Below are positions 1 to 64,000 of a DNA stretch of 64,000 bases, piece by piece; positions within the stretch are counted from its first letter, which is position 1, and every line of letters begins with the position of its first letter. Source of the stretch: Nitrosopumilus sp. GTDB taxonomy: Archaea; Thermoproteota; Nitrososphaeria; Nitrososphaerales; Nitrosopumilaceae. The notes beneath the pieces are model-generated. The model saw nothing but the letters and a program-made list of their open reading frames with translations, did not search any database and was not told the origin of the DNA. The position numbers and the translations under genes were made by a program. Location of the stretch: the NCBI GenBank assembly GCA_965223425.1, contig OZ245003.1, positions 1,632,001 to 1,696,000 on the forward strand, in the 5' to 3' direction.

Positions 1-25
1 GACAGTTACCGGCTCCCTTGAGAGC

Positions 26-1186
26 ATGGAGAAGGCAGCAAAGGAATCGTCAATACCACTTGAGACCAACCTCGTCAGGCCCGTACTCCATGACACCTTC
101 TGGGTCTGCATGATAGGCAAGGGATATCCCGCACCCTCAAACACGTTCCGGTGGTGTACTGACAGGCTGAAGATAAAGAGCGCAAACAGGTTCATAGAAG
201 AGAGGGTGTCTGAACACGGCGAGGTTGTGATGGTCCTTGGCAGCAGAAAGGCAGAAAGCAGCACCAGGGCACATGTGATGGACAACCACAAAATCAGTGG
301 GAGCCACCTCTCACACCACAACATGCTTCCACAGGCGTTCATCTATGCCCCCCTGCAGGACTTTACCACAGAAGACGTATGGAACTATCTCTTGCAAAAT
401 TCCGCCAACCAGTGGGGCGGAAACAACCGCGATCTTTTATCCATGTATCAGGATGCAAATGCCGCCGAATGCCCGCTAGTGATTGACACCAGCACGTCCT
501 CATGCGGCAACAGCAGGTTCGGATGCTGGGTGTGTACGGTGGTCGAGCGCGACAAATCCATGGAGAGCATGATTGATAACGGCCAGGACTGGATGGAGCC
601 GTTGCTTGAGCTCAGGCAGATGCTAAAGGACACGCAGGTCCCAGAAAGGAAGAACGAGTTTCGCGAGCTCAAACACAGGAACGGCCGCGTCATATTTTGG
701 AACGACAGGATAGCCTACGGCCCGTACAAGTTTGAATTCTGCAAGAGGATATTTGAAAATCTTATACGTGCCCAGATGGCAGTACGCAAAAACGGCCCTG
801 ATCCGGACATCGCATTAATACATGATGACGAGATTCATGAGATCCAGCGCATATGGAGAACAGAGCACGGGGACTGGAAGAATTCCGCATACGGCACATA
901 CAAGGGCATTACAGGGGATGAAATTGCCCCGATTGAGGAGGACCTGGGGGCCTTTGGACTGGTGGAGCAGTCAGAACTAGAGAAATCCTGCAAGGAGCAC
1001 GACATCCCATACGAGCTCATGGCAAGATCCCTCCAGGTGGAGTTTGACATGCAGTCAATTACAAGCAGGCAAAAGGTGCACACGGCGCTCTCAAAAATAC
1101 TGACAGAGGAGTGGCGCCAGGACATGGATGAGGCAGTAAGGGACGTGGCAGAAAGAAAGAGCAAGATAAAGGAGATTTATGAGTAG
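26..1186 (+). CDS. dndC: DNA phosphorothioation protein DndC (PAPS-reductase-like), 5' truncated by window edge
   Basis: IGKGYPAP..FRWCTDRLKI, LGSRKAES, ECPLVIDTSTSSCGNSRFGCWVCT motifs; frame is open to the window start. Confidence 0.93.
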   Translation: MEKAAKESSIPLETNLVRPVLHDTFWVCMIGKGYPAPSNTFRWCTDRLKIKSANRFIEERVSEHGEVVMVLGSRKAESSTRAHVMDNHKISGSHLSHHNMLPQAFIYAPLQDFTTEDVWNYLLQNSANQWGGNNRDLLSMYQDANAAECPLVIDTSTSSCGNSRFGCWVCTVVERDKSMESMIDNGQDWMEPLLELRQMLKDTQVPERKNEFRELKHRNGRVIFWNDRIAYGPYKFEFCKRIFENLIRAQMAVRKNGPDPDIALIHDDEIHEIQRIWRTEHGDWKNSAYGTYKGITGDEIAPIEEDLGAFGLVEQSELEKSCKEHDIPYELMARSLQVEFDMQSITSRQKVHTALSKILTEEWRQDMDEAVRDVAERKSKIKEIYE

Positions 1187-1188
1187 AT

Positions 1189-3207
1189 ATGCTGCTTGAA
1201 AGACTGGTCCTTGAGAACTATGGGGTCTATGCAGGCAGATCAGAGTTTGACCTGTCATGTACGGAGGAAAAGCCGATTGTCCTCATAGGCGGACTTAATG
1301 GCGCGGGGAAGACTACCGTCTTTGAGTCGCTGATGATCGCACTGTACGGCAGGACATACCTTGGAAGGCGCGCAACAAAAAAGGAATACATGAAGTTTGT
1401 CGGAGACAGAATTCACAGACACGGGGATGTACATGCGGACTTCGCCTCAGTCGAGGTGGCCTTTCGGTTCTACCACAACGGATGCGACGACAGGTACGAG
1501 GTGGAACGAAGCTGGACAAGGGAGGGCGCCTCTGTTTCCGAATCGCTCCTGGTACGAAAGAACGGCAGGTCGCTAAACGATGTGGATGAGTCCCAGTGGC
1601 AGTCGTTTATAGAGGGACTCCTGCCTCTCGGAATAGCAAAGCTGTTCTTTTTTGACGGTGAGAAGATAGTGCGGATTACAGAATGGGGGAACAGCGGCAA
1701 TGATGAGATAAGGTTCTCACTTGACATTTTGCTTGGGGCAGAACTGATCAACAGGCTTCATTCAGACCTGGAGCTTTACATGGTAAGAAGATCCGGCAGG
1801 GAAGGCGGCGGCAATGACTGCGCAATACAGGAAAAATACGACAATATGAGACGGGAAAAAGAGGAGCTGGTCTCAGAGATTGTGTCCCTGTCAGCAGAGA
1901 ACGAGAGAAAAAACGCAGAGATTCAGCAGGTCACATCGAAAATTAACATGAAGGAGTCCGGGATAGCCGGAGTCGGCGGCGGATATGCGAACATACGTGA
2001 AGGCCTCCTCACACAAAAGGCGACACTCCAGGAAAAGATCAGACATCAGGGGGGGACAATCCAGGAGGAGCTGGGAGGGGATGCGCCGCTATACATGATG
2101 TACTCGATGATGAGAGGCATCAAGGATCAGATAGAGTGCGACATGTCAATCATTAATCAAAAGGCGACTGCACGCATGATACGTGAAAAGTCAGAAAAGC
2201 TCAAGGAGGAGATCTCTTCTGATGAAAAATTATGGCCCGACAATACAGATTCAGAACAAATCTCAGGGAAGATATTGGAAAAACTGCACAATATGTTTGC
2301 AGAGCCAAAAGATGATGTCTTTTTTGAGATTGGCACATCTGATGCCTCGTGGTTACGGCAGAAGATATCCGGAATTGGCAATGAATCCAAATCACTCCAG
2401 GTGAAAATAAGCGAATATGGAATGACTGTAAAGGACCTTGAAAAGATTGAATCGGAGCTGCTAAAAGTTCCAAGGGACGACGAGATAGGTCCCAAAATAT
2501 CCGAGATTAACGCGCTGCATCAGGAGATTGGAATATTAAAGTCCGAGGTGGCACATATTGACCGGCAGATATCATCAAAGCGCGCATACCAGAGGATACT
2601 TCAAGGCAAGCTAAAGGTACTGGTGGACTCTATCCACAAGGACAAGATGACAGATGCCGGAATGCAGCTTGCCTCCGGAATGCAGAAGGCCCTGGACACA
2701 TACTCGACTAACCTAAGGGAGCAAAAGATACGTGAGCTCGAATCCAACCTGCTTGACGCAGTGGGGCTGCTGCTCCACAAAAAACACATACACAAAATAA
2801 GGATAGACGGCCGGACATTTGAGATAAACGCGTACGGGAAGGAGGAGGATGACGGCCGCGACGTGGAAAACCCGGTCGAACTAAAGTCGATGGGTGAGAG
2901 GCAGATGATTGGAACGGCGCTGCTTTGGGCCATTGCACGAACAAGCGGAAGGTCACTTCCGTTTGTCATTGATACGCCGCTTGGACGGCTTGACGGCATG
3001 CACCTCTCAAACCTGATGAACAGGTTCTATCCGTTTGCCTCACACCAGATTGTTTTGCTGTCGACAGACAGGGAGATTGGCGCCAAGGAATACGCGGAGC
3101 TGGAGCAGTACACGTCAAGATCATACAGGATAACATGCGATGAAGGCATATCAACTAGCACGGTGACGGAGGGATACTTTGTGGGGGAGACAGTTGCACA
3201 GGCTTGA
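1189..3207 (+). CDS. dndD: DNA sulfur modification protein DndD (SMC-like ATPase)
   Basis: Walker A GLNGAGKTT, LFFFDGEKI, long coiled coil, SMGERQ signature, IDTPLGRLD..H, LLSTDREI. Confidence 0.93.
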   Translation: MLLERLVLENYGVYAGRSEFDLSCTEEKPIVLIGGLNGAGKTTVFESLMIALYGRTYLGRRATKKEYMKFVGDRIHRHGDVHADFASVEVAFRFYHNGCDDRYEVERSWTREGASVSESLLVRKNGRSLNDVDESQWQSFIEGLLPLGIAKLFFFDGEKIVRITEWGNSGNDEIRFSLDILLGAELINRLHSDLELYMVRRSGREGGGNDCAIQEKYDNMRREKEELVSEIVSLSAENERKNAEIQQVTSKINMKESGIAGVGGGYANIREGLLTQKATLQEKIRHQGGTIQEELGGDAPLYMMYSMMRGIKDQIECDMSIINQKATARMIREKSEKLKEEISSDEKLWPDNTDSEQISGKILEKLHNMFAEPKDDVFFEIGTSDASWLRQKISGIGNESKSLQVKISEYGMTVKDLEKIESELLKVPRDDEIGPKISEINALHQEIGILKSEVAHIDRQISSKRAYQRILQGKLKVLVDSIHKDKMTDAGMQLASGMQKALDTYSTNLREQKIRELESNLLDAVGLLLHKKHIHKIRIDGRTFEINAYGKEEDDGRDVENPVELKSMGERQMIGTALLWAIARTSGRSLPFVIDTPLGRLDGMHLSNLMNRFYPFASHQIVLLSTDREIGAKEYAELEQYTSRSYRITCDEGISTSTVTEGYFVGETVAQA

Positions 3208-3565
3208 GAAGGTAAGACTGTCAATAAGGTCGCAAAACCATCTGGGACAGCTCAAACACAAGACAGGCCTGTCAATCAACGTTCTTGCCAGATTCGGAAT
3301 CTGCCTCTCCTTGAAGGATTCCAGTCTGCCAAATCCGGACATGTATGACGAGAAGGGAATGGAGCTGCTTCCACACGTACTGTTTGGGAAAAACGAGCTG
3401 ATATATGCCGCAATGTTTCAGAAGAGGCTTTATGACGACGGGCTTGACTATCAGAAATATGCCGGCCGCATGATACGGGCGCACATAAACCGCGGTGCCG
3501 GGATTCTGTTTCCAAGAATTGACAGACTGGAAGGCTTTGGAGTCCTGCTGGAGAAAAACGCATAG
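3179..3565 (+). CDS. dndE: DNA sulfur modification protein DndE (true start probably TTG ~3194)
   Basis: LKHKTGLSINVLARFGICLSL and RAHINRG motifs; position between dndD and dndA. Confidence 0.88.
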   Translation: MWGRQLHRLEKVRLSIRSQNHLGQLKHKTGLSINVLARFGICLSLKDSSLPNPDMYDEKGMELLPHVLFGKNELIYAAMFQKRLYDDGLDYQKYAGRMIRAHINRGAGILFPRIDRLEGFGVLLEKNA

Positions 3566-3568
3566 GAT

Positions 3569-4744
3569 ATGACCGGGACAGGTTTTCCCATTTATCTTGA
3601 CAATCATGCCACCACAAAGCTTGACCCGCGAGTATTGGAGGAGATGATGCCGTACCTTACCGAAAAATTCGGCAACGCATCCAGCATGGATCACGCGTAC
3701 GGACATGACGCATCAGTTGCCGTGGAATCCGCACGTGAAGGGATTGCCGGCATAATCAATGCAAGGCACGATGAGATAGTCTTTACGTCCGGGGCCACAG
3801 AGTCAGACAACATTGCGCTGATTGGAACGATGGAAAGGTACGGGGACCGGGGAAATCACCTGATCACGTGCGTCACAGAACACAGGGCAGTCCTTGACAC
3901 TGCAAGGCATCTGGAGAATTTCGGCAAAAAGGTGACGTATCTTCCAGTTGATCAGTACGGTCAGGTCAGTCTTGATGACATACAAAATGCAATCACAGAC
4001 AAAACGGTAATGATATCAGTCATGATGGCAAACAACGAGATTGGGACAGTTGCCGACGTTGCCAAAATCGGAAGGCTTGCCCATGACAGGGGAGTAATAT
4101 TTCACACAGATGCCGCACAGACTGTCGGACACATCCCAGTGGATGTGCAGCAGATGAACATTGATCTGATGTCATTTTCTGCACACAAGATGTACGGGCC
4201 CAAGGGCGTCGGTGCGCTGTATATTCGCGGAATAAGCCCCAGGATAAAACCTGCCCCCATTATTCATGGCGGCGGACAGGAGAGAAACATACGTTCAGGG
4301 ACCATAAACGTCCCGGGGGTGGTAGGCTTTGGCAAGGCAGCAGAGATTGCCGCAAGGGAGATGGAGTCAGAGAACAAAAGATTCAGGAAATGGAATGACT
4401 CTATGCTGTCGGACTTTGAGAAGGTCGGGGGACTGCTCAACGGGCATCAGACAGAGAGGCTCTCACACAATCTCAACGTCTGCTTTCCAAAAACTGAGGG
4501 CAAGGCAATAATTAATTCCATATCCAAGGAAATTGCAATATCTGCCGGTTCTGCATGCACGGCACAGACTGTGGAGCCGTCCCATGTCATTCTTGCGCTG
4601 GGTTACGGCGAGGGGCGCGCACACTCGTCTGTACGGATTGGATTCGGCAGGTTCAACGAGGAGGGGGAGACGGAGTATTGCGCAAAGGCAGTATCAAAGT
4701 CAGTGGAGTCCCTCAGGGGAATTACCCTGAATAACAAAAGCTAG
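3569..4744 (+). CDS. dndA: Cysteine desulfurase DndA/IscS
   Basis: YLDNHATT, FTSGATES, HTDAAQ, SAHKMYGPKG (PLP lysine), SAGSAC (catalytic Cys); dnd operon context. Confidence 0.92.
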   Translation: MTGTGFPIYLDNHATTKLDPRVLEEMMPYLTEKFGNASSMDHAYGHDASVAVESAREGIAGIINARHDEIVFTSGATESDNIALIGTMERYGDRGNHLITCVTEHRAVLDTARHLENFGKKVTYLPVDQYGQVSLDDIQNAITDKTVMISVMMANNEIGTVADVAKIGRLAHDRGVIFHTDAAQTVGHIPVDVQQMNIDLMSFSAHKMYGPKGVGALYIRGISPRIKPAPIIHGGGQERNIRSGTINVPGVVGFGKAAEIAAREMESENKRFRKWNDSMLSDFEKVGGLLNGHQTERLSHNLNVCFPKTEGKAIINSISKEIAISAGSACTAQTVEPSHVILALGYGEGRAHSSVRIGFGRFNEEGETEYCAKAVSKSVESLRGITLNNKS

Positions 4745-4836
4745 CGCGTCATACTGCTGCTGATGCCGGCACATGAAACTGCACTGGGCCGGCAAAATCC
4801 AAACTGTAAATAGCATAAAGCGCACAGTATTGTATC

Positions 4837-5694
4837 ATGTGCGCATATGGAATAATCATTCATGGCGGGGCAGGCGATTCGGACACTGATGATCCGCATG
4901 CAAAGGGGACAATGCAAAAAATTATCGACTCGTCATGTAAGATGCTGAGGGATGGCTGTTCTGCCGTCGATGTTGCAGAACATGCAGTATCAGAAATGGA
5001 GAACTCTGGAAAGTTCAACGCAGGAGCAGGGTCATGTCTCACAGAAAAGGGCACAATAGAGATGGATGCAGGTATTATGAACGGGGAGACCATGCAGTGC
5101 GGTGCAGTCGCAATAATCAACGGCGTGAAAAATCCAGTAATGGTGGCAAGGCAGGTAATGTCCGAATCCGAACACTCTCTAATTGCAGGAAATGGCGCAC
5201 TTGAATTTGCGCTGGCACACGGATTCTCAAAGTTTGAGATCGTGCCGAAAAAAACACAGATGGAAAAACTGGAAAAAATACTGATGCACAAATATGGAAC
5301 AGTCGGGGCAGTGGTGATTGATGCAAAATCAAACATAGTGTCAGCAGTATCTACTGGGGGGATATGGTCCAAGACCTGCGGCAGAATAGGGGATTCGGCA
5401 ATTGCAGGCTCTGGGTTTTATGCAAACAACAGTGCGGGAGGCGCCGTGGCAACAGGCGAGGGCGATGTAATAATAAAGTCATGTCTTACAAAAAACGTAT
5501 GCGACATGATGTATTCGGGGATATCCGTCCAGGAGGCCGCAGACATTGCAATCCATGATCTTGGGCGGCTTGGAGGAAAGGGCGGCGTCATTGCAGTGGG
5601 CAGAGATGGGAAAATTGGCGCCTCGTTTAACACAAAGACGATGCTTTTTGCACATGTGAGCGATGATGGCGCAGAAGAACCACCATCATTCTGA
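4837..5694 (+). CDS. Isoaspartyl peptidase / plant-type L-asparaginase (Ntn hydrolase)
   Basis: IHGGAG, FNAGAGS, EMDAGIM, GTVGAV (Thr nucleophile), GRIGDS, ATGEGD. Confidence 0.9.
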   Translation: MCAYGIIIHGGAGDSDTDDPHAKGTMQKIIDSSCKMLRDGCSAVDVAEHAVSEMENSGKFNAGAGSCLTEKGTIEMDAGIMNGETMQCGAVAIINGVKNPVMVARQVMSESEHSLIAGNGALEFALAHGFSKFEIVPKKTQMEKLEKILMHKYGTVGAVVIDAKSNIVSAVSTGGIWSKTCGRIGDSAIAGSGFYANNSAGGAVATGEGDVIIKSCLTKNVCDMMYSGISVQEAADIAIHDLGRLGGKGGVIAVGRDGKIGASFNTKTMLFAHVSDDGAEEPPSF

Positions 5695-5743
5695 AGGGCC
5701 GACTATTAGAAATTTATTTAAAGTCAAGCATCAAACATACTCC

Positions 5744-6568
5744 ATGTTAGAAATTCCTTCCAAATCGATTGATATTCCGCTTGAAGAGATAACGCTGGGC
5801 AAAAGTCAGGCAAGACAGAGAGACACAAAGGTTGACGAAGATGATGATTTGGTTCACAGCATCCGTAAAAATGGACTGATCACCCCGATAATTGTAAAAA
5901 AAATTGAAGATAGAAAATATGAGCTGCTGGTGGGACAGCGCAGATTCCGGGCTCACGAAATTCTAAAAAAATCCACAATTAGGGCCCAGGTTATGGAAAG
6001 GGACATCGATGAGTTTGAAGCCAAAAAGATTTCCCTGATTGAAAATGCGGCACGCAAAGACATGAAGCATGCAGATTATATGGACACCATTCAAATGTTT
6101 ATGGAAAAGTATAACGGAAGAGTGGCAACTGTTGCAGAAGAACTTGGACTGTCAACTGGTACTGTGAGCAAATATTTTTCAGTTAGCAATCTGCCAGAAA
6201 ATGTCAAGAGTAAGGTAAGAGAGAAAAAGATCAGTCCTGCAAACGCTATAAAGGCCCTCAATGCGCTGGGTGGCGAAGTTTCAGAAGTGAATGAAGATGA
6301 CCTGCTGGAAACTGCCGAAGAAATGCAAAAGCTATCTCCACAGTCCAGGAAAAAATTCGTAGAGATAAAGAAACATGAGGAGGGAATTTCCACAAGCAAA
6401 GCAGTGGAACAGGCAAAAAAACGAGTCGAATTACATCATGTTAGTTTAGATGCAACAGACGACCAGCTAATCAGAATAGAAAAATTCAAGGAGAAGGAAA
6501 GCATTGAAGAAACAGGTGACGCAGTGAGTGAATTAGTGGATCTTGGTTTGGATGCATCTGATGTCTGA
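5744..6568 (+). CDS. ParB/Srx-domain protein with HTH
   Basis: LVHSIRKNGLITPIIV, LLVGQRRFRA, ISLIENAARKD, then HTH; start chosen from TTTAAA at 5717. Confidence 0.85.
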   Translation: MLEIPSKSIDIPLEEITLGKSQARQRDTKVDEDDDLVHSIRKNGLITPIIVKKIEDRKYELLVGQRRFRAHEILKKSTIRAQVMERDIDEFEAKKISLIENAARKDMKHADYMDTIQMFMEKYNGRVATVAEELGLSTGTVSKYFSVSNLPENVKSKVREKKISPANAIKALNALGGEVSEVNEDDLLETAEEMQKLSPQSRKKFVEIKKHEEGISTSKAVEQAKKRVELHHVSLDATDDQLIRIEKFKEKESIEETGDAVSELVDLGLDASDV

Positions 6569-7305
6569 TGTCACTGTTAAAAGATCCAAAACGTCTTGCC
6601 GAATTGTTATGCAGCATTAAGGTGTCACATACTGACAGACCCCTGACTCCCATGGAGACTGCCGAGAGAATAAAACTGCTGGAAAAGGAGGGTTATGACA
6701 AAAACACACTCTCAAAGAGACTGTCACTTTCCACAGATATGATTGATTTGTTTTTACAACTCTTGAGGCTCCCTCAGAAAATCCAGGACATCGTAAATTG
6801 GGGGGCATCAAAAAAAGATACCGGTGAAATCTCCTTTACGTCGGCAGCCGAACTAGTCAAGCTGGACAACCCTGATGACATGTTAAAACTGGCAGGAGCC
6901 ATCACAGGCATGCCCAGACCTGTAAACAAAAACGAGGTAAAGGGGATAGTCAGCCTCAAAAAGAACAACCCAGGAAAACCCATTGAGGAGTGCATAACAG
7001 AGGTGCTCAACGTCACGCGGCCCGTAATAATCAATCACTTTCTGTTCATCAGTGGCATAAAACCTGCCACCGTCCAGTCACTCAGAAAGGCATCAGAGAA
7101 AAACAACACGGACTTGAACACGTTTTCATCAGAGATAATCTCCAAAAAGCTTCCAAACGATTCTGTAAAGGACGTGAATATGCATGATGACTATGTCCGC
7201 ATCGCCTTTACAGAAGAGGGAAGGAACCATTTTCACAAATATGCCGATTCTGAAGGCATATCGATCAAGGACGTGGTTAACCATATCTTTGAAGAAGTGA
7301 TGTGA
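6568..7305 (+). CDS. ParB-like HTH protein lacking the N-terminal CTPase domain
   Basis: PLTPMETAERI..LSKRLSLS..LLRLPQKIQDIV..ISFTSAAEL resembles the ParB central HTH; overlaps the stop of the previous gene. Confidence 0.6.
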   Translation: MSLLKDPKRLAELLCSIKVSHTDRPLTPMETAERIKLLEKEGYDKNTLSKRLSLSTDMIDLFLQLLRLPQKIQDIVNWGASKKDTGEISFTSAAELVKLDNPDDMLKLAGAITGMPRPVNKNEVKGIVSLKKNNPGKPIEECITEVLNVTRPVIINHFLFISGIKPATVQSLRKASEKNNTDLNTFSSEIISKKLPNDSVKDVNMHDDYVRIAFTEEGRNHFHKYADSEGISIKDVVNHIFEEVM

Positions 7306-8346
7306 ATGAATGAAGACGAGCTTTTCTCCAAGGTAAAAATTACAAATGACGGTGCGATATGTTTGGGTGACTCTGTTGTCTGTGACGGGTTTGAGCGCGG
7401 CTATCACGCTGCCGTGTTTACACACATTCATTCAGACCACATATCTTCCAGCTTTGAGACATGCATGCACCAGTATGACGTGTATTCCTCAAAAATTACG
7501 GGGGACCTGCTTGAAGCCATGACTGAGGACACGTATCTCAAAAGAACGCAGTTTCATAGAATGGACTATGAAGAGGCCGAAATGATCAAGTGCAATGACA
7601 GGGGCGATTTTCTGACACTGATACAGTCAAGGCATATGCTGGGTTCAAGTCAGGTTTTTCTGGAAACACATGACAGATTAAAAATTATGTACTCTGGTGA
7701 CATTTCACCAGAAGACAGGCCGCGCAAATGTGACATTCTTGTCATTGATTCGACGCACGGCAATCCGCTTTTTGACAAAGTTATCAGCAGTGAAAGCCTG
7801 GAGCGAAGGCTCAATGATGTGGTAATCGAGGCAATAGACAAGAAAAGGCCAGTATGCATTCATGCGCACAGGGGAAAACTTCAGCACATCATGCACATGC
7901 TTTCAAAGGATGGTAACATTCCAAAAACCGTTCCATTTCTGTCCGAACACGTCGAAAACAAGATTGCATCCGTTTATGACAAAAACGAATGTAAAATTTC
8001 CAGGAAACTGTATGATATCAGTTCCTATGAGGGAAGCAAGATTATCGGCGATACGTACCCGTGGATAGAGTTCAGCTCGACCCCGCGCGAAAGCGAGAGG
8101 GAGAAGCGGGGCCAGATGCTGACTATCAGCATGATGGGAAGGTATGGTCAGGACACAATATCTCACAATGGCGCAAAGTGGTGGATTGCCTCAAACGAGC
8201 ATGCTGAATTTTCTGAGCTATTAGAGTATGTAAGGAATGCCGACCCGCACATTGTAGTCACTGACAACATGCGAACCAGAAACGGGGTTACACTGGCAAA
8301 GGAAATAAACAGCAAGTTGGGAATACCTGCAAGACCGATGCCGTAA
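7306..8346 (+). CDS. Metallo-beta-lactamase/beta-CASP fold nuclease
   Basis: FTHIHSDH, HMLGS, YSGDI, LVIDSTHG, NEHAEFSEL motifs. Confidence 0.8.
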   Translation: MNEDELFSKVKITNDGAICLGDSVVCDGFERGYHAAVFTHIHSDHISSSFETCMHQYDVYSSKITGDLLEAMTEDTYLKRTQFHRMDYEEAEMIKCNDRGDFLTLIQSRHMLGSSQVFLETHDRLKIMYSGDISPEDRPRKCDILVIDSTHGNPLFDKVISSESLERRLNDVVIEAIDKKRPVCIHAHRGKLQHIMHMLSKDGNIPKTVPFLSEHVENKIASVYDKNECKISRKLYDISSYEGSKIIGDTYPWIEFSSTPRESEREKRGQMLTISMMGRYGQDTISHNGAKWWIASNEHAEFSELLEYVRNADPHIVVTDNMRTRNGVTLAKEINSKLGIPARPMP

Positions 8347-8350
8347 CAAA

Positions 8351-9718
8351 ATGACCCTGACAAAATCAAATTTTAAAAACCATCTGAAAATATTCTTGAA
8401 GAGTGCCCTAATTATATGCAGAAAGGAGATTTCAGAAAATCCGGACATCTATGCAAAGGAGGTAAGAAGGCCGGCATTTAGTGGCGATACATTCACGGAT
8501 GTCAAAATTGAAGAAGGGATGGATTTTGAGAAGCTGCTATACACACTGCATGACAAAACAAGGAACCATCCAAACTTTGGCTCTTTGCAGGTGACGGTAA
8601 TGGATGTTTTGGAAGGCAGGGCCCGGCTGCTGGAAAAGAAAACAAAGTGTATGTTGGACGTTGATCTCAAACAGACAGACGATAGTCCGCTTTTTGATTT
8701 TGTGAGGATATATCTGGAGCGGTACGGATTGGACTTTGAGACGGAATCTTTTAAAAAGACATCACAAAATTTTCACCAGTACTTGGATGGGGACTATTTT
8801 TCATACCACTATCTTACTCCATTATACAACCTGCATGGCGGTTTTGAAAAAATTCACCTGTCTGAGGATCTGTGGATTAGAAGAATAACCGAGGATGAAT
8901 TCTCCAAAATTCTGAATATAAAAAATATGCCGGAAAAAGAAATTCCGACATACCAGAGAAGATTGAAATTTGTCATAGTTTGCAGGATGATTCGCAAGAA
9001 GGGGTCTGATTTCCCACAGACTGCCTTGGAAAATTTTGAAAACGTGGCAAACGCGCTAAAGGTCTTCGGGGACGACAACTCTGAATTTGGAAGCATATAC
9101 TGGATCTCATCGGAGAACTGGGATGTTGAGGGCCTGAAGTTAATAGAACAGGGCCACGAAAGAATTATTTCGTCGTCTGTCTATTCACTGGATGAGAGGG
9201 AGGCAGTAAGGTTTTCCAGATTTTATGAGGACCTGAGCTGCAAACTTTACAATTCAAAGAATTCCGAATTTTTAAAATCGGCCATCCGCAGATATGGAAT
9301 GGGTTTTCACCACAGGAGTCACGTTGACAAAATAGTTGACTGTGTGATTTCGTTGGAATCCCTCATTGTGGAGGGAGCGGGGGAATCAACGCTTAAACTG
9401 GCCCACAGAATGTCCTCACTGCTTGGAGAGTCTGATGTGGAGAGACTGGAAATTTGGAAGTTTATGAAGGAGGCATACAAGTTTAGAAGTGGAATACTGC
9501 ATGAATCAAAAAGCAGAAGGTTCAAAATCAATTCACATGCGTTGGATTTGAAGGTAGTGTCTGACAAGCTGGGGCGTTATACCAGGCAGTCCATACAAAG
9601 GATGATTCTGCTGCTAAACAGATACGAAACCCAGAAAGAGATTATCGATGAACTGGACAAGTCCATGTATGACAGGGGAAACTTGAAAAAACTACAGCAG
9701 TGTTGGAAGAATCTCTGA
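8351..9718 (+). CDS. ApeA-like HEPN domain protein (putative RNase)
   Basis: IVDCVISLESL..LKLAHRMSSLLG..AYKFRSGILH (RxxxxH). Confidence 0.75.
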   Translation: MTLTKSNFKNHLKIFLKSALIICRKEISENPDIYAKEVRRPAFSGDTFTDVKIEEGMDFEKLLYTLHDKTRNHPNFGSLQVTVMDVLEGRARLLEKKTKCMLDVDLKQTDDSPLFDFVRIYLERYGLDFETESFKKTSQNFHQYLDGDYFSYHYLTPLYNLHGGFEKIHLSEDLWIRRITEDEFSKILNIKNMPEKEIPTYQRRLKFVIVCRMIRKKGSDFPQTALENFENVANALKVFGDDNSEFGSIYWISSENWDVEGLKLIEQGHERIISSSVYSLDEREAVRFSRFYEDLSCKLYNSKNSEFLKSAIRRYGMGFHHRSHVDKIVDCVISLESLIVEGAGESTLKLAHRMSSLLGESDVERLEIWKFMKEAYKFRSGILHESKSRRFKINSHALDLKVVSDKLGRYTRQSIQRMILLLNRYETQKEIIDELDKSMYDRGNLKKLQQCWKNL

Positions 9719-9847
9719 ACTGCATGTGTGGTGTGTATTTTAAAGTGTCAATGACGTGGAAGTTATTTCTACAAAGTTTGCAGAGAGCGTTCCAAGTGAG
9801 CATATTCTGCTTAATAAGATAAATTTCCATCATTAGAGTGAGATAAG

Positions 9848-10081
9848 ATGTCAGAATGTGAATTTTCTGTAATAAAATATGTGCCAGACATAGTACGATT
9901 TGAACCGGTGAATATAGGAATCATCCTACTTGACAAGCAAAATAAAAAAATACACGTCAAGTACGTCACAAATTTTAACGAGTTATTTACGAGGTTGGGA
10001 GTCGAAAAAATTCACGGACTGGAAAAATCCTTTGGGAATTTCTCCCATTTCTACAGGAATTTATCCAAATCCGTGATCTGA
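9848..10081 (+). pseudogene. Truncated DUF3037-family protein
   Basis: EFSVIKYVPDIVRFEPVNIGIIL N-terminus; runs into the convergent R-M gene after ~65 aa. Confidence 0.6.
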
Positions 10082-13069
10082 AAGCTGTCAAATGGTTTTG
10101 TGGTGGCATTTTTACTACCTCCACTGATGGAAGGTTCCCTGCACAATCTTTCCCTCAAATCATCAATATCTAATTCAAAATTTAGAATTTCTAGTATCTC
10201 CCGATCAATCTTTTTCCTTACATCATCTTTATACATGTCCTTGATAGGCAACAACTCGCTTTTTTTATACTCATCAAATAACCCGTCAAACTTAGTTATC
10301 TGCCCATTAGTTAATTTTGAAAAGTCCAACACGAACATTTTTTCCATTGATGTTTTGGAAGATATCCCACGTCCAAACTGCTGCTTTCCACTGTTGAGCC
10401 AGAAACAAAATATTCCTAATGTGGAATTTCCCCATATAGCAAACGCCTTTTCGTGCTCTTTTGGCATGTAATAGTTTGGAAGCGAAGCGCCTGTTCCAAG
10501 CGTCTCTTTGTCACTATAGAGAACAAGAAGGCATTGGCTGGTATATCTGGCCAGTATGTTGATGTGCAAATGGGATGCCGTTTTTGATTTTTCTGTCACA
10601 TGAACATTGGCGGCGTTTGGTTTAGGTATTGCCATACAATCCGGTTTTACAATTATGCTTTTTTGATCTTTACTGTTATTGTTGGAAAGTCCGCAATAAA
10701 TTGCCGTACCATCCGGAGGGGAAATGGTAAATGGAGCCCTGTTATCATTGGGCTTGTTGTCTGCCACATCTCTTGATAATGGGCCAAACTTGCCTCCAAG
10801 TACAGTCATGGGAATCCTGCATCCCTTCACGAACAATTCATACCCAATCTGCAACAAATATGCGTCATAGACGCCTACAAACCACCAGTCAAAATTCAGA
10901 CTGCAGTCCATGATGCCTCCTATTTTTTTCTTGCCAATGAGAATTGGAATTGAACCTTTTTTGTTATTCTCCAATGCAATTGCACTGGCATTCCTAACAA
11001 TCTGTTTTGCGGTTTCTATTGCACTAAGGATTGATTTTGGCCTTTCCTTAATGGTTACAAATTTTCCCCGTTTGTCAGAGCCGAGTTTATGCAGTTCTTC
11101 TTTTAGTTTCGTTATCTTAAAATTATTTTCTGTTATTTCCTTCTGTAACTCACTTTCACTTGTTGGAATCTTTTTCCTCCTTTTGGGTTTTTTTAACCTG
11201 TTTTTACAGTCTGAAACATTCTTTTCCAGTGTACTGATTTTTTTCAACTTTTCTTCCAATATTTTGATTTTTTCAGTAGATTCTTTTCTTGCTACAACAA
11301 GCAGTTCGTTCATAGATGTATCAAATGAAAACGCACCGTCGGTTGTCGATGGCCCAGCTATGCTGACAACAGTTATGGAATCATATCTCAAACGCAACAA
11401 TTCTCTGCATTTTTCCCATGCAGCCCCATTGGAAATAGTTGACGGCAAAACCATTCCCATTGTCCCACCATGTTTCAATTTTTTGTCGGCCACTGCTATG
11501 AAATTTGTAGCATATCCTGCATTTCCGTCGGCACATGTACCATCAAACCATTTCTTCTCAAGATTTGACATTTTTTTCTGAGTTTCCTTATCCATGTCAA
11601 AAGGCGCAAACATCGCGCGGCCTTCCTTTCCACCTTCCCTAGTGTTACTAGTAAATGGCGGATTCATTATTACATAATCAACCGATTCATCCCTTACCCC
11701 GTGGTCTGCATACACTTCTTCTCTGTTGCCTATGATGAATGTTCCCTTGGTTTCAAGAGTGGCTTCGGGGAGAATCAGATCCATGGAGCCAAGATGATAA
11801 AATCCATCCTTTTTACCAAACATGGCAGTTCCAATATTTGTTGATTTTATTGTTTTTTTGGGAAATATGCCAGCTAGTGATGATACTGTCAAATGAACAG
11901 CACTTGGAAGGACATCAAACCCAATTATGGATTTGGCAAGCATTTCGTCGTGGATTTTTCGCATCTCCCCCCCCCCCCGCCGCCGCGGCTTCATAATACA
12001 TGATCAGGTGTTTGTAGAAGACAGTGAGCAGCGTTCCTGTCCCGCATGCAAAATCGGCCACACGTATATCCCTCATAGTTTCTTCTGATTCAAATAATTT
12101 CGAACTTGGCTGTGGAACAACCAAACCGGCCAGCAGGTGTGCAGATTCCGGAAGCGTGTAAAATGAGGCCAGTGTCTTTCTGTCCGTGATCATCCTCTGT
12201 ATGAGGGAACCGTACATGTCAGTTGATCTAACAAGACCCATCGAGGTTATTTGATTTGAAGTGTTTACCAATTTTGCGACTATTTCCTGAGCAGTAGTAT
12301 CGTCAAGATAGTTCAGGACGGTCTTTGCTATGTCGAATATAGGAAAATAGTTGATCTCCAATATTTTGTCCCACACCCTGCTCAATTCGGCCAGATTTAT
12401 CCATCCCGCAGAAGTGATTTCCCGTATAGTTTCTATCCCATGTTCTCCAGCTATGTTGTTATGAAATACAAAGGCGTTGGACAGGATCAGGCCGGCCATC
12501 TTCCATGTCTGCTCATTTTCCTTCTGAAACAACAGCTTTGCAATATTTTTCTTGGTTGTACTTCCAGATTGTTCTATCACGTCTGAGATAAATTCTATCG
12601 AATCACTCATGTCTCTGACACATTTTTGAACGACGGATTCCCGTACAGATGTTATCTGAGCCGCTATTGCAATATCATGTAGATTTCCAGTCAACCAGTC
12701 CGATTCAGGAAATCTATTCGGGTTATAGACTGCATATTTTAGACTGTTTGTTGTTTTGAGTTCTTTTATAATGTCCTTTTTAATCCTGAAATCTTTTGGT
12801 ATTTGTACTGCTATGACTGTTGACACTTTTTGACCGTTCTTGTATTCTTGTTGAAGTTTGTCTTCTGCATCCCTGTCTGGGTTTGCAGGCTCAATCTCAT
12901 TTTCTATTATTACGTTTGTCAGGCCGGTTTCAGTAATCAGGATGTCCGGTCTCTTGTTATTGTTTTTGAATACTTTGAGAGGTTGTGGTTCAGATTTCCA
13001 ATTTCTTCTCATCTTATCCAAAAGCTCGGACATTGTATGGGTTATGGTATCTTCATAGTGAACTGCCAT
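10051..13069 (-). pseudogene. Type IIG restriction-modification fusion (nuclease + N6-adenine MTase), frameshifted at a homopolymer
   Basis: ORF 11915-13069 has RPDILI..IIENE and DFACGTGTLL; ORF 10051-11994 has IIGFDV and VIMNPPF; frames join at the G12 run. Confidence 0.82.
11967..11978 (-). repeat. G12 homopolymer (C12 on + strand) at the frameshift
   Basis: gcatctCCCCCCCCCCCCgccgccgc; G11 or G14 restores one ORF. Confidence 0.9.
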
Positions 13070-13268
13070 GTCTCATCTTATCAGACTGCAAGAATATCAA
13101 GATTGTCTTGGACGTGATGCGCAGGAATGGCGGGAGAACCATTCAGGATCTAATATCAACAATACTTGTTGGAACAAAAAACGAGTTATCAAAAATGGGA
13201 AAAATAATCTTACAGATCATACGATACGCAAGAGATCAAAAGAAACAAGCATGATTCTATTTTTCCAA

Positions 13269-14435
13269 TTACAAGGATGTACTCATGTGCCTGAGCATTG
13301 ATTTTGCCACCACAACTGCCAGATTTACCGGAACGGCATCGGAGACCTGCTGCTGCATTGAAGACAATGTTCCATAAAATTCAAACGTGTCGGGAAATGT
13401 CTGCAATCTTGCAGCCTCACGTACGGACAGCAACCTGTCCTGAACCGGATGGATCAGCATCGACTTTCTAAAGTTGGCTATTGTTACTGACGGTTGTCCG
13501 GCAACAAGTCTTCTGTATATGCCACTGTGTGTATTTCCAATGTTTTGATACTGTCCATGCAGTGTCATAATGCGCACCGGGATGTCCTGCCAATTACCTC
13601 CGGGCGGAACGTTTTGGATTTTCTCGAGTGCGTTTTTGCCATTTATCGTGACTATGTGGTTTTTCACATTTTTTGATCCGTTGCGAAGTTTCTTTTGGGT
13701 ATTGTTCCTGGATGCAGATCTGTATTTGTCGGATCCGGAAGCCTTTTTTCCGGGTCTGATGGAGGGAAGATCAGAGAGCACGTCCCATACGGTTATGTGG
13801 TTTTTGGAATCATGATTGTTCTTGGCTGTACGGACAGTTGACTTGTGTGTCTTTTTTGGACGCATAATCTTCATTTGACTCTTACTGCCTACTACAAATA
13901 CGCGTCTTCTTGTTTGTGGCACGCCATAATCTACGGCATTGAGAACCCAGTACTCTGTGTTTTCATATCCCTGTGACTTGAATTTTTGTATGATTCCTGA
14001 TATTGTTTTACCGTCTTGCATTGACAATATTCCTGGAACATTCTCTAGCACAAATGCAAATGGCTTGACGCGTTTTATCATCTCAAGGAAATCCCGTTCA
14101 AGTTGGTTCAGAGGATTTGATGACGCTCTTGTCTTTCTGTTGGCACATGAAAATCCCTGGCACGGCAGTCCTCCAATTACAATGTCAGCCTTTGTAGTTC
14201 CAGTGGCCTTTTTAAGATTATTCTGTATCTTTTTTTTCACACTTTCAGAAGTAATGCTTCCAAGAACGAATTCTGTATCAGGATGATTGCTGGTGTATGT
14301 CTTGGCGACGTTTTTGTCTGCGTCATTTGCCACTGCAATGAAAAACTTTGAATTCCCGTGCCTGGCATCCATGAATCCTTGTGACATGCCTCCGGGACCC
14401 GAGCATAGTTCAACCCCGTTGAATATTTTGGACAT
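13269..14435 (-). CDS. C5 cytosine DNA methyltransferase
   Basis: ELCSGPGG, GGLPCQGFS, LENVPG, YGVPQTRRR, RLLSVREAARLQTFPD. Confidence 0.93.
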   Translation of the reverse strand: MSKIFNGVELCSGPGGMSQGFMDARHGNSKFFIAVANDADKNVAKTYTSNHPDTEFVLGSITSESVKKKIQNNLKKATGTTKADIVIGGLPCQGFSCANRKTRASSNPLNQLERDFLEMIKRVKPFAFVLENVPGILSMQDGKTISGIIQKFKSQGYENTEYWVLNAVDYGVPQTRRRVFVVGSKSQMKIMRPKKTHKSTVRTAKNNHDSKNHITVWDVLSDLPSIRPGKKASGSDKYRSASRNNTQKKLRNGSKNVKNHIVTINGKNALEKIQNVPPGGNWQDIPVRIMTLHGQYQNIGNTHSGIYRRLVAGQPSVTIANFRKSMLIHPVQDRLLSVREAARLQTFPDTFEFYGTLSSMQQQVSDAVPVNLAVVVAKSMLRHMSTSL

Positions 14436-14593
14436 ATGTCAACCTTTGCATGGTTCTAATAAAAATCTGCTGCAAACTTGGCCGACTCGATACAAACATG
14501 CCAAACACCGGTCACAACCTGGCGTCCATACGCCATTTTCCCAAGTTGACTGGGCAAAAAACCGCCTTTAATACAACGCCAAAGGATAATACC

Positions 14594-15220
14594 ATGAGGA
14601 TTTATTCCGTACCGTCCAGGAATCTGGCATACGTCAAGTTCCTGGATCTGAAGATGGTCAAGATCTCGCCCCGCCAGCTCATGTATATGGTAATGGGGGT
14701 GCTGATGCTCTATGACGCATCCCAGGGAAATGCCGTCGCGCTGTTTGTGCCGCTGGGGATTGCAGTCATTGCGCTTGCCTTTGTGCCGTTCCGGTTTCTG
14801 CCGCCGGAATACCAGATGTACCATTTCCTGCTGTTCCGCCTGAAAAAACATGACGGGCAGAAATCACGAAAAACGGTGGTTCCAGAAATGGCAGGAGCGG
14901 GCAAAACCATAGCGGAGGAGGAGGCAGACGATGAGGCCAAACCGCAGCAGGAAAAACTGCACATAGATGACCTGGAGAGGCCGTACACCCTGTCGCTGAA
15001 GACAAGCGAGAAGAGACAGTTTATTCCAGTAACGGTGCTAATTGACGGCAGGAAAATCGCCAACACCGTCACTGACAGGAGGGGGAACGTGTCATGCACA
15101 ATTATGATTGACGACTATTCCACAAAGAGGATACGGGTGGTGCGGTCTGACCTGCGGAATTCCGACAGTGGCGGGGACAACGTGCTGTATGACAGGAGTG
15201 TCGTGTTTGCAAAGGGATAG
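14594..15220 (+). CDS. PrgI/VirB3-like membrane protein
   Basis: Two TM helices after KISPRQLMY; upstream of the VirB6-like gene; TTTAATA 27 nt before ATG 14594. Confidence 0.45.
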   Translation: MRIYSVPSRNLAYVKFLDLKMVKISPRQLMYMVMGVLMLYDASQGNAVALFVPLGIAVIALAFVPFRFLPPEYQMYHFLLFRLKKHDGQKSRKTVVPEMAGAGKTIAEEEADDEAKPQQEKLHIDDLERPYTLSLKTSEKRQFIPVTVLIDGRKIANTVTDRRGNVSCTIMIDDYSTKRIRVVRSDLRNSDSGGDNVLYDRSVVFAKG

Positions 15221-15371
15221 GACTGGTACAAGGCCGTACGGCATTCTTGACAGATGCCTCCTGTTTTTTATTTCCATGACAACGAGGCTGCAATTGTCAC
15301 TGCAGTGTCCTGCCCTGAAGAGTGTCACATATCATCTTGACAGGTTATGGCATCTCTCCCCGGTGTACCGT

Positions 15372-17213
15372 ATGCGCAAAGTGTTGGGCAGAAGGGTCCT
15401 CGCAGTTATTCCGGGTGCTGACGCCGCAATAATGATTGTATCGATGCTCGTGGCAATTGCGGCCTTTATGACCGCGATGGGATACATGACGGGAAACGTC
15501 GAGGGGGTTTTCGTGAAATTAATCACCGATATGCCGGGATTTGACTTTCAGATTGTGGACGGTGAGGAGCACGGCAACCCGTCGTTCCTGGTGTATTCGC
15601 TTCTGAGGGACATTGCATACGTCTGGTTTGTAATGGTGTTTTTACTGGTTGGAATTCTGATTATGTTCAAGCAGGCAAACCTGGTTACAAACGAGACGAT
15701 AAAGAAGATGTTTCTCGGGGCGGCGGGGGGGATCATACTGCTTTTGGTGTTCCCGTACATTTGGGACCCGATATCCGAGGGCGTTGAGATGTTCTCGCTG
15801 TCCCTGCTGAATCCGATGTACTCGTTTGACGATTCTGCCCCGTGCATCGCTACAAATGGCACGCGCGGCCTGATGTTTATGGAACAGAACCAGAAGATTG
15901 GCAGATTCTCGCTTCCACTGGGGCTTGAACCGTCAGTAGGAGATCTGTGTAAGCCGGACCTGCGCGTATCCTATCTGTTTGCAAAGGCCAGATACGGCGC
16001 CGAACTGGGATTTGATTGGGATGACGGCCTGTTGGCGATCCCCAACATTTTATCACAGTTAAGAGAGTCCATATATTCGTCAATATTCACCGGACTGTCA
16101 AAGACAGTCATGATATTTTTCATGGCGACGATGACAGCCGTTATCGGCAACATGAGGTTTCTGCTTGTTGATGTCATTGCAATTTCACTGCCGCTGCTGC
16201 TGGTGTTTCGCTCCCTGCCGTTTTTCTACATTGACAAGATTTCAAACACCCTGCTGTCCGCGTGGGTGCCGCTGGTTCTTGTTCCGATATTCTCCTCGCT
16301 CATAATTTTGGCAGGCACGACAAACCTCCTTCAGGCAGAAGAGAAGGTGGAGACAGGCGTTGACAGGTATGATTTCTGGCTGCACGCAATGTCGACCATG
16401 GCACTGGCAGTGATGATACCGGTAATGCTGGCACCGGTGCTGGGCTCGGTATCCAGCATGATAGGGATGATGGTCATGACCGGAACAATGTCCGGGGTTA
16501 TGGGTACGATGGGCGCAGCACAGGGGGCGTCAGCGGGCGTAATGAGGGGGATGGCAGGACGGTTCTCTGCAGGCAAAAACATGATGATCCCCAGCGGCGG
16601 GACGGGCGCGTTCCCCAGATTCGCCTCCGGGACAGGCGGGATAATAGGCGGACTCAAGAGCGTCTTTGGGAAAAGCGGGATCAAGGCAATGGCAGGCGGT
16701 GCAGGCAAGGGGCTTGCAGACGGCGGGGCCGGGATGTTTGCAACTGACATGGCATTTGCAGCAAGGGCGGCCCCCGGGGGCGGCACCGGCGGTGTCGACA
16801 TGTACGGACATCCGCGGGGGATAGGGCTGGTCGACGGGGGGATACGTCCGGGACTGACGCCGCCTGCCCCCGCAGCGGCCGCTGTCATGCAGCCGGCCAG
16901 CATTCTTGTCCCTCCGCCAAACGTTATTGGGCATACGGGCGCGGTGCCACTCGGCGGGCCGCAGGGAACCTCGCCACTGTTCCATTCAGACGGCACGACG
17001 GGAACGATGTCTACAATGACGGCACAGCAGCCCGCACCGATGGGAACATCGCACGTTACTTCGGGTGGCGGAAGCGGCGCGCCCGGAATTGGGCCCGGGA
17101 GAGCGATGCCGATGGATGGGAGCTTTGAAGCTCCGACAGAACCTGTCAGGAGTGTTCCTAAGGTTGGGGGTTCAGATAAAAAGATTTATCATGGAGAAGA
17201 TGGTTCAAGATGA
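15372..17213 (+). CDS. VirB6/TrbL-like polytopic conjugation membrane protein
   Basis: Many TM segments followed by a long Gly/Ala/Pro-rich tail; conjugation context. Confidence 0.6.
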   Translation: MRKVLGRRVLAVIPGADAAIMIVSMLVAIAAFMTAMGYMTGNVEGVFVKLITDMPGFDFQIVDGEEHGNPSFLVYSLLRDIAYVWFVMVFLLVGILIMFKQANLVTNETIKKMFLGAAGGIILLLVFPYIWDPISEGVEMFSLSLLNPMYSFDDSAPCIATNGTRGLMFMEQNQKIGRFSLPLGLEPSVGDLCKPDLRVSYLFAKARYGAELGFDWDDGLLAIPNILSQLRESIYSSIFTGLSKTVMIFFMATMTAVIGNMRFLLVDVIAISLPLLLVFRSLPFFYIDKISNTLLSAWVPLVLVPIFSSLIILAGTTNLLQAEEKVETGVDRYDFWLHAMSTMALAVMIPVMLAPVLGSVSSMIGMMVMTGTMSGVMGTMGAAQGASAGVMRGMAGRFSAGKNMMIPSGGTGAFPRFASGTGGIIGGLKSVFGKSGIKAMAGGAGKGLADGGAGMFATDMAFAARAAPGGGTGGVDMYGHPRGIGLVDGGIRPGLTPPAPAAAAVMQPASILVPPPNVIGHTGAVPLGGPQGTSPLFHSDGTTGTMSTMTAQQPAPMGTSHVTSGGGSGAPGIGPGRAMPMDGSFEAPTEPVRSVPKVGGSDKKIYHGEDGSR

Positions 17214-17256
17214 TTCATCTGTAATTATGTAGGAATAAAAAATAGTTGGCAGATTG

Positions 17257-17490
17257 CTATCTTGCCAACTCTGACCTGTACTTTTTTATTTCCTGTTCGA
17301 TTTTTTCTATTTCCTTTTTATGGTTTGACTTTTTTTCTTTGAGATACTCCAATTCCAGGGATACTGCCTTTTGGTATGATTCTGGATTATTGACATTGCC
17401 ACAACCAACATCTGTTCTTTCACTATTTTTGAACCATCTCTGGTAATAGTAATCATGACCTTTTACTGTTCTAATAACGATTGCCACCAC
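17257..17490 (-). CDS. Small putative DNA-binding protein (beta-hairpin + coiled coil)
   Basis: RTVKGHDYYY..CG..ESYQKAVSLELEYLK; paralogues at 54997 and 24835-26310. Confidence 0.6.
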   Translation of the reverse strand: MVAIVIRTVKGHDYYYQRWFKNSERTDVGCGNVNNPESYQKAVSLELEYLKEKKSNHKKEIEKIEQEIKKYRSELAR

Positions 17491-17498
17491 ACATCACC

Positions 17499-19514
17499 TC
17501 AAGAATTGTCTGGTGGGTGATAGAGACCTTCTTCGGTCTCTTCGGCCTCTAGTATGACGCCAGACAGTGTTGCAAATATACCACGTCTCACCCTTTCTGC
17601 CAAAGGTATCTTTTTGAGACCGAATTTTTTGCAGTACAAATCATATACCTTTGGAGAGATATTATCTGTAGTGCCAGAGGATTTTGTGACATATCTAAAT
17701 TCCTTTACCTCATAAGATATGTCTCCAAACTTTTCCACAAATTCCTCTGTCAAATCCTCCTCCTTAAGGATTGGAAGAATGTATGATTTTATTTCCTTTT
17801 CAACATACAATAAATCAAGGCCCGTCTTTCTGCTAGTTTTGATTCTATTACCCCAATCCCTCTCGTATATCTTCACCATGACTGATGGAAATCCACATGC
17901 CATTTGTACGACATCCTCTCCAAAGCCCCATGCGCGTCTGCCACATGTTCCCTGTGAGTGGTCAGGATCAGATATTGCTATTTGACGTAGCAATTCGTTC
18001 AAGTTATCATCCTGCACGTACCATATCTTTGCGTTTTTGTCATGCCAGCAGTTGTTGTAAATGTCCTCTTCAGGAATTCCTTCTGGCTTTACAAACATGT
18101 CAAGTGTTGACGTGTTTCTGTCACGCTTCTTGATGTGTGCTTGTATATCATCAAATGACGCATTTGTTTCTCGCAGTGGATTCTTTCCCCTGAAATTATT
18201 CAGCTTTTCAATCAGGTACTCCACCCATGCACTGCCGTACTCGTCTTCAAACTCTGGAAGCGGGTTGCTCTTTTTCCATTCCTCGTATAGTATGTTGACT
18301 TGCCTGTCATATGCCCTCATGGACTGTGCAACTGTCATGTTGTAAGCATCAGTGGGGTCTTTGAACTCTGGATTTGCCTCTATCAGCTTTGTTATTGTTT
18401 CAACTGTCCTTTTGTACTCGTCTGACTTTTGCAGCTTTTTTAGATCGTCGGCCGAACCGCACTCCTTTTCCAGCCTGTCAAGCTCGTCCTTGTGAATTTT
18501 TATCTCGGCCATGTGCTTGTTTTTTCGTGTCGCAAAGTCATATGCCGTCTTTCTCTGCTCCAGCTCCTCTGGTGGAATCTCCGATATCAGATCAATCGGA
18601 AATCCCAACAGCTTGCAGGCCCGTATCACTAAAATGTCGCCATCAAAGAATATTGGAGCTCCAAACCCAAACGTGGTGGTCGCGTGCAGTCTCAGGTATT
18701 CCTGATATTCGGGATTTTCAGCCTTTGCCAAAGCATACACATCATCAGGTGTCATTTGCGAGTATTTCTGCTCGTACTGCATAAAGCTGTAGCCTGTATC
18801 ACGCCTATAGTCTGCAAGTGCGCCCTGCATCATTGACATTATGGCGTCCCTGTCCAGCTTGTCGTTTTTTATCTCAAACTCAAACTTGAAATCGGTGTTC
18901 TTGCCCGCCTCGTTCCATATGATTCGTATCTTGTTTCTTTTAATCGAGGTGATCAGCTTGAAGCAGTAGAACGGAACATCATATATGATTCCCTCCTCCT
19001 CTGTCTCCAATGCTATTCCAAGATTTGTCAGGTAGAACAGGCCCGTTCCCTTGTTTGTCTTTATTTTTTGAAATACACTGATGACATGCTCGTGCGGCTG
19101 CAGGATAAGCATCCCGTGCCTGTTCTCTGAGAACGTTGAGAGTTTCTCATGTTCGCGAATTATTCTGTGGCATATCTGGTTTGCAGAAAACTCCGAGCCG
19201 TCAAGATCAAAGTCCTTGTATTCCCTTTTCACGCTGCCGTCATCCTTTGCAACATAAAGCTGTATTCTTATCTTGTCCTTTTTTATCGGTGTGATGGAGC
19301 GGACATTCTGTACTGGTGCGGCAAATTTGACGTGGTCAGAGTCGTACTCTACAACCCTGAGATTTGTCACTGCCAATGTCCTGTTCTTCCTTACCCGAAA
19401 CTCGAGTATCGGTCTTTCATTTTCTAGCATTGCTAACATTTTATCAACCTCCTCTGGTGATTTGTGGAATCCGTTCCACTGCCTTCCGTGTCGTATGATG
19501 TTTTCATCATGCAA
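17499..19514 (-). CDS. Hypothetical protein with two N-terminal PH-like domains
   Basis: TLAVTNLRVV and GLFYLTNLGI are PH/GRAM-like strands; 671 aa ORF. Confidence 0.5.
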   Translation of the reverse strand: MHDENIIRHGRQWNGFHKSPEEVDKMLAMLENERPILEFRVRKNRTLAVTNLRVVEYDSDHVKFAAPVQNVRSITPIKKDKIRIQLYVAKDDGSVKREYKDFDLDGSEFSANQICHRIIREHEKLSTFSENRHGMLILQPHEHVISVFQKIKTNKGTGLFYLTNLGIALETEEEGIIYDVPFYCFKLITSIKRNKIRIIWNEAGKNTDFKFEFEIKNDKLDRDAIMSMMQGALADYRRDTGYSFMQYEQKYSQMTPDDVYALAKAENPEYQEYLRLHATTTFGFGAPIFFDGDILVIRACKLLGFPIDLISEIPPEELEQRKTAYDFATRKNKHMAEIKIHKDELDRLEKECGSADDLKKLQKSDEYKRTVETITKLIEANPEFKDPTDAYNMTVAQSMRAYDRQVNILYEEWKKSNPLPEFEDEYGSAWVEYLIEKLNNFRGKNPLRETNASFDDIQAHIKKRDRNTSTLDMFVKPEGIPEEDIYNNCWHDKNAKIWYVQDDNLNELLRQIAISDPDHSQGTCGRRAWGFGEDVVQMACGFPSVMVKIYERDWGNRIKTSRKTGLDLLYVEKEIKSYILPILKEEDLTEEFVEKFGDISYEVKEFRYVTKSSGTTDNISPKVYDLYCKKFGLKKIPLAERVRRGIFATLSGVILEAEETEEGLYHPPDNS

Positions 19515-19580
19515 TATGTTACGTTAGCATGGTATATAAGAGTTAAACCATTATAAGGGCAATTCACGCACACCATACAC

Positions 19581-19609
19581 TAGAGTCACTGCGGGTTCTA
19601 TTGAGGCGT
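19581..19609 (+). repeat. 29-bp direct repeat, copy 1
   Basis: TAGAGTCACTGCGGGTTCTATTGAGGCGT, identical to 20926-20954. Confidence 0.9.
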
Positions 19610-19745
19610 CATTATCAAGATATGTATCGGCGATGGCAGCAAAGCGGAAGAATATGATCCACGAGATCATGCTAAAGGTTGCCACGTACAACATGGTGAC
19701 AGCAAGGAGAGTGTGGAACGAATGTAGTGCGCTATTGGGCTGCAA
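19610..19745 (+). pseudogene. C-terminal remnant of an IS5-like transposase
   Basis: Translates as ..KRKNMIHEIMLKVATYNMV.. Confidence 0.45.
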
Positions 19746-20045
19746 GGAAGATGTCATCGGGACTGGGGTGGGAGGCTATGAAGCAAACTACAAATGAAGA
19801 CATGTTCCAATCATGTTAACACTAGTCATTTGCATACATGCCACATTTGGAACACTGTGGGTATTTCATCCTGGTGGCCATTACATAGTTGCATCCCTTA
19901 CATTTAACAAGTCTTTTCTCACCTGTCTTCTCCCTGTATTTTTCAGGCAGTCCGGGATTCATAAAATCGTCAAACATGTACCATATTTTAATGTATAAAA
20001 AATTATCTTATACATTAATATAGAAGATAAGTAATTATCTTATAC

Positions 20046-20747
20046 ATGCAACAAGTAAAAACTTTGAGCATACCAGATCTAAGAAACATCACGCTAGAGA
20101 CTCTAATAAAGTCGGTGAAAGATGCTTTTCTGAACAGACCAGATAAGAAAAAATCCGCGTCCCATTCACCGGGTACGGGCCAAGAGTTGTACGACCCTAA
20201 GAAGCATCATGGTCCCTGCCCTGTTTCAATAAAACTACAAGATTTGATGAAAAAACAAAAACCGAAAAAACCGCTGTACCTGCTGGACGTGCACATTCCG
20301 ATATCGTACAGGGAGAGAAGATCCGGGCTGTTCCTGCATCATAACGACATTGCGTGGAAGGGATGCAAGGACAGCGTGCTGCTGAAAATCGCGATAAAGG
20401 AGCAGCTGACAATAATTACAAATGACAAGGGACTTGTCATACGGGCCTGCAAAAAGGGCGTGAACGTCATCCATCAGGATCAGAAAAAGAACAGGTATCA
20501 CATCTACGGTTCAATGACCAGACCGCTGGGAAAACGCCTGACACCGGACAAAACCGGCAAAATGGCCGGCAACAGCTCGCAAAGCATGGTAAAAAAACCG
20601 CTGTCGGTTTTGCCAAATTGTTTAGGAGTGAAGTCAAAAGGGCATTTGTTTAGTGCCCTTGTGAAGGGGATGAAAATGATGGGAGGCGCATTTTTGCACC
20701 CTCCCGTCATGGTCGTCTATCTTTACAGGTACAAAAAATGCCAATGA
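20046..20747 (+). CDS. PIN-like (DUF5615/Mut7-C type) domain protein, possibly degenerate
   Basis: YLLDVHI..DSVLLKIAIKEQLTIITNDKGL. Confidence 0.55.
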   Translation: MQQVKTLSIPDLRNITLETLIKSVKDAFLNRPDKKKSASHSPGTGQELYDPKKHHGPCPVSIKLQDLMKKQKPKKPLYLLDVHIPISYRERRSGLFLHHNDIAWKGCKDSVLLKIAIKEQLTIITNDKGLVIRACKKGVNVIHQDQKKNRYHIYGSMTRPLGKRLTPDKTGKMAGNSSQSMVKKPLSVLPNCLGVKSKGHLFSALVKGMKMMGGAFLHPPVMVVYLYRYKKCQ

Positions 20748-20925
20748 TATGGCAAGTTAAAATGAGAAAAGCCCGTTAGAGTTGTGGTTCTTCAAATGTT
20801 ATTTACATCACTCAATACCGCAGGGTGTCACTTGCTCTAACGAAAAAAATCAAAGGTTGAAAGTGAAATAAAAAGATACGAGTCGGAACTAAGGTAGGTC
20901 TGACACAATACCTTTCTTAGGGGTG

Positions 20926-20954
20926 TAGAGTCACTGCGGGTTCTATTGAGGCGT
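20926..20954 (+). repeat. 29-bp direct repeat, copy 2
   Basis: Identical to 19581-19609. Confidence 0.9.
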
Positions 20955-21190
20955 GATTGGTGTGTCAAAATGAACTGCCAGAAGCTGCGGATTCGTGGCA
21001 TGGTATCACTGCGCTTTGGATAGATTTTATTCTGATGCGTAGGCATATTTGATACACTTTGAAAATTAGGAACTGGTAAGTTAACGAGACATCACTACAA
21101 ATTTTCTTTCTGGTAAGTGTCGAGGCTTTTTGATATATTGGTTCTGTTAGCGTCGTGAGATGTGCGTTCTGGATAATATGCCTTTGACGT

Positions 21191-21466
21191 CTAGTCATAC
21201 GGCCTTGTGTCAGGTGCATCTAAAACATACTCTCTTTTCTCATTCTTGGTGACTGTTATCCTGTCACCCTCCAGAAACCTGTATTTGTTATACAGCTTGC
21301 CAGTCATTATGTCGTCTTTGTGGTTTACCTTCATCTGATACTGTACATTATGAAAACTTAGGACAAATATCTCTCCAGATTTTGGAAAAAAATCTCTTTC
21401 AGCCTTATAGATATGCCAGTATCTATGCCTTGCCTCAGATCTGCTAAGCGTCTTGTTATATTCCAT
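21191..21466 (-). CDS. Small B3/EcoRII-N-like DNA-binding protein
   Basis: KTLSRSE..RDFFP..FLEGDRITVTK pattern of B3-type pseudobarrels; TATA 29 nt upstream. Confidence 0.45.
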   Translation of the reverse strand: MEYNKTLSRSEARHRYWHIYKAERDFFPKSGEIFVLSFHNVQYQMKVNHKDDIMTGKLYNKYRFLEGDRITVTKNEKREYVLDAPDTRPYD

Positions 21467-21533
21467 TGTTGTGAATGCTTATGACTGTTCAATAAATGAT
21501 CTGGTTTATAGACCCATCTGTCAAAGAAAATTT

Positions 21534-22253
21534 GTGAAACCAAAACTTGACATTCCACAGTCAAAGGAGATTCTTTCAGAGGCGATAGAACACATAACAA
21601 ATGACACTCCAGAAAAGATGAAGCCAGAGTTTATCCGAGTCAACTTTTCAGACATGACGGAGCTTCTCTTTGATGAATCATACAGGATATATCTGGATTA
21701 TGAAAACAAAACAATCCAAAAACTGACCGATGATACGCTAAACAAGATAGACAAAGACACCCTCACAAAATCAGAGGTAAAAGCCATCATATCAAAGATA
21801 TCAAAAGATGTAATTTTACTTCAAAAAAGTCTCCAACAGTCAAGATTTGCAAGGGCAGGAAAGGCCTTTGAAATCATAGTGGAAGAATTGCTGTCAATTA
21901 TAGGAATAACTGGAGAGCATATCACAAGAGAGGACAAGAAAAGCGGATTAAGACCGATAGACTTTGTGATCCCAGACAGAGAGACTGCCATATCAAGACC
22001 AGACAAGGCACATTTTCTTTCATTAAAGACATCACTAAAGGATCGTTGGAAGCTTGTTGTAGAAGACCAGACACACGGACAACGGACACACCTAATCACA
22101 TTGCTACAGGGCGAGAAGCTTACAAATGCAGTTGCAGAGAAGATAATAAACCGAGGAATATTCATCTACATACCAGACAAGATCAAGGAGGACTGTTTTC
22201 CAGACAACAATCGTGTAAGGAAATTATCAAGTCTGCCATCAAATGTAAGCTAG
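21534..22253 (+). CDS. Type II restriction endonuclease, EcoRII C-terminal-like
   Basis: QSRFARAGKAFE, PIDFVIP, LSLKTSLKDRWK; GTG start 29 nt after TTTATA. Confidence 0.8.
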   Translation: MKPKLDIPQSKEILSEAIEHITNDTPEKMKPEFIRVNFSDMTELLFDESYRIYLDYENKTIQKLTDDTLNKIDKDTLTKSEVKAIISKISKDVILLQKSLQQSRFARAGKAFEIIVEELLSIIGITGEHITREDKKSGLRPIDFVIPDRETAISRPDKAHFLSLKTSLKDRWKLVVEDQTHGQRTHLITLLQGEKLTNAVAEKIINRGIFIYIPDKIKEDCFPDNNRVRKLSSLPSNVS

Positions 22254-22309
22254 AGAGCAACCAAAGGCTTTTTTAATTTTTATATAATCGTAATTTTGTA
22301 TGATGTGTA

Positions 22310-22891
22310 ATGAAGGTCCTTGTAGCCTGTGAGTTTTCTGGCATAGTCAGAGAGGCCTTTCGAAAAAAGGGACATGACGTGACAAGCTGTGACATGCTTG
22401 ATTCTGAAATTCCTGGCAAACACTACAAGGGTGATGTTCGGGATCTGCTTGACAAAAAATGGGATCTAATGATTGCCCATCCGCCATGCACACATCTGGC
22501 CGTATCAGGTGCAAAATGGTTCAAGGACAAAAAGAAGGAACAAAAGGAAGCCCTCGATTTTGTTTCCGAACTGATGAATTGCGACATACCACGAATTGCA
22601 ATAGAGAATCCAATATCTGTAATCTCTACAAAAATAAGAAAGCCTGATCAGATTATCCAGCCTTGGCAGTTCGGGCATGGTGAGACAAAGGCCACCTGTT
22701 TTTGGCTGAAGAACCTACCAAAGCTAAAGCCTACAAAAATAGTAGAGGGAAGGGAACAGCGTGTGTTCCGTACCCCACCCTCACCTGACAGATGGAAGAT
22801 TCGAAGTAGGACGTTTGAAGGAATAGCCAAAGCCATGTCTAGGCAGTGGGGCAAAGAAAACATCCCACTCCAGACGGTGCTTCATTCTTAA
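22310..22891 (+). CDS. Short phage-type DNA cytosine methyltransferase-like protein
   Basis: KVLVACEFSG, IAHPPCTHL, IENP, QPWQFGH, RSRTFEGIAKAM..QWG. Confidence 0.75.
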   Translation: MKVLVACEFSGIVREAFRKKGHDVTSCDMLDSEIPGKHYKGDVRDLLDKKWDLMIAHPPCTHLAVSGAKWFKDKKKEQKEALDFVSELMNCDIPRIAIENPISVISTKIRKPDQIIQPWQFGHGETKATCFWLKNLPKLKPTKIVEGREQRVFRTPPSPDRWKIRSRTFEGIAKAMSRQWGKENIPLQTVLHS

Positions 22892-22997
22892 CTGTAAATG
22901 CTTTTTCCAGAGATTTTTTGTTTGGCATTACTTTACAAGCTCCAAAATTATCTGACCTGTCTTAACGTCTAATGTCCATCTTATTTTATGTTCAGTT

Positions 22998-23606
22998 GTG
23001 ATTTCTAGCATTTCAGCTATGTCTTTTGGAATTGCGCATCTTGCAATAGGATTGATCGAGTACCGCATGAAAGAAGCGTTTGGCGTAAGGCCGGAGGTAA
23101 AAGGAGTGCCAACAACATTGGAATCTGCAAAAAAACTTGCCTATTTGGACAAGTACCAGTTTGAAGCATGGGCTGTCACAAGGATAGACGGAATAATGCC
23201 AAATCAGAAAAAGGGAAAGGACAGGGGAATTGACGGCAGGGGATACATACATGTTGGTTCAGACTCAAAAGGCAACCCCAAATACGAAAGGATAATTGTT
23301 TCAGTAAAGGGCGGTCAGCATATAGGGCCTGCAATGATACGTGACTTGGAGGGTACAGTTGAAAGGGAGAAGGCGGGATTTGGAATATTCATTTGCATCA
23401 AAGAACCCACATCTGAAATGAAGAAGGAGGCCGCATCAGGTGAAATGTTTGAGACGCCTATTGGCACAAAGCATCCGAGAATCCAGATATACACAATCAA
23501 GGATTACTTTGATGGTAAGATGCCAGATCTTCCACAGATAAGCAATATAATGCAAGTTCCAAAACCTGAGCAGAAAAAGAAGGCGGGAACACAAACCACG
23601 CTTTAG
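22998..23606 (+). pseudogene. C-terminal fragment of an MTase-Mrr restriction endonuclease fusion
   Basis: YQFEAWA, DRGIDG, IVSVKGG; begins with the tail of an MTase domain whose core is missing. Confidence 0.65.
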
Positions 23607-23753
23607 ATAAATTTTGAATCTGGAGAAGATCGATATTTCATACCTATATTACTACAACTTGACAGAACCCCTGGCAGAACTATTTTTAAACAAGTTATTA
23701 AAAATAGATAATGCAGTGAAAATTAATCTCATTTTAATCAGGAGAATTTCTCT

Positions 23754-24833
23754 TTGAACATTATGATTATCGCAGGGGGCGGTGCCGCCGTAGCCGTGGC
23801 AATTATCGCAGCCGTACTGCTCGGTGGCGGGATAGGGCCCGATCTGGATAGAATCATAGAGACAAACGACTGCGATGCCGCCCTGGCACTCGTCGAGAGT
23901 GATTTAGAATCTGCCACTGCTGGACAGCAGCTATCACTGGGTGCATTGATTGTATCCTGCTCTTTTTTTGGGACACCGGATGACGATAAAAAAGACGTGG
24001 AATCGTAAATACGGAAAGAGGACGAAATCAAACAGGAGGAGGCAAGGATTGCAGATGTGGCAGATATCAAGACCCGGCAATGCAGCGAACTGCACGTCCG
24101 TGGATTATCAACCCATAATGAACCTGCACTAGAAAGATCTGCCATGTGGCTTGATTATGACAAAAACCTTGACATGATTAAAGAAGAAGATCCGTTTGAG
24201 TTTAAGGAACATTACAAGGCAATAGATGATGCATTATGTACCGATGATGATTTAGATCAGGAGGCATACAACAGACTAGAGAATTTTAGGAAAGGACTGA
24301 AAGAACTGCGCATGACTTCATGCAATACCCTGACTAGTGAATATGTTGTGTTGAAGGAATCCGTACTGATGGATTCAGATACATATAGAAAATATGTCTC
24401 TGGGATCAATAAGGCAAAGGACGGCAACGTACTGCTGATTGAAAATTTGAAGAAGACTTGTGACATTTCATTGGAAAAAATTAAAGACAGCAGGTATCTT
24501 ACAAAGGAAACATACAACACATACCATGCCAACTCAAATGCCATAGAAGACAGAAGAGTTGACGATTGTAATCGCTATGCCAATGAATATGGCGATATTT
24601 GGCTGTTCATAATAGAAAACTCATCCACCAAAAAAGAATGGAGTGAACATAACAAAATGACGCGGGAAGATCGAATGAAGTTAATCGATGATGCTGATTA
24701 TGCATGTGATTTAAATTCCAACCCATTCAGAACTGGGATCTGGAAAGATAATGACTATACTGATGAAACCGCAGAAAAAATGCATCAAATTAATGTAGAT
24801 CGTTCTATATATGACAATCTGCCAAATGAATGA
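23754..24833 (+). pseudogene. Membrane-anchored hypothetical protein interrupted by one in-frame TAA (24006-24008)
   Basis: ORFs 23754-24008 and 24057-24833 share a frame and the intervening codons are open. Confidence 0.6.
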
Positions 24834-24870
24834 AAAATAGTGAGATGATAGATTCCAGTTGTGGCAATGT

Positions 24871-26239
24871 CAGTAGTTCCCAGATGTAGATTTGTGCCCA
24901 GATGTAGGTTTATGCCCAGATGCCGGTGCGTTACCGCATAACTGCAATGCAAAGATCCAGATTAGGCTACGGCGTGCAATATGTCATGAAAGTCGAATTA
25001 CATGACGAACTGATCGCACGCCAGTACAATATAACATCAAACCGGTTTAAAATCCTGCGCTCGTCGTTTCAAAAGCTTGGCATGCCAATGTCTGAGAGGC
25101 ACAACGCCGTATACGGATGCAATGACATACTGGACGTGCTAATCAAGGCGTCTGAGAGAAACACGTTTGTAGAATCCCTCGTACGGCACAACAGGCTTCA
25201 AGACACGGGTGCACGTACGCCTGATGCAGACCTGGTCATGTCTGCAGTCCGTGGCGTCAAACCGGCAGACGTGCAGGCCTGGTGTGCAAGGACGCTGGCA
25301 CGCACGGTGCGGCACGCCCGCCATGCAGGAATGCTGCAGGACATCGACGCCATTGCAATAGACGTTACGGACATACCATACCATGGGGAGCAGCTGCAGG
25401 AGCATACAAGAAAGTCGCGTCCAAGGGCAGGAACATCCACGTTTCTCTCGTATGTCGCAGTGCACGGAGTCGGCAGGGACTCCTCGCAGATTGTCCTGGA
25501 ATCGAAGCTACTACCGGCAAAGGAAAAACTGGCCGATTTTATAGCCAAAACACGCACGAAAATCCTCAGAGGGGGCGCACACTCAAAGACTGTGTTCCTG
25601 TACGACCGCGCCTTTTACAACGTTGACTGCATGACAGAGGCAGGAAAGGGCGGGTGCCGCTACATTATGCCTGTCATCATGAACTCCAAGATCAAGAGGA
25701 TAGTCAAGATGTACAAGGACGGAAAGGCAAGCCAGGTATCGCAGCAGTCAATGACCAACAAAGACGGCGTAACTGTGACCTACAACCTTGTAATTGTCAA
25801 AAGAGACAGGAAGAAGAAGAAAAAGGGGGAGGGGGAAGAGGAGGGGGAGGAGCAATACATTGCGTTTGCAACAAACATTCCCATCAGGAGCGCCAGAGCC
25901 ATGACAGGCATCATACCGGAGCAGTACCGCAAGAGATGGGGCATCGAGACGGGGTTTCGCGTCATAAAGGAGATCATGGGCAGGACATGCAGCAACTCCC
26001 TGTCTGTGAGGCTGCTGATGTTTTACCTGCCGCTGCTGCTGTACAACCTGTGGAGGATTGCCAGGTTCTGCCTTGATGCGGGAAAGAGGCACGGAAGAGC
26101 GTCTTCTGCGGGAAAAAAACTCACCATGGCGTTGTTTATCGTGTACATTACAAGCAGAAACGAGTTGTTTGTCAATGATCGAGGCAAGTAGAACCGATGC
26201 CAGTTGCGGTTGCGGTAAATCTACATCTGGGAACTACTG
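24871..26239 (+). mobile_element. ISH3-like insertion sequence, 1369 bp
   Basis: Perfect 23-bp TIR CAGTAGTTCCCAGATGTAGATTT; 4-bp TSD ATGT (24867-24870 / 26240-26243). Confidence 0.9.
24920..26191 (+). CDS. DDE transposase (ISH3/IS4-like)
   Basis: IAIDVT, LYDRAFY, YRKRWGIETGFRVIK. Confidence 0.9.
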   Translation: MPVRYRITAMQRSRLGYGVQYVMKVELHDELIARQYNITSNRFKILRSSFQKLGMPMSERHNAVYGCNDILDVLIKASERNTFVESLVRHNRLQDTGARTPDADLVMSAVRGVKPADVQAWCARTLARTVRHARHAGMLQDIDAIAIDVTDIPYHGEQLQEHTRKSRPRAGTSTFLSYVAVHGVGRDSSQIVLESKLLPAKEKLADFIAKTRTKILRGGAHSKTVFLYDRAFYNVDCMTEAGKGGCRYIMPVIMNSKIKRIVKMYKDGKASQVSQQSMTNKDGVTVTYNLVIVKRDRKKKKKGEGEEEGEEQYIAFATNIPIRSARAMTGIIPEQYRKRWGIETGFRVIKEIMGRTCSNSLSVRLLMFYLPLLLYNLWRIARFCLDAGKRHGRASSAGKKLTMALFIVYITSRNELFVNDRGK

Positions 26240-26306
26240 ATGTCAATAATCCTGAATCATACCAAAAGGCAATATCCTTGGAACTAGAGTATTTCAAACG
26301 AAAAAA

Positions 26307-26768
26307 TCAGTACATAATCTGGACAAAGTCAAACCCCTCATCCCTGTTTGGCGGTTCGAGTTTTGCGTGGTGTGTGTCCAGGACCTTCCTGTCGAGCCTC
26401 CTGTGGCGTTTTTCATTTCTGGCGTAGGCCAGGGCCATGTTCTGGAAGAATATGCAGGATATTGCCGCCCCGTATCTTCTGCCGGTCTCAATGTGCCTTT
26501 TGCGTATGGGGCCGGTCAGATTGGTATCGTCGACTAGCACGTTCCGGTCCCTTGAGAGGGCGTCACATATGAGGACATTCTCCATCATTCTCTCCTCGCT
26601 CTCCCTTGTGCCGCATGGGACATACCTGTCCAGTATTGCTTTTCTGGCATTTTTTGGGATGTTTCTTATCCTGTCCAGTGAGACATGCACGTGATCGGGA
26701 AATGCGGTCCCTGCAAGCGTGGTTTTTCCGCTTCCTGCAATTCCAATCATGAGAATCAGCTCCATCAT
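26307..26768 (-). CDS. AAA_33 / polynucleotide-kinase-like P-loop kinase
   Basis: GIAGSGKTT, VLVDDTNL, ARNEKR, LEPP..DEGFD. Confidence 0.8.
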   Translation of the reverse strand: MMELILMIGIAGSGKTTLAGTAFPDHVHVSLDRIRNIPKNARKAILDRYVPCGTRESEERMMENVLICDALSRDRNVLVDDTNLTGPIRKRHIETGRRYGAAISCIFFQNMALAYARNEKRHRRLDRKVLDTHHAKLEPPNRDEGFDFVQIMY

Positions 26769-26869
26769 TTTGGAATGTTAGAATGGACAATATCAAGGAT
26801 GGGGCATTTTAATTCTGACTGGATGCCGTTCCCTCATATCTGTCTCAATACAACGCCTAAAGATACTCT

Positions 26870-29623
26870 GTGTTACAAATAATAATATTGGCAACGCTGA
26901 TAATTTCCGGACTGATCGCCACGGGCGTGGTTGTAAGCCACTCCATCACCACGTCATCTGATGCTGCGGAAATTTCGGCAGTTATTGACAACAAAAAGAC
27001 CTCGGAGAATATCGTTGCCAAGTTTGAGGGCGGTATCATCACCATGGAGAACCGGGGGCGGGACACCTCGGAGGTTGTGATGATGCGGTTCTATGACAAG
27101 GAGGGAACGGAGGTAAACAGGATGATTGTCCCTGACGGTTCCGGCCGCACTTTTGGAGCACACGTCGATGATAAAGAATCCCCAATTCCTCAGGAGAAGT
27201 CGGTACTGCGCCCACGTGTGCCACTTGAATTGCCTGATAACAAAGAATGGGATTCGGCGGAGGTTGTCACAAAGTACGGCAACGTGTTTCCGATTCAAAA
27301 AATTCAACATGATGATGATGGAGACGGAAAGGGTGGTGACGGAGATGGAGGTGGCGACGGAGACGGAGATGGTGACGGTGAGGGAGACAGCCCGGCCATG
27401 ATTGGCGGCATGTGGAATAACTCCAGGATAATCAATACAGAGTTTACAGATGCGTCCATAATTCACGGCACCGGCACAAGGGGAGCAGAGGAGTCGGCAA
27501 AGCCGTACATTCCAGTAGACGGCTCGACTGACTTTGCATCTCTGATAAAGTCATCTGACGGCAAGCAGACGTACAGCATCCCGGAGTTTTACAAAAAATA
27601 CAAGTTAGAGGGGGGGGATTTAATTGAAGAGACATCAAATTCGAACATCATTGTATACACAGACACTTTCAGCAACAGTGGCGTAAACGATATTAAGCAT
27701 ACTCTAAAGGATGGAATCACAGTATCGGGAACGGGAATGAGAACAATTAAAATAAATCACGTGGATGAAGCTGATTTTGTCTATAATGTAATGATGCCGG
27801 CCGGCGCATCCGTTGAACTTGTCGATTCACCAAACAATCTGGTCGAAAAAAGACATGACGGAACAGATTTCATCTTGTTTGAGGGTTCTGCGACGGGATC
27901 ACGGACAGATGAGAAAGTACATTATGAAGGATTTGTGGTTAACACCTGCGTTGAACGTTTGCCAGACGGTCGCTATCTCCATCCCCCCTTTGGTAATCTA
28001 ATAACACACGCTTGGATTCATCCATTAGTTTATTATAAAGTATATGAGTGTGGTGCGCACTATTTTCTCTTTTATGTTCATAAGGCACTTACTCCAATAA
28101 TACGGATAGATGATGTCTATGTGAAGGATTGGTACAGTGCCATACATGGAAATTTTTCAAGCACTGTAACGACTCCCAAGAGTACTGGCATAGGTAATTT
28201 TAGTAGTAGTGATTCTTGGACTGATATGATTTTCCAAGATGTTGGGACATATCCATATCCACCTCCATCAAAAAAATTATGGCCACCAGATATAGGAAGA
28301 GAAGCTCATGGTGAATATGATAAAATCACTAGTTTCTCACATGAATATATATTATACTTCCCTGAGCTGGACCCGTACGGCCAAGGGATTTTTGGTCATA
28401 CTGGTCATAAAGCTGTGGTCGCATTTGATATCATCATCAAAGAGGCAGAACCGTACAACTCCCTATTGAAACATACTGCATCCCAAGAAATGCGCTATAC
28501 AATGCCGGAAGGTGACTTGTACCTGATTGTGCAACCAAATGGCGGAGATGTCACAATCAAAGGTGCGATCAATCCATCCAACAATTTTATAGAAATCGCC
28601 GGACTGCCGCAAGACACACCATACAGGATAGTAAATGACGACAGGACAATAGCTGTAGGTATGACAAGCAGTTCAGGTAAGATTGCCGTCGAAGGCACAA
28701 TACCGGACCACTCATCCCTTGAAGGCGTGACACAGCTGCACCTGTACACGGACTCTTTGGTGTACAGTGGAGGGTTCGGCACAGTAATATTGGATGACCT
28801 GAATCACAACACACTCCGCATCGGCACGGAAGAGGATATCATATATACCGTGCACACGTACGCCCCTGTTCAGGTTGTCGGAAACGTGACAGTGTCAAAC
28901 CTGAAACTCGATGAAACCTTGCCAATCCCGTATCTTGACGGCGACTATTCCACGGGGGACGTGATCAACGTTCCGATAATTCCAGGATATGACGCGGTCC
29001 GTCTGGAAATTAACGGCAATCAGACACTGTGGCAATACTCCCACATATCAGGCGGGACGGGAATAAAAATAGCAGATTCATCCAGGTCCACAATCACCAA
29101 ATTAGACCTGTTTTCATCAATACATTCGGCCGAGGCAGTCACCGGTACAGTGGCGTATGCCATTGCCGCCGCAGATGGAACGCTAAAGGCGGAAATTACC
29201 GAGACAATTTCCGGCGACATTGAAATCAAAAACACATACAAATTGGAAAAGAACCCGCCACCTCCACCATCTCCAACAAAACGCGATCCGCTTGTGGGAT
29301 ACGTTGACATTTTTGTCAATCGCAAGAAAATAGATACAGAGAAACTTGGGACTAATCCAAATCCGGCATTTACTGCAACATCTACTAACAGTAGCCTGAC
29401 TGCCGTAAGGGGTGTGACATATACTTATCCCGATTACACATTGTCTGGTGCCGTCTCCGTTCCAGTCAAGGCCGGCGACCATGTAGAATTATACGTGTAT
29501 GCCAAGATTTACGGGGAAATTGACAGATATACAGTGCCTACAGGATACACGCTGCAGTCAAGTTATGGCGATTCGATAGCCACTGCCAAAATAACGTCCG
29601 CAAACATCACTACCGGAATGTAG
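26870..29623 (+). CDS. Large secreted pilin-like/adhesin protein
   Basis: N-terminal hydrophobic helix, GD-rich linker, beta-rich body; first gene of the pilus cluster. Confidence 0.55.
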   Translation: MLQIIILATLIISGLIATGVVVSHSITTSSDAAEISAVIDNKKTSENIVAKFEGGIITMENRGRDTSEVVMMRFYDKEGTEVNRMIVPDGSGRTFGAHVDDKESPIPQEKSVLRPRVPLELPDNKEWDSAEVVTKYGNVFPIQKIQHDDDGDGKGGDGDGGGDGDGDGDGEGDSPAMIGGMWNNSRIINTEFTDASIIHGTGTRGAEESAKPYIPVDGSTDFASLIKSSDGKQTYSIPEFYKKYKLEGGDLIEETSNSNIIVYTDTFSNSGVNDIKHTLKDGITVSGTGMRTIKINHVDEADFVYNVMMPAGASVELVDSPNNLVEKRHDGTDFILFEGSATGSRTDEKVHYEGFVVNTCVERLPDGRYLHPPFGNLITHAWIHPLVYYKVYECGAHYFLFYVHKALTPIIRIDDVYVKDWYSAIHGNFSSTVTTPKSTGIGNFSSSDSWTDMIFQDVGTYPYPPPSKKLWPPDIGREAHGEYDKITSFSHEYILYFPELDPYGQGIFGHTGHKAVVAFDIIIKEAEPYNSLLKHTASQEMRYTMPEGDLYLIVQPNGGDVTIKGAINPSNNFIEIAGLPQDTPYRIVNDDRTIAVGMTSSSGKIAVEGTIPDHSSLEGVTQLHLYTDSLVYSGGFGTVILDDLNHNTLRIGTEEDIIYTVHTYAPVQVVGNVTVSNLKLDETLPIPYLDGDYSTGDVINVPIIPGYDAVRLEINGNQTLWQYSHISGGTGIKIADSSRSTITKLDLFSSIHSAEAVTGTVAYAIAAADGTLKAEITETISGDIEIKNTYKLEKNPPPPPSPTKRDPLVGYVDIFVNRKKIDTEKLGTNPNPAFTATSTNSSLTAVRGVTYTYPDYTLSGAVSVPVKAGDHVELYVYAKIYGEIDRYTVPTGYTLQSSYGDSIATAKITSANITTGM

Positions 29624-29707
29624 ATACATATAGTCGCCATCCCATCACAAGATAACCCCCGCCAAATATGATTTCCCCCATTAAATACATCCCGCATACG
29701 AAATGGC

Positions 29708-30364
29708 ATGTATCTGGAACTGGCAATGCTTGCGCCGTTTGTCTTCTACTCCTGCCTTGACGTAAAAACCAGGAAGATAGGGCTCCACTGGTTTGTAATC
29801 CCATTCCTTGCAATTCTCATCTTCAAAATATTGACATCTGACATCACCATTACTGATGTAATGTTCTCAGCCATGCAGGCAGTGTTTGTTCTTGCGGCAT
29901 ATTTCACAAGGCTGTTCGGACCGGCAGACATGGCAGGAATGCTCCTGCTTTCCTTTGCAGTCCCGTTTGTAGGACCGTTCCCTGCGGCAGTCTCCGTGCT
30001 GGCACTCACCATAATTATCCAAAGTTTCGGAATAATCTCATCAAATATAATGTACAACCTGCAGGACATGTACCAGGACAGGACCCTATTCTACGACGTT
30101 CCACACCTCCAAAAGGCAAGGAGGATAAGGACCGTATACTGGTCTCTGATGGCCCGGCGCAGAAGGGAGAACGACAGATATGTGCTTTCGGCCCAAAGAA
30201 ATCAAAAGAACGGGGAGCTGCGCCTCGCACTCTCAAGAAAGAACACGGAGCTGTGTCACGATGACGACAAATACGTGTATTCGGCCCATCCGCAGTTTGT
30301 GTACATTACAGTGTCATATGCGCTCATCTTGTTTGTTGCGATGCAGTTCGGAGTCCTGATCTGA
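29708..30364 (+). CDS. Prepilin peptidase (A24, PibD/FlaK-like)
   Basis: SCLDVKTRKI and FGPAD aspartate motifs, multiple TM segments. Confidence 0.75.
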   Translation: MYLELAMLAPFVFYSCLDVKTRKIGLHWFVIPFLAILIFKILTSDITITDVMFSAMQAVFVLAAYFTRLFGPADMAGMLLLSFAVPFVGPFPAAVSVLALTIIIQSFGIISSNIMYNLQDMYQDRTLFYDVPHLQKARRIRTVYWSLMARRRRENDRYVLSAQRNQKNGELRLALSRKNTELCHDDDKYVYSAHPQFVYITVSYALILFVAMQFGVLI

Positions 30365-31992
30365 TGTTTGGCAAGAAAAATCCAAAGAAGAAGGACGCAG
30401 GCGATGCCAAGGGAACAAAGAAAAAATTCTCCATAAGATCCATATTCCCCAAAAAGAAAAAGGACGCAAAGGATGCTGCTGACACGCAAAAAAAGAAGCA
30501 CGATGAAAAGAAAACAGGATCCGAGCCGGCAAAAAAGCTGTCACTCTCATCAGTCATGATAGACGACGGATACCTGCAGCAGTACAAGGTGGGCGAGGCG
30601 ACAGTCACAATATCCAAGGACCTAAAGTACTGCGTATTTGAGCCGCAGTTTATCGGCCAGGGAAAGTCCGCATACGAGCAGATAATGGCATACAAGAGAT
30701 TCACATCCTCATATGCCGACGAGGGCGGCAAGGCAAACAGCCTGGACTCGCTAATGAAATCGGCGGAGACAGCAGCTGCCGACCTCGGATTCACAAGGGA
30801 GTACATTGAGAACTATCGCACGTTCCAATACTACATCAGACGCAACGTCTTTGGGTTTGATCTGCTTGATGTCCTGATGCATGATCCAAAGCTGGAGGAC
30901 ATCACATGTTCCGACTATCGTGGGACAGTCGGCGTGATACACCAGGACTATCTGGACCGCCACGTCCTGCGGACCACGATCCAGTTTGACTCCAAGGAGC
31001 ACATGGAGTCATGGATGGAGAGGCAGGCAAACAGGGCGCAAAAGCACATCTCGACTGCGACCCCCACAGTAGACATGCAGATTGCAAACAAGTACCGCAT
31101 GTCACTGATAGCAAACGACATCATCTCGCCGAACTCTCCGGCAATCTCAGTCAGGATAAAGTCATCAACGCCGATAACCATAACGCATCTGCTAAACCAG
31201 AGGGCCATATCCCCGGAGACAGTCGCAGTAATCTGGGCGCTGCTGGATGTGAGGGGGACTGGGATGATAGTGGGCGGAACAGGCTCCGGCAAGACAAGCA
31301 CGATTGGCTCACTGCTTCCGCTTGTAAGAAAAAACGCAAAGATACTCACAATCGAGGACACCGCCGAGCTCCTGGTGCCGCATGAGGACTGGCTGCCACT
31401 GATAGTTGATGCCCCGATATCTTCAGAGAGATACTTTGTCAAATTCGAGGAGGTGCTCAATGCCGCACTGCGGCAGCGCCCCTACATGATCTCAGTGGGA
31501 GAGGTGCGCGGCAAGTCCACAAAGATGCTCTTTGATGCAATATCCACCGGACACTCCTCGCTCTCCTCGTTCCACGCGTATTCGGCGGCAGGTGCGGTGC
31601 AGCGAATCCAGGGGGAGATGGGTGTTCCTGCCGGGTCATTTACGGACTTGGGATTCATTCTGTCCATGGCAGAAGTCGTGACAAAAACCGGGTCCCTGGA
31701 ACGCCGCTGCGTCTCCTTTGACGAGGTCGGTTCGGACGGCAAAACAGTCTCGCTGATCAACCTTGGAAGGTATGACGCAGTAACTGACTCGTTTGCAGAC
31801 AATTCCATAGACTATATCATTAAACACAGCAGGCGGCTGAGGATGGCGTCCGCACGCGACGCGTCAACTGACATAAGGTCTGATCTGGAAATGAGAATCG
31901 ACCTTCTGTCCGAATGCCAGAAACAAAAGGCAGAGACGCCGCAGAAAGTCATGGAGATACTCTCACGGTACTATGAAAAAAAACGTCAGTAA
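30364..31992 (+). CDS. Type IV pilus assembly ATPase (FlaI/PilB-like)
   Basis: GGTGSGKTS, TIEDTAEL, ALRQRP..VGEVRG, STGH..SSFHA. Confidence 0.9.
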   Translation: MFGKKNPKKKDAGDAKGTKKKFSIRSIFPKKKKDAKDAADTQKKKHDEKKTGSEPAKKLSLSSVMIDDGYLQQYKVGEATVTISKDLKYCVFEPQFIGQGKSAYEQIMAYKRFTSSYADEGGKANSLDSLMKSAETAAADLGFTREYIENYRTFQYYIRRNVFGFDLLDVLMHDPKLEDITCSDYRGTVGVIHQDYLDRHVLRTTIQFDSKEHMESWMERQANRAQKHISTATPTVDMQIANKYRMSLIANDIISPNSPAISVRIKSSTPITITHLLNQRAISPETVAVIWALLDVRGTGMIVGGTGSGKTSTIGSLLPLVRKNAKILTIEDTAELLVPHEDWLPLIVDAPISSERYFVKFEEVLNAALRQRPYMISVGEVRGKSTKMLFDAISTGHSSLSSFHAYSAAGAVQRIQGEMGVPAGSFTDLGFILSMAEVVTKTGSLERRCVSFDEVGSDGKTVSLINLGRYDAVTDSFADNSIDYIIKHSRRLRMASARDASTDIRSDLEMRIDLLSECQKQKAETPQKVMEILSRYYEKKRQ

Positions 31993-33889
31993 CAGGACGG
32001 CGCTTGCGGCACTGCTGTTTTTTGTCGGAATAGTCCTGGGAATATCCGGACATTTGGAGATGTTTGCAGCCCTAATAGTCTCCTCGCTTGTCGCGTACTT
32101 TGCAGATGACGGCACGATCTCATCTGCAAGAAGGAGGATAAAATGGAGGCGCGGCGATGTTTTGTCCATGAAGATAAGGGAAAAGCATGTTCCGACATCA
32201 GAGACATTTCTCAACGGACTTTTAAAATACGGGCTGTTCCGGAAAGTGTACGACTCTGTACGCGAGTCAGTCCACAATGCCGTAAGGGAGACGGGAGTCA
32301 CTGCAAATCCCACAAAAACTGCAAGAAGCACGACGATAGCGCTGTTTGTGTCGTTTCCAATATCTATAATAATAGCAATTGCGGGAATAATCCTCAGTTT
32401 TCCAGTCATCATTGCATTCTCGCCGGTCTTGCCGCTTGCAGTGTATGCATCCCCCAGAATAGCAATAAAGTTCCATGTAATGGAGCGCTCCTCCATATTT
32501 GACGAGGAGCTTGCATATTTCTACTCGTATCTGCAGATTGTCCACACCGGAGGCACGATGATATATTCAAGCATCCTCTCACTTGTTGGCAAAAAGATAT
32601 TCCCGGGGGTGGAGGCAGACGGCCTGATGCTGAAAAAATGGGTGGAATACGACGATTCAGTCCAGCTTGACGCGATAAACGAGATTGCAGAAAACCACTC
32701 CCATCACGGATTTCAGGCTTTTCTGCGGCAGTATTACGGGATAGCAAAGTCAAGTGTGAGCAACCTGCCGTCATTTATCTCAGAGTCGGCGCAGTCGGAA
32801 TTTCAGAAGATAATAGAGAAAGACGAGAAGCTAATCGGCAAGGCCGGAGGAGTATTCATCATGGGCGCAATGATGATGATTATGGCGCCAATACTGATGG
32901 TACTGATGTCGTTTGTCGGAACAGATTCCTCCACCACGCACCTTATCACCATGGGACTGACGGCAATGCCGATAATGTACGCCGGAATGGTTCTGGTCAC
33001 TTTCAAAATGCGGCAGGACGGCACACTGTACGCAAAAAAGATAGTCTTTGCGATTGCGCCGGTGGCATTTGTGATGTGCTATGTGATTACACGGGACGCA
33101 CTCTCTTCAGTTGCAATCGCACTTGCCATTCCCTGCATTATTAACGGCAGATATGTCGCAGAACAGATAAGATACATCCGCTCGCTAAACGACCACTTTC
33201 CGGTGTTCATCCGGGACCTGATAGAGAGCAGAAAGGTCGATGCAAACTTTATCGTATCCATAAAAAAACTCTCCTCCCAGAAGAACCTGGACGGAAAATA
33301 CGGCGCATTTTCAAACGTGCTAAGGCAGATTCGGATGCGGCTTGAATACAACACAAACAGAAGCCGTCTCATATATGATGATACGGTAAGGTCGTGGCGG
33401 CTGCGGATGCTCATGTTTGTGTTTCAGACAATATTTGATGCCGGCGGCGGCTCAATTGACACGCTGGAGAAGATGCACTCATTTAGCGTATCAGTGAATT
33501 CCATAAAGAACAAGCTGTCCGACTCCATCATGATGTCCTCCCTGATGCTGTATGTCGCGCCTACGATGTTCTTTGTGGCACTAGTCGGGGTGTCCGTGTT
33601 TATGGGGTCGTTTTCTGCCTCGGTCCCCGAACTGCCTCCAGATCTGCGGGGCTCGTTGCTGGCGGCGGGAATGTTTGCAAAGCCGGACTTTTCATCAATG
33701 CTTGAGGCGATGCGTCCGGCATTTCTGATAATGTCGATATGTTCGGGGATAGTGATATCGCGCGTGGCATACATGTCGTTTTTTGCCACCATGCCGATTG
33801 GGATCTGCTGCATGGCGGCCTTTGTGGTTCTGACTGGATGGCACTTCTTCTTTGATCTGATGTCGGATTTGATAGGGTCGATTATTTGA
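31973..33889 (+). CDS. Type IV pilus membrane platform (FlaJ/TadC-like)
   Basis: Two T2SSF-like repeats with TM clusters; overlaps the ATPase gene. Confidence 0.75.
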   Translation: MKKNVSNRTALAALLFFVGIVLGISGHLEMFAALIVSSLVAYFADDGTISSARRRIKWRRGDVLSMKIREKHVPTSETFLNGLLKYGLFRKVYDSVRESVHNAVRETGVTANPTKTARSTTIALFVSFPISIIIAIAGIILSFPVIIAFSPVLPLAVYASPRIAIKFHVMERSSIFDEELAYFYSYLQIVHTGGTMIYSSILSLVGKKIFPGVEADGLMLKKWVEYDDSVQLDAINEIAENHSHHGFQAFLRQYYGIAKSSVSNLPSFISESAQSEFQKIIEKDEKLIGKAGGVFIMGAMMMIMAPILMVLMSFVGTDSSTTHLITMGLTAMPIMYAGMVLVTFKMRQDGTLYAKKIVFAIAPVAFVMCYVITRDALSSVAIALAIPCIINGRYVAEQIRYIRSLNDHFPVFIRDLIESRKVDANFIVSIKKLSSQKNLDGKYGAFSNVLRQIRMRLEYNTNRSRLIYDDTVRSWRLRMLMFVFQTIFDAGGGSIDTLEKMHSFSVSVNSIKNKLSDSIMMSSLMLYVAPTMFFVALVGVSVFMGSFSASVPELPPDLRGSLLAAGMFAKPDFSSMLEAMRPAFLIMSICSGIVISRVAYMSFFATMPIGICCMAAFVVLTGWHFFFDLMSDLIGSII

Positions 33890-34110
33890 TTGGGGGGTTA
33901 GGGCAGGGACATCATAGATGCAGAATCAGACACCGAGAATCTCACAATATATTCTACGGCAGACTGCAGGATCTCATCTGAGAGGTTCGGCATGTCAAAT
34001 CCGGAGTGCAGCTGCAAGAACATCAAAAAGGTGTTTGGCATATAAAATCAGAAACCGAACAATAATAAATTTGTCTCATGTCTGGAGTTTCACGTGATCG
34101 ATCAATTGAG

Positions 34111-34335
34111 TCAAAGGATAACTACAAGTACCGACAGAAAAAAACCCATAATTTGCGGCTTGGGAAAAATATCAACTCCTATTTTGTATTTTCCAATAAC
34201 TGTGTCAAGAATGCAGTCCCATGAATCCAACACTGTTTTTTTGATGTATTTTTTGTTCAATGGATGTTTTTTGATCAGTAATTTCGTTTTTGATTCCCAC
34301 TGAGATTTGTTCAAACCTGCGTATGGAGAATCCAT
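34111..34335 (-). pseudogene. N-terminal fragment of a ScaI-family restriction endonuclease
   Basis: MDSPYAGL..W..KTKLLIKKHPL..IGVDIFPKPQIMGFFL, then truncation. Confidence 0.65.
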
Positions 34336-34485
34336 GTCGTGATTAAGCAATATCGGTATATCTGTCTAGCTCTTGATGATTTCCATGGAAGTGGTCCTGT
34401 TCTATTGAGAATCAGATTGTTTTTTTGACTCAATACAAAATATACAGTCAATATCTATGAATATATCCGACTTTCAAAATCCAAC

Positions 34486-35139
34486 ATGTACAATATGGAC
34501 AAAGATGTAGAATCACATTTACCATCCCCAAAATGGATTGTAAAAGGAAGAAAAATTGAAATGCCAAGTGGATATATTGTGGCATTTGGCGGAAAACATG
34601 ACAAGAAAATAATCGTTACAGAACAAGGTTCTGATACACATGTCACATTTGCCATCAATCATCATGAATATGATTTACATATTAAAACATTCAAGGGAAG
34701 CAAAGATGAGTACAGGAAAATTTTTAAACTTCACCAGGATGTAGTCATGGACATAACTCGTGCAATTTTTAAAGAAAAAGAAAATCAAAAACTTTGGGAA
34801 TGTAGAGAAAGGCGGTCTTTTATAACAAGTAAAAAATATTTCATAGATTTTGACAGTCAGTCATATCCAGAGTTGAAGAAAATGGATACTGGCATTTTGG
34901 ACATATTTCCTGAAGAACTTAAAAAATATTCCATAAAATCAAAAACAATTATGCGTCAGAACTTCAGAGCCGCATCAGTACACAAATCAGACGGAGCATG
35001 TATTGAAATTATTTTTCCCACAAAAGATCATAACAAGGTAATAGTGACCAAACCAAATCTCATTGACTTGATTTTAGATACCCTCATTGGTATTAATCGG
35101 CTGAGGGAGATACTTTCTGAAAGTCTGACAGGCAAATAG
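34486..35139 (+). CDS. Hypothetical protein (AT-rich)
   Basis: 217 aa ORF with no recognised motif. Confidence 0.5.
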   Translation: MYNMDKDVESHLPSPKWIVKGRKIEMPSGYIVAFGGKHDKKIIVTEQGSDTHVTFAINHHEYDLHIKTFKGSKDEYRKIFKLHQDVVMDITRAIFKEKENQKLWECRERRSFITSKKYFIDFDSQSYPELKKMDTGILDIFPEELKKYSIKSKTIMRQNFRAASVHKSDGACIEIIFPTKDHNKVIVTKPNLIDLILDTLIGINRLREILSESLTGK

Positions 35140-35347
35140 TCTGTTATGACTGGATAGAGTATCTTGGCATTAGACTAATCCTACTCATCATCAAGTATTT
35201 TTTATAAATTCTGAAAAATGATTTTAAAAATACTATGACAAAATAATTGACAAAGTGTGAAGAAGATTATGTGTACGGCCAAAACAAATTAGAAACATCA
35301 TATTCTTACTTTCTGTTTGCAACTTCTTTTGAAGTTTAGAAAACACG

Positions 35348-35364
35348 AAATTTCCGCTTTAAAT
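35348..35364 (+). promoter_or_regulatory. Element-specific promoter motif AAWTTYCGCNTTTAA
   Basis: AAATTTCCGCTTTAAAT, TTTAA 29 nt before ATG 35387; related motifs at ~14557, 35883, 36743, 48707 and upstream of 61015 (-). Confidence 0.6.
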
Positions 35365-35386
35365 GTAAAACACATAGTCCACTTCA

Positions 35387-35842
35387 ATGAATATAACCAA
35401 GGAACAGATAATCTGGGTCGGACTCATTGTTGGAGTAGCATCCGTAGCCGGCGGACTGCTGGGAATGGGAGTGATCGGCGACGTGCAAAACCTGCAAATA
35501 GAGGGACCGTTTGAAATTACTTCTGCGGAATTGATCAAGGGATCCGGTGGTGTTGCCGTGGTCAGCATAAATATGAGAAACACAGGAGATGTGGGTTTGC
35601 AAATTCAGAGTCCGATAAAAGTGGATAATAATACTGCTACATTTTCTCCACGACCAGTAATCGCAGCAGGCAAGACTCTATCAGTGTCCTATAGCGTGCT
35701 TAATACGAGCGACTATAAACAAGGAGATTCATACCCGGTGATAGTTGAAGTGACTATAGATGACAATGGCGATGGAACTTACGCCAACGATGAAACTAAA
35801 TCCTCCGACTCTATTGGGGCATTTGTGACATCCGGATTCTAG
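35387..35842 (+). CDS. Archaeal type IV pilin-like protein
   Basis: MNITKE + hydrophobic helix; ITSAEL..SINMRNTGDV beta-sandwich. Confidence 0.65.
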   Translation: MNITKEQIIWVGLIVGVASVAGGLLGMGVIGDVQNLQIEGPFEITSAELIKGSGGVAVVSINMRNTGDVGLQIQSPIKVDNNTATFSPRPVIAAGKTLSVSYSVLNTSDYKQGDSYPVIVEVTIDDNGDGTYANDETKSSDSIGAFVTSGF

Positions 35843-35920
35843 ACTGCCCACCATTTTTTAATTTTTTAGAAAGACATACGGTCAATTCCGCGTTTAAATT
35901 CAAAACACAAAGAAAAAACA

Positions 35921-36370
35921 ATGATAGTTACAAAGGAAATCTCAATTATAATTATAGCAGTATTGGCGGCCGGCGGTGCGGTGTTTTCCATATTGGGCGA
36001 GCAGTCAATATCCAGGATACAGACGCGTGACGGACTGGAGATAGTATCAGCTGAAATTAACGGCGACTATGCGGGAAACTACATTCTCAGCCTCACCGTA
36101 AAAAATAACGGCAGGGATGACATTACATTAGATAATTTGGAATTTAATTCACCGTTAGGTGATCTAGAGAGTCTAGAGCCTCACCCAGTACTGCAAGCGG
36201 GAAAGACCTGGTCGAATAACTACGATATTGGAAAACACGAATTTGTACGCGGAACATCACATCTTTTGACAGCGTCGGGCATGTCTGGAGGCAGTGCGGT
36301 AAATGATGTATTTCCAGTTGTTGTGATAAACAGTCCCCACCGCGTGGAATTGACAGAACCAACACCGTAA
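35921..36370 (+). CDS. Archaeal type IV pilin-like protein; frame continues past two TAA codons to 36682
   Basis: MIVTKE + hydrophobic helix; LTVKNNG. Confidence 0.65.
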   Translation: MIVTKEISIIIIAVLAAGGAVFSILGEQSISRIQTRDGLEIVSAEINGDYAGNYILSLTVKNNGRDDITLDNLEFNSPLGDLESLEPHPVLQAGKTWSNNYDIGKHEFVRGTSHLLTASGMSGGSAVNDVFPVVVINSPHRVELTEPTP

Positions 36371-36774
36371 CCGACTGCACCATAACCAATACCAGAACCG
36401 GAACCCATAGTTTCAATCGCATTGTCGCCAGAATCGCCTGTTGCAAAGGGAACGAAGGCGACAGTGACTGCAACGTTCCACAACACGGGATCCGAACCGG
36501 AATCACGGGTTTCATTCGCGCCATACATCTCAGGAGGAGAGGATGGTTGTGGCGTTGTTCAGATATGGGAAAGAATAGAAGAGTTTGTAGATAACAAGGC
36601 AGTCAGAATGTTCACGGTAGACAGTACCTGCCCAGTAGGAGAATATGAAGTCGGTGTCGCCTTCAATTTCTCAGAGCATTAAAAGATCCAATTCACATTG
36701 CAGTACTTGAAGATTACGCCATGACGATATCCCCACTTCATGAAAATTCCGTTTTTAAGTAAACTCCCAACTAA

Positions 36775-39700
36775 ATGCCGATGATCAGACTTGCAATTGT
36801 TATGGCACTGGCGGCAGTGTCACTTTTCCCCTACGCATATGCGCAGGCAGAACCGCCTGAGGGGATGCCGGAATCCGCCCCACAAAACGACGGAATAACC
36901 CTGATACTTCCAAAAAACATCCTGCTTGGCGACCACAAATACTATGGAATGCTGATTCGCGAGGATGCGGACGGTCCACTGGTCGCAAGCCTGGTGTCCG
37001 ACTCTGATATTTTACAGGTCCCATCATCGGTGTTCATCACACACGGAAAAAACCACGGCCTATTCGAGGTGGTTCCGCACGGCGAAGGCAGCGTGGAGGT
37101 AACTGCAATAGCAGATGCAGACCTGTATTCGGCAAGAACCGAAATATCCTATCCTGCCAGCGACGACTATCGCATAATAATGGTGGTGCCAGAATCAGTC
37201 TCCACTCCGTCTGACGTAACGTTCCCCCTCTATCTGGTTGACAACTACGGGGATCCGGTAGAGGCAAAGGAGGACACCGGTGTGAAATTTGCCGTATCTG
37301 GAATGGATATGGTATCTGACAGTGCCGTCATTCCAGAGGGATCTGCCAGCATCTTTGTGAACGTCAAGGTGCACGGTAACGGGTCAATACTGGCATACAC
37401 GGGCGAGGCAGTGTCTGAAACATATGAGATATCCAGAACATCCACGTCGGCTGCCGTCCGAATCGGCGTGGCCCCGGAGGTGATCCTGGACAACTCGTTT
37501 GCATACCTCTTCATATGGATTGCAAACGAGGATGACACCCCCATCTCACCATACCTCCCGTTAAGTGCGACAATAAAGACATCAAATCCAAGGGTTGCGG
37601 GCTTTGACGGACTCTACAAAATTGACGGTACGGACTCGGCAAAGGCGCACATTACAGACGGGGGATTCCACATGCTGAAGCTGTACACGTATGAAAGGGG
37701 CGTCTCGACAATAACTGTCAGCATACCGGGGTATGGTGCCGCATCGCTTGATCTAAACGTGGGACCCTTACTGCTCGAGGAAGTGGTCCATGACAGTTTC
37801 ACACTTCCAAACGGAATTGTGCTGGAACCCAGTGACGAGGAGTTTTTGAAACTAATTATCAAACAGAGAAAATCCAACCTAATTGGCCATTCCACTGCCA
37901 GTGACATTATCGAGAGGTATGTTGCAAATATGACACTCCCGGGATACGACGAATCCACACAAATCACCATAGAAAACACCAGGGAAATTATCACTAGATA
38001 TGTTCTAGGCCAGGCAGAGTCGTTAGAACCGGCACAAATCACCTCCGATACTGCAAGCGGTGACGTGGAAGAGCACTGCACAATTTACGAGGGAACTGAT
38101 TTTGTCTCAACACCAAGACCGGCCGATGAAACGTTTCACGGAGGCAATCCGCCACTAAAACACCTGTGCGCATATGTCTACCCGGAGAAGACCACGTCTG
38201 AGGCATACCTCATCTGGTCGCTGTATGACTCGTATACCGAAGAGGAGACGGACACCGCCGGTACAGGGATCTTCTTCAACCCGATACACGACTCCAAGCT
38301 GGACTTTCTCATCTCTTCAGACGACTCTGTAAGCTATGCAAGAAAGCACACATTCCAGCCAGAGGGCAGATACACCCAGTCAAACGTAATGCCTATTTCA
38401 ACGAGCGTTATTGGCGAGCACACCCTGTCCATCACCTCCACTGATTTTTACACCATCGAGGCTTCGTTTGAGGCAGTGCCGCCTCCGCAGTACTCCTTTC
38501 TGATATCATCCCTGCCGTTCTCAAAGTCCGGCCAGACAGAGCCGCTATTCACGCTGTCTGTGACAGACGAGCGCGGCAGCATCATTGACCCGCACTATCT
38601 CTTTGGCGGAATGTCAGTCGACATGATATCTGACGATATAATATTTGAGAAGGACTCCATCACCATACAGAGACCGGTCACCATAATTTATGGCACCTCT
38701 GCCGTTACACAGCCCTCAATCACGCTAGTGTCAGACCAGAACATAAGCGGCGTACACAAGACCGACAAAAGCAACAGCCTCTCACTTTCAATTGATTCCC
38801 CCGTACGCGTCCATTCCGGGGAGCAGTTTCCATTGTACGCATACATTGTCGACTCCGATGAAAGGCCGATATCACTCCTTGACACCCCGATAGATTCCCA
38901 CTGCGGCACCGGTGACGGCATCCTGTTTTCGTGTGACAGGGATGCGGAGATGATCATCATCAAGGAATCAGTCGGAATCACGCATCACAGAATAGAGGTG
39001 TTTCATAATTCCCTTGATGACAGGCACATAGGTGTGGACTTTGGCGATACCTCCGATGTCGGGTTGTATGACAATCACCGCGTCAGAATAGTGACAGCAG
39101 ACGACATCAAATGGAAGGTGGAGACACTGATGAAGCACGAGATAGTCGGCGACGAGCTGATCCTCACCCCCGACAATACCGGAAAACAGACCGTGAACAT
39201 AGTGTTTACCAGTCCCGGATATGATACACATGTAGAGTCGCGCGAGATAGTGGTGCAGGACAAGATAAACCTGGAGATTGCCACCAGAACATCTGACGGC
39301 TCTGCATTTGCAGCCGATGTGGAGATAGTAAACATGGACGGTTCCACTCCGGTGACCACTCCGGACAACATATCCATACGGCGCGGGGAGACCACCGTAA
39401 CGTTTCACAATACCGTGCAGACCGAGCATGCCGGATACATACTGGACCACATAAAGTGGAATTCACAGATTATCCCGGGAAACGTGTTTTCCGGAGTGAT
39501 AATGCGTCCCGGCGAGATGACTGCCCACTACCACGAGGTCATAAACATCAAAGTCACAAACGGACTTGGGACCGGGGCGTATGACATTGGCCAGACTGTG
39601 ACAATACGTGCGCCTCCAAAGGACGTTGCGTCGTTCCTTATCCGCGATGTCTTGGACTACTGGACGGTCGCCCCGCAAAACCACAGGACGGACTCTGACG

Positions 39701-39882
39701 TGATCACGTTTGTTGCAGACTCGTCATTCTCCACCACGGCAGTATACAAGCAGGACTTTGCGGGACTGGTGTCAGTGGTTGTTGCAGTGTCAGCTGCGGT
39801 CGTCGCGTTCAGAAAGAAGGACGTGATACTTGATATGGTCAGGAAAAACAAGGACGGCGAGGAGGAGGCCCAGGAGGTATGA
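36775..39882 (+). CDS. Large surface protein (signal peptide, Ig-like repeats, C-terminal TM anchor)
   Basis: AYA|Q signal; beta-rich; C-terminal TM followed by RKK. Confidence 0.65.
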   Translation: MPMIRLAIVMALAAVSLFPYAYAQAEPPEGMPESAPQNDGITLILPKNILLGDHKYYGMLIREDADGPLVASLVSDSDILQVPSSVFITHGKNHGLFEVVPHGEGSVEVTAIADADLYSARTEISYPASDDYRIIMVVPESVSTPSDVTFPLYLVDNYGDPVEAKEDTGVKFAVSGMDMVSDSAVIPEGSASIFVNVKVHGNGSILAYTGEAVSETYEISRTSTSAAVRIGVAPEVILDNSFAYLFIWIANEDDTPISPYLPLSATIKTSNPRVAGFDGLYKIDGTDSAKAHITDGGFHMLKLYTYERGVSTITVSIPGYGAASLDLNVGPLLLEEVVHDSFTLPNGIVLEPSDEEFLKLIIKQRKSNLIGHSTASDIIERYVANMTLPGYDESTQITIENTREIITRYVLGQAESLEPAQITSDTASGDVEEHCTIYEGTDFVSTPRPADETFHGGNPPLKHLCAYVYPEKTTSEAYLIWSLYDSYTEEETDTAGTGIFFNPIHDSKLDFLISSDDSVSYARKHTFQPEGRYTQSNVMPISTSVIGEHTLSITSTDFYTIEASFEAVPPPQYSFLISSLPFSKSGQTEPLFTLSVTDERGSIIDPHYLFGGMSVDMISDDIIFEKDSITIQRPVTIIYGTSAVTQPSITLVSDQNISGVHKTDKSNSLSLSIDSPVRVHSGEQFPLYAYIVDSDERPISLLDTPIDSHCGTGDGILFSCDRDAEMIIIKESVGITHHRIEVFHNSLDDRHIGVDFGDTSDVGLYDNHRVRIVTADDIKWKVETLMKHEIVGDELILTPDNTGKQTVNIVFTSPGYDTHVESREIVVQDKINLEIATRTSDGSAFAADVEIVNMDGSTPVTTPDNISIRRGETTVTFHNTVQTEHAGYILDHIKWNSQIIPGNVFSGVIMRPGEMTAHYHEVINIKVTNGLGTGAYDIGQTVTIRAPPKDVASFLIRDVLDYWTVAPQNHRTDSDVITFVADSSFSTTAVYKQDFAGLVSVVVAVSAAVVAFRKKDVILDMVRKNKDGEEEAQEV

Positions 39883-42800
39883 GTGGATTTCCGTGGTATT
39901 GTCGTGTGGGAATCATACTTTTGGTGGTGGCAGTTATGGTATCAGTAACACTTTCCAGCCCGGCAGAGGCCAGCCCGCGTCCATACAATCATGATTGTCG
40001 CCTCTCATTGGAAAAGAAGATATTTCCCGCATACTATGACGGACACATTAGGCAGAATCCCGACGGCACGTACTATCCCGGGGACGCCTTTTACTTTGTG
40101 TTTGCATATGCCATACAGAGGGAATGTGGTGGGCTCAGAATCGCTCTCACGCAGTACGCCGACGCAATGGTAGTCGAGCTGAACTATACTGACTACAAGC
40201 CGGAACTGATCACGCGGAGGTGGACTGACTTTGACTATCGAGACAGCGATGAGGATTTGGAGTTATTTGAGTTTCTATTTCCATCGACACCGCATTTGTT
40301 TGACGGTATGAGTGATGAGCGAAAGGAGAGAATACTTGAGAGGGGGAACCATTCGGGGAATATACCGGAGCAGATAGCAGAATACTGCAAGAGACATGTA
40401 GACTCTAGCTGGGCCGATAAATATGAAAAAAGGGTGGCCGGGTGCGTCTACGGTAGAGTGGAGATACGTGCGGAGGGAAACGCTGATTACTGCCGCGAGT
40501 TTGACTTTGAAAAGGTGAATCTGGACGGTGCGTACAAGTACTCATGGTTCTCAATAGATGGCCGTTCATATCCACAGTTAAAGAGAATCTCGATCCCAAT
40601 TGAGCATTTAAGCTCTGAAAACGTTTCAGATATCAGGATTTACCCACTTCGGGAAATATCCTACAGTGAGAGCCTAGACTCAAAGTCAAAAAGAGAACAT
40701 TACAATATATACCATACATACTTTACACTCTATGACGGAAGTAACTACAATTATCAGTTCCATGGTCGTCATGGAACTTATATCCCAGTCAATAAATACG
40801 CACCGCACCCGTTGCTGGACGCGACTAGCGTCAAGCTAAAGTCAAAGGCCCAGAACAATTTTTACTCCCTGTTTGATTTGGATGAAAGGCACGAGGAGGA
40901 GCTGTGCTATCCAAACCCATCAAAGATAGAGCTCAAAGTCTCAACAAGCAAGCAATACCACGCAAGGGACAAGTTCGGAGACGAGATACACAAGTTCAGA
41001 AGCATCACAAAAACAGGCACACTGACGCCTCCAATGGCAAACAAGATATTTGACGTGAAATTCAGGTATCCCACACTGCTTGACATTGACGCACTGCCGG
41101 CAAAGAACAATGACGGCACATACTATACCGACGACCCGGCAGCAGTAGTCAGGTATCCGGATTTGAAATGGGCCGAGCAGCGCTGGCCCCTGATATTGTT
41201 TGAGGAGGACTGGCTAAAGACATCAAAGCCCATAAGTAACCACTTCACACACAACTGCAATGCCACCGGCTGCGCGATAAACGTGACGTATGAGGACATT
41301 TACCACACCAACCCGCTAGAATACACAAACGGCCACGGGATCGACGTGTTTGCAATCCATGACGTAGAGAGGGAGCTGGGGAGAAACGTTCCGTCTTACC
41401 AGCTCACATCATGGAATCTCGGGGACAAGATGTATACGGACGCATCTGACGGAAACCTGCTGTTTGTCAGATATGACCCGCAAATATCAGATACCCACAC
41501 GTGGTCCGTATTCAGTGACGGCGGACTGACGTCCTTTGAGAACAGGCATTCCCTTGGAATCAGATACGACGGCTCAGTCGGAGGCGGGCCTGACGACCCC
41601 GGCGGGGCGATACACCCGGACAGAAGGATGAAGATAACAGACGTATACCACAACGTCACGATGTCAAACGGGTTTGAGACGATATACCCGCAGGAAGAGG
41701 GATACGGCTTTGAGATCTCGCGCGCAGACAACATACAGGACATGACAATACTGGATTCGGTGACTGAACAGATACCCGAATGGTTCTCCTTCTCCGGTGA
41801 AAAATACGAGGGCTCGCTCCTCATGAGCCCGCTTGACTCCAACAAAAACATGACCTTCTATGAGGCCGGATACTCCAGATTCCTTACAAGCTCGTCATTA
41901 CCAGAGGAGCGACTGACAAAGAACTTTATCGATGTGGACATACATGAGAGGATAACAAGCGAGGAATTTGCCGGACTAGACCACACCCATCTGACAAATG
42001 CCACGTACAACTACCCGTACGGCACTCTTTCAGTCCCACTCAACATCACGGCATACAAGATCCTCCTGATTGAGAACTCCATGGAACACTGCACGGATGA
42101 CTCCAAGTACATATGCGTCTCCAAGGACGTGACATCAGAGGAGATTGACCGTTCCACGAAAATAAAGAGCGTAACGTTCTCACCGTCAGACGACCAGGAG
42201 TTTATCACCACCAGCGAGTTTCTGCTAAACAACCACAGGACTGAAAACATTATAGAGCCGTTCACAGTAATGGTTTTCTCTGACCTGTACGACATGAACG
42301 TGCCGCAAGAAATCAACGAGTCCACCGTCCTGTTGCTGCTGAACAAGAGCGGCATACATTACGTGCTGGAACCGACAAATGAGGCACTTGACAGAGAAGT
42401 GTTCGCAATAGATAACGTGACTGGAGATGGGACCGTCAACACACGCACGTTTGGCATGGACTTTGCAGATTTTCTCAATGTGACCGAATCAGTCAGTGAT
42501 GACGACATAATGTACCAGCCGGTGAGGGAGTTTTTTTCCGCATACGAAATCCATGACGTAACAGTTGACGCGCAGCGCGAATCTGACACACGGAGCAACA
42601 CCGTTACAATGACGCAGTATGGCCAGTCGACTATTGAATACATCCTGAACATGTATCCCCTAAACCATCTGGAGGCGACAAGGGCCGTGAAATTTATCGG
42701 ATTCAACCCGTCACAATATTTCGGCCATGACTACGAGGTGCATATTGACGGGGCCCATGTCCCAAAGCAGGTCAGTGGCGACGTGTTTGCCAAATATAAT

Positions 42801-43058
42801 TCCAACGTCTGCAGCCACGGCCAGTGCATGGTAAGGCTGGATCATGACGATCCGATCGATGCCAAGCTCGTAAACATATGGGGCGGAATAGCCCAGGACG
42901 CCTCAGTTGATGCAATCATAATACCAAAATACGAGATGGACTGGGACCTGGCGGCAATGAGAATCATGTATATAGCTGCCGCACTGGTGGCGGTGTTTCT
43001 TCTCTATGTGTTTGTCAAAAGATTTGCAGGCTCCCTGTTCCCTAAAAAACGAGTTTAA
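39879..43058 (+). CDS. Large surface protein with signal peptide and C-terminal TM
   Basis: AEA|S signal; repeated N.DGTYY..D motif; C-terminal TM. Confidence 0.6.
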   Translation: MSGFPWYCRVGIILLVVAVMVSVTLSSPAEASPRPYNHDCRLSLEKKIFPAYYDGHIRQNPDGTYYPGDAFYFVFAYAIQRECGGLRIALTQYADAMVVELNYTDYKPELITRRWTDFDYRDSDEDLELFEFLFPSTPHLFDGMSDERKERILERGNHSGNIPEQIAEYCKRHVDSSWADKYEKRVAGCVYGRVEIRAEGNADYCREFDFEKVNLDGAYKYSWFSIDGRSYPQLKRISIPIEHLSSENVSDIRIYPLREISYSESLDSKSKREHYNIYHTYFTLYDGSNYNYQFHGRHGTYIPVNKYAPHPLLDATSVKLKSKAQNNFYSLFDLDERHEEELCYPNPSKIELKVSTSKQYHARDKFGDEIHKFRSITKTGTLTPPMANKIFDVKFRYPTLLDIDALPAKNNDGTYYTDDPAAVVRYPDLKWAEQRWPLILFEEDWLKTSKPISNHFTHNCNATGCAINVTYEDIYHTNPLEYTNGHGIDVFAIHDVERELGRNVPSYQLTSWNLGDKMYTDASDGNLLFVRYDPQISDTHTWSVFSDGGLTSFENRHSLGIRYDGSVGGGPDDPGGAIHPDRRMKITDVYHNVTMSNGFETIYPQEEGYGFEISRADNIQDMTILDSVTEQIPEWFSFSGEKYEGSLLMSPLDSNKNMTFYEAGYSRFLTSSSLPEERLTKNFIDVDIHERITSEEFAGLDHTHLTNATYNYPYGTLSVPLNITAYKILLIENSMEHCTDDSKYICVSKDVTSEEIDRSTKIKSVTFSPSDDQEFITTSEFLLNNHRTENIIEPFTVMVFSDLYDMNVPQEINESTVLLLLNKSGIHYVLEPTNEALDREVFAIDNVTGDGTVNTRTFGMDFADFLNVTESVSDDDIMYQPVREFFSAYEIHDVTVDAQRESDTRSNTVTMTQYGQSTIEYILNMYPLNHLEATRAVKFIGFNPSQYFGHDYEVHIDGAHVPKQVSGDVFAKYNSNVCSHGQCMVRLDHDDPIDAKLVNIWGGIAQDASVDAIIIPKYEMDWDLAAMRIMYIAAALVAVFLLYVFVKRFAGSLFPKKRV

Positions 43059-43081
43059 TTGGAATTGTGTACGAGTAGGCA

Positions 43082-43312
43082 ATGAAGCATCGTGACGCGT
43101 TTTTGAAGATATGCGACAAAATGGGAATGGAGCCCGACGAGATTGCAGGGGCAATACGCGTCCTTTCGGATTCGGGGTCGGTATATTTTGGCCCGTTTAA
43201 AATTACTCTACACTACTCAAAGCAGGAAGGAAAGAGGAGGCTCTACATGGTATCACTCCATGATCACGGCAGGCTGATAACCAAGGCCTTTGTGGACATA
43301 AAGGGATCATGA
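43082..43312 (+). CDS. Small hypothetical protein
   Basis: TTTAA ~27 nt upstream; overlaps the next gene (ATGA). Confidence 0.5.
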   Translation: MKHRDAFLKICDKMGMEPDEIAGAIRVLSDSGSVYFGPFKITLHYSKQEGKRRLYMVSLHDHGRLITKAFVDIKGS

Positions 43313-43740
43313 TTCTCACAAAGGAGATGATTATGGTTTTTGGGTTTGTCACAGTCATTGGCGGGGTGGCCATGGCACTCATTGTCTCTGATTTTCATGG
43401 GTCCGTAGGAGGAATTGTGCTGGATGTGCATGTCAATGCACATCTGGTAGTCGACAATGTGATAGTGCTGGACTATACCGTATACAACACCGGAACAACT
43501 GAAATATCCAGCGTTGATATAATTGTCAACTGCTTTGGGGGCGATGTGAAGGTTGGAAAACTGCGGCCGGGGGAATCCGTATCCGTATCTCCTGATGATA
43601 CTGAATATCTCAAACACGACCCTGCCAAATGTCCCGGTTTGCCGCCGTCAGGTGGCGATGCCATAATTGTAAAGTTTGAGGCAACGGACAGCCTTGGAAA
43701 CAGCGACGCATTTACAAAAAACGTCATTCTCAGGGGATGA
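43309..43740 (+). CDS. Archaeal type IV pilin-like protein
   Basis: MILTKE + hydrophobic helix; YTVYNTGT..L.PGES. Confidence 0.6.
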   Translation: MILTKEMIMVFGFVTVIGGVAMALIVSDFHGSVGGIVLDVHVNAHLVVDNVIVLDYTVYNTGTTEISSVDIIVNCFGGDVKVGKLRPGESVSVSPDDTEYLKHDPAKCPGLPPSGGDAIIVKFEATDSLGNSDAFTKNVILRG

Positions 43741-43744
43741 ACCT

Positions 43745-43979
43745 GATGGCATGACGGCCTGCAAATGCGGTTTGTTTATGGACATGGATATTGTCGCTGC
43801 CATGAACATATCACGCAAGCTGCCCCCCAGGTTTAGGGGCAGTAGAGGTGGCATATGTGAAGCGCAGTCCGGCACTTTTGAGCAGGCGATTACGGAATCC
43901 GGCACACCATTGGCAGTCCGAATAGCCGATATGTCAAAGTCAAGTTATAGGGGTCAACTCCCGATAACTTTACAGAACC
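43745..43979 (+). mobile_element. TnpB (IS200/IS605-like) 3' remnant with right end
   Basis: CKCGLFMDMDIVAAMNI (Zn finger/RuvC-III); 3' part repeated at 54025-54120. Confidence 0.7.
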
Positions 43980-44050
43980 ACAAATAACATATCAAAAAGT
44001 GATTCCCTACACCGGCATAAATTAACCCCTTTAATACAAATCATCTCTGT

Positions 44051-45910
44051 ATGGTTGTGGCAAAGAGACAGATAAAAAAGGAGGAGATAAAGTCACTGGC
44101 GCTGCATCCACTGAACATCAGATATGCCTCAGAGGAGTCAGTCCATGGAACCACCGAGCTTGACTCGATACTGTACAAGTATTCCGATTTAATCAACTCC
44201 ATCTCAAGGCCGCTGACAATTGATGCCGTAAAGGACTATGAGACGCTGATGTTCAACAAGACCCCCCATTTGTGCAACTTTGACCGCGTGATATTCAACT
44301 CCTCTGAAAACCTAGAGCCCATGCTGCACTCAAACTCGATGGAATTTTATCCAGTAGAGACAAGAAAGTGGGAGGTCGAAAAGGAACTCTCAGACCACAT
44401 GGTGCTGGCGGGGGGAATGCACTGCAAGATGTACACCCTTACAAACATGCATGCCGAGCTGCCGCCCGGATGGATTTACGAGCCGTTTTCCAATTCCGAT
44501 TTTCTGAGAATATTCATCAAGCCCGTCCCAAAGGAAAGGCACCTAAAGACAATCAACTCACACAAGTCACTGCAGGCCACCAGGAGCTCGGCCGAAGACA
44601 TGGACCAAACTGACGACGTGGCGGCAATCAGGGAGCTTGTACTGAATGCAAAGACTGACAACCTGTTCTCAGTTATAATCAATGCGGGAATTCTGGGGAT
44701 TGATGCCGAATCCATGCAGGAGAAAATAAAGGAGTTTGAGGCCTCTGACAACAAAAACAGAACAGAGATGTACTCCATGAAGAACGTGCAGTCAAAGTTT
44801 CTGCGCGGACAGATGGGACAGAAGCACCTGATGGTCCGCAGCTCAATGCCCGCACTCATTCCGTTTGTAACATCGGAGATTTATGAGGACGGCGGATGTC
44901 TCCTGGGGCGCAACATGATTACCGGCAACCCGGTAAAGTGGGACATCAACCAGAGGATCAACAGGAATACAGTCCTGGCAGCAACGTCGGGTTCCGGCAA
45001 GACCACCCTTGCAATGATGATAATCCACGCGTTTGAGAAGATGTATCCGGACACCTTCATCTTCGTGATTGATCCCGAATCCGAGTACAGGGCCTTGTCT
45101 GACAACATGGGATTCCATTATTTGGACTATTCATCGGGAACAAAGCTCGGGTTTGACGTGTTCAAGATGGTGGCAGACCCCATCTCGGCGGTAGAGACGC
45201 TCTGCGATGTGCTGCAGGTGCCCTCACTTGATCGGACCCTGCCGTTCCAGGCGGCGGCCAGGATGTCGATCAGAAAGGAGGACAGGGACTTTTTCAAGTT
45301 TTATGATGAACTGGTAAAGCTGGAGGAGGGCTCCCATGGCGCCACGCCATCGCAGTATTTCTCAATTCTGGCCGAGCCGCCATTCAATACGCTGCTGCAG
45401 GGCAGGCCGCCAACTGACAACAAGATTGTACTCTCACTCAAAAACATAGGAAGTGCGGGAGGCGCGGTGCAGAGAATTATCACGCAGATTGCCCTGGCAT
45501 ACGCGATGGGAAAGTCGCTGATGATGCCCAAGATTGTGCCAAAGCTCTTCATGTTGGACGAGGTCTGGATGCTTCTCCAGCACGAATCCCTTGGAAACTA
45601 CATACAGAACCTCTCAAGGCGCGGAAGAAAATACAACATAAACATGATGATGGCATCGCAGAACATCGAGGACATGACAGAGAACCCGGCGGCAAGAAAC
45701 GTGCTGGTCAATTCGGACACGGTGATGTTTCTGAGGCAGTCTGAAACCACTCTAAAGTCCCTTGTCACGCATTTCGTGCTGTCTTCGGAGGCTGCAACTA
45801 CTCTGATGCGGCTGAAGGTGGGGCAGGCGATGATAAAATTCGGGAATAGCATGGTACCGGCAAACGTAATGCCCGACGAGGAGCAGCTCAAGCTCTTCAA
45901 GCCAAAGTGA
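44051..45910 (+). CDS. virB4: VirB4-like conjugation ATPase
   Basis: ATSGSGKTT, VIDPESEY, LDEVW, RRGRKY, ASQNIED. Confidence 0.85.
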   Translation: MVVAKRQIKKEEIKSLALHPLNIRYASEESVHGTTELDSILYKYSDLINSISRPLTIDAVKDYETLMFNKTPHLCNFDRVIFNSSENLEPMLHSNSMEFYPVETRKWEVEKELSDHMVLAGGMHCKMYTLTNMHAELPPGWIYEPFSNSDFLRIFIKPVPKERHLKTINSHKSLQATRSSAEDMDQTDDVAAIRELVLNAKTDNLFSVIINAGILGIDAESMQEKIKEFEASDNKNRTEMYSMKNVQSKFLRGQMGQKHLMVRSSMPALIPFVTSEIYEDGGCLLGRNMITGNPVKWDINQRINRNTVLAATSGSGKTTLAMMIIHAFEKMYPDTFIFVIDPESEYRALSDNMGFHYLDYSSGTKLGFDVFKMVADPISAVETLCDVLQVPSLDRTLPFQAAARMSIRKEDRDFFKFYDELVKLEEGSHGATPSQYFSILAEPPFNTLLQGRPPTDNKIVLSLKNIGSAGGAVQRIITQIALAYAMGKSLMMPKIVPKLFMLDEVWMLLQHESLGNYIQNLSRRGRKYNINMMMASQNIEDMTENPAARNVLVNSDTVMFLRQSETTLKSLVTHFVLSSEAATTLMRLKVGQAMIKFGNSMVPANVMPDEEQLKLFKPK

Positions 45911-48627
45911 TGACACCGGTCAGTAACGACTATTCCGTGATTGGGTACGTCGGGGACAATGCGGATTCGGGCAGGCCTGTGGGGAAGAAAACCGGCAACC
46001 GGCATTCCGGGACGGAATGCGCCGGGGAGAGGATGCTCTCCATTCCAAACAAAATCAGGCAGAACTTTGCAATTTTCGGGGAGATTGGTTCGGGCAAGTC
46101 CTCGATACTGCGGCTGCTGATACTCCAGGACATCCAGGCCGGGAGGGGGTTTCTCCTGGCTGAAAACCACAACGAGCTGTCAAGGGAGATACTCTCAATG
46201 ATTCCGCCCGACCAGTACCACAAAATCGTGTATGTTAATCTGACATCGCTGAGAAAATGGGACAAGACGATGCGCTTTAATCCGCTGCGGTGCGATGATC
46301 CGGTGGATTCTGGGATGGTGGCGCTGACATTCACCGAATGCATGGCAAGGGCGTTTTCTGACTCGTGGGGGGCGCGTGTCGAGACGTGCACCAGGAACGG
46401 CGCCCTTGCAACGATTGGCACGTCAAGCAATACCATCGGAGTCATGCTGAAGCTGCTCACTGACAAGGCCTACCGGGAGGCCTTTGTTCCGACCATACAG
46501 AACAAGCAGGCAAGGGACTTTTTTCTCCACGTGTACGACGAGCAGTATCCAAAGGAGGCAGGAGGTGTCGTCTTCAACAAGCTTAACAAAATGATGACAA
46601 TCCCGGAGATGGATGCGATGTTCAACACCAGCAAGTCGTCAATTGACTTTGCCAAAATAATCGATGAGGGAATGTACGTCATACTTGATTTTGGCGGAGG
46701 CCTCCCCGATGATATGGTACGGTTTCTCGGAAACGTCTTCATGCACCTGTTCTATACCACATACAGGAAGAGGGTCAAGGAGCCTGACGGCACCTACAGG
46801 CCGTTTAACCTGTATCTGGACGAGGTGCAGACGTTCTCGCCATCAATGATTCGTGAGCTGCTCAATACCGTGAGAAAATACGGCATCAAAATGACGGTGG
46901 CAACGCAGTCGGTATCTGCACTGGACAGGGACCTCTCCGACGAGATTGCCACGCTGTGCCGCGCAATTGCGTGCTTTAGGTGCGACGTAAAGACTGCCGC
47001 ACACCTCAAGGCCATACTTCCGTGTACCGTGGAGAAGCAGCAGGCACTGTCATGGCACGTCTTCTCGTTTTATTCCGGAGGGGATTCGCCAATAAAGGCA
47101 GTAGCCAGGACAAGACACCTGCAGGTAGCGCAGAGGTGGGAGCAGGCGGCAAGATCCAGCGTGGAGAGGCTTGGGGAGTTTGTCTCACTGGAGAAATACT
47201 ACAACCAGTCCGGAGGAAACGCCGAGGTGTTGCTGTCCCCGCTCGAGTTTGGAATACTGAACTACCTTCGCATGGAGAACAGGGACGTTTCACGGGACGA
47301 GATAACCAAGGTCATGACAAGAAGGTACAGGACTGATGCCAGAACAGTGGCTTCTGCGATAAATGACACGCTGATTGACTCGCACCATTTTGTCGAAAAG
47401 CACGACATACTCACCGATGACGGGGACAGCAACTTTGAGTCGAGGTACTCTGTCACGTCCACTGCAATCAAGATTGTATTCTCAAAGGCGGCCTCGGGCA
47501 GACGTGCGGGAGGGGACATGCACCTTGCAATGATATTCATGATTCAGGACGTGCAGATGAACCTCGGAAATTACTGCGTTGTGGACAGGGGGACTGGCGC
47601 TGCAAGGCATGCCGACCTGCTGATGTTTTCCCCAGAGAAGATAAGGGACGGCGAGGGAAATGAGATAGCATACCACCCTCACGAGTGGTCAAAGGATATA
47701 ATCGCAGTAGAGGTGGAGACTGCCCCTGGAAAGCACATGGAGCAGGTAGTCACAAACTACAAGAAAAACCACGAAATGGGATACTTTTTGCAGTTTGTAG
47801 TTTTTTCAGAAAGTGACAAGGAGAAGATAGTCAACGCGTTCAGACACGCAAAGATAGGCCAAAAGGAATACTCCATCACGGTCATGAACACGGGCATTCT
47901 GACCTCAGTGGATATGAACTCTGAATCAGTAAGGCAGTTCAGCCCGATACAGACATCGATATTTTCCATTCTGTTAAACGCCGGCGGAATGGCAGCAGAG
48001 CAGTACATCATTGACAACTCATGGAGACACGAGCCAAAACATATCATGGAAACCCTTGCCTCCATGGCAAAGAAGGGCGAGCTTGGGTCTGAGGAGAGGC
48101 AGATCCAGAACCCGTCCAATCCCGATGATCCGTCCGACAAAAAGACAGTAAGGATGTGGAAGCTGGCAGGATACTCTTCCTCTGCAAACAAGAAAAAAGA
48201 CGAAGAGAAAAGAGACGGCGTGGCACCAAAGCTGACAGAGGACACATTTTCCGTATCACGACCTGAGCCGATGGGGCTGTACAGCAGGGACCACTATGAT
48301 CCCGATCCTGGGAAAAAAGACAGGGGGACAGAAGAGGACTCGGAAGCGAAGGGAATGGTACGGCAGTCTGTGAGGGGGGCATGTCCACAGAAAGACAAGG
48401 ATACGGAACCGGAGAAGGCCACGGAACGGAATCATGATGACATCTACCGGGATCTTGATGAGAACATGCTGCTTGACATTTTCATCGCACACGACGTAAA
48501 CGACGAAAAAGAGGACATGCGGAGAATAAGGGAGGTGCTCAATGTGCGCGGGTTCTGCATCAAGCGGCGCGGCCACAACAACTTTTTTGTTGCAAAGATT
48601 CCAAAAAAGAAAAATTCCTCAAGGTGA
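45907..48627 (+). CDS. VirD4/TraG-like coupling protein with C-terminal wHTH and PD-(D/E)XK-like extension
   Basis: FGEIGSGKS, FNPL, YLDEVQTF, RKYGI..ATQS; C-terminal H..ADLL..IAVEVET. Confidence 0.78.
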   Translation: MMTPVSNDYSVIGYVGDNADSGRPVGKKTGNRHSGTECAGERMLSIPNKIRQNFAIFGEIGSGKSSILRLLILQDIQAGRGFLLAENHNELSREILSMIPPDQYHKIVYVNLTSLRKWDKTMRFNPLRCDDPVDSGMVALTFTECMARAFSDSWGARVETCTRNGALATIGTSSNTIGVMLKLLTDKAYREAFVPTIQNKQARDFFLHVYDEQYPKEAGGVVFNKLNKMMTIPEMDAMFNTSKSSIDFAKIIDEGMYVILDFGGGLPDDMVRFLGNVFMHLFYTTYRKRVKEPDGTYRPFNLYLDEVQTFSPSMIRELLNTVRKYGIKMTVATQSVSALDRDLSDEIATLCRAIACFRCDVKTAAHLKAILPCTVEKQQALSWHVFSFYSGGDSPIKAVARTRHLQVAQRWEQAARSSVERLGEFVSLEKYYNQSGGNAEVLLSPLEFGILNYLRMENRDVSRDEITKVMTRRYRTDARTVASAINDTLIDSHHFVEKHDILTDDGDSNFESRYSVTSTAIKIVFSKAASGRRAGGDMHLAMIFMIQDVQMNLGNYCVVDRGTGAARHADLLMFSPEKIRDGEGNEIAYHPHEWSKDIIAVEVETAPGKHMEQVVTNYKKNHEMGYFLQFVVFSESDKEKIVNAFRHAKIGQKEYSITVMNTGILTSVDMNSESVRQFSPIQTSIFSILLNAGGMAAEQYIIDNSWRHEPKHIMETLASMAKKGELGSEERQIQNPSNPDDPSDKKTVRMWKLAGYSSSANKKKDEEKRDGVAPKLTEDTFSVSRPEPMGLYSRDHYDPDPGKKDRGTEEDSEAKGMVRQSVRGACPQKDKDTEPEKATERNHDDIYRDLDENMLLDIFIAHDVNDEKEDMRRIREVLNVRGFCIKRRGHNNFFVAKIPKKKNSSR

Positions 48628-48745
48628 CCATTTCTCGCATATGTGCCGCCGGTCAGAAGATACGGCCGGGCGCAATTTGATTTGGGGAATATCCGTATTG
48701 AGTGGCAAATTTTCGCTTTAAATTCTAATTGTAACAGCAGATACA

Positions 48746-49120
48746 ATGATAGCAAAAAACAAGGGCGATGACATAAGCGATGCGTTTCGTGGACCTGTCG
48801 GATACTTTGCAATAGCGTTGATTGTGATTGGAGCTGCATCAGCATATGCAAATACATTAGGAGCGGGCGACGATACACCAACAGCACCAGACAAGCCCAT
48901 ATTTGGATTTATCACCAATGCCATTAATGAGTTCAGATACGTTCTTGACATTGTTGTTCCGGTGGTGATTATTGCCGGTGCGGTCATGATAGGACTTACG
49001 CTGAGACTTGACAGCACACACACAAACCAGAAAAGACTGCGATATCCATGTAAGTTGACGCTTTCACGTGCGGCACGCATGGCCAATTCACCAATATTAT
49101 TGATAAAGCGTCATTTTTGA
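48746..49120 (+). CDS. Possible VirB2/TrbC-like conjugative pilin
   Basis: Signal ending AYA, then amphipathic and hydrophobic helices; follows the VirB4/VirD4 genes. Confidence 0.4.
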   Translation: MIAKNKGDDISDAFRGPVGYFAIALIVIGAASAYANTLGAGDDTPTAPDKPIFGFITNAINEFRYVLDIVVPVVIIAGAVMIGLTLRLDSTHTNQKRLRYPCKLTLSRAARMANSPILLIKRHF

Positions 49121-49512
49121 AATTGGCACTGATATCAATATTTTTTATCTCATTTTTGTCAGCAGTATATGCGGTATTTCTAGACGGAATGATGGAGGAA
49201 TACGGGGTTTTTGTGGCCCTGGGAATTTACGGCGCGGCCTTTGCGGCTGATTTTCTTTCCACCATATTCGCGCAGGACGCACAAAAGAGGGAAAAGAATC
49301 CCATCGCAAGATACATGTCAAAATTTGTCGGGTTTCGCACGTCACTTGTCCTGGTCGGGGCAGTCGGTCTCTCAATACAGATTGTGGCGTATCTTGTGAC
49401 AGGCAACATGATAGTCACATACCTTATGGCGGTACTGCACGCATATGCCGCCTTTTCAAATCTGTGGCATCAAAAATCCGCCTCAAATACAAAACATGTT
49501 GAAACATTGTGA
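49117..49512 (+). CDS. DUF5658-like membrane protein
   Basis: ADFLST..REKNPIARY with TM helices. Confidence 0.5.
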   Translation: MKLALISIFFISFLSAVYAVFLDGMMEEYGVFVALGIYGAAFAADFLSTIFAQDAQKREKNPIARYMSKFVGFRTSLVLVGAVGLSIQIVAYLVTGNMIVTYLMAVLHAYAAFSNLWHQKSASNTKHVETL

Positions 49513-50018
49513 ACATGAACAAGATAAAAATTGTAAATGTCGTGGCAAAGGCGGTGATTGCGGGCCATGACAACAACACAATACTAAAGACCGTAAGAAA
49601 TGCAGAATACCGCCCGAACAATTTTCCCGCGATCGGAATAAAGACTGCAAAGGCAAAGATATGGCTGTACAATTCCGGGAAGGTGACATCGACTGGGACA
49701 AATTCCATGGATGAGGCACTTGTCAGCATAACTGACTTTGTGCATGAGATGGCGAGGCTTGGCATGTCAATCAAGATGATATCAGAGCCGAGGGTCGTGC
49801 TGGTCGTGGCCAACGTCTTTGTCTCAAAGAAGCTTGACATCATAAAGATGCGGCACATGGTAAAGTCGTCGCAGCCGAGGTTTACGTCGCGTACCGTGCA
49901 GTTTGGCGACGGAAAACATGCAAGAATCTATGACAACAACGCCGTGATTGCCAGTGCGTCCTCCATAGACGGGATCATTGAGATCGTAAAGAAGCTTGAA
50001 AAATACCAGATGGAATGA
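49509..50018 (+). CDS. tbp: Divergent TATA-binding protein homologue
   Basis: IKIVNVVA..NAEYRPNNFPAI..KIWLYNSGKVTSTGTNS (repeat 1); degenerate repeat 2. Confidence 0.8.
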   Translation: MNMNKIKIVNVVAKAVIAGHDNNTILKTVRNAEYRPNNFPAIGIKTAKAKIWLYNSGKVTSTGTNSMDEALVSITDFVHEMARLGMSIKMISEPRVVLVVANVFVSKKLDIIKMRHMVKSSQPRFTSRTVQFGDGKHARIYDNNAVIASASSIDGIIEIVKKLEKYQME

Positions 50019-50218
50019 GAATTTTACGGTTAAATACAAATCTGTTACGTGACTTTGTGCATATACCACGTACATGTCCCAAATGCGGTGGAGAGATGTA
50101 CTGTGCGTCTTATGTCGTTATAATTGCACTCCTTAGGGAGAGGAACTGGCATGTCTGCAAAAAGTGCGGGTTTGAGCAGAATGTTGAGAGGTTTAAGAAC
50201 ACGCTGTTTTGCAGGTGA
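50015..50218 (+). CDS. Small zinc-ribbon protein
   Basis: CPKCGG..CKKCG; overlaps the tbp stop. Confidence 0.6.
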   Translation: MRILRLNTNLLRDFVHIPRTCPKCGGEMYCASYVVIIALLRERNWHVCKKCGFEQNVERFKNTLFCR

Positions 50219-50472
50219 TGTATGTTTTGAAAATAAAAAATCGTGTTACAATGCCGCACAGAAACCACAAAAGGAGGAATCCATAATGATATGACAAGGA
50301 CGATGCGAGGCGTCATGACCGATTGCATCTATGAAGAGGCGTCTGCAGAAATATTTTATGGCAGAAAAGACCCGTGCAAAATGCGCCCGCATGATGTGGT
50401 CAAAACGTCGGCAAGCAGAGAAAAAACAACGAAGAGCGAAAATTTCTTGACGAATCCTGAGAAAATGACAGG

Positions 50473-50944
50473 ATTTCCGTAACGAAAAAGTTACGGCCCC
50501 ATTGAAGCCTTTACGTGAATAGTGAATCTAAGGATGCCTGCTCATTTCCGTAACGAAAAAGTTACGGCCCCATTGAAGCCGCCGGAACGCACATCAAATC
50601 CATATTTCAGGAAAGAATTTCCGTAACGAAAAAGTTACGGCCCCATTGAAGCGACTTTACTAAAATCCAAAATAAGCGGAATGTAACGGATTTCCGTAAC
50701 GAAAAAGTTACGGCCCCATTGAAGCGTCATGATGATTTAGGATTAAAACCAGTGTAGAGTAATTTCCGTAACGAAAAAGTTACGGCCCCATTGAAGCAAA
50801 ATGCCGCTCAGGCATCTTGATCCGGCGGCCAAAAAATTTCCGTAACGAAAAAGTTACGGCCCCATTGAAGCCATCATAGGAACCCCAGGATCAGGCAAGA
50901 CTACACTGATTTCCGTAACGAAAAAGTTGCGGCCCCATTGAGGC
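50473..50944 (+). CRISPR. CRISPR array, 7 x 36-bp repeats and 6 spacers (35-38 bp), type I-G(I-U)-like
   Basis: ATTTCCGTAACGAAAAAGTTACGGCCCCATTGAAGC at 50473, 50544, 50617, 50690, 50762, 50836, degenerate copy at 50909; CCGTAAC/GTTACGG hairpin. Confidence 0.97.
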
Positions 50945-51032
50945 AAACGGCCCCGATATCTCTGTCAAATCCAGTCATCAAAAAACACAGATGACAAAAT
51001 ATCTATTTATACCAAAAAATTCAGACAATCAT

Positions 51033-51608
51033 GTGTTCGGCAAGAAAAAGGAAGGGAAGGACAAGGATCAAATTATAGACGAGAATGAATCCGAAAAAAT
51101 CAGGGACAGGCTTGATCCTGGCGAGAGCATAATAATGTCGGCAAGGCAGTCCCGCATAAGACCGGGAGGTGCGGCTGCCATAAATCCAAACACAATTTTC
51201 ATCACGGAAAAACGCGTGATAATCAGAAACCCGATACGCCTGGGATACGGCGAGCACATCGAGGAATACTATTACCACCAGATAACAAACGTGAGGCTGG
51301 AGAAGGGACTGTTCTCCTCATCGCTTGTGTTTGCAATTCCCGGACTGACGGAAATATCAAAGAGCGACCGCAAACTTGTTCCGTGGGGAAGGGACTCTGA
51401 GGGAGTTATAGATGCCATCCAAAAGGAGATTGCAGAAAAAATGTATGACTATATCAGGGAAAGAATCAAATCTGAAAAGAGTAAAAAGGACGGCCAATCG
51501 CAACAATACTCCGGCGACGAAGATCCAATAAAAATTCTCAAGGCAAGGTACGCACGAGGGGAAATCTCAAAGGACGAGTTTGAATCGATGAAAAAGGATT
51601 TGGAATAG
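51033..51608 (+). CDS. Bacterial PH domain + SHOCT protein, paralogue 1
   Basis: IFITEKRVII; DPIKILKARYARGEISKDEFESMKKDL; GTG start 27 nt after TTTATA. Confidence 0.8.
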   Translation: MFGKKKEGKDKDQIIDENESEKIRDRLDPGESIIMSARQSRIRPGGAAAINPNTIFITEKRVIIRNPIRLGYGEHIEEYYYHQITNVRLEKGLFSSSLVFAIPGLTEISKSDRKLVPWGRDSEGVIDAIQKEIAEKMYDYIRERIKSEKSKKDGQSQQYSGDEDPIKILKARYARGEISKDEFESMKKDLE

Positions 51609-51741
51609 TCAGTCACGGTGTTTGGTGCAAAGGGACGGTCCAATCACTAGAATACATCATCCCATGTAGTAATAATTGATGTTATGATCTTCCCTCTTCT
51701 GCAAAAAACCCGTCTTTTATCCAACGTACATACGCGATTGC

Positions 51742-52179
51742 GTGAACGTTGAGATAGTTCCCGCAGGCGTAAAGGATGCGTGCGACTTTTACAGGCTGGA
51801 GGCCAAATGCTTTGGGATGGACGAGAATCCCGACACGCTGTACTTTTGGGTTCCGATACTAGAGCATCAACACTGCTACAAGGCAGTTTGTGGCGGTTCC
51901 CTGGTTGGCGGAATAGTGTCAATGCCGACACGCGACAAAAGATGGTACATCAACTCGCTGTTTGTCGATCCAATGTACAGAAGAAAAAAAATAGCAAGCG
52001 GGCTTTTGGGGAAGATAGTCGGCATTGCACGGTGCGACATCGTACTTGATGTCAAGACAGACAGGCCCCATCTTGTCGAATTCTACCAGGAGCGCGGGTT
52101 CAAAAAGGAAAAGACGTCAGTCGGGCACTATTACGACGGTTCCGACCGGTTCATAATGCAAAAAGCACACCCAAACTAG
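51742..52179 (+). CDS. GNAT N-acetyltransferase (RimI-like)
   Basis: LFVDPMYRRKKIA, FYQERGF, HYYDGSD. Confidence 0.85.
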   Translation: MNVEIVPAGVKDACDFYRLEAKCFGMDENPDTLYFWVPILEHQHCYKAVCGGSLVGGIVSMPTRDKRWYINSLFVDPMYRRKKIASGLLGKIVGIARCDIVLDVKTDRPHLVEFYQERGFKKEKTSVGHYYDGSDRFIMQKAHPN

Positions 52180-52338
52180 CCATCTTGCCTGCATCTGTGT
52201 CTATCAGAGGCCGCATCCCATCCATAATGCCAAATTCAAAATCCACACAGGGACACGAATCCCAATTCAATGGAAACGGCGCATTCATCAGACAGCATGC
52301 CAAAATCAGGTTTATAACAAAACATGGCAGGCAGGTGC

Positions 52339-52899
52339 GTGTTTGGAAAAAAAGACAAGAACCAGATAATAGACGCAAAAGAGTCTGAAAAAATCAGAGA
52401 GAGGCTTGATTCTGATGAAACCATTGTAATGTCGGCAAGGCAGTCCAGGATAAAGCCCGGAGGCGCCGCCGCCGTAACTCCCAACACCATATTTGTGACA
52501 GAAAAGCGGGTAATAATCAGAAACCCGACACGTCTGGGGTTCGGAGAGAACATCGAGGAATACTATTTCCGCCAGATCACAAACATCAGGCTGGAGAAGG
52601 GCATATTCTCCTCGTCGATTGTGCTTGCAATTCCCGGACTGACTGAAATCTCAAAGTATGACAGAAAGCTCACCATGTGGGGCAGGGAATCCGAAGGGGT
52701 GATAGATGCCATACCAAAGGAGATTGCAGAAAAAATATATGATTATGTCAGAAGGAAGATCAATGAAGCCAAGGAGAAAAAGAACATTCCATCCAGTCAT
52801 TCGGCCGGGAACAGCCCCATGAGAATTCTCCAGTCAAGGTATGCGCGAGGAGAAATCTCAAAGGGCAAGTTTGAATCGATGAAAAAGGATTTGGAATAG
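52339..52899 (+). CDS. Bacterial PH domain + SHOCT protein, paralogue 2
   Basis: Highly similar to 51033-51608. Confidence 0.8.
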   Translation: MFGKKDKNQIIDAKESEKIRERLDSDETIVMSARQSRIKPGGAAAVTPNTIFVTEKRVIIRNPTRLGFGENIEEYYFRQITNIRLEKGIFSSSIVLAIPGLTEISKYDRKLTMWGRESEGVIDAIPKEIAEKIYDYVRRKINEAKEKKNIPSSHSAGNSPMRILQSRYARGEISKGKFESMKKDLE

Positions 52900-52909
52900 A
52901 GCAGTCAAA

Positions 52910-54016
52910 ATGTATCATACCATCAGAACAAGACGATATTGTCTTTGCGGGGCGCATGGAATGGCGATATGCCTCATTGGAGCAATTCTTCTGATGCCCG
53001 TCTCTGCTGATGCAAGGGCACAGTCGTGGTGGGACCACATATTTGAATTTCACCGGGACGGCATGATATCAACTGAGGAGCTGAGGACTGCAATGGAATA
53101 CGTGATGGATGTCAGAAACTTGTCGGCGCCCACACCGAAAACCGACAGCAAAAACATAATAACGTATTCTGTCGGAATGTGGCCGGCACTGACATACCCG
53201 GACATACCTGCAGGGGCCATGGAGGCGGCAATCACGACATGGGAGTATAACAATCCGGGCCTTTTGTTTGTCCAGTCAGATTATAATCCGGACATCCGCA
53301 TAGAATGGGATTTGTTCCTCTCAGAAGAGTATGCGGGACTGGCAACATGCACTGATTTTTCAGGTATTGGCTCAATTGACTGTACACTGGACATAGCGCT
53401 TGGTGACTATGACTGCACCGGAGAGTTTGTGCAAGGTGATGTGGATTTTATCACACATACAATAATGCATGAGGTTGGACACGCACTCGGTATCGGGCAT
53501 ACGTCTGATGAAACGCATCTGATGTTTGGACCAGACCCCACAGAGCCGTTTGACACAAAGGGATACCGCATACCTGACTCACTGGACGGAACGTATGTGG
53601 GCCAGGATGAGATTGATGGGGCCATAGATGATACCGGCCGTTCCATTGATAAATTATATGACGATATTCGGGAGATTAATGTCCCGATAGACGAATTGAA
53701 AGTGGAGCTTGACTTGATAAATGACAGACTCATTGCCGGCAAGGACAGAATCAGGGAACTGGAAATGAGGTATGAATTTTACGAGTCCGGAAATCTTTCA
53801 GAAAATCAATACAATCAGGCCATGAGAATCTATGATTTACTGAATATGGAGTATGAGGATCATAAAGTCCTGGTAAACCAGTATAATGAAATTGTCAGGG
53901 AGCAGACAGTTCATATTGATGAATCAAACATGCTTTCTGACGAGTACCAGGCCATGGCAGACAGGCAGTCAGTTCTTGTAGAGACATACAACTGCTATCC
54001 CAATGTGGGGGACTGA
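52910..54016 (+). CDS. Secreted matrixin-like (M10) zinc metalloprotease with coiled coil
   Basis: HEVGHALGIGH + Met-turn LM; signal peptide. Confidence 0.8.
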   Translation: MYHTIRTRRYCLCGAHGMAICLIGAILLMPVSADARAQSWWDHIFEFHRDGMISTEELRTAMEYVMDVRNLSAPTPKTDSKNIITYSVGMWPALTYPDIPAGAMEAAITTWEYNNPGLLFVQSDYNPDIRIEWDLFLSEEYAGLATCTDFSGIGSIDCTLDIALGDYDCTGEFVQGDVDFITHTIMHEVGHALGIGHTSDETHLMFGPDPTEPFDTKGYRIPDSLDGTYVGQDEIDGAIDDTGRSIDKLYDDIREINVPIDELKVELDLINDRLIAGKDRIRELEMRYEFYESGNLSENQYNQAMRIYDLLNMEYEDHKVLVNQYNEIVREQTVHIDESNMLSDEYQAMADRQSVLVETYNCYPNVGD

Positions 54017-54024
54017 CATGCAGC

Positions 54025-54120
54025 CGGCGATGACGGAATCCGGCACACCATTGGCAGTCCGAACAGTCGATATGTCAAAGTCGAGTTATATGGGTTGACT
54101 CCCGATAACTTCACAGAACC
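54025..54120 (+). mobile_element. Second TnpB 3'-end remnant
   Basis: Near-identical to ~43885-43979; ends ..AACTTCACAGAACC. Confidence 0.7.
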
Positions 54121-54371
54121 CGTAAGATAAATAAAAAGAAAAAATAAAATTAAAGAGAGGAGGGGATGATTCATGCCAAGGATATACTATTATTGCGAAA
54201 AACATTATGAGCATTTTGATGAGTGTAACATACGTCACATAAGAGAGCTGACAGACAACACGTGCGTATGCGAGTATAGAAGATGTACAATGCGTGGCAG
54301 GTGCATGATTCTTCTTCGTGTTGACTAGATTAGATTTTGATGCAACCAAACAACAAAAATACGAGTGCCTG

Positions 54372-54602
54372 TTAGAAGTACTGAACTAGAATGATCACAC
54401 AAAAAGATGAAAGTATTGTTGAAGATATTGTCTTTGATGATGGCGACAAAATAGAAATAGCATGTTCATATCCAGATGTGGAAACTGCCATAAAGGCATT
54501 ACACGCTTTTTTTATTGATTTCAAAAAACAACACACAAACCAAGGTTCTGTATAATCTTCGAGAGCTGAAATATGGATCTTCTCCGAATTGAAATTAGGC
54601 AT
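54372..54602 (-). CDS. Small hypothetical protein downstream of a transposase remnant
   Basis: Start overlaps the stop of the transposase fragment. Confidence 0.35.
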   Translation of the reverse strand: MPNFNSEKIHISALEDYTEPWFVCCFLKSIKKACNAFMAVSTSGYEHAISILSPSSKTISSTILSSFCVIILVQYF

Positions 54603-54705
54603 GTTGATTCAATGAGGCATTTTGAATTATTGTCCTCCATTTGTTATTTCTGTCTACTACAACACCAGCTAATTCGGCTGGTGTCTTCTTGCCAATCCCA
54701 CCATG
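54595..54705 (-). pseudogene. C-terminal remnant of an IS6-like DDE transposase
   Basis: HGGIGKKTPAELAGVVVDRNNKWRTIIQNAS. Confidence 0.6.
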
Positions 54706-54839
54706 ATCCACATCTCATGTACCGACAACGTTACAGAACCTCATGATCACCAGCTTGATATTTGCCTAGATAGATCTGTTTTGTTTTCAGGCGTACCGCA
54801 CATCGAAAATTAATATGTAAGAAAAAGAATCAAAGAATG

Positions 54840-54900
54840 AGGGCTCAGAGGTCGTCTCACTCATCACAGAGTCAGAAGTCGTTGGTCTCATCATTGCCCT
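54840..54900 (-). ncRNA. Box C/D guide sRNA (canonical)
   Basis: AGGGCA ATGATGA gaccaacgactt CTGA ctct GTGATGA gtgagacgacct CTGA GCCCT; terminal stem; T-rich tail. Confidence 0.85.
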
Positions 54901-54996
54901 CATTTCTGTTTGATTCGTCTTATCCCTATATAGATATAAACCAAATATAAAACTATCTCTATTAAGGTATAAATTACAGTGCCGTAATTATAGATT

Positions 54997-55206
54997 ATGC
55001 CGATAACTACAAAGACGGTAAGTGGTGAAAGATACATCTACTTTTCACATTATAAGAATGGCAAAAAAAAGGAAACATATTGCGGACTAGCCTCAAAACC
55101 TGAATCAAAAAGAAAAGCAGTAGATCTCGAGATCATCAGTCTGAAAGAACAGCGAAAAACAATATTAGATAAGATTAGAAAATTGGAGGTACAAAGACAC
55201 TTATGA
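54997..55206 (+). CDS. Small putative DNA-binding protein, paralogue of 17257-17490
   Basis: KTVSGERYIY..YCG..PESKRKAVDLEI + coiled coil. Confidence 0.6.
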   Translation: MPITTKTVSGERYIYFSHYKNGKKKETYCGLASKPESKRKAVDLEIISLKEQRKTILDKIRKLEVQRHL

Positions 55207-55240
55207 AGTTTGGATATAAGCCCAGTGGAAGCGGACATAA

Positions 55241-55270
55241 GCTTCCAATAGCTTCCAATAGCTTCCAATA
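55241..55270 (+). repeat. (GCTTCCAATA)x3 tandem repeat upstream of the R-M gene
   Basis: Three exact copies; inverted TGGAAGC just upstream. Confidence 0.85.
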
Positions 55271-55291
55271 TACTATTAATGGTGTTGCCCT

Positions 55292-58027
55292 CTGGTAGCA
55301 CCAGAGAATCTATCTCTGGAGGAGATCAAGACAAATGCCATAAATTTTTCAGAGAGATGGAAAAATGAAAAGAATGAAAAATCAGAGGCCCAGACCTTTG
55401 TTAATGAGTTCTTTGCAGTGTTTGGGTTAGATAGAAAGACAGTTGCAAGATTAGAAGAGCACCCAGATAATTCACCTGATTGGATGGATTGCTTTTGGAA
55501 GAGCAAATTAATAATTGAGATGAAAAGTCTTGGAGAAAATCTAGATAAGGCAATGGAGCAGGCACTCAGTTATTATGTACAACTGAAAAAAGATGAAGAG
55601 CCACGACACATACTGGTTTGTGATTTTGAACACTGGTATATTCGTGACAAAAAAGAAAACACAGATCACTTTTTCATACTATCTGAACTAGTTGATAATA
55701 TAGGGCTTTTTGGGTTTATGACAGACAGACCTAAGCTGATACGTGCAGATCCTGTAAACTTGCATGCATCAGAAACCTTAGGTAAAATCTTTAACATGTT
55801 AAAAGCAGCTAACTATGGGACTCATCATACAGAATACTTTTTGACAAGGCTTGTGTTCTGTCTGTTTGCTGATGACACTGGCATATTTGGTGATCATGGT
55901 AAATTTCAAGCCTACATTAAAGAATCTACCTTGGAGGATGGCTCTGATTTAGGCCGTTATCTCGCATACTTGTTTGGCGTACTAAACCAAGACAGAGACA
56001 CACGCTCCAAAACAATGGACTCTAAAACTCGTTCATTCCCATACATCAACGGTGCGTTGTTTGAAAAGCCAATAGAGTTTCCTGATTTTAATGGCAAGAT
56101 GAGAGAGTTATTAATTCAAGCAGGTGACTATGACTGGTCTAAAGTATCACCCGCAATTTTTGGCAACATGTTCCAGACCGTAATGGATCAGGATGCACGC
56201 CGTGAGATGGGGGCTCATTACACCAGTGAGGAAAACATACTCAATGTCATCAGACCGTTGTTTTTGGATAAACTAAATGAGGAATACGACGAGATAAACA
56301 GCATAGCTGATGATGCCAAAAAAGCCAGATTTGTAGAATTTCAAAACAAGCTTGCAAGCTTGACGTTTTTAGATCCTGCATGTGGCAGTGGAAATTTCCT
56401 AGTAATAGCATACAGGGAAATAAGAAGATTGGAGCACCGTGTGATTATGAAGATACATGGTTATGCGGGCAAAAGAACGGATACTGACGGATTATCAAAG
56501 GTAGATGTAAACCAATTTTATGGAATTGAGATAATAGAATTTTCCTCTCGTATTGCAGAGACATCGCTTTGGATGATGGATCATATTATGAATGTGGAAT
56601 TATCAAACAGATACGGATATAGATTTAGAAGGATACCAATTAAGAAAAAACCCAATATTGTATGGAAAGATGCATTGGAGTTTGACTGGAACGAACTTCT
56701 GCCAAGTGAGGAATGCTCTTACGTATTTGGGAATCCCCCGTTTGGCGGTTCAAAGACGATAACTAAAGAGCAGAGAGGGCAAGTACAGCGTATAGCGAAT
56801 ATTGAAAGAAGCGGTGGAACGTTGGACTATGTTACTGCATGGTTTTTTAAGGCATGTGAGTATATACCACACACCAAATGTCCTCAAATTGCATTTGTGT
56901 CCACTAACAGTATAACTCAAGGAGAACAGGTAGGGCAGCTGTGGCCCGCTATGTTTGAAAGGCATGGTGTGGAAATATCCTTTGCATATCAGTCATTCAA
57001 GTGGGAGTCAGAGGCAAGAGGCAGGGCACAGGTGACTGTAATTATAATAGGTCTTACAAGAAACGATGACAGGAAACGACTATTCCATTATGATGACAAT
57101 GGAAATCTCATTGAGATTAATCCTGAATGTATCTCCCCCTACCTAATTGAAACATCAAAGACACTTCCGATAGTAATGGAGACATCAAAACCACTCAACG
57201 GTTTCCAAAAAATGAAGATGGGTTCTAAACCCATAGATGGCGGAAATTACATTTTTACCAGTGATGAAAAGGAGAAATTTCTTGCAGAAGAGCCAAACGC
57301 AAAAGATTTTTTCAGACCGTATGTAAATGCGGATGAATTTCTGAATGGCAACATGAGATCAATCTTGGCATTGCATAATATTGAGCCACATGAGCTGAGA
57401 AGACTGCCGAGAGTTATGAAACGAGTTAACTTGGTGAGATTATTCAGAAAGAAAAGCATAGATAAAGGAACAAAAAAACTGGCGGATAATCCTACATCTT
57501 ACCATCTTAATGTGATACCTACGTCCACATTCCTGATTATACCACGTGTTACTTCTGAGAAACGTGAATATGTGCCAATAGGTTTTTTGGAGCCTCCTAT
57601 AATACCTAGTAGTGCCACTATGGTTATAGAGAATGCCTCTCTTGACATGTTCGGACTTTTGACTTCAAAAATGCACATGATATGGCTTAGAACAGTTGGT
57701 GGCAAGCTGAAATTTGATCTTAGGTATTCTAAAGGAATAGTATACAACACATTCCCAATTCCAACTGATTGGAGTGAAAAATCAAAAACTTTGTGGCCAT
57801 ACGCACAATCCATACTTGATGCCAGAAAGAGTCATCCCGAGTCCACATTGGCAGACCTCTATGATCCGACGGCAATGCCAACTGACCTGAAAAATGCACA
57901 TCAAAAACTGGACAAGGCTGTGGAGAAATTATACAGGAAAAAACCGTTTGAATCAGACAGTAAGAGGCAGGAGTTCCTGCTGGAAGAGTATCAAAAGATG
58001 ATAGATGATCATCAAACTACTTTATAG
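55292..58027 (+). CDS. MmeI-like type IIL/IIG restriction-modification enzyme
   Basis: LSLEEIK..F..RW, IEMKS, GAHYTSEENI, LDPACGSGNFL, GNPPFGG, STLADLYDP; homology extends upstream of 55418 to a CTG at 55292. Confidence 0.9.
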   Translation: MVAPENLSLEEIKTNAINFSERWKNEKNEKSEAQTFVNEFFAVFGLDRKTVARLEEHPDNSPDWMDCFWKSKLIIEMKSLGENLDKAMEQALSYYVQLKKDEEPRHILVCDFEHWYIRDKKENTDHFFILSELVDNIGLFGFMTDRPKLIRADPVNLHASETLGKIFNMLKAANYGTHHTEYFLTRLVFCLFADDTGIFGDHGKFQAYIKESTLEDGSDLGRYLAYLFGVLNQDRDTRSKTMDSKTRSFPYINGALFEKPIEFPDFNGKMRELLIQAGDYDWSKVSPAIFGNMFQTVMDQDARREMGAHYTSEENILNVIRPLFLDKLNEEYDEINSIADDAKKARFVEFQNKLASLTFLDPACGSGNFLVIAYREIRRLEHRVIMKIHGYAGKRTDTDGLSKVDVNQFYGIEIIEFSSRIAETSLWMMDHIMNVELSNRYGYRFRRIPIKKKPNIVWKDALEFDWNELLPSEECSYVFGNPPFGGSKTITKEQRGQVQRIANIERSGGTLDYVTAWFFKACEYIPHTKCPQIAFVSTNSITQGEQVGQLWPAMFERHGVEISFAYQSFKWESEARGRAQVTVIIIGLTRNDDRKRLFHYDDNGNLIEINPECISPYLIETSKTLPIVMETSKPLNGFQKMKMGSKPIDGGNYIFTSDEKEKFLAEEPNAKDFFRPYVNADEFLNGNMRSILALHNIEPHELRRLPRVMKRVNLVRLFRKKSIDKGTKKLADNPTSYHLNVIPTSTFLIIPRVTSEKREYVPIGFLEPPIIPSSATMVIENASLDMFGLLTSKMHMIWLRTVGGKLKFDLRYSKGIVYNTFPIPTDWSEKSKTLWPYAQSILDARKSHPESTLADLYDPTAMPTDLKNAHQKLDKAVEKLYRKKPFESDSKRQEFLLEEYQKMIDDHQTTL

Positions 58028-58122
58028 ACACAATTTCTTGATTCAGAGAAGATCAGTATTTCATACCTATATCACTACAAGTTGACAGAACCAATCAAAG
58101 GAATCCTTAACTTGTATGACGT

Positions 58123-58362
58123 ATGAAACATGCTATGAATGACGATACTGCCGACTGCACAAGTGTTATTCTTATTTATGCTGGTATTTTTATGATGATG
58201 GCAGGAGCACTCGTTACAATCATCTGGATTGAGCTTGCCGTCGTAATTATGGTGGGAGGTGGCATACTATTAATGGCATCGGGGGTCATTGGGATGGCGT
58301 ATGGAGGCCTTGGATGGGAATATGTCCCAGAGGATGTGAGAAAAAGACAGACAGAGGACTGA
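58123..58362 (+). CDS. Small membrane protein
   Basis: Two TM helices. Confidence 0.45.
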   Translation: MKHAMNDDTADCTSVILIYAGIFMMMAGALVTIIWIELAVVIMVGGGILLMASGVIGMAYGGLGWEYVPEDVRKRQTED

Positions 58363-58483
58363 TCAGATCACACAAATTCCCGAACCAGTCAAGTACATGG
58401 CAGGTATGACGGCATATTGTACGTAAGATACTGAAATATCCTGTTTTTATCCTATTTCCATATTTTTAGATGTGAGAACAAGA

Positions 58484-58606
58484 ATGCAGACAAACTGCAA
58501 GTACTGTGGCGGTAGGAATTATTATCACCTTTATGAAGATTCGATGCCGCTTGATAGCAGGTCGTGGCTGTATTGCATGGACTGTGGATTTACGCGTCCC
58601 GCATGA
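58484..58606 (+). CDS. 40-aa zinc-ribbon microprotein
   Basis: MQTNCKYCGG..WLYCMDCGFTRPA. Confidence 0.5.
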   Translation: MQTNCKYCGGRNYYHLYEDSMPLDSRSWLYCMDCGFTRPA

Positions 58607-58689
58607 GAACACGCGTACCCGGCGTTTCATGAGGTATGGGGTTCTCTAAAAACAATAATACTGTTCATATGCACCATTCAACATAAGCG

Positions 58690-59757
58690 ATGAACGATGC
58701 ATTCTGGATGGAACATATCAGGGGATGGATGCGGATGGAGCACAGACAGAGGCCGTGCCGCCTGGTATGTCTTGTGGAAGACGAGGGCGAATTTGACACA
58801 ATACGGACAATGGCCGAAGGGCTTGGAGTCGGCGCAGTATCCGTATATGACGACTCGTGGACAATGAATCCCACGTCACATGCAATTATAGTTGGAACAC
58901 ACGATGAACTGCTGTCGCGCTCACTGGATCGCGGGTACGGTGTAAAACCTGCCATGTGGCACATACAGTTTGGACTGTTAAATTCCGACTGTCTGTGGAC
59001 AATGAAATCCCCAAACCGTGTCTGGTGCGGTCTTGACTCGCTACATAAAAAATTGGGTGCATACAACATATTCTCTGATACAAAAGTGACTGATGCGGCA
59101 GACATTCCCATACGTGGCCTGTTTGACGTATCGGGTGGAACAGAAGACGACATCGAGGAATTTATGATGGGGTTCCCACACCATGAGACTGAACAGCATG
59201 AGAGGATGGTGCAGGGCACGAAATGGGTGACTCTTCCCAGGCATCTTTCGCAGACAGTTACGGCCGTACTGGATCTTGCAGTCAACAAGAGGTTTGAAGG
59301 AACGCTGCTGACTGCCGCCAGATATCATGATTATGGCAAGTCACATCCTCTTTTCCAGAAAATGCTTCTTGGTGGACTTGATCAAAATGAGAGAATGTCC
59401 AGGGCCGGAACAGTGTGGGCCAAGAGAAGGCCCAGAACCAGACTGGAATGTGCAGGTTACCGCCACGATCTGACAGGTGCGTGCGCCTTTGTCAGCACAA
59501 ATCCCGACATGTTGCTTGAGGGATATCTCATCATGTCACACCACGGCAGGTTTTATTTTTCAATTCCCAAAGTCAGTGACAGGCTGCCAAAAACGGATGT
59601 CGGCGGCGGCATTATTGTTGGCGACACCTCGTTTGAGATGACCCAGGACAAATGGGGCGCAATATTTGATCAGCTGTACAGAACACACGGGCCGTTCGTG
59701 CTGGCGTACCTTGAGGCGGTCCTGCGCGTGGCCGACATGAGGGCAAGTGATCTGTAG
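58690..59757 (+). CDS. cas3: Shortened type I-G (I-U) Cas3: helicase remnant + C-terminal HD nuclease
   Basis: AIIVGTHDELLSRSLDRGYG..FGLLNSDCLW (Cas3u helicase segment); RHL..YHDYGK..GYRHD..SHHGR..LAYLEAVLRVAD (HD). Confidence 0.8.
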   Translation: MNDAFWMEHIRGWMRMEHRQRPCRLVCLVEDEGEFDTIRTMAEGLGVGAVSVYDDSWTMNPTSHAIIVGTHDELLSRSLDRGYGVKPAMWHIQFGLLNSDCLWTMKSPNRVWCGLDSLHKKLGAYNIFSDTKVTDAADIPIRGLFDVSGGTEDDIEEFMMGFPHHETEQHERMVQGTKWVTLPRHLSQTVTAVLDLAVNKRFEGTLLTAARYHDYGKSHPLFQKMLLGGLDQNERMSRAGTVWAKRRPRTRLECAGYRHDLTGACAFVSTNPDMLLEGYLIMSHHGRFYFSIPKVSDRLPKTDVGGGIIVGDTSFEMTQDKWGAIFDQLYRTHGPFVLAYLEAVLRVADMRASDL

Positions 59758-59891
59758 TGTGTGGATGTCAGAAGGAATCAGACAAACTGCATGGTTACCA
59801 AGTATGGTTGCCAATCATGGCCGATGAAGGCGGAACATAATCTATATTCTGCCCCCACTTCAATTGAGACATGCCTGTTTGGCGTCCTATT

Positions 59892-60170
59892 CTAGAGAAA
59901 GTCCGGGTCGTCATCATCTGTCGGAATCTCCGACTTTTGGCCGCCTGTGTGATTGTTGTCTCTTTCTGTTTTTATTTTGTCATTTATTTCCGCAATCACA
60001 TCCAGGTCAAGGCGCTTTAGGATCATCTCTGCATTTTCTACAAGAAACCGGACATCGTTTAAAATGCCGTCAATCTTTCTCCTGGTCCTTAATTTCTGAA
60101 GCCTTAGTCTTCCAGGCGAAAAAGAGTCAGGTGAGACAATCGCCCGCTTTTGTTTGTCAGTTAGTGCCAT
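59892..60170 (-). CDS. Small protein downstream of the ParM-like gene (ParR-like adaptor?)
   Basis: MALTDKQKRAIV start overlapping the ParM-like stop. Confidence 0.45.
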   Translation of the reverse strand: MALTDKQKRAIVSPDSFSPGRLRLQKLRTRRKIDGILNDVRFLVENAEMILKRLDLDVIAEINDKIKTERDNNHTGGQKSEIPTDDDDPDFL

Positions 60171-61015
60171 TTCTGCGCCTTTGTAAGCATCCCAAGCGCA
60201 TTTGAAAATACTGGGTCCCTTGCTATCTGGCACTTGTCGCGTATTGCCTCATTTTTTATCTCAGAGACAAGCTTTGGTATCAGTGCCCCGCCTCCGGCCA
60301 GAATCACAGGAAGTTCCGGAAAGTCAATGACTGTCTTTGTCAGGGAATCAGATATAGAGTCTGCAAGAAGCTTTCTGTACTGTGAGAGCTCCGGAGTGTC
60401 CTTTGCAAACAGGCTCTTCTCCTTGACGTATCCGGTCTTTGTGTCAGTTATTGCAGAGGTGATGTCTCCGACTCCGTGATCCAGTGTCAGGCCTGAGGCT
60501 ATCTTGCCATTGACTACTGCCATTATCTCAGTGGTTCCATGTCCGATGTGGCACACAATACCGTCCTCCAATCCCTGGTGGATGAGGGTGGCCCTTGCCT
60601 GGTATATGAGCCCAAAGAACTTTGGTCCAAGCGCCTTCATTACTGCCTCGCGAATCTTTTTGCTGTGGTCCCTTGCAGCATATGGGACTCCTGCAACGAT
60701 GACCATTTGTGCATACCTGCCAACGGCAGATGTCCTGGGGGTTCCGAGGATCTGGTCCATTGAGTATTTTATCAGGCTGATATAGTCCTCCATTATTGTT
60801 GGAATCCCGCGATATACGGGCCTCTTTAGTGTCATTGTTTTTATGGTTTCATATTTTGCAGCATCGTATCCGATGTGTGTCGTATCCTTGTTGTTTGACT
60901 CTAGCTCCAGGTGCCTGCCAGTGGCAATTAGTGACGGGAACTTTGTCAATCTGGTCGATGTTGCAATCTTTACAAAGCCGGTTCCAATGTCGAGTCCGGC
61001 AACATATTCACTCAT
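60161..61015 (-). CDS. ParM/StbA-like actin ATPase
   Basis: GLDIGTGFVK, CHIGHGTTE, ILAGGGA, FSNALG. Confidence 0.8.
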   Translation of the reverse strand: MSEYVAGLDIGTGFVKIATSTRLTKFPSLIATGRHLELESNNKDTTHIGYDAAKYETIKTMTLKRPVYRGIPTIMEDYISLIKYSMDQILGTPRTSAVGRYAQMVIVAGVPYAARDHSKKIREAVMKALGPKFFGLIYQARATLIHQGLEDGIVCHIGHGTTEIMAVVNGKIASGLTLDHGVGDITSAITDTKTGYVKEKSLFAKDTPELSQYRKLLADSISDSLTKTVIDFPELPVILAGGGALIPKLVSEIKNEAIRDKCQIARDPVFSNALGMLTKAQKWH

Positions 61016-61056
61016 TGAGATTGCCGTATCAGTTTTGAATTTAAGGCAGTTTTTGC

Positions 61057-61292
61057 CGTTTCAAAAAAGTGAAACGCCGTTTCACTTTTCCGACGGTTTT
61101 GAATTCGGGGTACTTTTTCCTGAAAAACGGAGATAAAAAAAGGTACTCAATACAACACACATATACAATATAAACAAACAACAAAAAACATCTAAAATAC
61201 AACAACGGCAATCGATAAGGAGAAATCCCAATTAATTATTCCAAATTTTACAAAGTGCGAAAAAATCGCGAATGTTTCACTTTTTTGAAACG
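61057..61292. repeat. 19-bp inverted repeat pair (operator/centromere-like)
   Basis: CGTTTCAAAAAAGTGAAAC (61057-61075) and its reverse complement (61274-61292); extra half-site at 61078-61090. Confidence 0.75.
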
Positions 61293-61443
61293 CTTTCTGG
61301 CCAGAATTTCACAGTATGTGATCGTAAATAATTAGAAAGAAAAAGAAAACAAAAAATTCAGAGCAACCAAAAAAATCAGACACCAATCCAAAATCATTTC
61401 AAAAAAATCATTACACCAAAACAGAATCAAGATAATAAAAAGA

Positions 61444-61507
61444 AGGGCCATGATGAGACTCCATTCATTCTGACATCAATATGATGACAGAGATCAGTCT
61501 GAGCCCT
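61444..61507 (+). ncRNA. Box C/D guide sRNA (canonical)
   Basis: AGGGCC ATGATGA gactccattcatt CTGA catcaat ATGATGA cagagatcagt CTGA GCCCT. Confidence 0.85.
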
Positions 61508-61590
61508 CAAATTCAATCTAACTGACTTCAATAAAAATCAGACCATACCAAACCAACCACTCATTCCAAGAAAATCAAGATAATAAAAAA

Positions 61591-61654
61591 AGGGCGGTGA
61601 TGAGTTCCATTCATTCTGTCATCATTATGATGATAAACCCCCAGTCCTGGCCCC
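61591..61654 (+). ncRNA. Degenerate box C/D sRNA copy
   Basis: AGGGCG GTGATGA gttccattcatt CTGT catcatt ATGATGA taaacccccagtc CTG GCCC. Confidence 0.55.
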
Positions 61655-61696
61655 CATTCCCCAGCAACACATACCAATTAAAACATTCAAAAAGAA

Positions 61697-61794
61697 AAAC
61701 ATCCTGATGAGCCCTTTTGGGCCAACTCCAATCAGAACATAACTGGTTTGGATGAGCCCTACTAGGGCGAAACTGCCATTGGCAGTCGATGTTT
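61697..61794 (+). ncRNA. Type I hammerhead ribozyme 1
   Basis: Stem I AAACATC/GATGTTT, CTGATGA, stem II GCCCT..AGGGC, GAAA, stem III CTGCC-ATT-GGCAG, GTC cleavage after 61787. Confidence 0.85.
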
Positions 61795-62136
61795 CGCAAA
61801 ATACTTTCGCGAGTATCTGGTGGCGAAAAGCTGCCAACAATCAGAAAGGGCACTAAAGAGTATGCCCTAAGAATATTCCTTCGAGGGGGATATGTTCTCC
61901 GTGATGGTTCACGATTGGTATGTTTGCCCACTTGTTATTGGGATCACAAACTAGACCGGCCATACATGGAATGGTTTGAAATAAGCCGAGACGGCACTCT
62001 AACATATTACAGACTAAAGGATTCTGTAAAGGCTGTTGCCGAGTGCAAGGTTGAATCAAATTATGGGTTCATACCAAAAGCCACATACCCTCGTGTCATG
62101 AAGGCCTGTCGGGCTCCATGCAACTCTGGTTGTTAA
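61789..62136 (+). CDS. Small hypothetical protein directly after hammerhead 1
   Basis: MFRKILSRVSGG..; AUG one nt after the predicted cleavage site. Confidence 0.6.
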   Translation: MFRKILSRVSGGEKLPTIRKGTKEYALRIFLRGGYVLRDGSRLVCLPTCYWDHKLDRPYMEWFEISRDGTLTYYRLKDSVKAVAECKVESNYGFIPKATYPRVMKACRAPCNSGC

Positions 62137-62210
62137 CTGATAATTCCTCTCACGAGGAATATCTTCCCCTTTTTATTAAACTGTAAATTTACAGCATGCC
62201 AAACCGGCAT
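62134..62210 (+). repeat. Conserved 3' box of the cassette (second copy at 62589-62670)
   Basis: ATTCCTC/GAGGAAT hairpin, T-run, ATGCC/GGCAT hairpin in both copies. Confidence 0.8.
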
Positions 62211-62234
62211 TCCAATGAAAACTTTCAAAAAGAA

Positions 62235-62332
62235 AAACATCCTGATGAGCCCTTTTGGGCCAACTCCAATCAGAACATAACTGGTTTGGATGAGCCCTGC
62301 TAGGGCGAAACTGCCATTGGCAGTCGATGTTT
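62235..62332 (+). ncRNA. Type I hammerhead ribozyme 2
   Basis: Identical to copy 1 except one stem-II base; cleavage after 62325; 538 nt period. Confidence 0.85.
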
Positions 62333-62560
62333 CGCAAAATACTTTCGCGAGTATCTGGTGGCAAAAAGCCACAAACCAAAGAGTGTCCAGATAACATTGT
62401 CTGCATGGAAGACGAAAGAATCGGATACATCGAACGTGACGGTTCGCGGTTGGAACGTTATCCATGGAGATGTCAGCAGGAAGACTACGATAAAGGTTAT
62501 CCAGAACTGAAATGGGCCAACCTCCGGTTAGACAAAGCAGCTTGCAGAGAAGCAAGTTGA
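62327..62560 (+). CDS. Small hypothetical protein directly after hammerhead 2
   Basis: Same first 12 aa as the 61789 ORF, then largely divergent. Confidence 0.55.
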   Translation: MFRKILSRVSGGKKPQTKECPDNIVCMEDERIGYIERDGSRLERYPWRCQQEDYDKGYPELKWANLRLDKAACREAS

Positions 62561-63134
62561 CTCAGAGTCTTCATACGTCTTTGGTTACTAACTGATAATT
62601 CCTCTCATGAGGAATATCTTCCCCTTTTTTATTAAACAGAAACTAATTTTACAGCATGCCAAACCGGCATCCATAAATCATTCTTGAAAATATAACATCA
62701 AATCAAACACGGCAATCGCACAGAGACATGCAGATGAGCTTTTTTATTATCATAATTTTATCAATTCAACATCATATTGGGCCAGTGTCCCAATTTACAA
62801 AGGCAAATTTCAGAAAATTTCACGCCATTGCTTCCTTATTATGATGAGCAAGAAAAAAACACCCTATTATCCGCGCATCAAGCGAGAATTTGAGCCCGAC
62901 CCGGAAGACAAGGAAATCTGGTAGGCGCTCATGCCCCTTTTTTTCTATAACATCCATTTGATTGTTTTATCATTATGTACATGCGTTCCGGCATGTCTTT
63001 ATGAAATTGTAATGATGACTGGCACGGGGCGTATGGAATCGCCTGAGTTTCGGACTGTGATGAAACAGTTTGAGCAAAGTCCACACGAGTGCCCACATTC
63101 AATTCATGAAACAGCGAAAGCTTGACCAAGAAAA

Positions 63135-63186
63135 CCATGCCGATGTGCTCTACTTGAGCGAAACAGCCCTTTGTGGCAGTCCATGG
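63135..63186 (+). ncRNA. Divergent/degenerate type I hammerhead 3
   Basis: CCATG CCGATGT GCTC-tactt-GAGC GAAA CAGCC..GGCAG TC CATGG; two core deviations and one stem III mismatch. Confidence 0.55.
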
Positions 63187-63596
63187 AAAGAACCATGACA
63201 AAGAAAGTCAAATTTCTTAAAAGGAGACTTGCCTGTTCCTTGCGTATAGAAAACATCTCTTATCGACTGATGTTTGATTGCGGTCCAATAGGAAGACCAT
63301 ATTCTGCAATCGTTTATCAGCTGATGTTTGATTGCGGTCCAATAGGAAGACCATATTCTATAATCGTGAGTCTAGTCAACAAGCTTCTCAGAAAAGAAAG
63401 ACTCTATCCTAACGACTACGACAGTCCGGATTTTCCTGCATGCTGCAGAAAAACGATTGTTGGGTTGGAAAATACCAGTAGTATTAAGGGCAGCGCATTT
63501 CCTCACAGATGCAAGACCTGCAATAGGGAGTGGCAATACTACTTTGGATATGTGTTGCATAGTAGCCTATTTGGAGAACAGCCAATATGGGACTGA
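63183..63596 (+). CDS. Small Cys-rich protein directly after hammerhead 3
   Basis: ATG 63183 one nt after the GTC site; CC..CxxC; internal 18-aa duplication. Confidence 0.55.
   Translation: MERTMTKKVKFLKRRLACSLRIENISYRLMFDCGPIGRPYSAIVYQLMFDCGPIGRPYSIIVSLVNKLLRKERLYPNDYDSPDFPACCRKTIVGLENTSSIKGSAFPHRCKTCNREWQYYFGYVLHSSLFGEQPIWD
63260..63367 (+). repeat. 54-bp in-frame tandem duplication
   Basis: YRLMFDCGPIGRPYSAIV / YQLMFDCGPIGRPYSIIV. Confidence 0.9.
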
Positions 63597-63727
63597 CCCC
63601 CACTCTTTTTTTCTAATCATATTTTCTTAATTTTAGACACACAACACCTGCAAATAATCAACACATACTTTTTGATTATTTCATTAATGCGGCAAGGCAT
63701 CACCTCTTGCTGTTTTGTAATTCCAAC

Positions 63728-63790
63728 GGGGGCCATGATGAGACAGAACAGTTCCGACTCTGTGATGAGTGAGACGACATCCGAGTCCTC
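63728..63790 (+). ncRNA. Box C/D sRNA with CCGA D/D' boxes
   Basis: GGGGGCC ATGATGA gacagaacagtt CCGA ctct GTGATGA gtgagacgacat CCGA GTCC. Confidence 0.7.
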
Positions 63791-63867
63791 ATTGTCAGTA
63801 ACTGTATCATTGATTTTAACCTTGGTGCCACTCTGTACAGTCTTGCACCGCTTTGAAAAAATCCAAC

Positions 63868-63981
63868 GGGGGCGATGATGAATAAAATTATGGCCCAATC
63901 TCATGATGAGACACAACAGTTCCACTCCTGGAATCCACCTCCTCCTAGAAGGTTCTGTGACAGGCCGCTATCTGAGCCCCC
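63868..63981 (+). ncRNA. Degenerate/extended box C/D sRNA
   Basis: Same TCCAACGGGGGC leader, ATGATGA at 63875 and 63903, terminal CTGA GCCCCC. Confidence 0.45.
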
Positions 63982-64000
63982 ATCAATCATACAAATTAGA

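Follow-up and report, generated by a model that had tools for sequence, protein, structure and literature searches.

What is a ribozyme doing when its predicted cleavage site lies a single nucleotide ahead of a start codon? The question is raised by a locus of an ammonia-oxidising archaeon, analysed here in a window of 64,000 nucleotides (the whole stretch of DNA under study; all features given below by window coordinates are on the + strand), where an array of four type I hammerheads, HH1 to HH4, stands on the same strand within 2.4 kb, each of them heading a gene cassette. An earlier note on this DNA had read the first two as tandem ribozymes that would excise an RNA able to circularise. The answer favoured here, to which we give a little better than an even chance, is that the ribozymes of an integrated conjugative element remove the leader, cassette by cassette, and each time leave a near-leaderless mRNA with a 5′-OH end.

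The host genome is 2.64 Mb long and 99.99% complete. Upstream of the array, it carries conjugation genes (T2SSE and two TraG/VirD4-like genes), an MmeI restriction-modification system, and a ParM-like gene, while tRNA genes are located just downstream; the cassette row lies at the tRNA-proximal end of the integrated conjugative element. The same array is present on public DNA contigs from four runs, with the depth over the repeat being approximately doubled; these contigs (the kind of run is unstated) confirm the DNA and show no joints. With at least two same-strand hammerheads in intergenic slots that flank single genes, the arrangement is that of clustered hammerheads of mobile elements.

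Hammerheads and cassettes of the array

HH1 (61697..61794) was recognised by its core, by its minimum-energy fold, and by a descriptor scan. It is composed of a 7-bp stem I (61697-61703/61788-61794, AAACAUC/GAUGUUU), CUGAUGA (61704-61710), a long stem II (61711-61768) closed by G10.1-C11.1, GAAA (61769-61772), stem III (61772-61786, ACUGCC-AUU-GGCAGU), and C17 at 61787, with the predicted cut at 61787/61788. HH2 (62235..62332; C17 at 62325, predicted cut at 62325/62326) is a copy of HH1 that differs by 1 nt in the internal loop of stem II. In both, every position of the type I core (CUGAUGA, GAAA, UC) and all helices are kept, and self-cleavage at H17 is predicted. The near-identical 5′ blocks 538 nt apart that had first drawn attention to the locus are real and longer than claimed, comprising 169 nt (61670-61838 versus 62208-62376) with 95% identity. 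The accompanying view of stem III as a near-palindrome suited to dimeric hammerheads did not hold: with 6 bp and a loop of 3 nt, it makes a stable hairpin that needs no dimer, and the dimeric idea was dropped.

Folded without constraints, 61690-61805 adopts the hammerhead three-way junction as its minimum-energy structure, at -39.4 kcal/mol, compared with -23.9 +/- 3.4 kcal/mol for shuffled sequences (z -4.5), none of 200 being equally good. HH4 and three relatives from other genomes (G158a, G158b, and G290_4) also fold into the junction without constraints, and these four, together with HH1, display the full three-helix arrangement in unconstrained folds (G10.1-C11.1, A15.1-U16.1, stem I open). 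Run over all 2.64 Mb of the genome, a descriptor scan returned 6 matches, only HH1 and HH2 having compact strong stems (7/5/6 bp), and three block-shuffled genomes gave 1, 0, and 1 matches.

At gathering thresholds, Rfam has no match in the window, and HH1 and HH2 fall short of its hammerhead scores, with 20 bits on RF03152 (RAGATH-1-hammerhead; threshold 56.3) and no match reported for RF00163 (Hammerhead_1). They lie far under every Rfam hammerhead threshold mainly because of stem II, a 58-nt rod containing a decayed second GAUGAGCCC half-core. As judged by eye only, no obvious loop-loop or pseudoknot complementarity provides a tertiary contact between stems I and II. Two equal sub-threshold RF00163 matches elsewhere in the genome were rejected as duplicated coding-like sequence that lacks the CUGAUGA core. 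The reading of CUGAUGA as the C box of a C/D sRNA was rejected as well, since 61697-61794 has neither a D box nor a terminal stem of that kind, nor an Rfam C/D match.

HH3 and HH4 depart from the core. HH3 (63135..63186; C17 at 63181, predicted cut at 63181/63182) is a degenerate minimal hammerhead with an A.A mismatch in stem III and a core, CCGAUGU (U4C, A9U), that agrees with type I only in part; its fold is no better than shuffles (z -0.7). It scores 23 bits with R1 and 62.7 bits with R2, two covariance models built from the array hammerheads, the training set of R2 including HH3 itself. HH4 occupies 63996..64000 and runs on to 64058 beyond the window (L001:3996-4058); it has a core that agrees only partly, CUGAUGU (A9U), C17 at 64047, and a minimum-energy fold that is the hammerhead junction. 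Given their core departures, both may be slow or dead.

The AUG of ORF1 (61789..62136), a Cys-rich orphan of 115 aa, lies 1 nt past the predicted cut of HH1, and that of ORF2 (62327..62560; 77 aa) lies 1 nt past the predicted cut of HH2. The two proteins are paralogs (40% over 70 aa) and have the first 12 residues in common; no homologue of ORF1 was found in a word-indexed search (lengths 63-202 aa), and it has no Pfam, PHROG, or Atlas match. ORF3 (63183..63596; 137 aa) is an orphan too, starting 1 nt past the HH3 site, with an internal 54-nt tandem repeat and a T7 run after the stop. The C17 of HH4 is followed by C-AUG, which opens a membrane-anchored SNase-like nuclease of 221 aa (64049-64714; Pfam SNase, 1.6e-8; phrog_452 endonuclease, 2.6e-15). 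In addition, a conserved micro-ORF of 27 aa (62841..62924), upstream of which no hammerhead was detected, matches a hammerhead-led 26-aa ORF of the related genome G290, PRIKREFE.DPEDKEIW being common to both.

Behind the first two ORFs, the structured 3′ box that had been pointed out is indeed conserved: 61 nt are 87% identical (62114-62174 versus 62569-62629), and 27 nt more are 96% identical. Box 1 (62139..62210; fold z -3.6) includes a hairpin (62139-62163), CCCC with T5 (62166-62174, the T-run itself at 62170-62174), TTATTAAA, and two small hairpins. Box 2 (62594..62670) includes a hairpin (62594-62618), CCCC with T6 (62621-62630, the T-run at 62625-62630), and a distal hairpin. We infer that box 1 is an archaeal oligo-T terminator. 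A TATA-like reading of the same box scored low.

The segment 61788..62325, put forward by the earlier note as a monomer able to circularise, is exactly the fragment between the predicted cleavage sites of HH1 and HH2. If transcription read through the T-run, a multimeric precursor would be formed from which the two hammerheads would excise the 538-nt monomer, and RtcB or hammerhead reversal would close it into a coding circle or a retrozyme/viroid-like mobile unit. Much of the groundwork of this proposal stands: the tandem hammerheads are present on one strand, 538 nt apart, and read-through with a double cut would give a 538-nt RNA with a 5′-OH and a 2′,3′-cyclic phosphate. Moreover, RtcB is encoded in the genome (589.5 bits), and when the 538-mer is folded, its two termini pair and rebuild stem I, bringing the 5′-OH beside the cyclic phosphate (z -4.5; 0 of 100 shuffles as good). 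The retrozyme/viroid-like or RNA-mobilised part, however, is not supported. The unit is coding and contains its own hairpin and T5. No reverse transcriptase was found elsewhere in the genome, the 99.99%-complete sequence giving no RVT_1 match while control genomes were detected, and dispersed copies were not found either: the host genome has the unit at this one place, and by DNA it is present in 0 of 40 relatives. The array units, 538, 856, and 866 nt long, are unequal in size and content and hence do not form a series of repeated monomers. The position rule described below seems made to create a 5′ end, which a circle lacks. Finally, for clustered prokaryotic hammerheads, Perreault 2011 (PMC3088659) sought circular or spliced RNAs and detected none. 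A coding circle or mobile unit is thus quite improbable, while a circular by-product is conceivable, RtcB being present.

Relatives, the start-codon rule, and C/D-box-like elements

In the host genome, R1 and R2 have no further match beyond the array, but they recover relatives in four further genomes of this archaeal family. Class A thus comprises 17 hammerheads in 5 genomes (G000, 4; G158, 2; G290, 5; G321, 5; G133, 1), among which several are recent duplicates (HH1/HH2; G321 A/B; G290_2/5), so that the independent events are fewer than 17. One of the G290 relatives clears Rfam RF00163 with 35.4 bits (gathering threshold 34), and two others reach 33.8 and 28.2 bits; a long stem II and an A9U core account for the hammerheads that are missed by Rfam thresholds and found by R1 and R2. 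The family has a second conserved hammerhead class as well, with the cut ~12 nt ahead of a strong SD, and the cut sites therefore appear matched to the initiation mode.

A covariation alignment of 83 matches (73 distinct), fitted to the model and thereby favouring structure, has 92.5% of its cells paired, versus 65.6% in shuffled controls (0 of 500 reach the observed value) and 29-38% in slid ones; compensatory changes on both sides are seen in 16 of the 18 helix pairs. It might be supposed that the motifs are inactive hammerhead relics brought by mobile DNA and devoid of present function, given the evident decay of HH3, the degenerate state of G290_5 (G12 to U), of the G133 copy, and of a G152 remnant, and the fact that the cargo ORFs are orphans. 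Against this stand the intact core and helices of HH1 and HH2, the covariation of the helices across genomes, and an AUG rule that holds over different cargo genes and genera, and we consider relics very unlikely.

According to this rule, the AUG lies inside stem I in 17 of 17 class A hammerheads, 1 nt past the cut in 13 and 2 nt past it in 4, with the reservation that the consensus of R1 and R2 includes CAU/AUG, which biases the model-found copies toward the rule. A pattern that does not demand an AUG likewise picks up eight copies from G290 and G321. Position 1.1 covaries with 2.1 (G-C, C-G, U-A, A-U). ORFs of at least 39 codons are opened by 14 of the 17 AUGs, and the cargo includes SNase-like nucleases in G000 and in G158, in the latter via an 11-codon upstream ORF ending in UAAUG.

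The control was an unselected viral scan: among its 119 well-formed type I hammerheads, N-AUG was present in 2, as expected by chance (1/64). In metagenomic matches picked for N-AUG, the AUG leads into nothing longer than a short ORF in ~29 of 40 distinct cases, and 21 distinct unselected neighbours in those loci have N-AUG in 4 cases and GUG or UUG in 4, followed mostly by short ORFs. The metagenomic N-AUGs are thus chance AUGs in a large hammerhead population, and the rule is not claimed outside the archaeal family. Eleven bacterial genome matches to the AUG-containing pattern were set aside because of their poor fit to the model. Within the family, the same ribozyme stands ahead of unrelated genes, both in this array and in other genomes, and the distance of 1-2 nt to the AUG is kept throughout, which speaks for processing of the mRNA 5′ end.

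The array also bears C/D-box-like elements. Element 1 (61445..61507) has C, D′, C′, and D boxes, which can be read directly, and a GGGC/GCCC terminal stem; its best Rfam C/D score is below threshold (SNORD60, 27.8 bits, E 0.018). Element 2 (61593..61651; sR55, 16.3 bits, E 1.7), with a degenerate D box, lies 45 nt upstream of HH1, and a weak element with boxes assigned by eye (63007..63077; SNORD110, 18.2 bits, E 4.6) lies upstream of HH3. Element 4 (63731..63790; sR2, 17.2 bits, E 1.3), whose central 42 nt are also found on another contig in public runs, is followed by element 5, a long form (63870..63982) ~20 nt upstream of HH4. In class A as a whole, 11 of 17 hammerheads have such an element 20-60 nt upstream, including 4 of 5 in G290, at 31-36 nt. 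Three of the G290 elements score 27.9-33.8 bits with snoPyro_CD (gathering 45), and the fourth (200-267) reaches at most ~23 bits with other C/D families. C-box sites of this type are rare in the host genome, numbering 16 in 2.64 Mb, with a matching D box in 8.

Such rarity and closeness favour a role of the hammerhead mainly in the service of the upstream ncRNA, where it would set the 3′ end of a precursor with one or more C/D-box-like elements, the vicinity of the ORF being secondary. However, 6 of the 17 hammerheads, HH2 included, lack the element, and the exact 1-2 nt spacing and the position of the AUG inside stem I would be left unexplained. The elements themselves are under every Rfam threshold, several of their D boxes are degenerate, and they have no complement of at least 10 nt in 16S and 23S rRNA, where a single 9-nt match was found, with a background rate of 9%. 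A primary role in ncRNA processing is therefore regarded as unlikely.

The elements also enter a circle-to-line switch that may be imagined: read-through precursors would be cut at successive hammerheads, RtcB would close the pieces into coding circles that are stable but untranslatable, some with C/D-box-like elements, and the same ribozyme, cutting again, would reopen them exactly one base before the AUG to give a translatable leaderless mRNA. If true, the conjugative element could store and release messages; the possibility is a slim one, the slimmest weighed here.

Leaderless initiation and the proposed route to the mRNA

The host uses leaderless initiation natively. Across 858 of its genes, TATA-like matches (134) form a sharp peak 31-27 nt ahead of the start codon, as is characteristic of leaderless mRNAs, and an SD peak is seen separately. 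No SD-like motif is found before the AUGs of the array. Because leaderless initiation is native to the host, the product of cleavage would be translatable as a near-leaderless mRNA. A TATA matrix made for this analysis gave 18 matches over the array, with 16 expected, and so placed no promoters there; a sigma-70 scan was set aside as inapplicable to archaea.

In the proposed leader removal, transcription would come in from the upstream side, its promoter lying in front of the C/D-box-like elements or immediately in front of the ribozyme. Once folded, the hammerhead would cut after C17, and the 5′ fragment (the leader, any C/D-like element, and the ribozyme body) would depart with a 2′,3′-cyclic phosphate. 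The resulting mRNA would consist of a 5′-OH, a single -1 nucleotide, and the AUG with what follows, cleavage also releasing the AUG from stem I. This near-leaderless mRNA would be translated one cassette at a time, regardless of the upstream context, and the cassette transcript would end at its own hairpin and T-run. At the same time, the separate T-run of each cassette, together with the unplaced promoters, counts against the need for a ribozyme as compared with a transcription start at the AUG.

In S. solfataricus (PMC11698992), the 5′-triphosphate of a leaderless mRNA mimics a -1 base, which offers a rationale for exactly one nucleotide being kept on the 5′-OH product. In the same organism, toeprints of the initiation complex on leaderless mRNA became weaker once the phosphates at the 5′ end were removed, and this counts against a ribozyme-made leaderless message. 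It would rather suit a negative or conditional control, in which the cleaved 5′-OH mRNA initiates poorly or decays differently, or stem I masks the AUG until a signal arrives; the sequestration of the AUG in stem I before cleavage and the long stem II of HH1 and HH2, a possible regulatory platform, fit in with it. However, neither a ligand-binding fold nor another conserved alternative was found, and in the minimal relatives the stems are short and plain. Moreover, it is not evident how the uncleaved RNA, having no SD, would be translated, which makes cleavage look activating. We allow control of this kind a small but appreciable chance and keep leader removal as the preferred reading.

If the cuts occur as predicted, this would be a natural ribozyme that creates the 5′ end for leaderless translation, so far a laboratory trick; full-text literature searches found no earlier report of a ribozyme-made leaderless 5′ end. 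Hammerheads would then join the RNA biology of ammonia-oxidising archaea, linked to C/D-box-like elements in a repeated sRNA-ribozyme-ORF module, and the locus would allow a direct test of whether a single -1 nucleotide replaces the 5′-triphosphate in archaeal leaderless initiation.

Comparison with known systems

The array hammerheads have the core and the type I topology in common with RF00163 and RF03152. Retrozymes and viroid-like circular RNAs are multicopy and non-coding and are copied by borrowed reverse transcriptases or RNA polymerases. The array resembles them in that tandem hammerheads could free a unit-length RNA with ligatable ends, and it differs in having a single locus, coding units of unequal length, and no RT. 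Engineered ribozymes inserted between promoter and message likewise remove the leader and fix the 5′ end, whereas the arrangement described here appears to be natural and conserved and keeps the -1 nucleotide.

Archaeal mobile genomes offer a further hammerhead that closely precedes a start codon, HHphage of the haloviruses HF1 and HF2 (PMC3088659). This ribozyme has a variant core with insertions and needs high salt, it lies 13 nt before the start codon, and the transcript 5′ end was mapped within 3 nt of the cut. The distance is thus 13 nt, in contrast to 1-2 nt here, and the start codon is outside stem I.

The closest precedent is provided by the clustered hammerheads of prophages, which, in Perreault et al. 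2011 (PMC3088659), flank single genes or short gene blocks and have been proposed to cut long transcripts into gene-length mRNAs. Both there and here, several same-strand hammerheads are placed between small genes of a mobile element. Unlike those prophage clusters, the present array is found in an ammonia-oxidising archaeon, on a conjugative element instead of a bacterial prophage; its start codons lie in stem I, so that a leader of 1-2 nt would be left and the product would be leaderless instead of SD-led; and C/D-box-like elements are often located directly upstream of the ribozyme.

Four hammerheads and the genes that they precede

Two type I hammerheads, HH1 and HH2, share the sequence AAACAUC-CUGAUGA-(stem II)-GAAA-CUGCC-AUU-GGCAG-UC-GAUGUUU, with C17, the nucleotide after which the predicted cut falls, at 61787 and 62325. 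The direct repeat pointed out in the earlier note is real (61670–61838 and 62208–62376, 169 nt at 95% identity, spacing 538 nt), and the span that it singled out, 61788–62325, is exactly the fragment between the two predicted cuts. The conserved 3′ boxes that it placed after ORF1 and ORF2 were recovered as well (87% identical over 61 nt and 96% over another 27 nt); on folding, each consists of a hairpin, then CCCC, then T5 or T6. When folded without constraints, 61690–61805 adopts the hammerhead junction with stem II as a 58-nt rod, at −39.4 kcal/mol (z −4.5; none of 200 shuffles equals it). A descriptor scan covering both genome strands gave six matches, with compact stems (7/5/6 bp) only in HH1 and HH2; in three shuffled genomes, the counts were 1, 0, and 1. 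The array is also present in public DNA contigs.

A covariance model of HH1/HH2 (R1) revealed two further copies on the same plus strand, both minimal forms: HH3 (C17 at 63181), which has the core CCGAUGU, an A·A mismatch in stem III, and a fold no better than shuffles, and HH4 (63996–64058, mostly beyond the window end), which has the core CUGAUGU and folds into the junction. At all four C17 sites, one nucleotide is followed by the AUG of a plus-strand ORF, namely ORF1 (115 aa) after HH1, ORF2 (77 aa, 40% identity to ORF1) after HH2, ORF3 (137 aa) after HH3, and a membrane-anchored SNase-like nuclease (221 aa; Pfam SNase 1.6e-8, phrog_452 2.6e-15) after HH4. No homologue of ORF1 was detectable by search. 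Within ORF3, a 54-nt tandem duplication (63255–63362, 89% identical) doubles an 18-residue peptide segment (MFDCGPIGRPYS.IV). Since it is the 3′ half of HH1 with which HH3 and HH4 align, stem II of HH1/HH2 (61711–61768 in HH1) contains a second, decayed half-core (GAUGAGCCC / UGGAUGAGCCC), which aligns with the working HH3/HH4 core; this suggests that the long form arose via partial duplication of a minimal hammerhead.

Relatives, covariation, and the start codon

A DNA search for the 538-nt unit gave no match in 40 relatives. R1, run against 150 further genomes of the genus, detected G158 at E 0.008 and, at E 0.43, a decayed remnant in G152. R2, a model built from six copies, matched 2 of the same 150 (G158 and G133) and, when 150 genomes were drawn evenly across the order, 2 of those (G290, and G178 of another family). 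An AUG-free pattern applied across the family (401 genomes) contributed G321; these genomes are samples of their groups, and absence applies to the genomes searched. Wider stretches of DNA contain five copies within 2.5 kb in G290 and five at two loci in G321. One of the G290 copies passes Rfam RF00163 (35.4 bits vs. 34), and two more score 33.8 and 28.2. A metagenome pattern scan yielded 68 loci, and an R2 alignment of metagenome and genome loci comprises 83 hammerheads, 73 of them distinct. In this alignment, which is model-fitted and thus favours structure, 92.5% of cells pair versus 65.6% after shuffling, a margin that is nonetheless large (0/500 shuffles reach 92.5%); with slid partners, 29–38% of cells pair, and in 16 of the 18 pairs both partners have changed. 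That the hammerheads are relics is considered highly improbable.

The clustered, mobile-element hammerheads (class A) number 17 in five genomes: four in the present genome, two in G158, five each in G290 and G321, and one in G133. In the covariance-model alignments, the C17-to-AUG distance is 1 nt in 13 copies, including that of G133, and 2 nt in the other 4, with no other spacing, where the R1 and R2 consensus includes CAU/AUG and several of the 17 copies are recent duplicates. The AUG is paired with a CAU immediately 5′ of CUGAUGA, the flanking pair 1.1–2.1 covaries (G-C, C-G, U-A, A-U), and the 5′ strand also follows codons 2–3 of quite different proteins. A hammerhead that pairs the AUG in this way could also be a negative or conditional switch, which we hold to be unlikely.

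ORFs of at least 39 codons are opened by 14 of the 17 AUGs; by arithmetic, 39 open codons are expected at ~9% in random sequence of this composition, and 33% of all ATGs in the gene-dense class A loci open as many. The exceptions are an 11-codon ORF in G158 whose stop overlaps the start of the SNase-like gene (UAAUG), a 26-aa ORF in G290, and the odd-cored G133 copy with 9 codons only. The G290 ORF is homologous to a 27-aa ORF of the window (62841–62924, plus strand; …PRIKREFEPDPEDKEIW), and because the C-terminal ends of the two are nearly identical across genera, the latter is probably a real micro-protein gene. As a control, an unselected scan of viral contigs (at least 134 loci; 130 distinct among the matches listed, 119 with good stems) showed ATG at offset 1 in 2 of 119 of the matches listed, that is, at the 1/64 chance rate. 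Offset 0 is structurally allowed, so the ribozyme does not force the retained nucleotide. Metagenomic matches picked for one nucleotide followed by AUG mostly lead short ORFs; therefore, the rule is claimed for the archaeal family only.

C/D-box-like neighbours, class B hammerheads, and the genomic setting

A C/D-box-like element lies 20–60 nt upstream of 11 of the 17 class A copies. In the window, such elements occupy 61445–61507, 61593–61651, 63007–63077 (weak), 63731–63790, and 63870–63982; in G290 (locus L275, minus strand), where four of the five copies have a gap of 31–36 nt between element and hammerhead, they occupy 200–267, 620–680, 1885–1945, and 2258–2314. Three G290 elements score 27.9–33.8 bits with snoPyro_CD (gathering score 45), the fourth (200–267) matches other C/D families only, at ~23 bits or less, and none of the elements exceeds Rfam thresholds or has an rRNA complement of at least 10 nt. 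They possess extended terminal stems (GAUGAGGGC...GCCCUCAUC), and C-box sites of this type are rare genome-wide (16, with a matching D box in 8). The elements and hammerheads may form a repeated sRNA–ribozyme–ORF module; that the hammerhead serves to form the 3′ end of the upstream C/D-like RNA is quite unlikely.

The family has a second conserved hammerhead class, class B, found in 10 of 11 genomes drawn from genus g24 and 13 of 63 from g30 (21 loci examined, within L247–L270), with the sequence UCCC-CUGAYGAGUCCGUGAAAYUCGGACGAAACAAC...GUUGUC-GGGAGA (e.g., L262:1501–1544, minus strand). It is located between two genes, and its predicted cut precedes a strong AGGAGGUGA by ~12 nt and the start of a signal-peptide (secreted) protein of 207–230 aa by 27–30 nt. 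Because the class B cut would fall ahead of a strong AGGAGGUGA, cut sites appear matched to initiation mode. At 858 well-anchored gene starts of the genome, TATA-like hexamers peak 31–27 nt before ATG (134 matches; background few per position), which is the signature of leaderless mRNAs, and another gene subset has its peak of SD-like motifs between −16 and −11 (200 matches). The cassette AUGs have no SD-like motif ahead of them; promoters were sought in the array, and none could be placed.

The genome (2.64 Mb, two contigs) has archaeal AmoA, and McrA was not found in it; thus, the host is an ammonia-oxidising archaeon. The window spans 1632001–1696000 of contig C1. Upstream of the array are genes for a T2SSE ATPase, two TraG/VirD4-like ATPases, a TBP homologue, an MmeI-type restriction-modification enzyme, and a ParM-like actin, while two tRNA genes lie just beyond the nuclease gene; with conjugation genes on one side and tRNA genes on the other, the array occupies one end of an integrated conjugative element. 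The tRNA genes (L001:4869–4954 and 6003–6090, window-equivalent 64869–64954 and 66003–66090; 59.6 and 56.1 bits) are 1134 nt apart, and after each comes one copy of a Cys-rich ORF of 127 aa (MGMYDEVVA.ITCPCCKRRY...); these pairs look like a duplicated attachment end of the element. Just upstream of the divergent ParM-like gene (60161–61015, minus strand), a perfect 19-nt inverted repeat (61057–61075/61274–61292, arms 198 nt apart around an A-rich spacer) is a possible partition site or operator.

The G158 copies are surrounded by a ParM-like gene, TnpB, a DDE transposase, and the SNase-like nuclease, and a restriction enzyme is found near those of G321. Three copies of a palindrome, GGTGACCCCTCACAGGTCACC, lie ahead of the first hammerhead cassette of G158 (L016:2270–2500, minus strand) and may serve as an operator or a centromere-like site. 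The nuclease gene downstream of the hammerheads in G158 is followed by five paralogous ORFs in tandem, 124–145 aa long (MGKAEVLARALKNMTEKNTRSKIR...; L273:9088–11538, minus strand), and no hammerheads were detected between them.

Proposed fate of the cleaved RNA and comparison with known systems

On balance, we lean towards a model in which the hammerhead would strip the leader to free a near-leaderless mRNA with a 5′-OH, the same cut releasing the AUG from its pairing in stem I. According to a Sulfolobus solfataricus report (PMC11698992), leaderless initiation complexes are weaker once 5′ phosphates are removed, and the triphosphate of a leaderless mRNA works by mimicking the −1 base. The predicted class A cut leaves exactly such a base, so these data cut both ways: phosphate loss weakens initiation complexes, yet the −1 base would be retained here.

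The earlier note had proposed that the 538-nt unit is excised and circularises as a retrozyme- or viroid-like monomer. A circular RNA from the unit would be favoured by the RtcB encoded in the genome and by the ends of the 538-mer, which pair with each other when folded. The retrozyme/viroid version is without its defining features, the units being unequal and coding, each with an internal T-run; no reverse transcriptase was found in the genome, nor were dispersed copies, by the DNA search of 40 relatives or the R1/R2 searches. Circularisation is, in our judgement, very doubtful.

In searches of full-text literature, with most subscription journals outside coverage, hammerheads were not found reported from Thaumarchaeota or Nitrosopumilus, nor were leaderless mRNAs that a hammerhead produces naturally. 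The array is the same kind of system as the prophage hammerheads of Perreault et al. 2011 (PMC3088659), which flank single genes and are proposed for mRNA processing, with circular products considered and not detected, and with a halovirus hammerhead 13 nt before the start codon. In contrast to what is described there, the carrier here is an archaeal conjugative element, the start codon lies within stem I with a predicted leader of 1–2 nt, C/D-like neighbours are frequent, and stem II of HH1/HH2 is unusually long.
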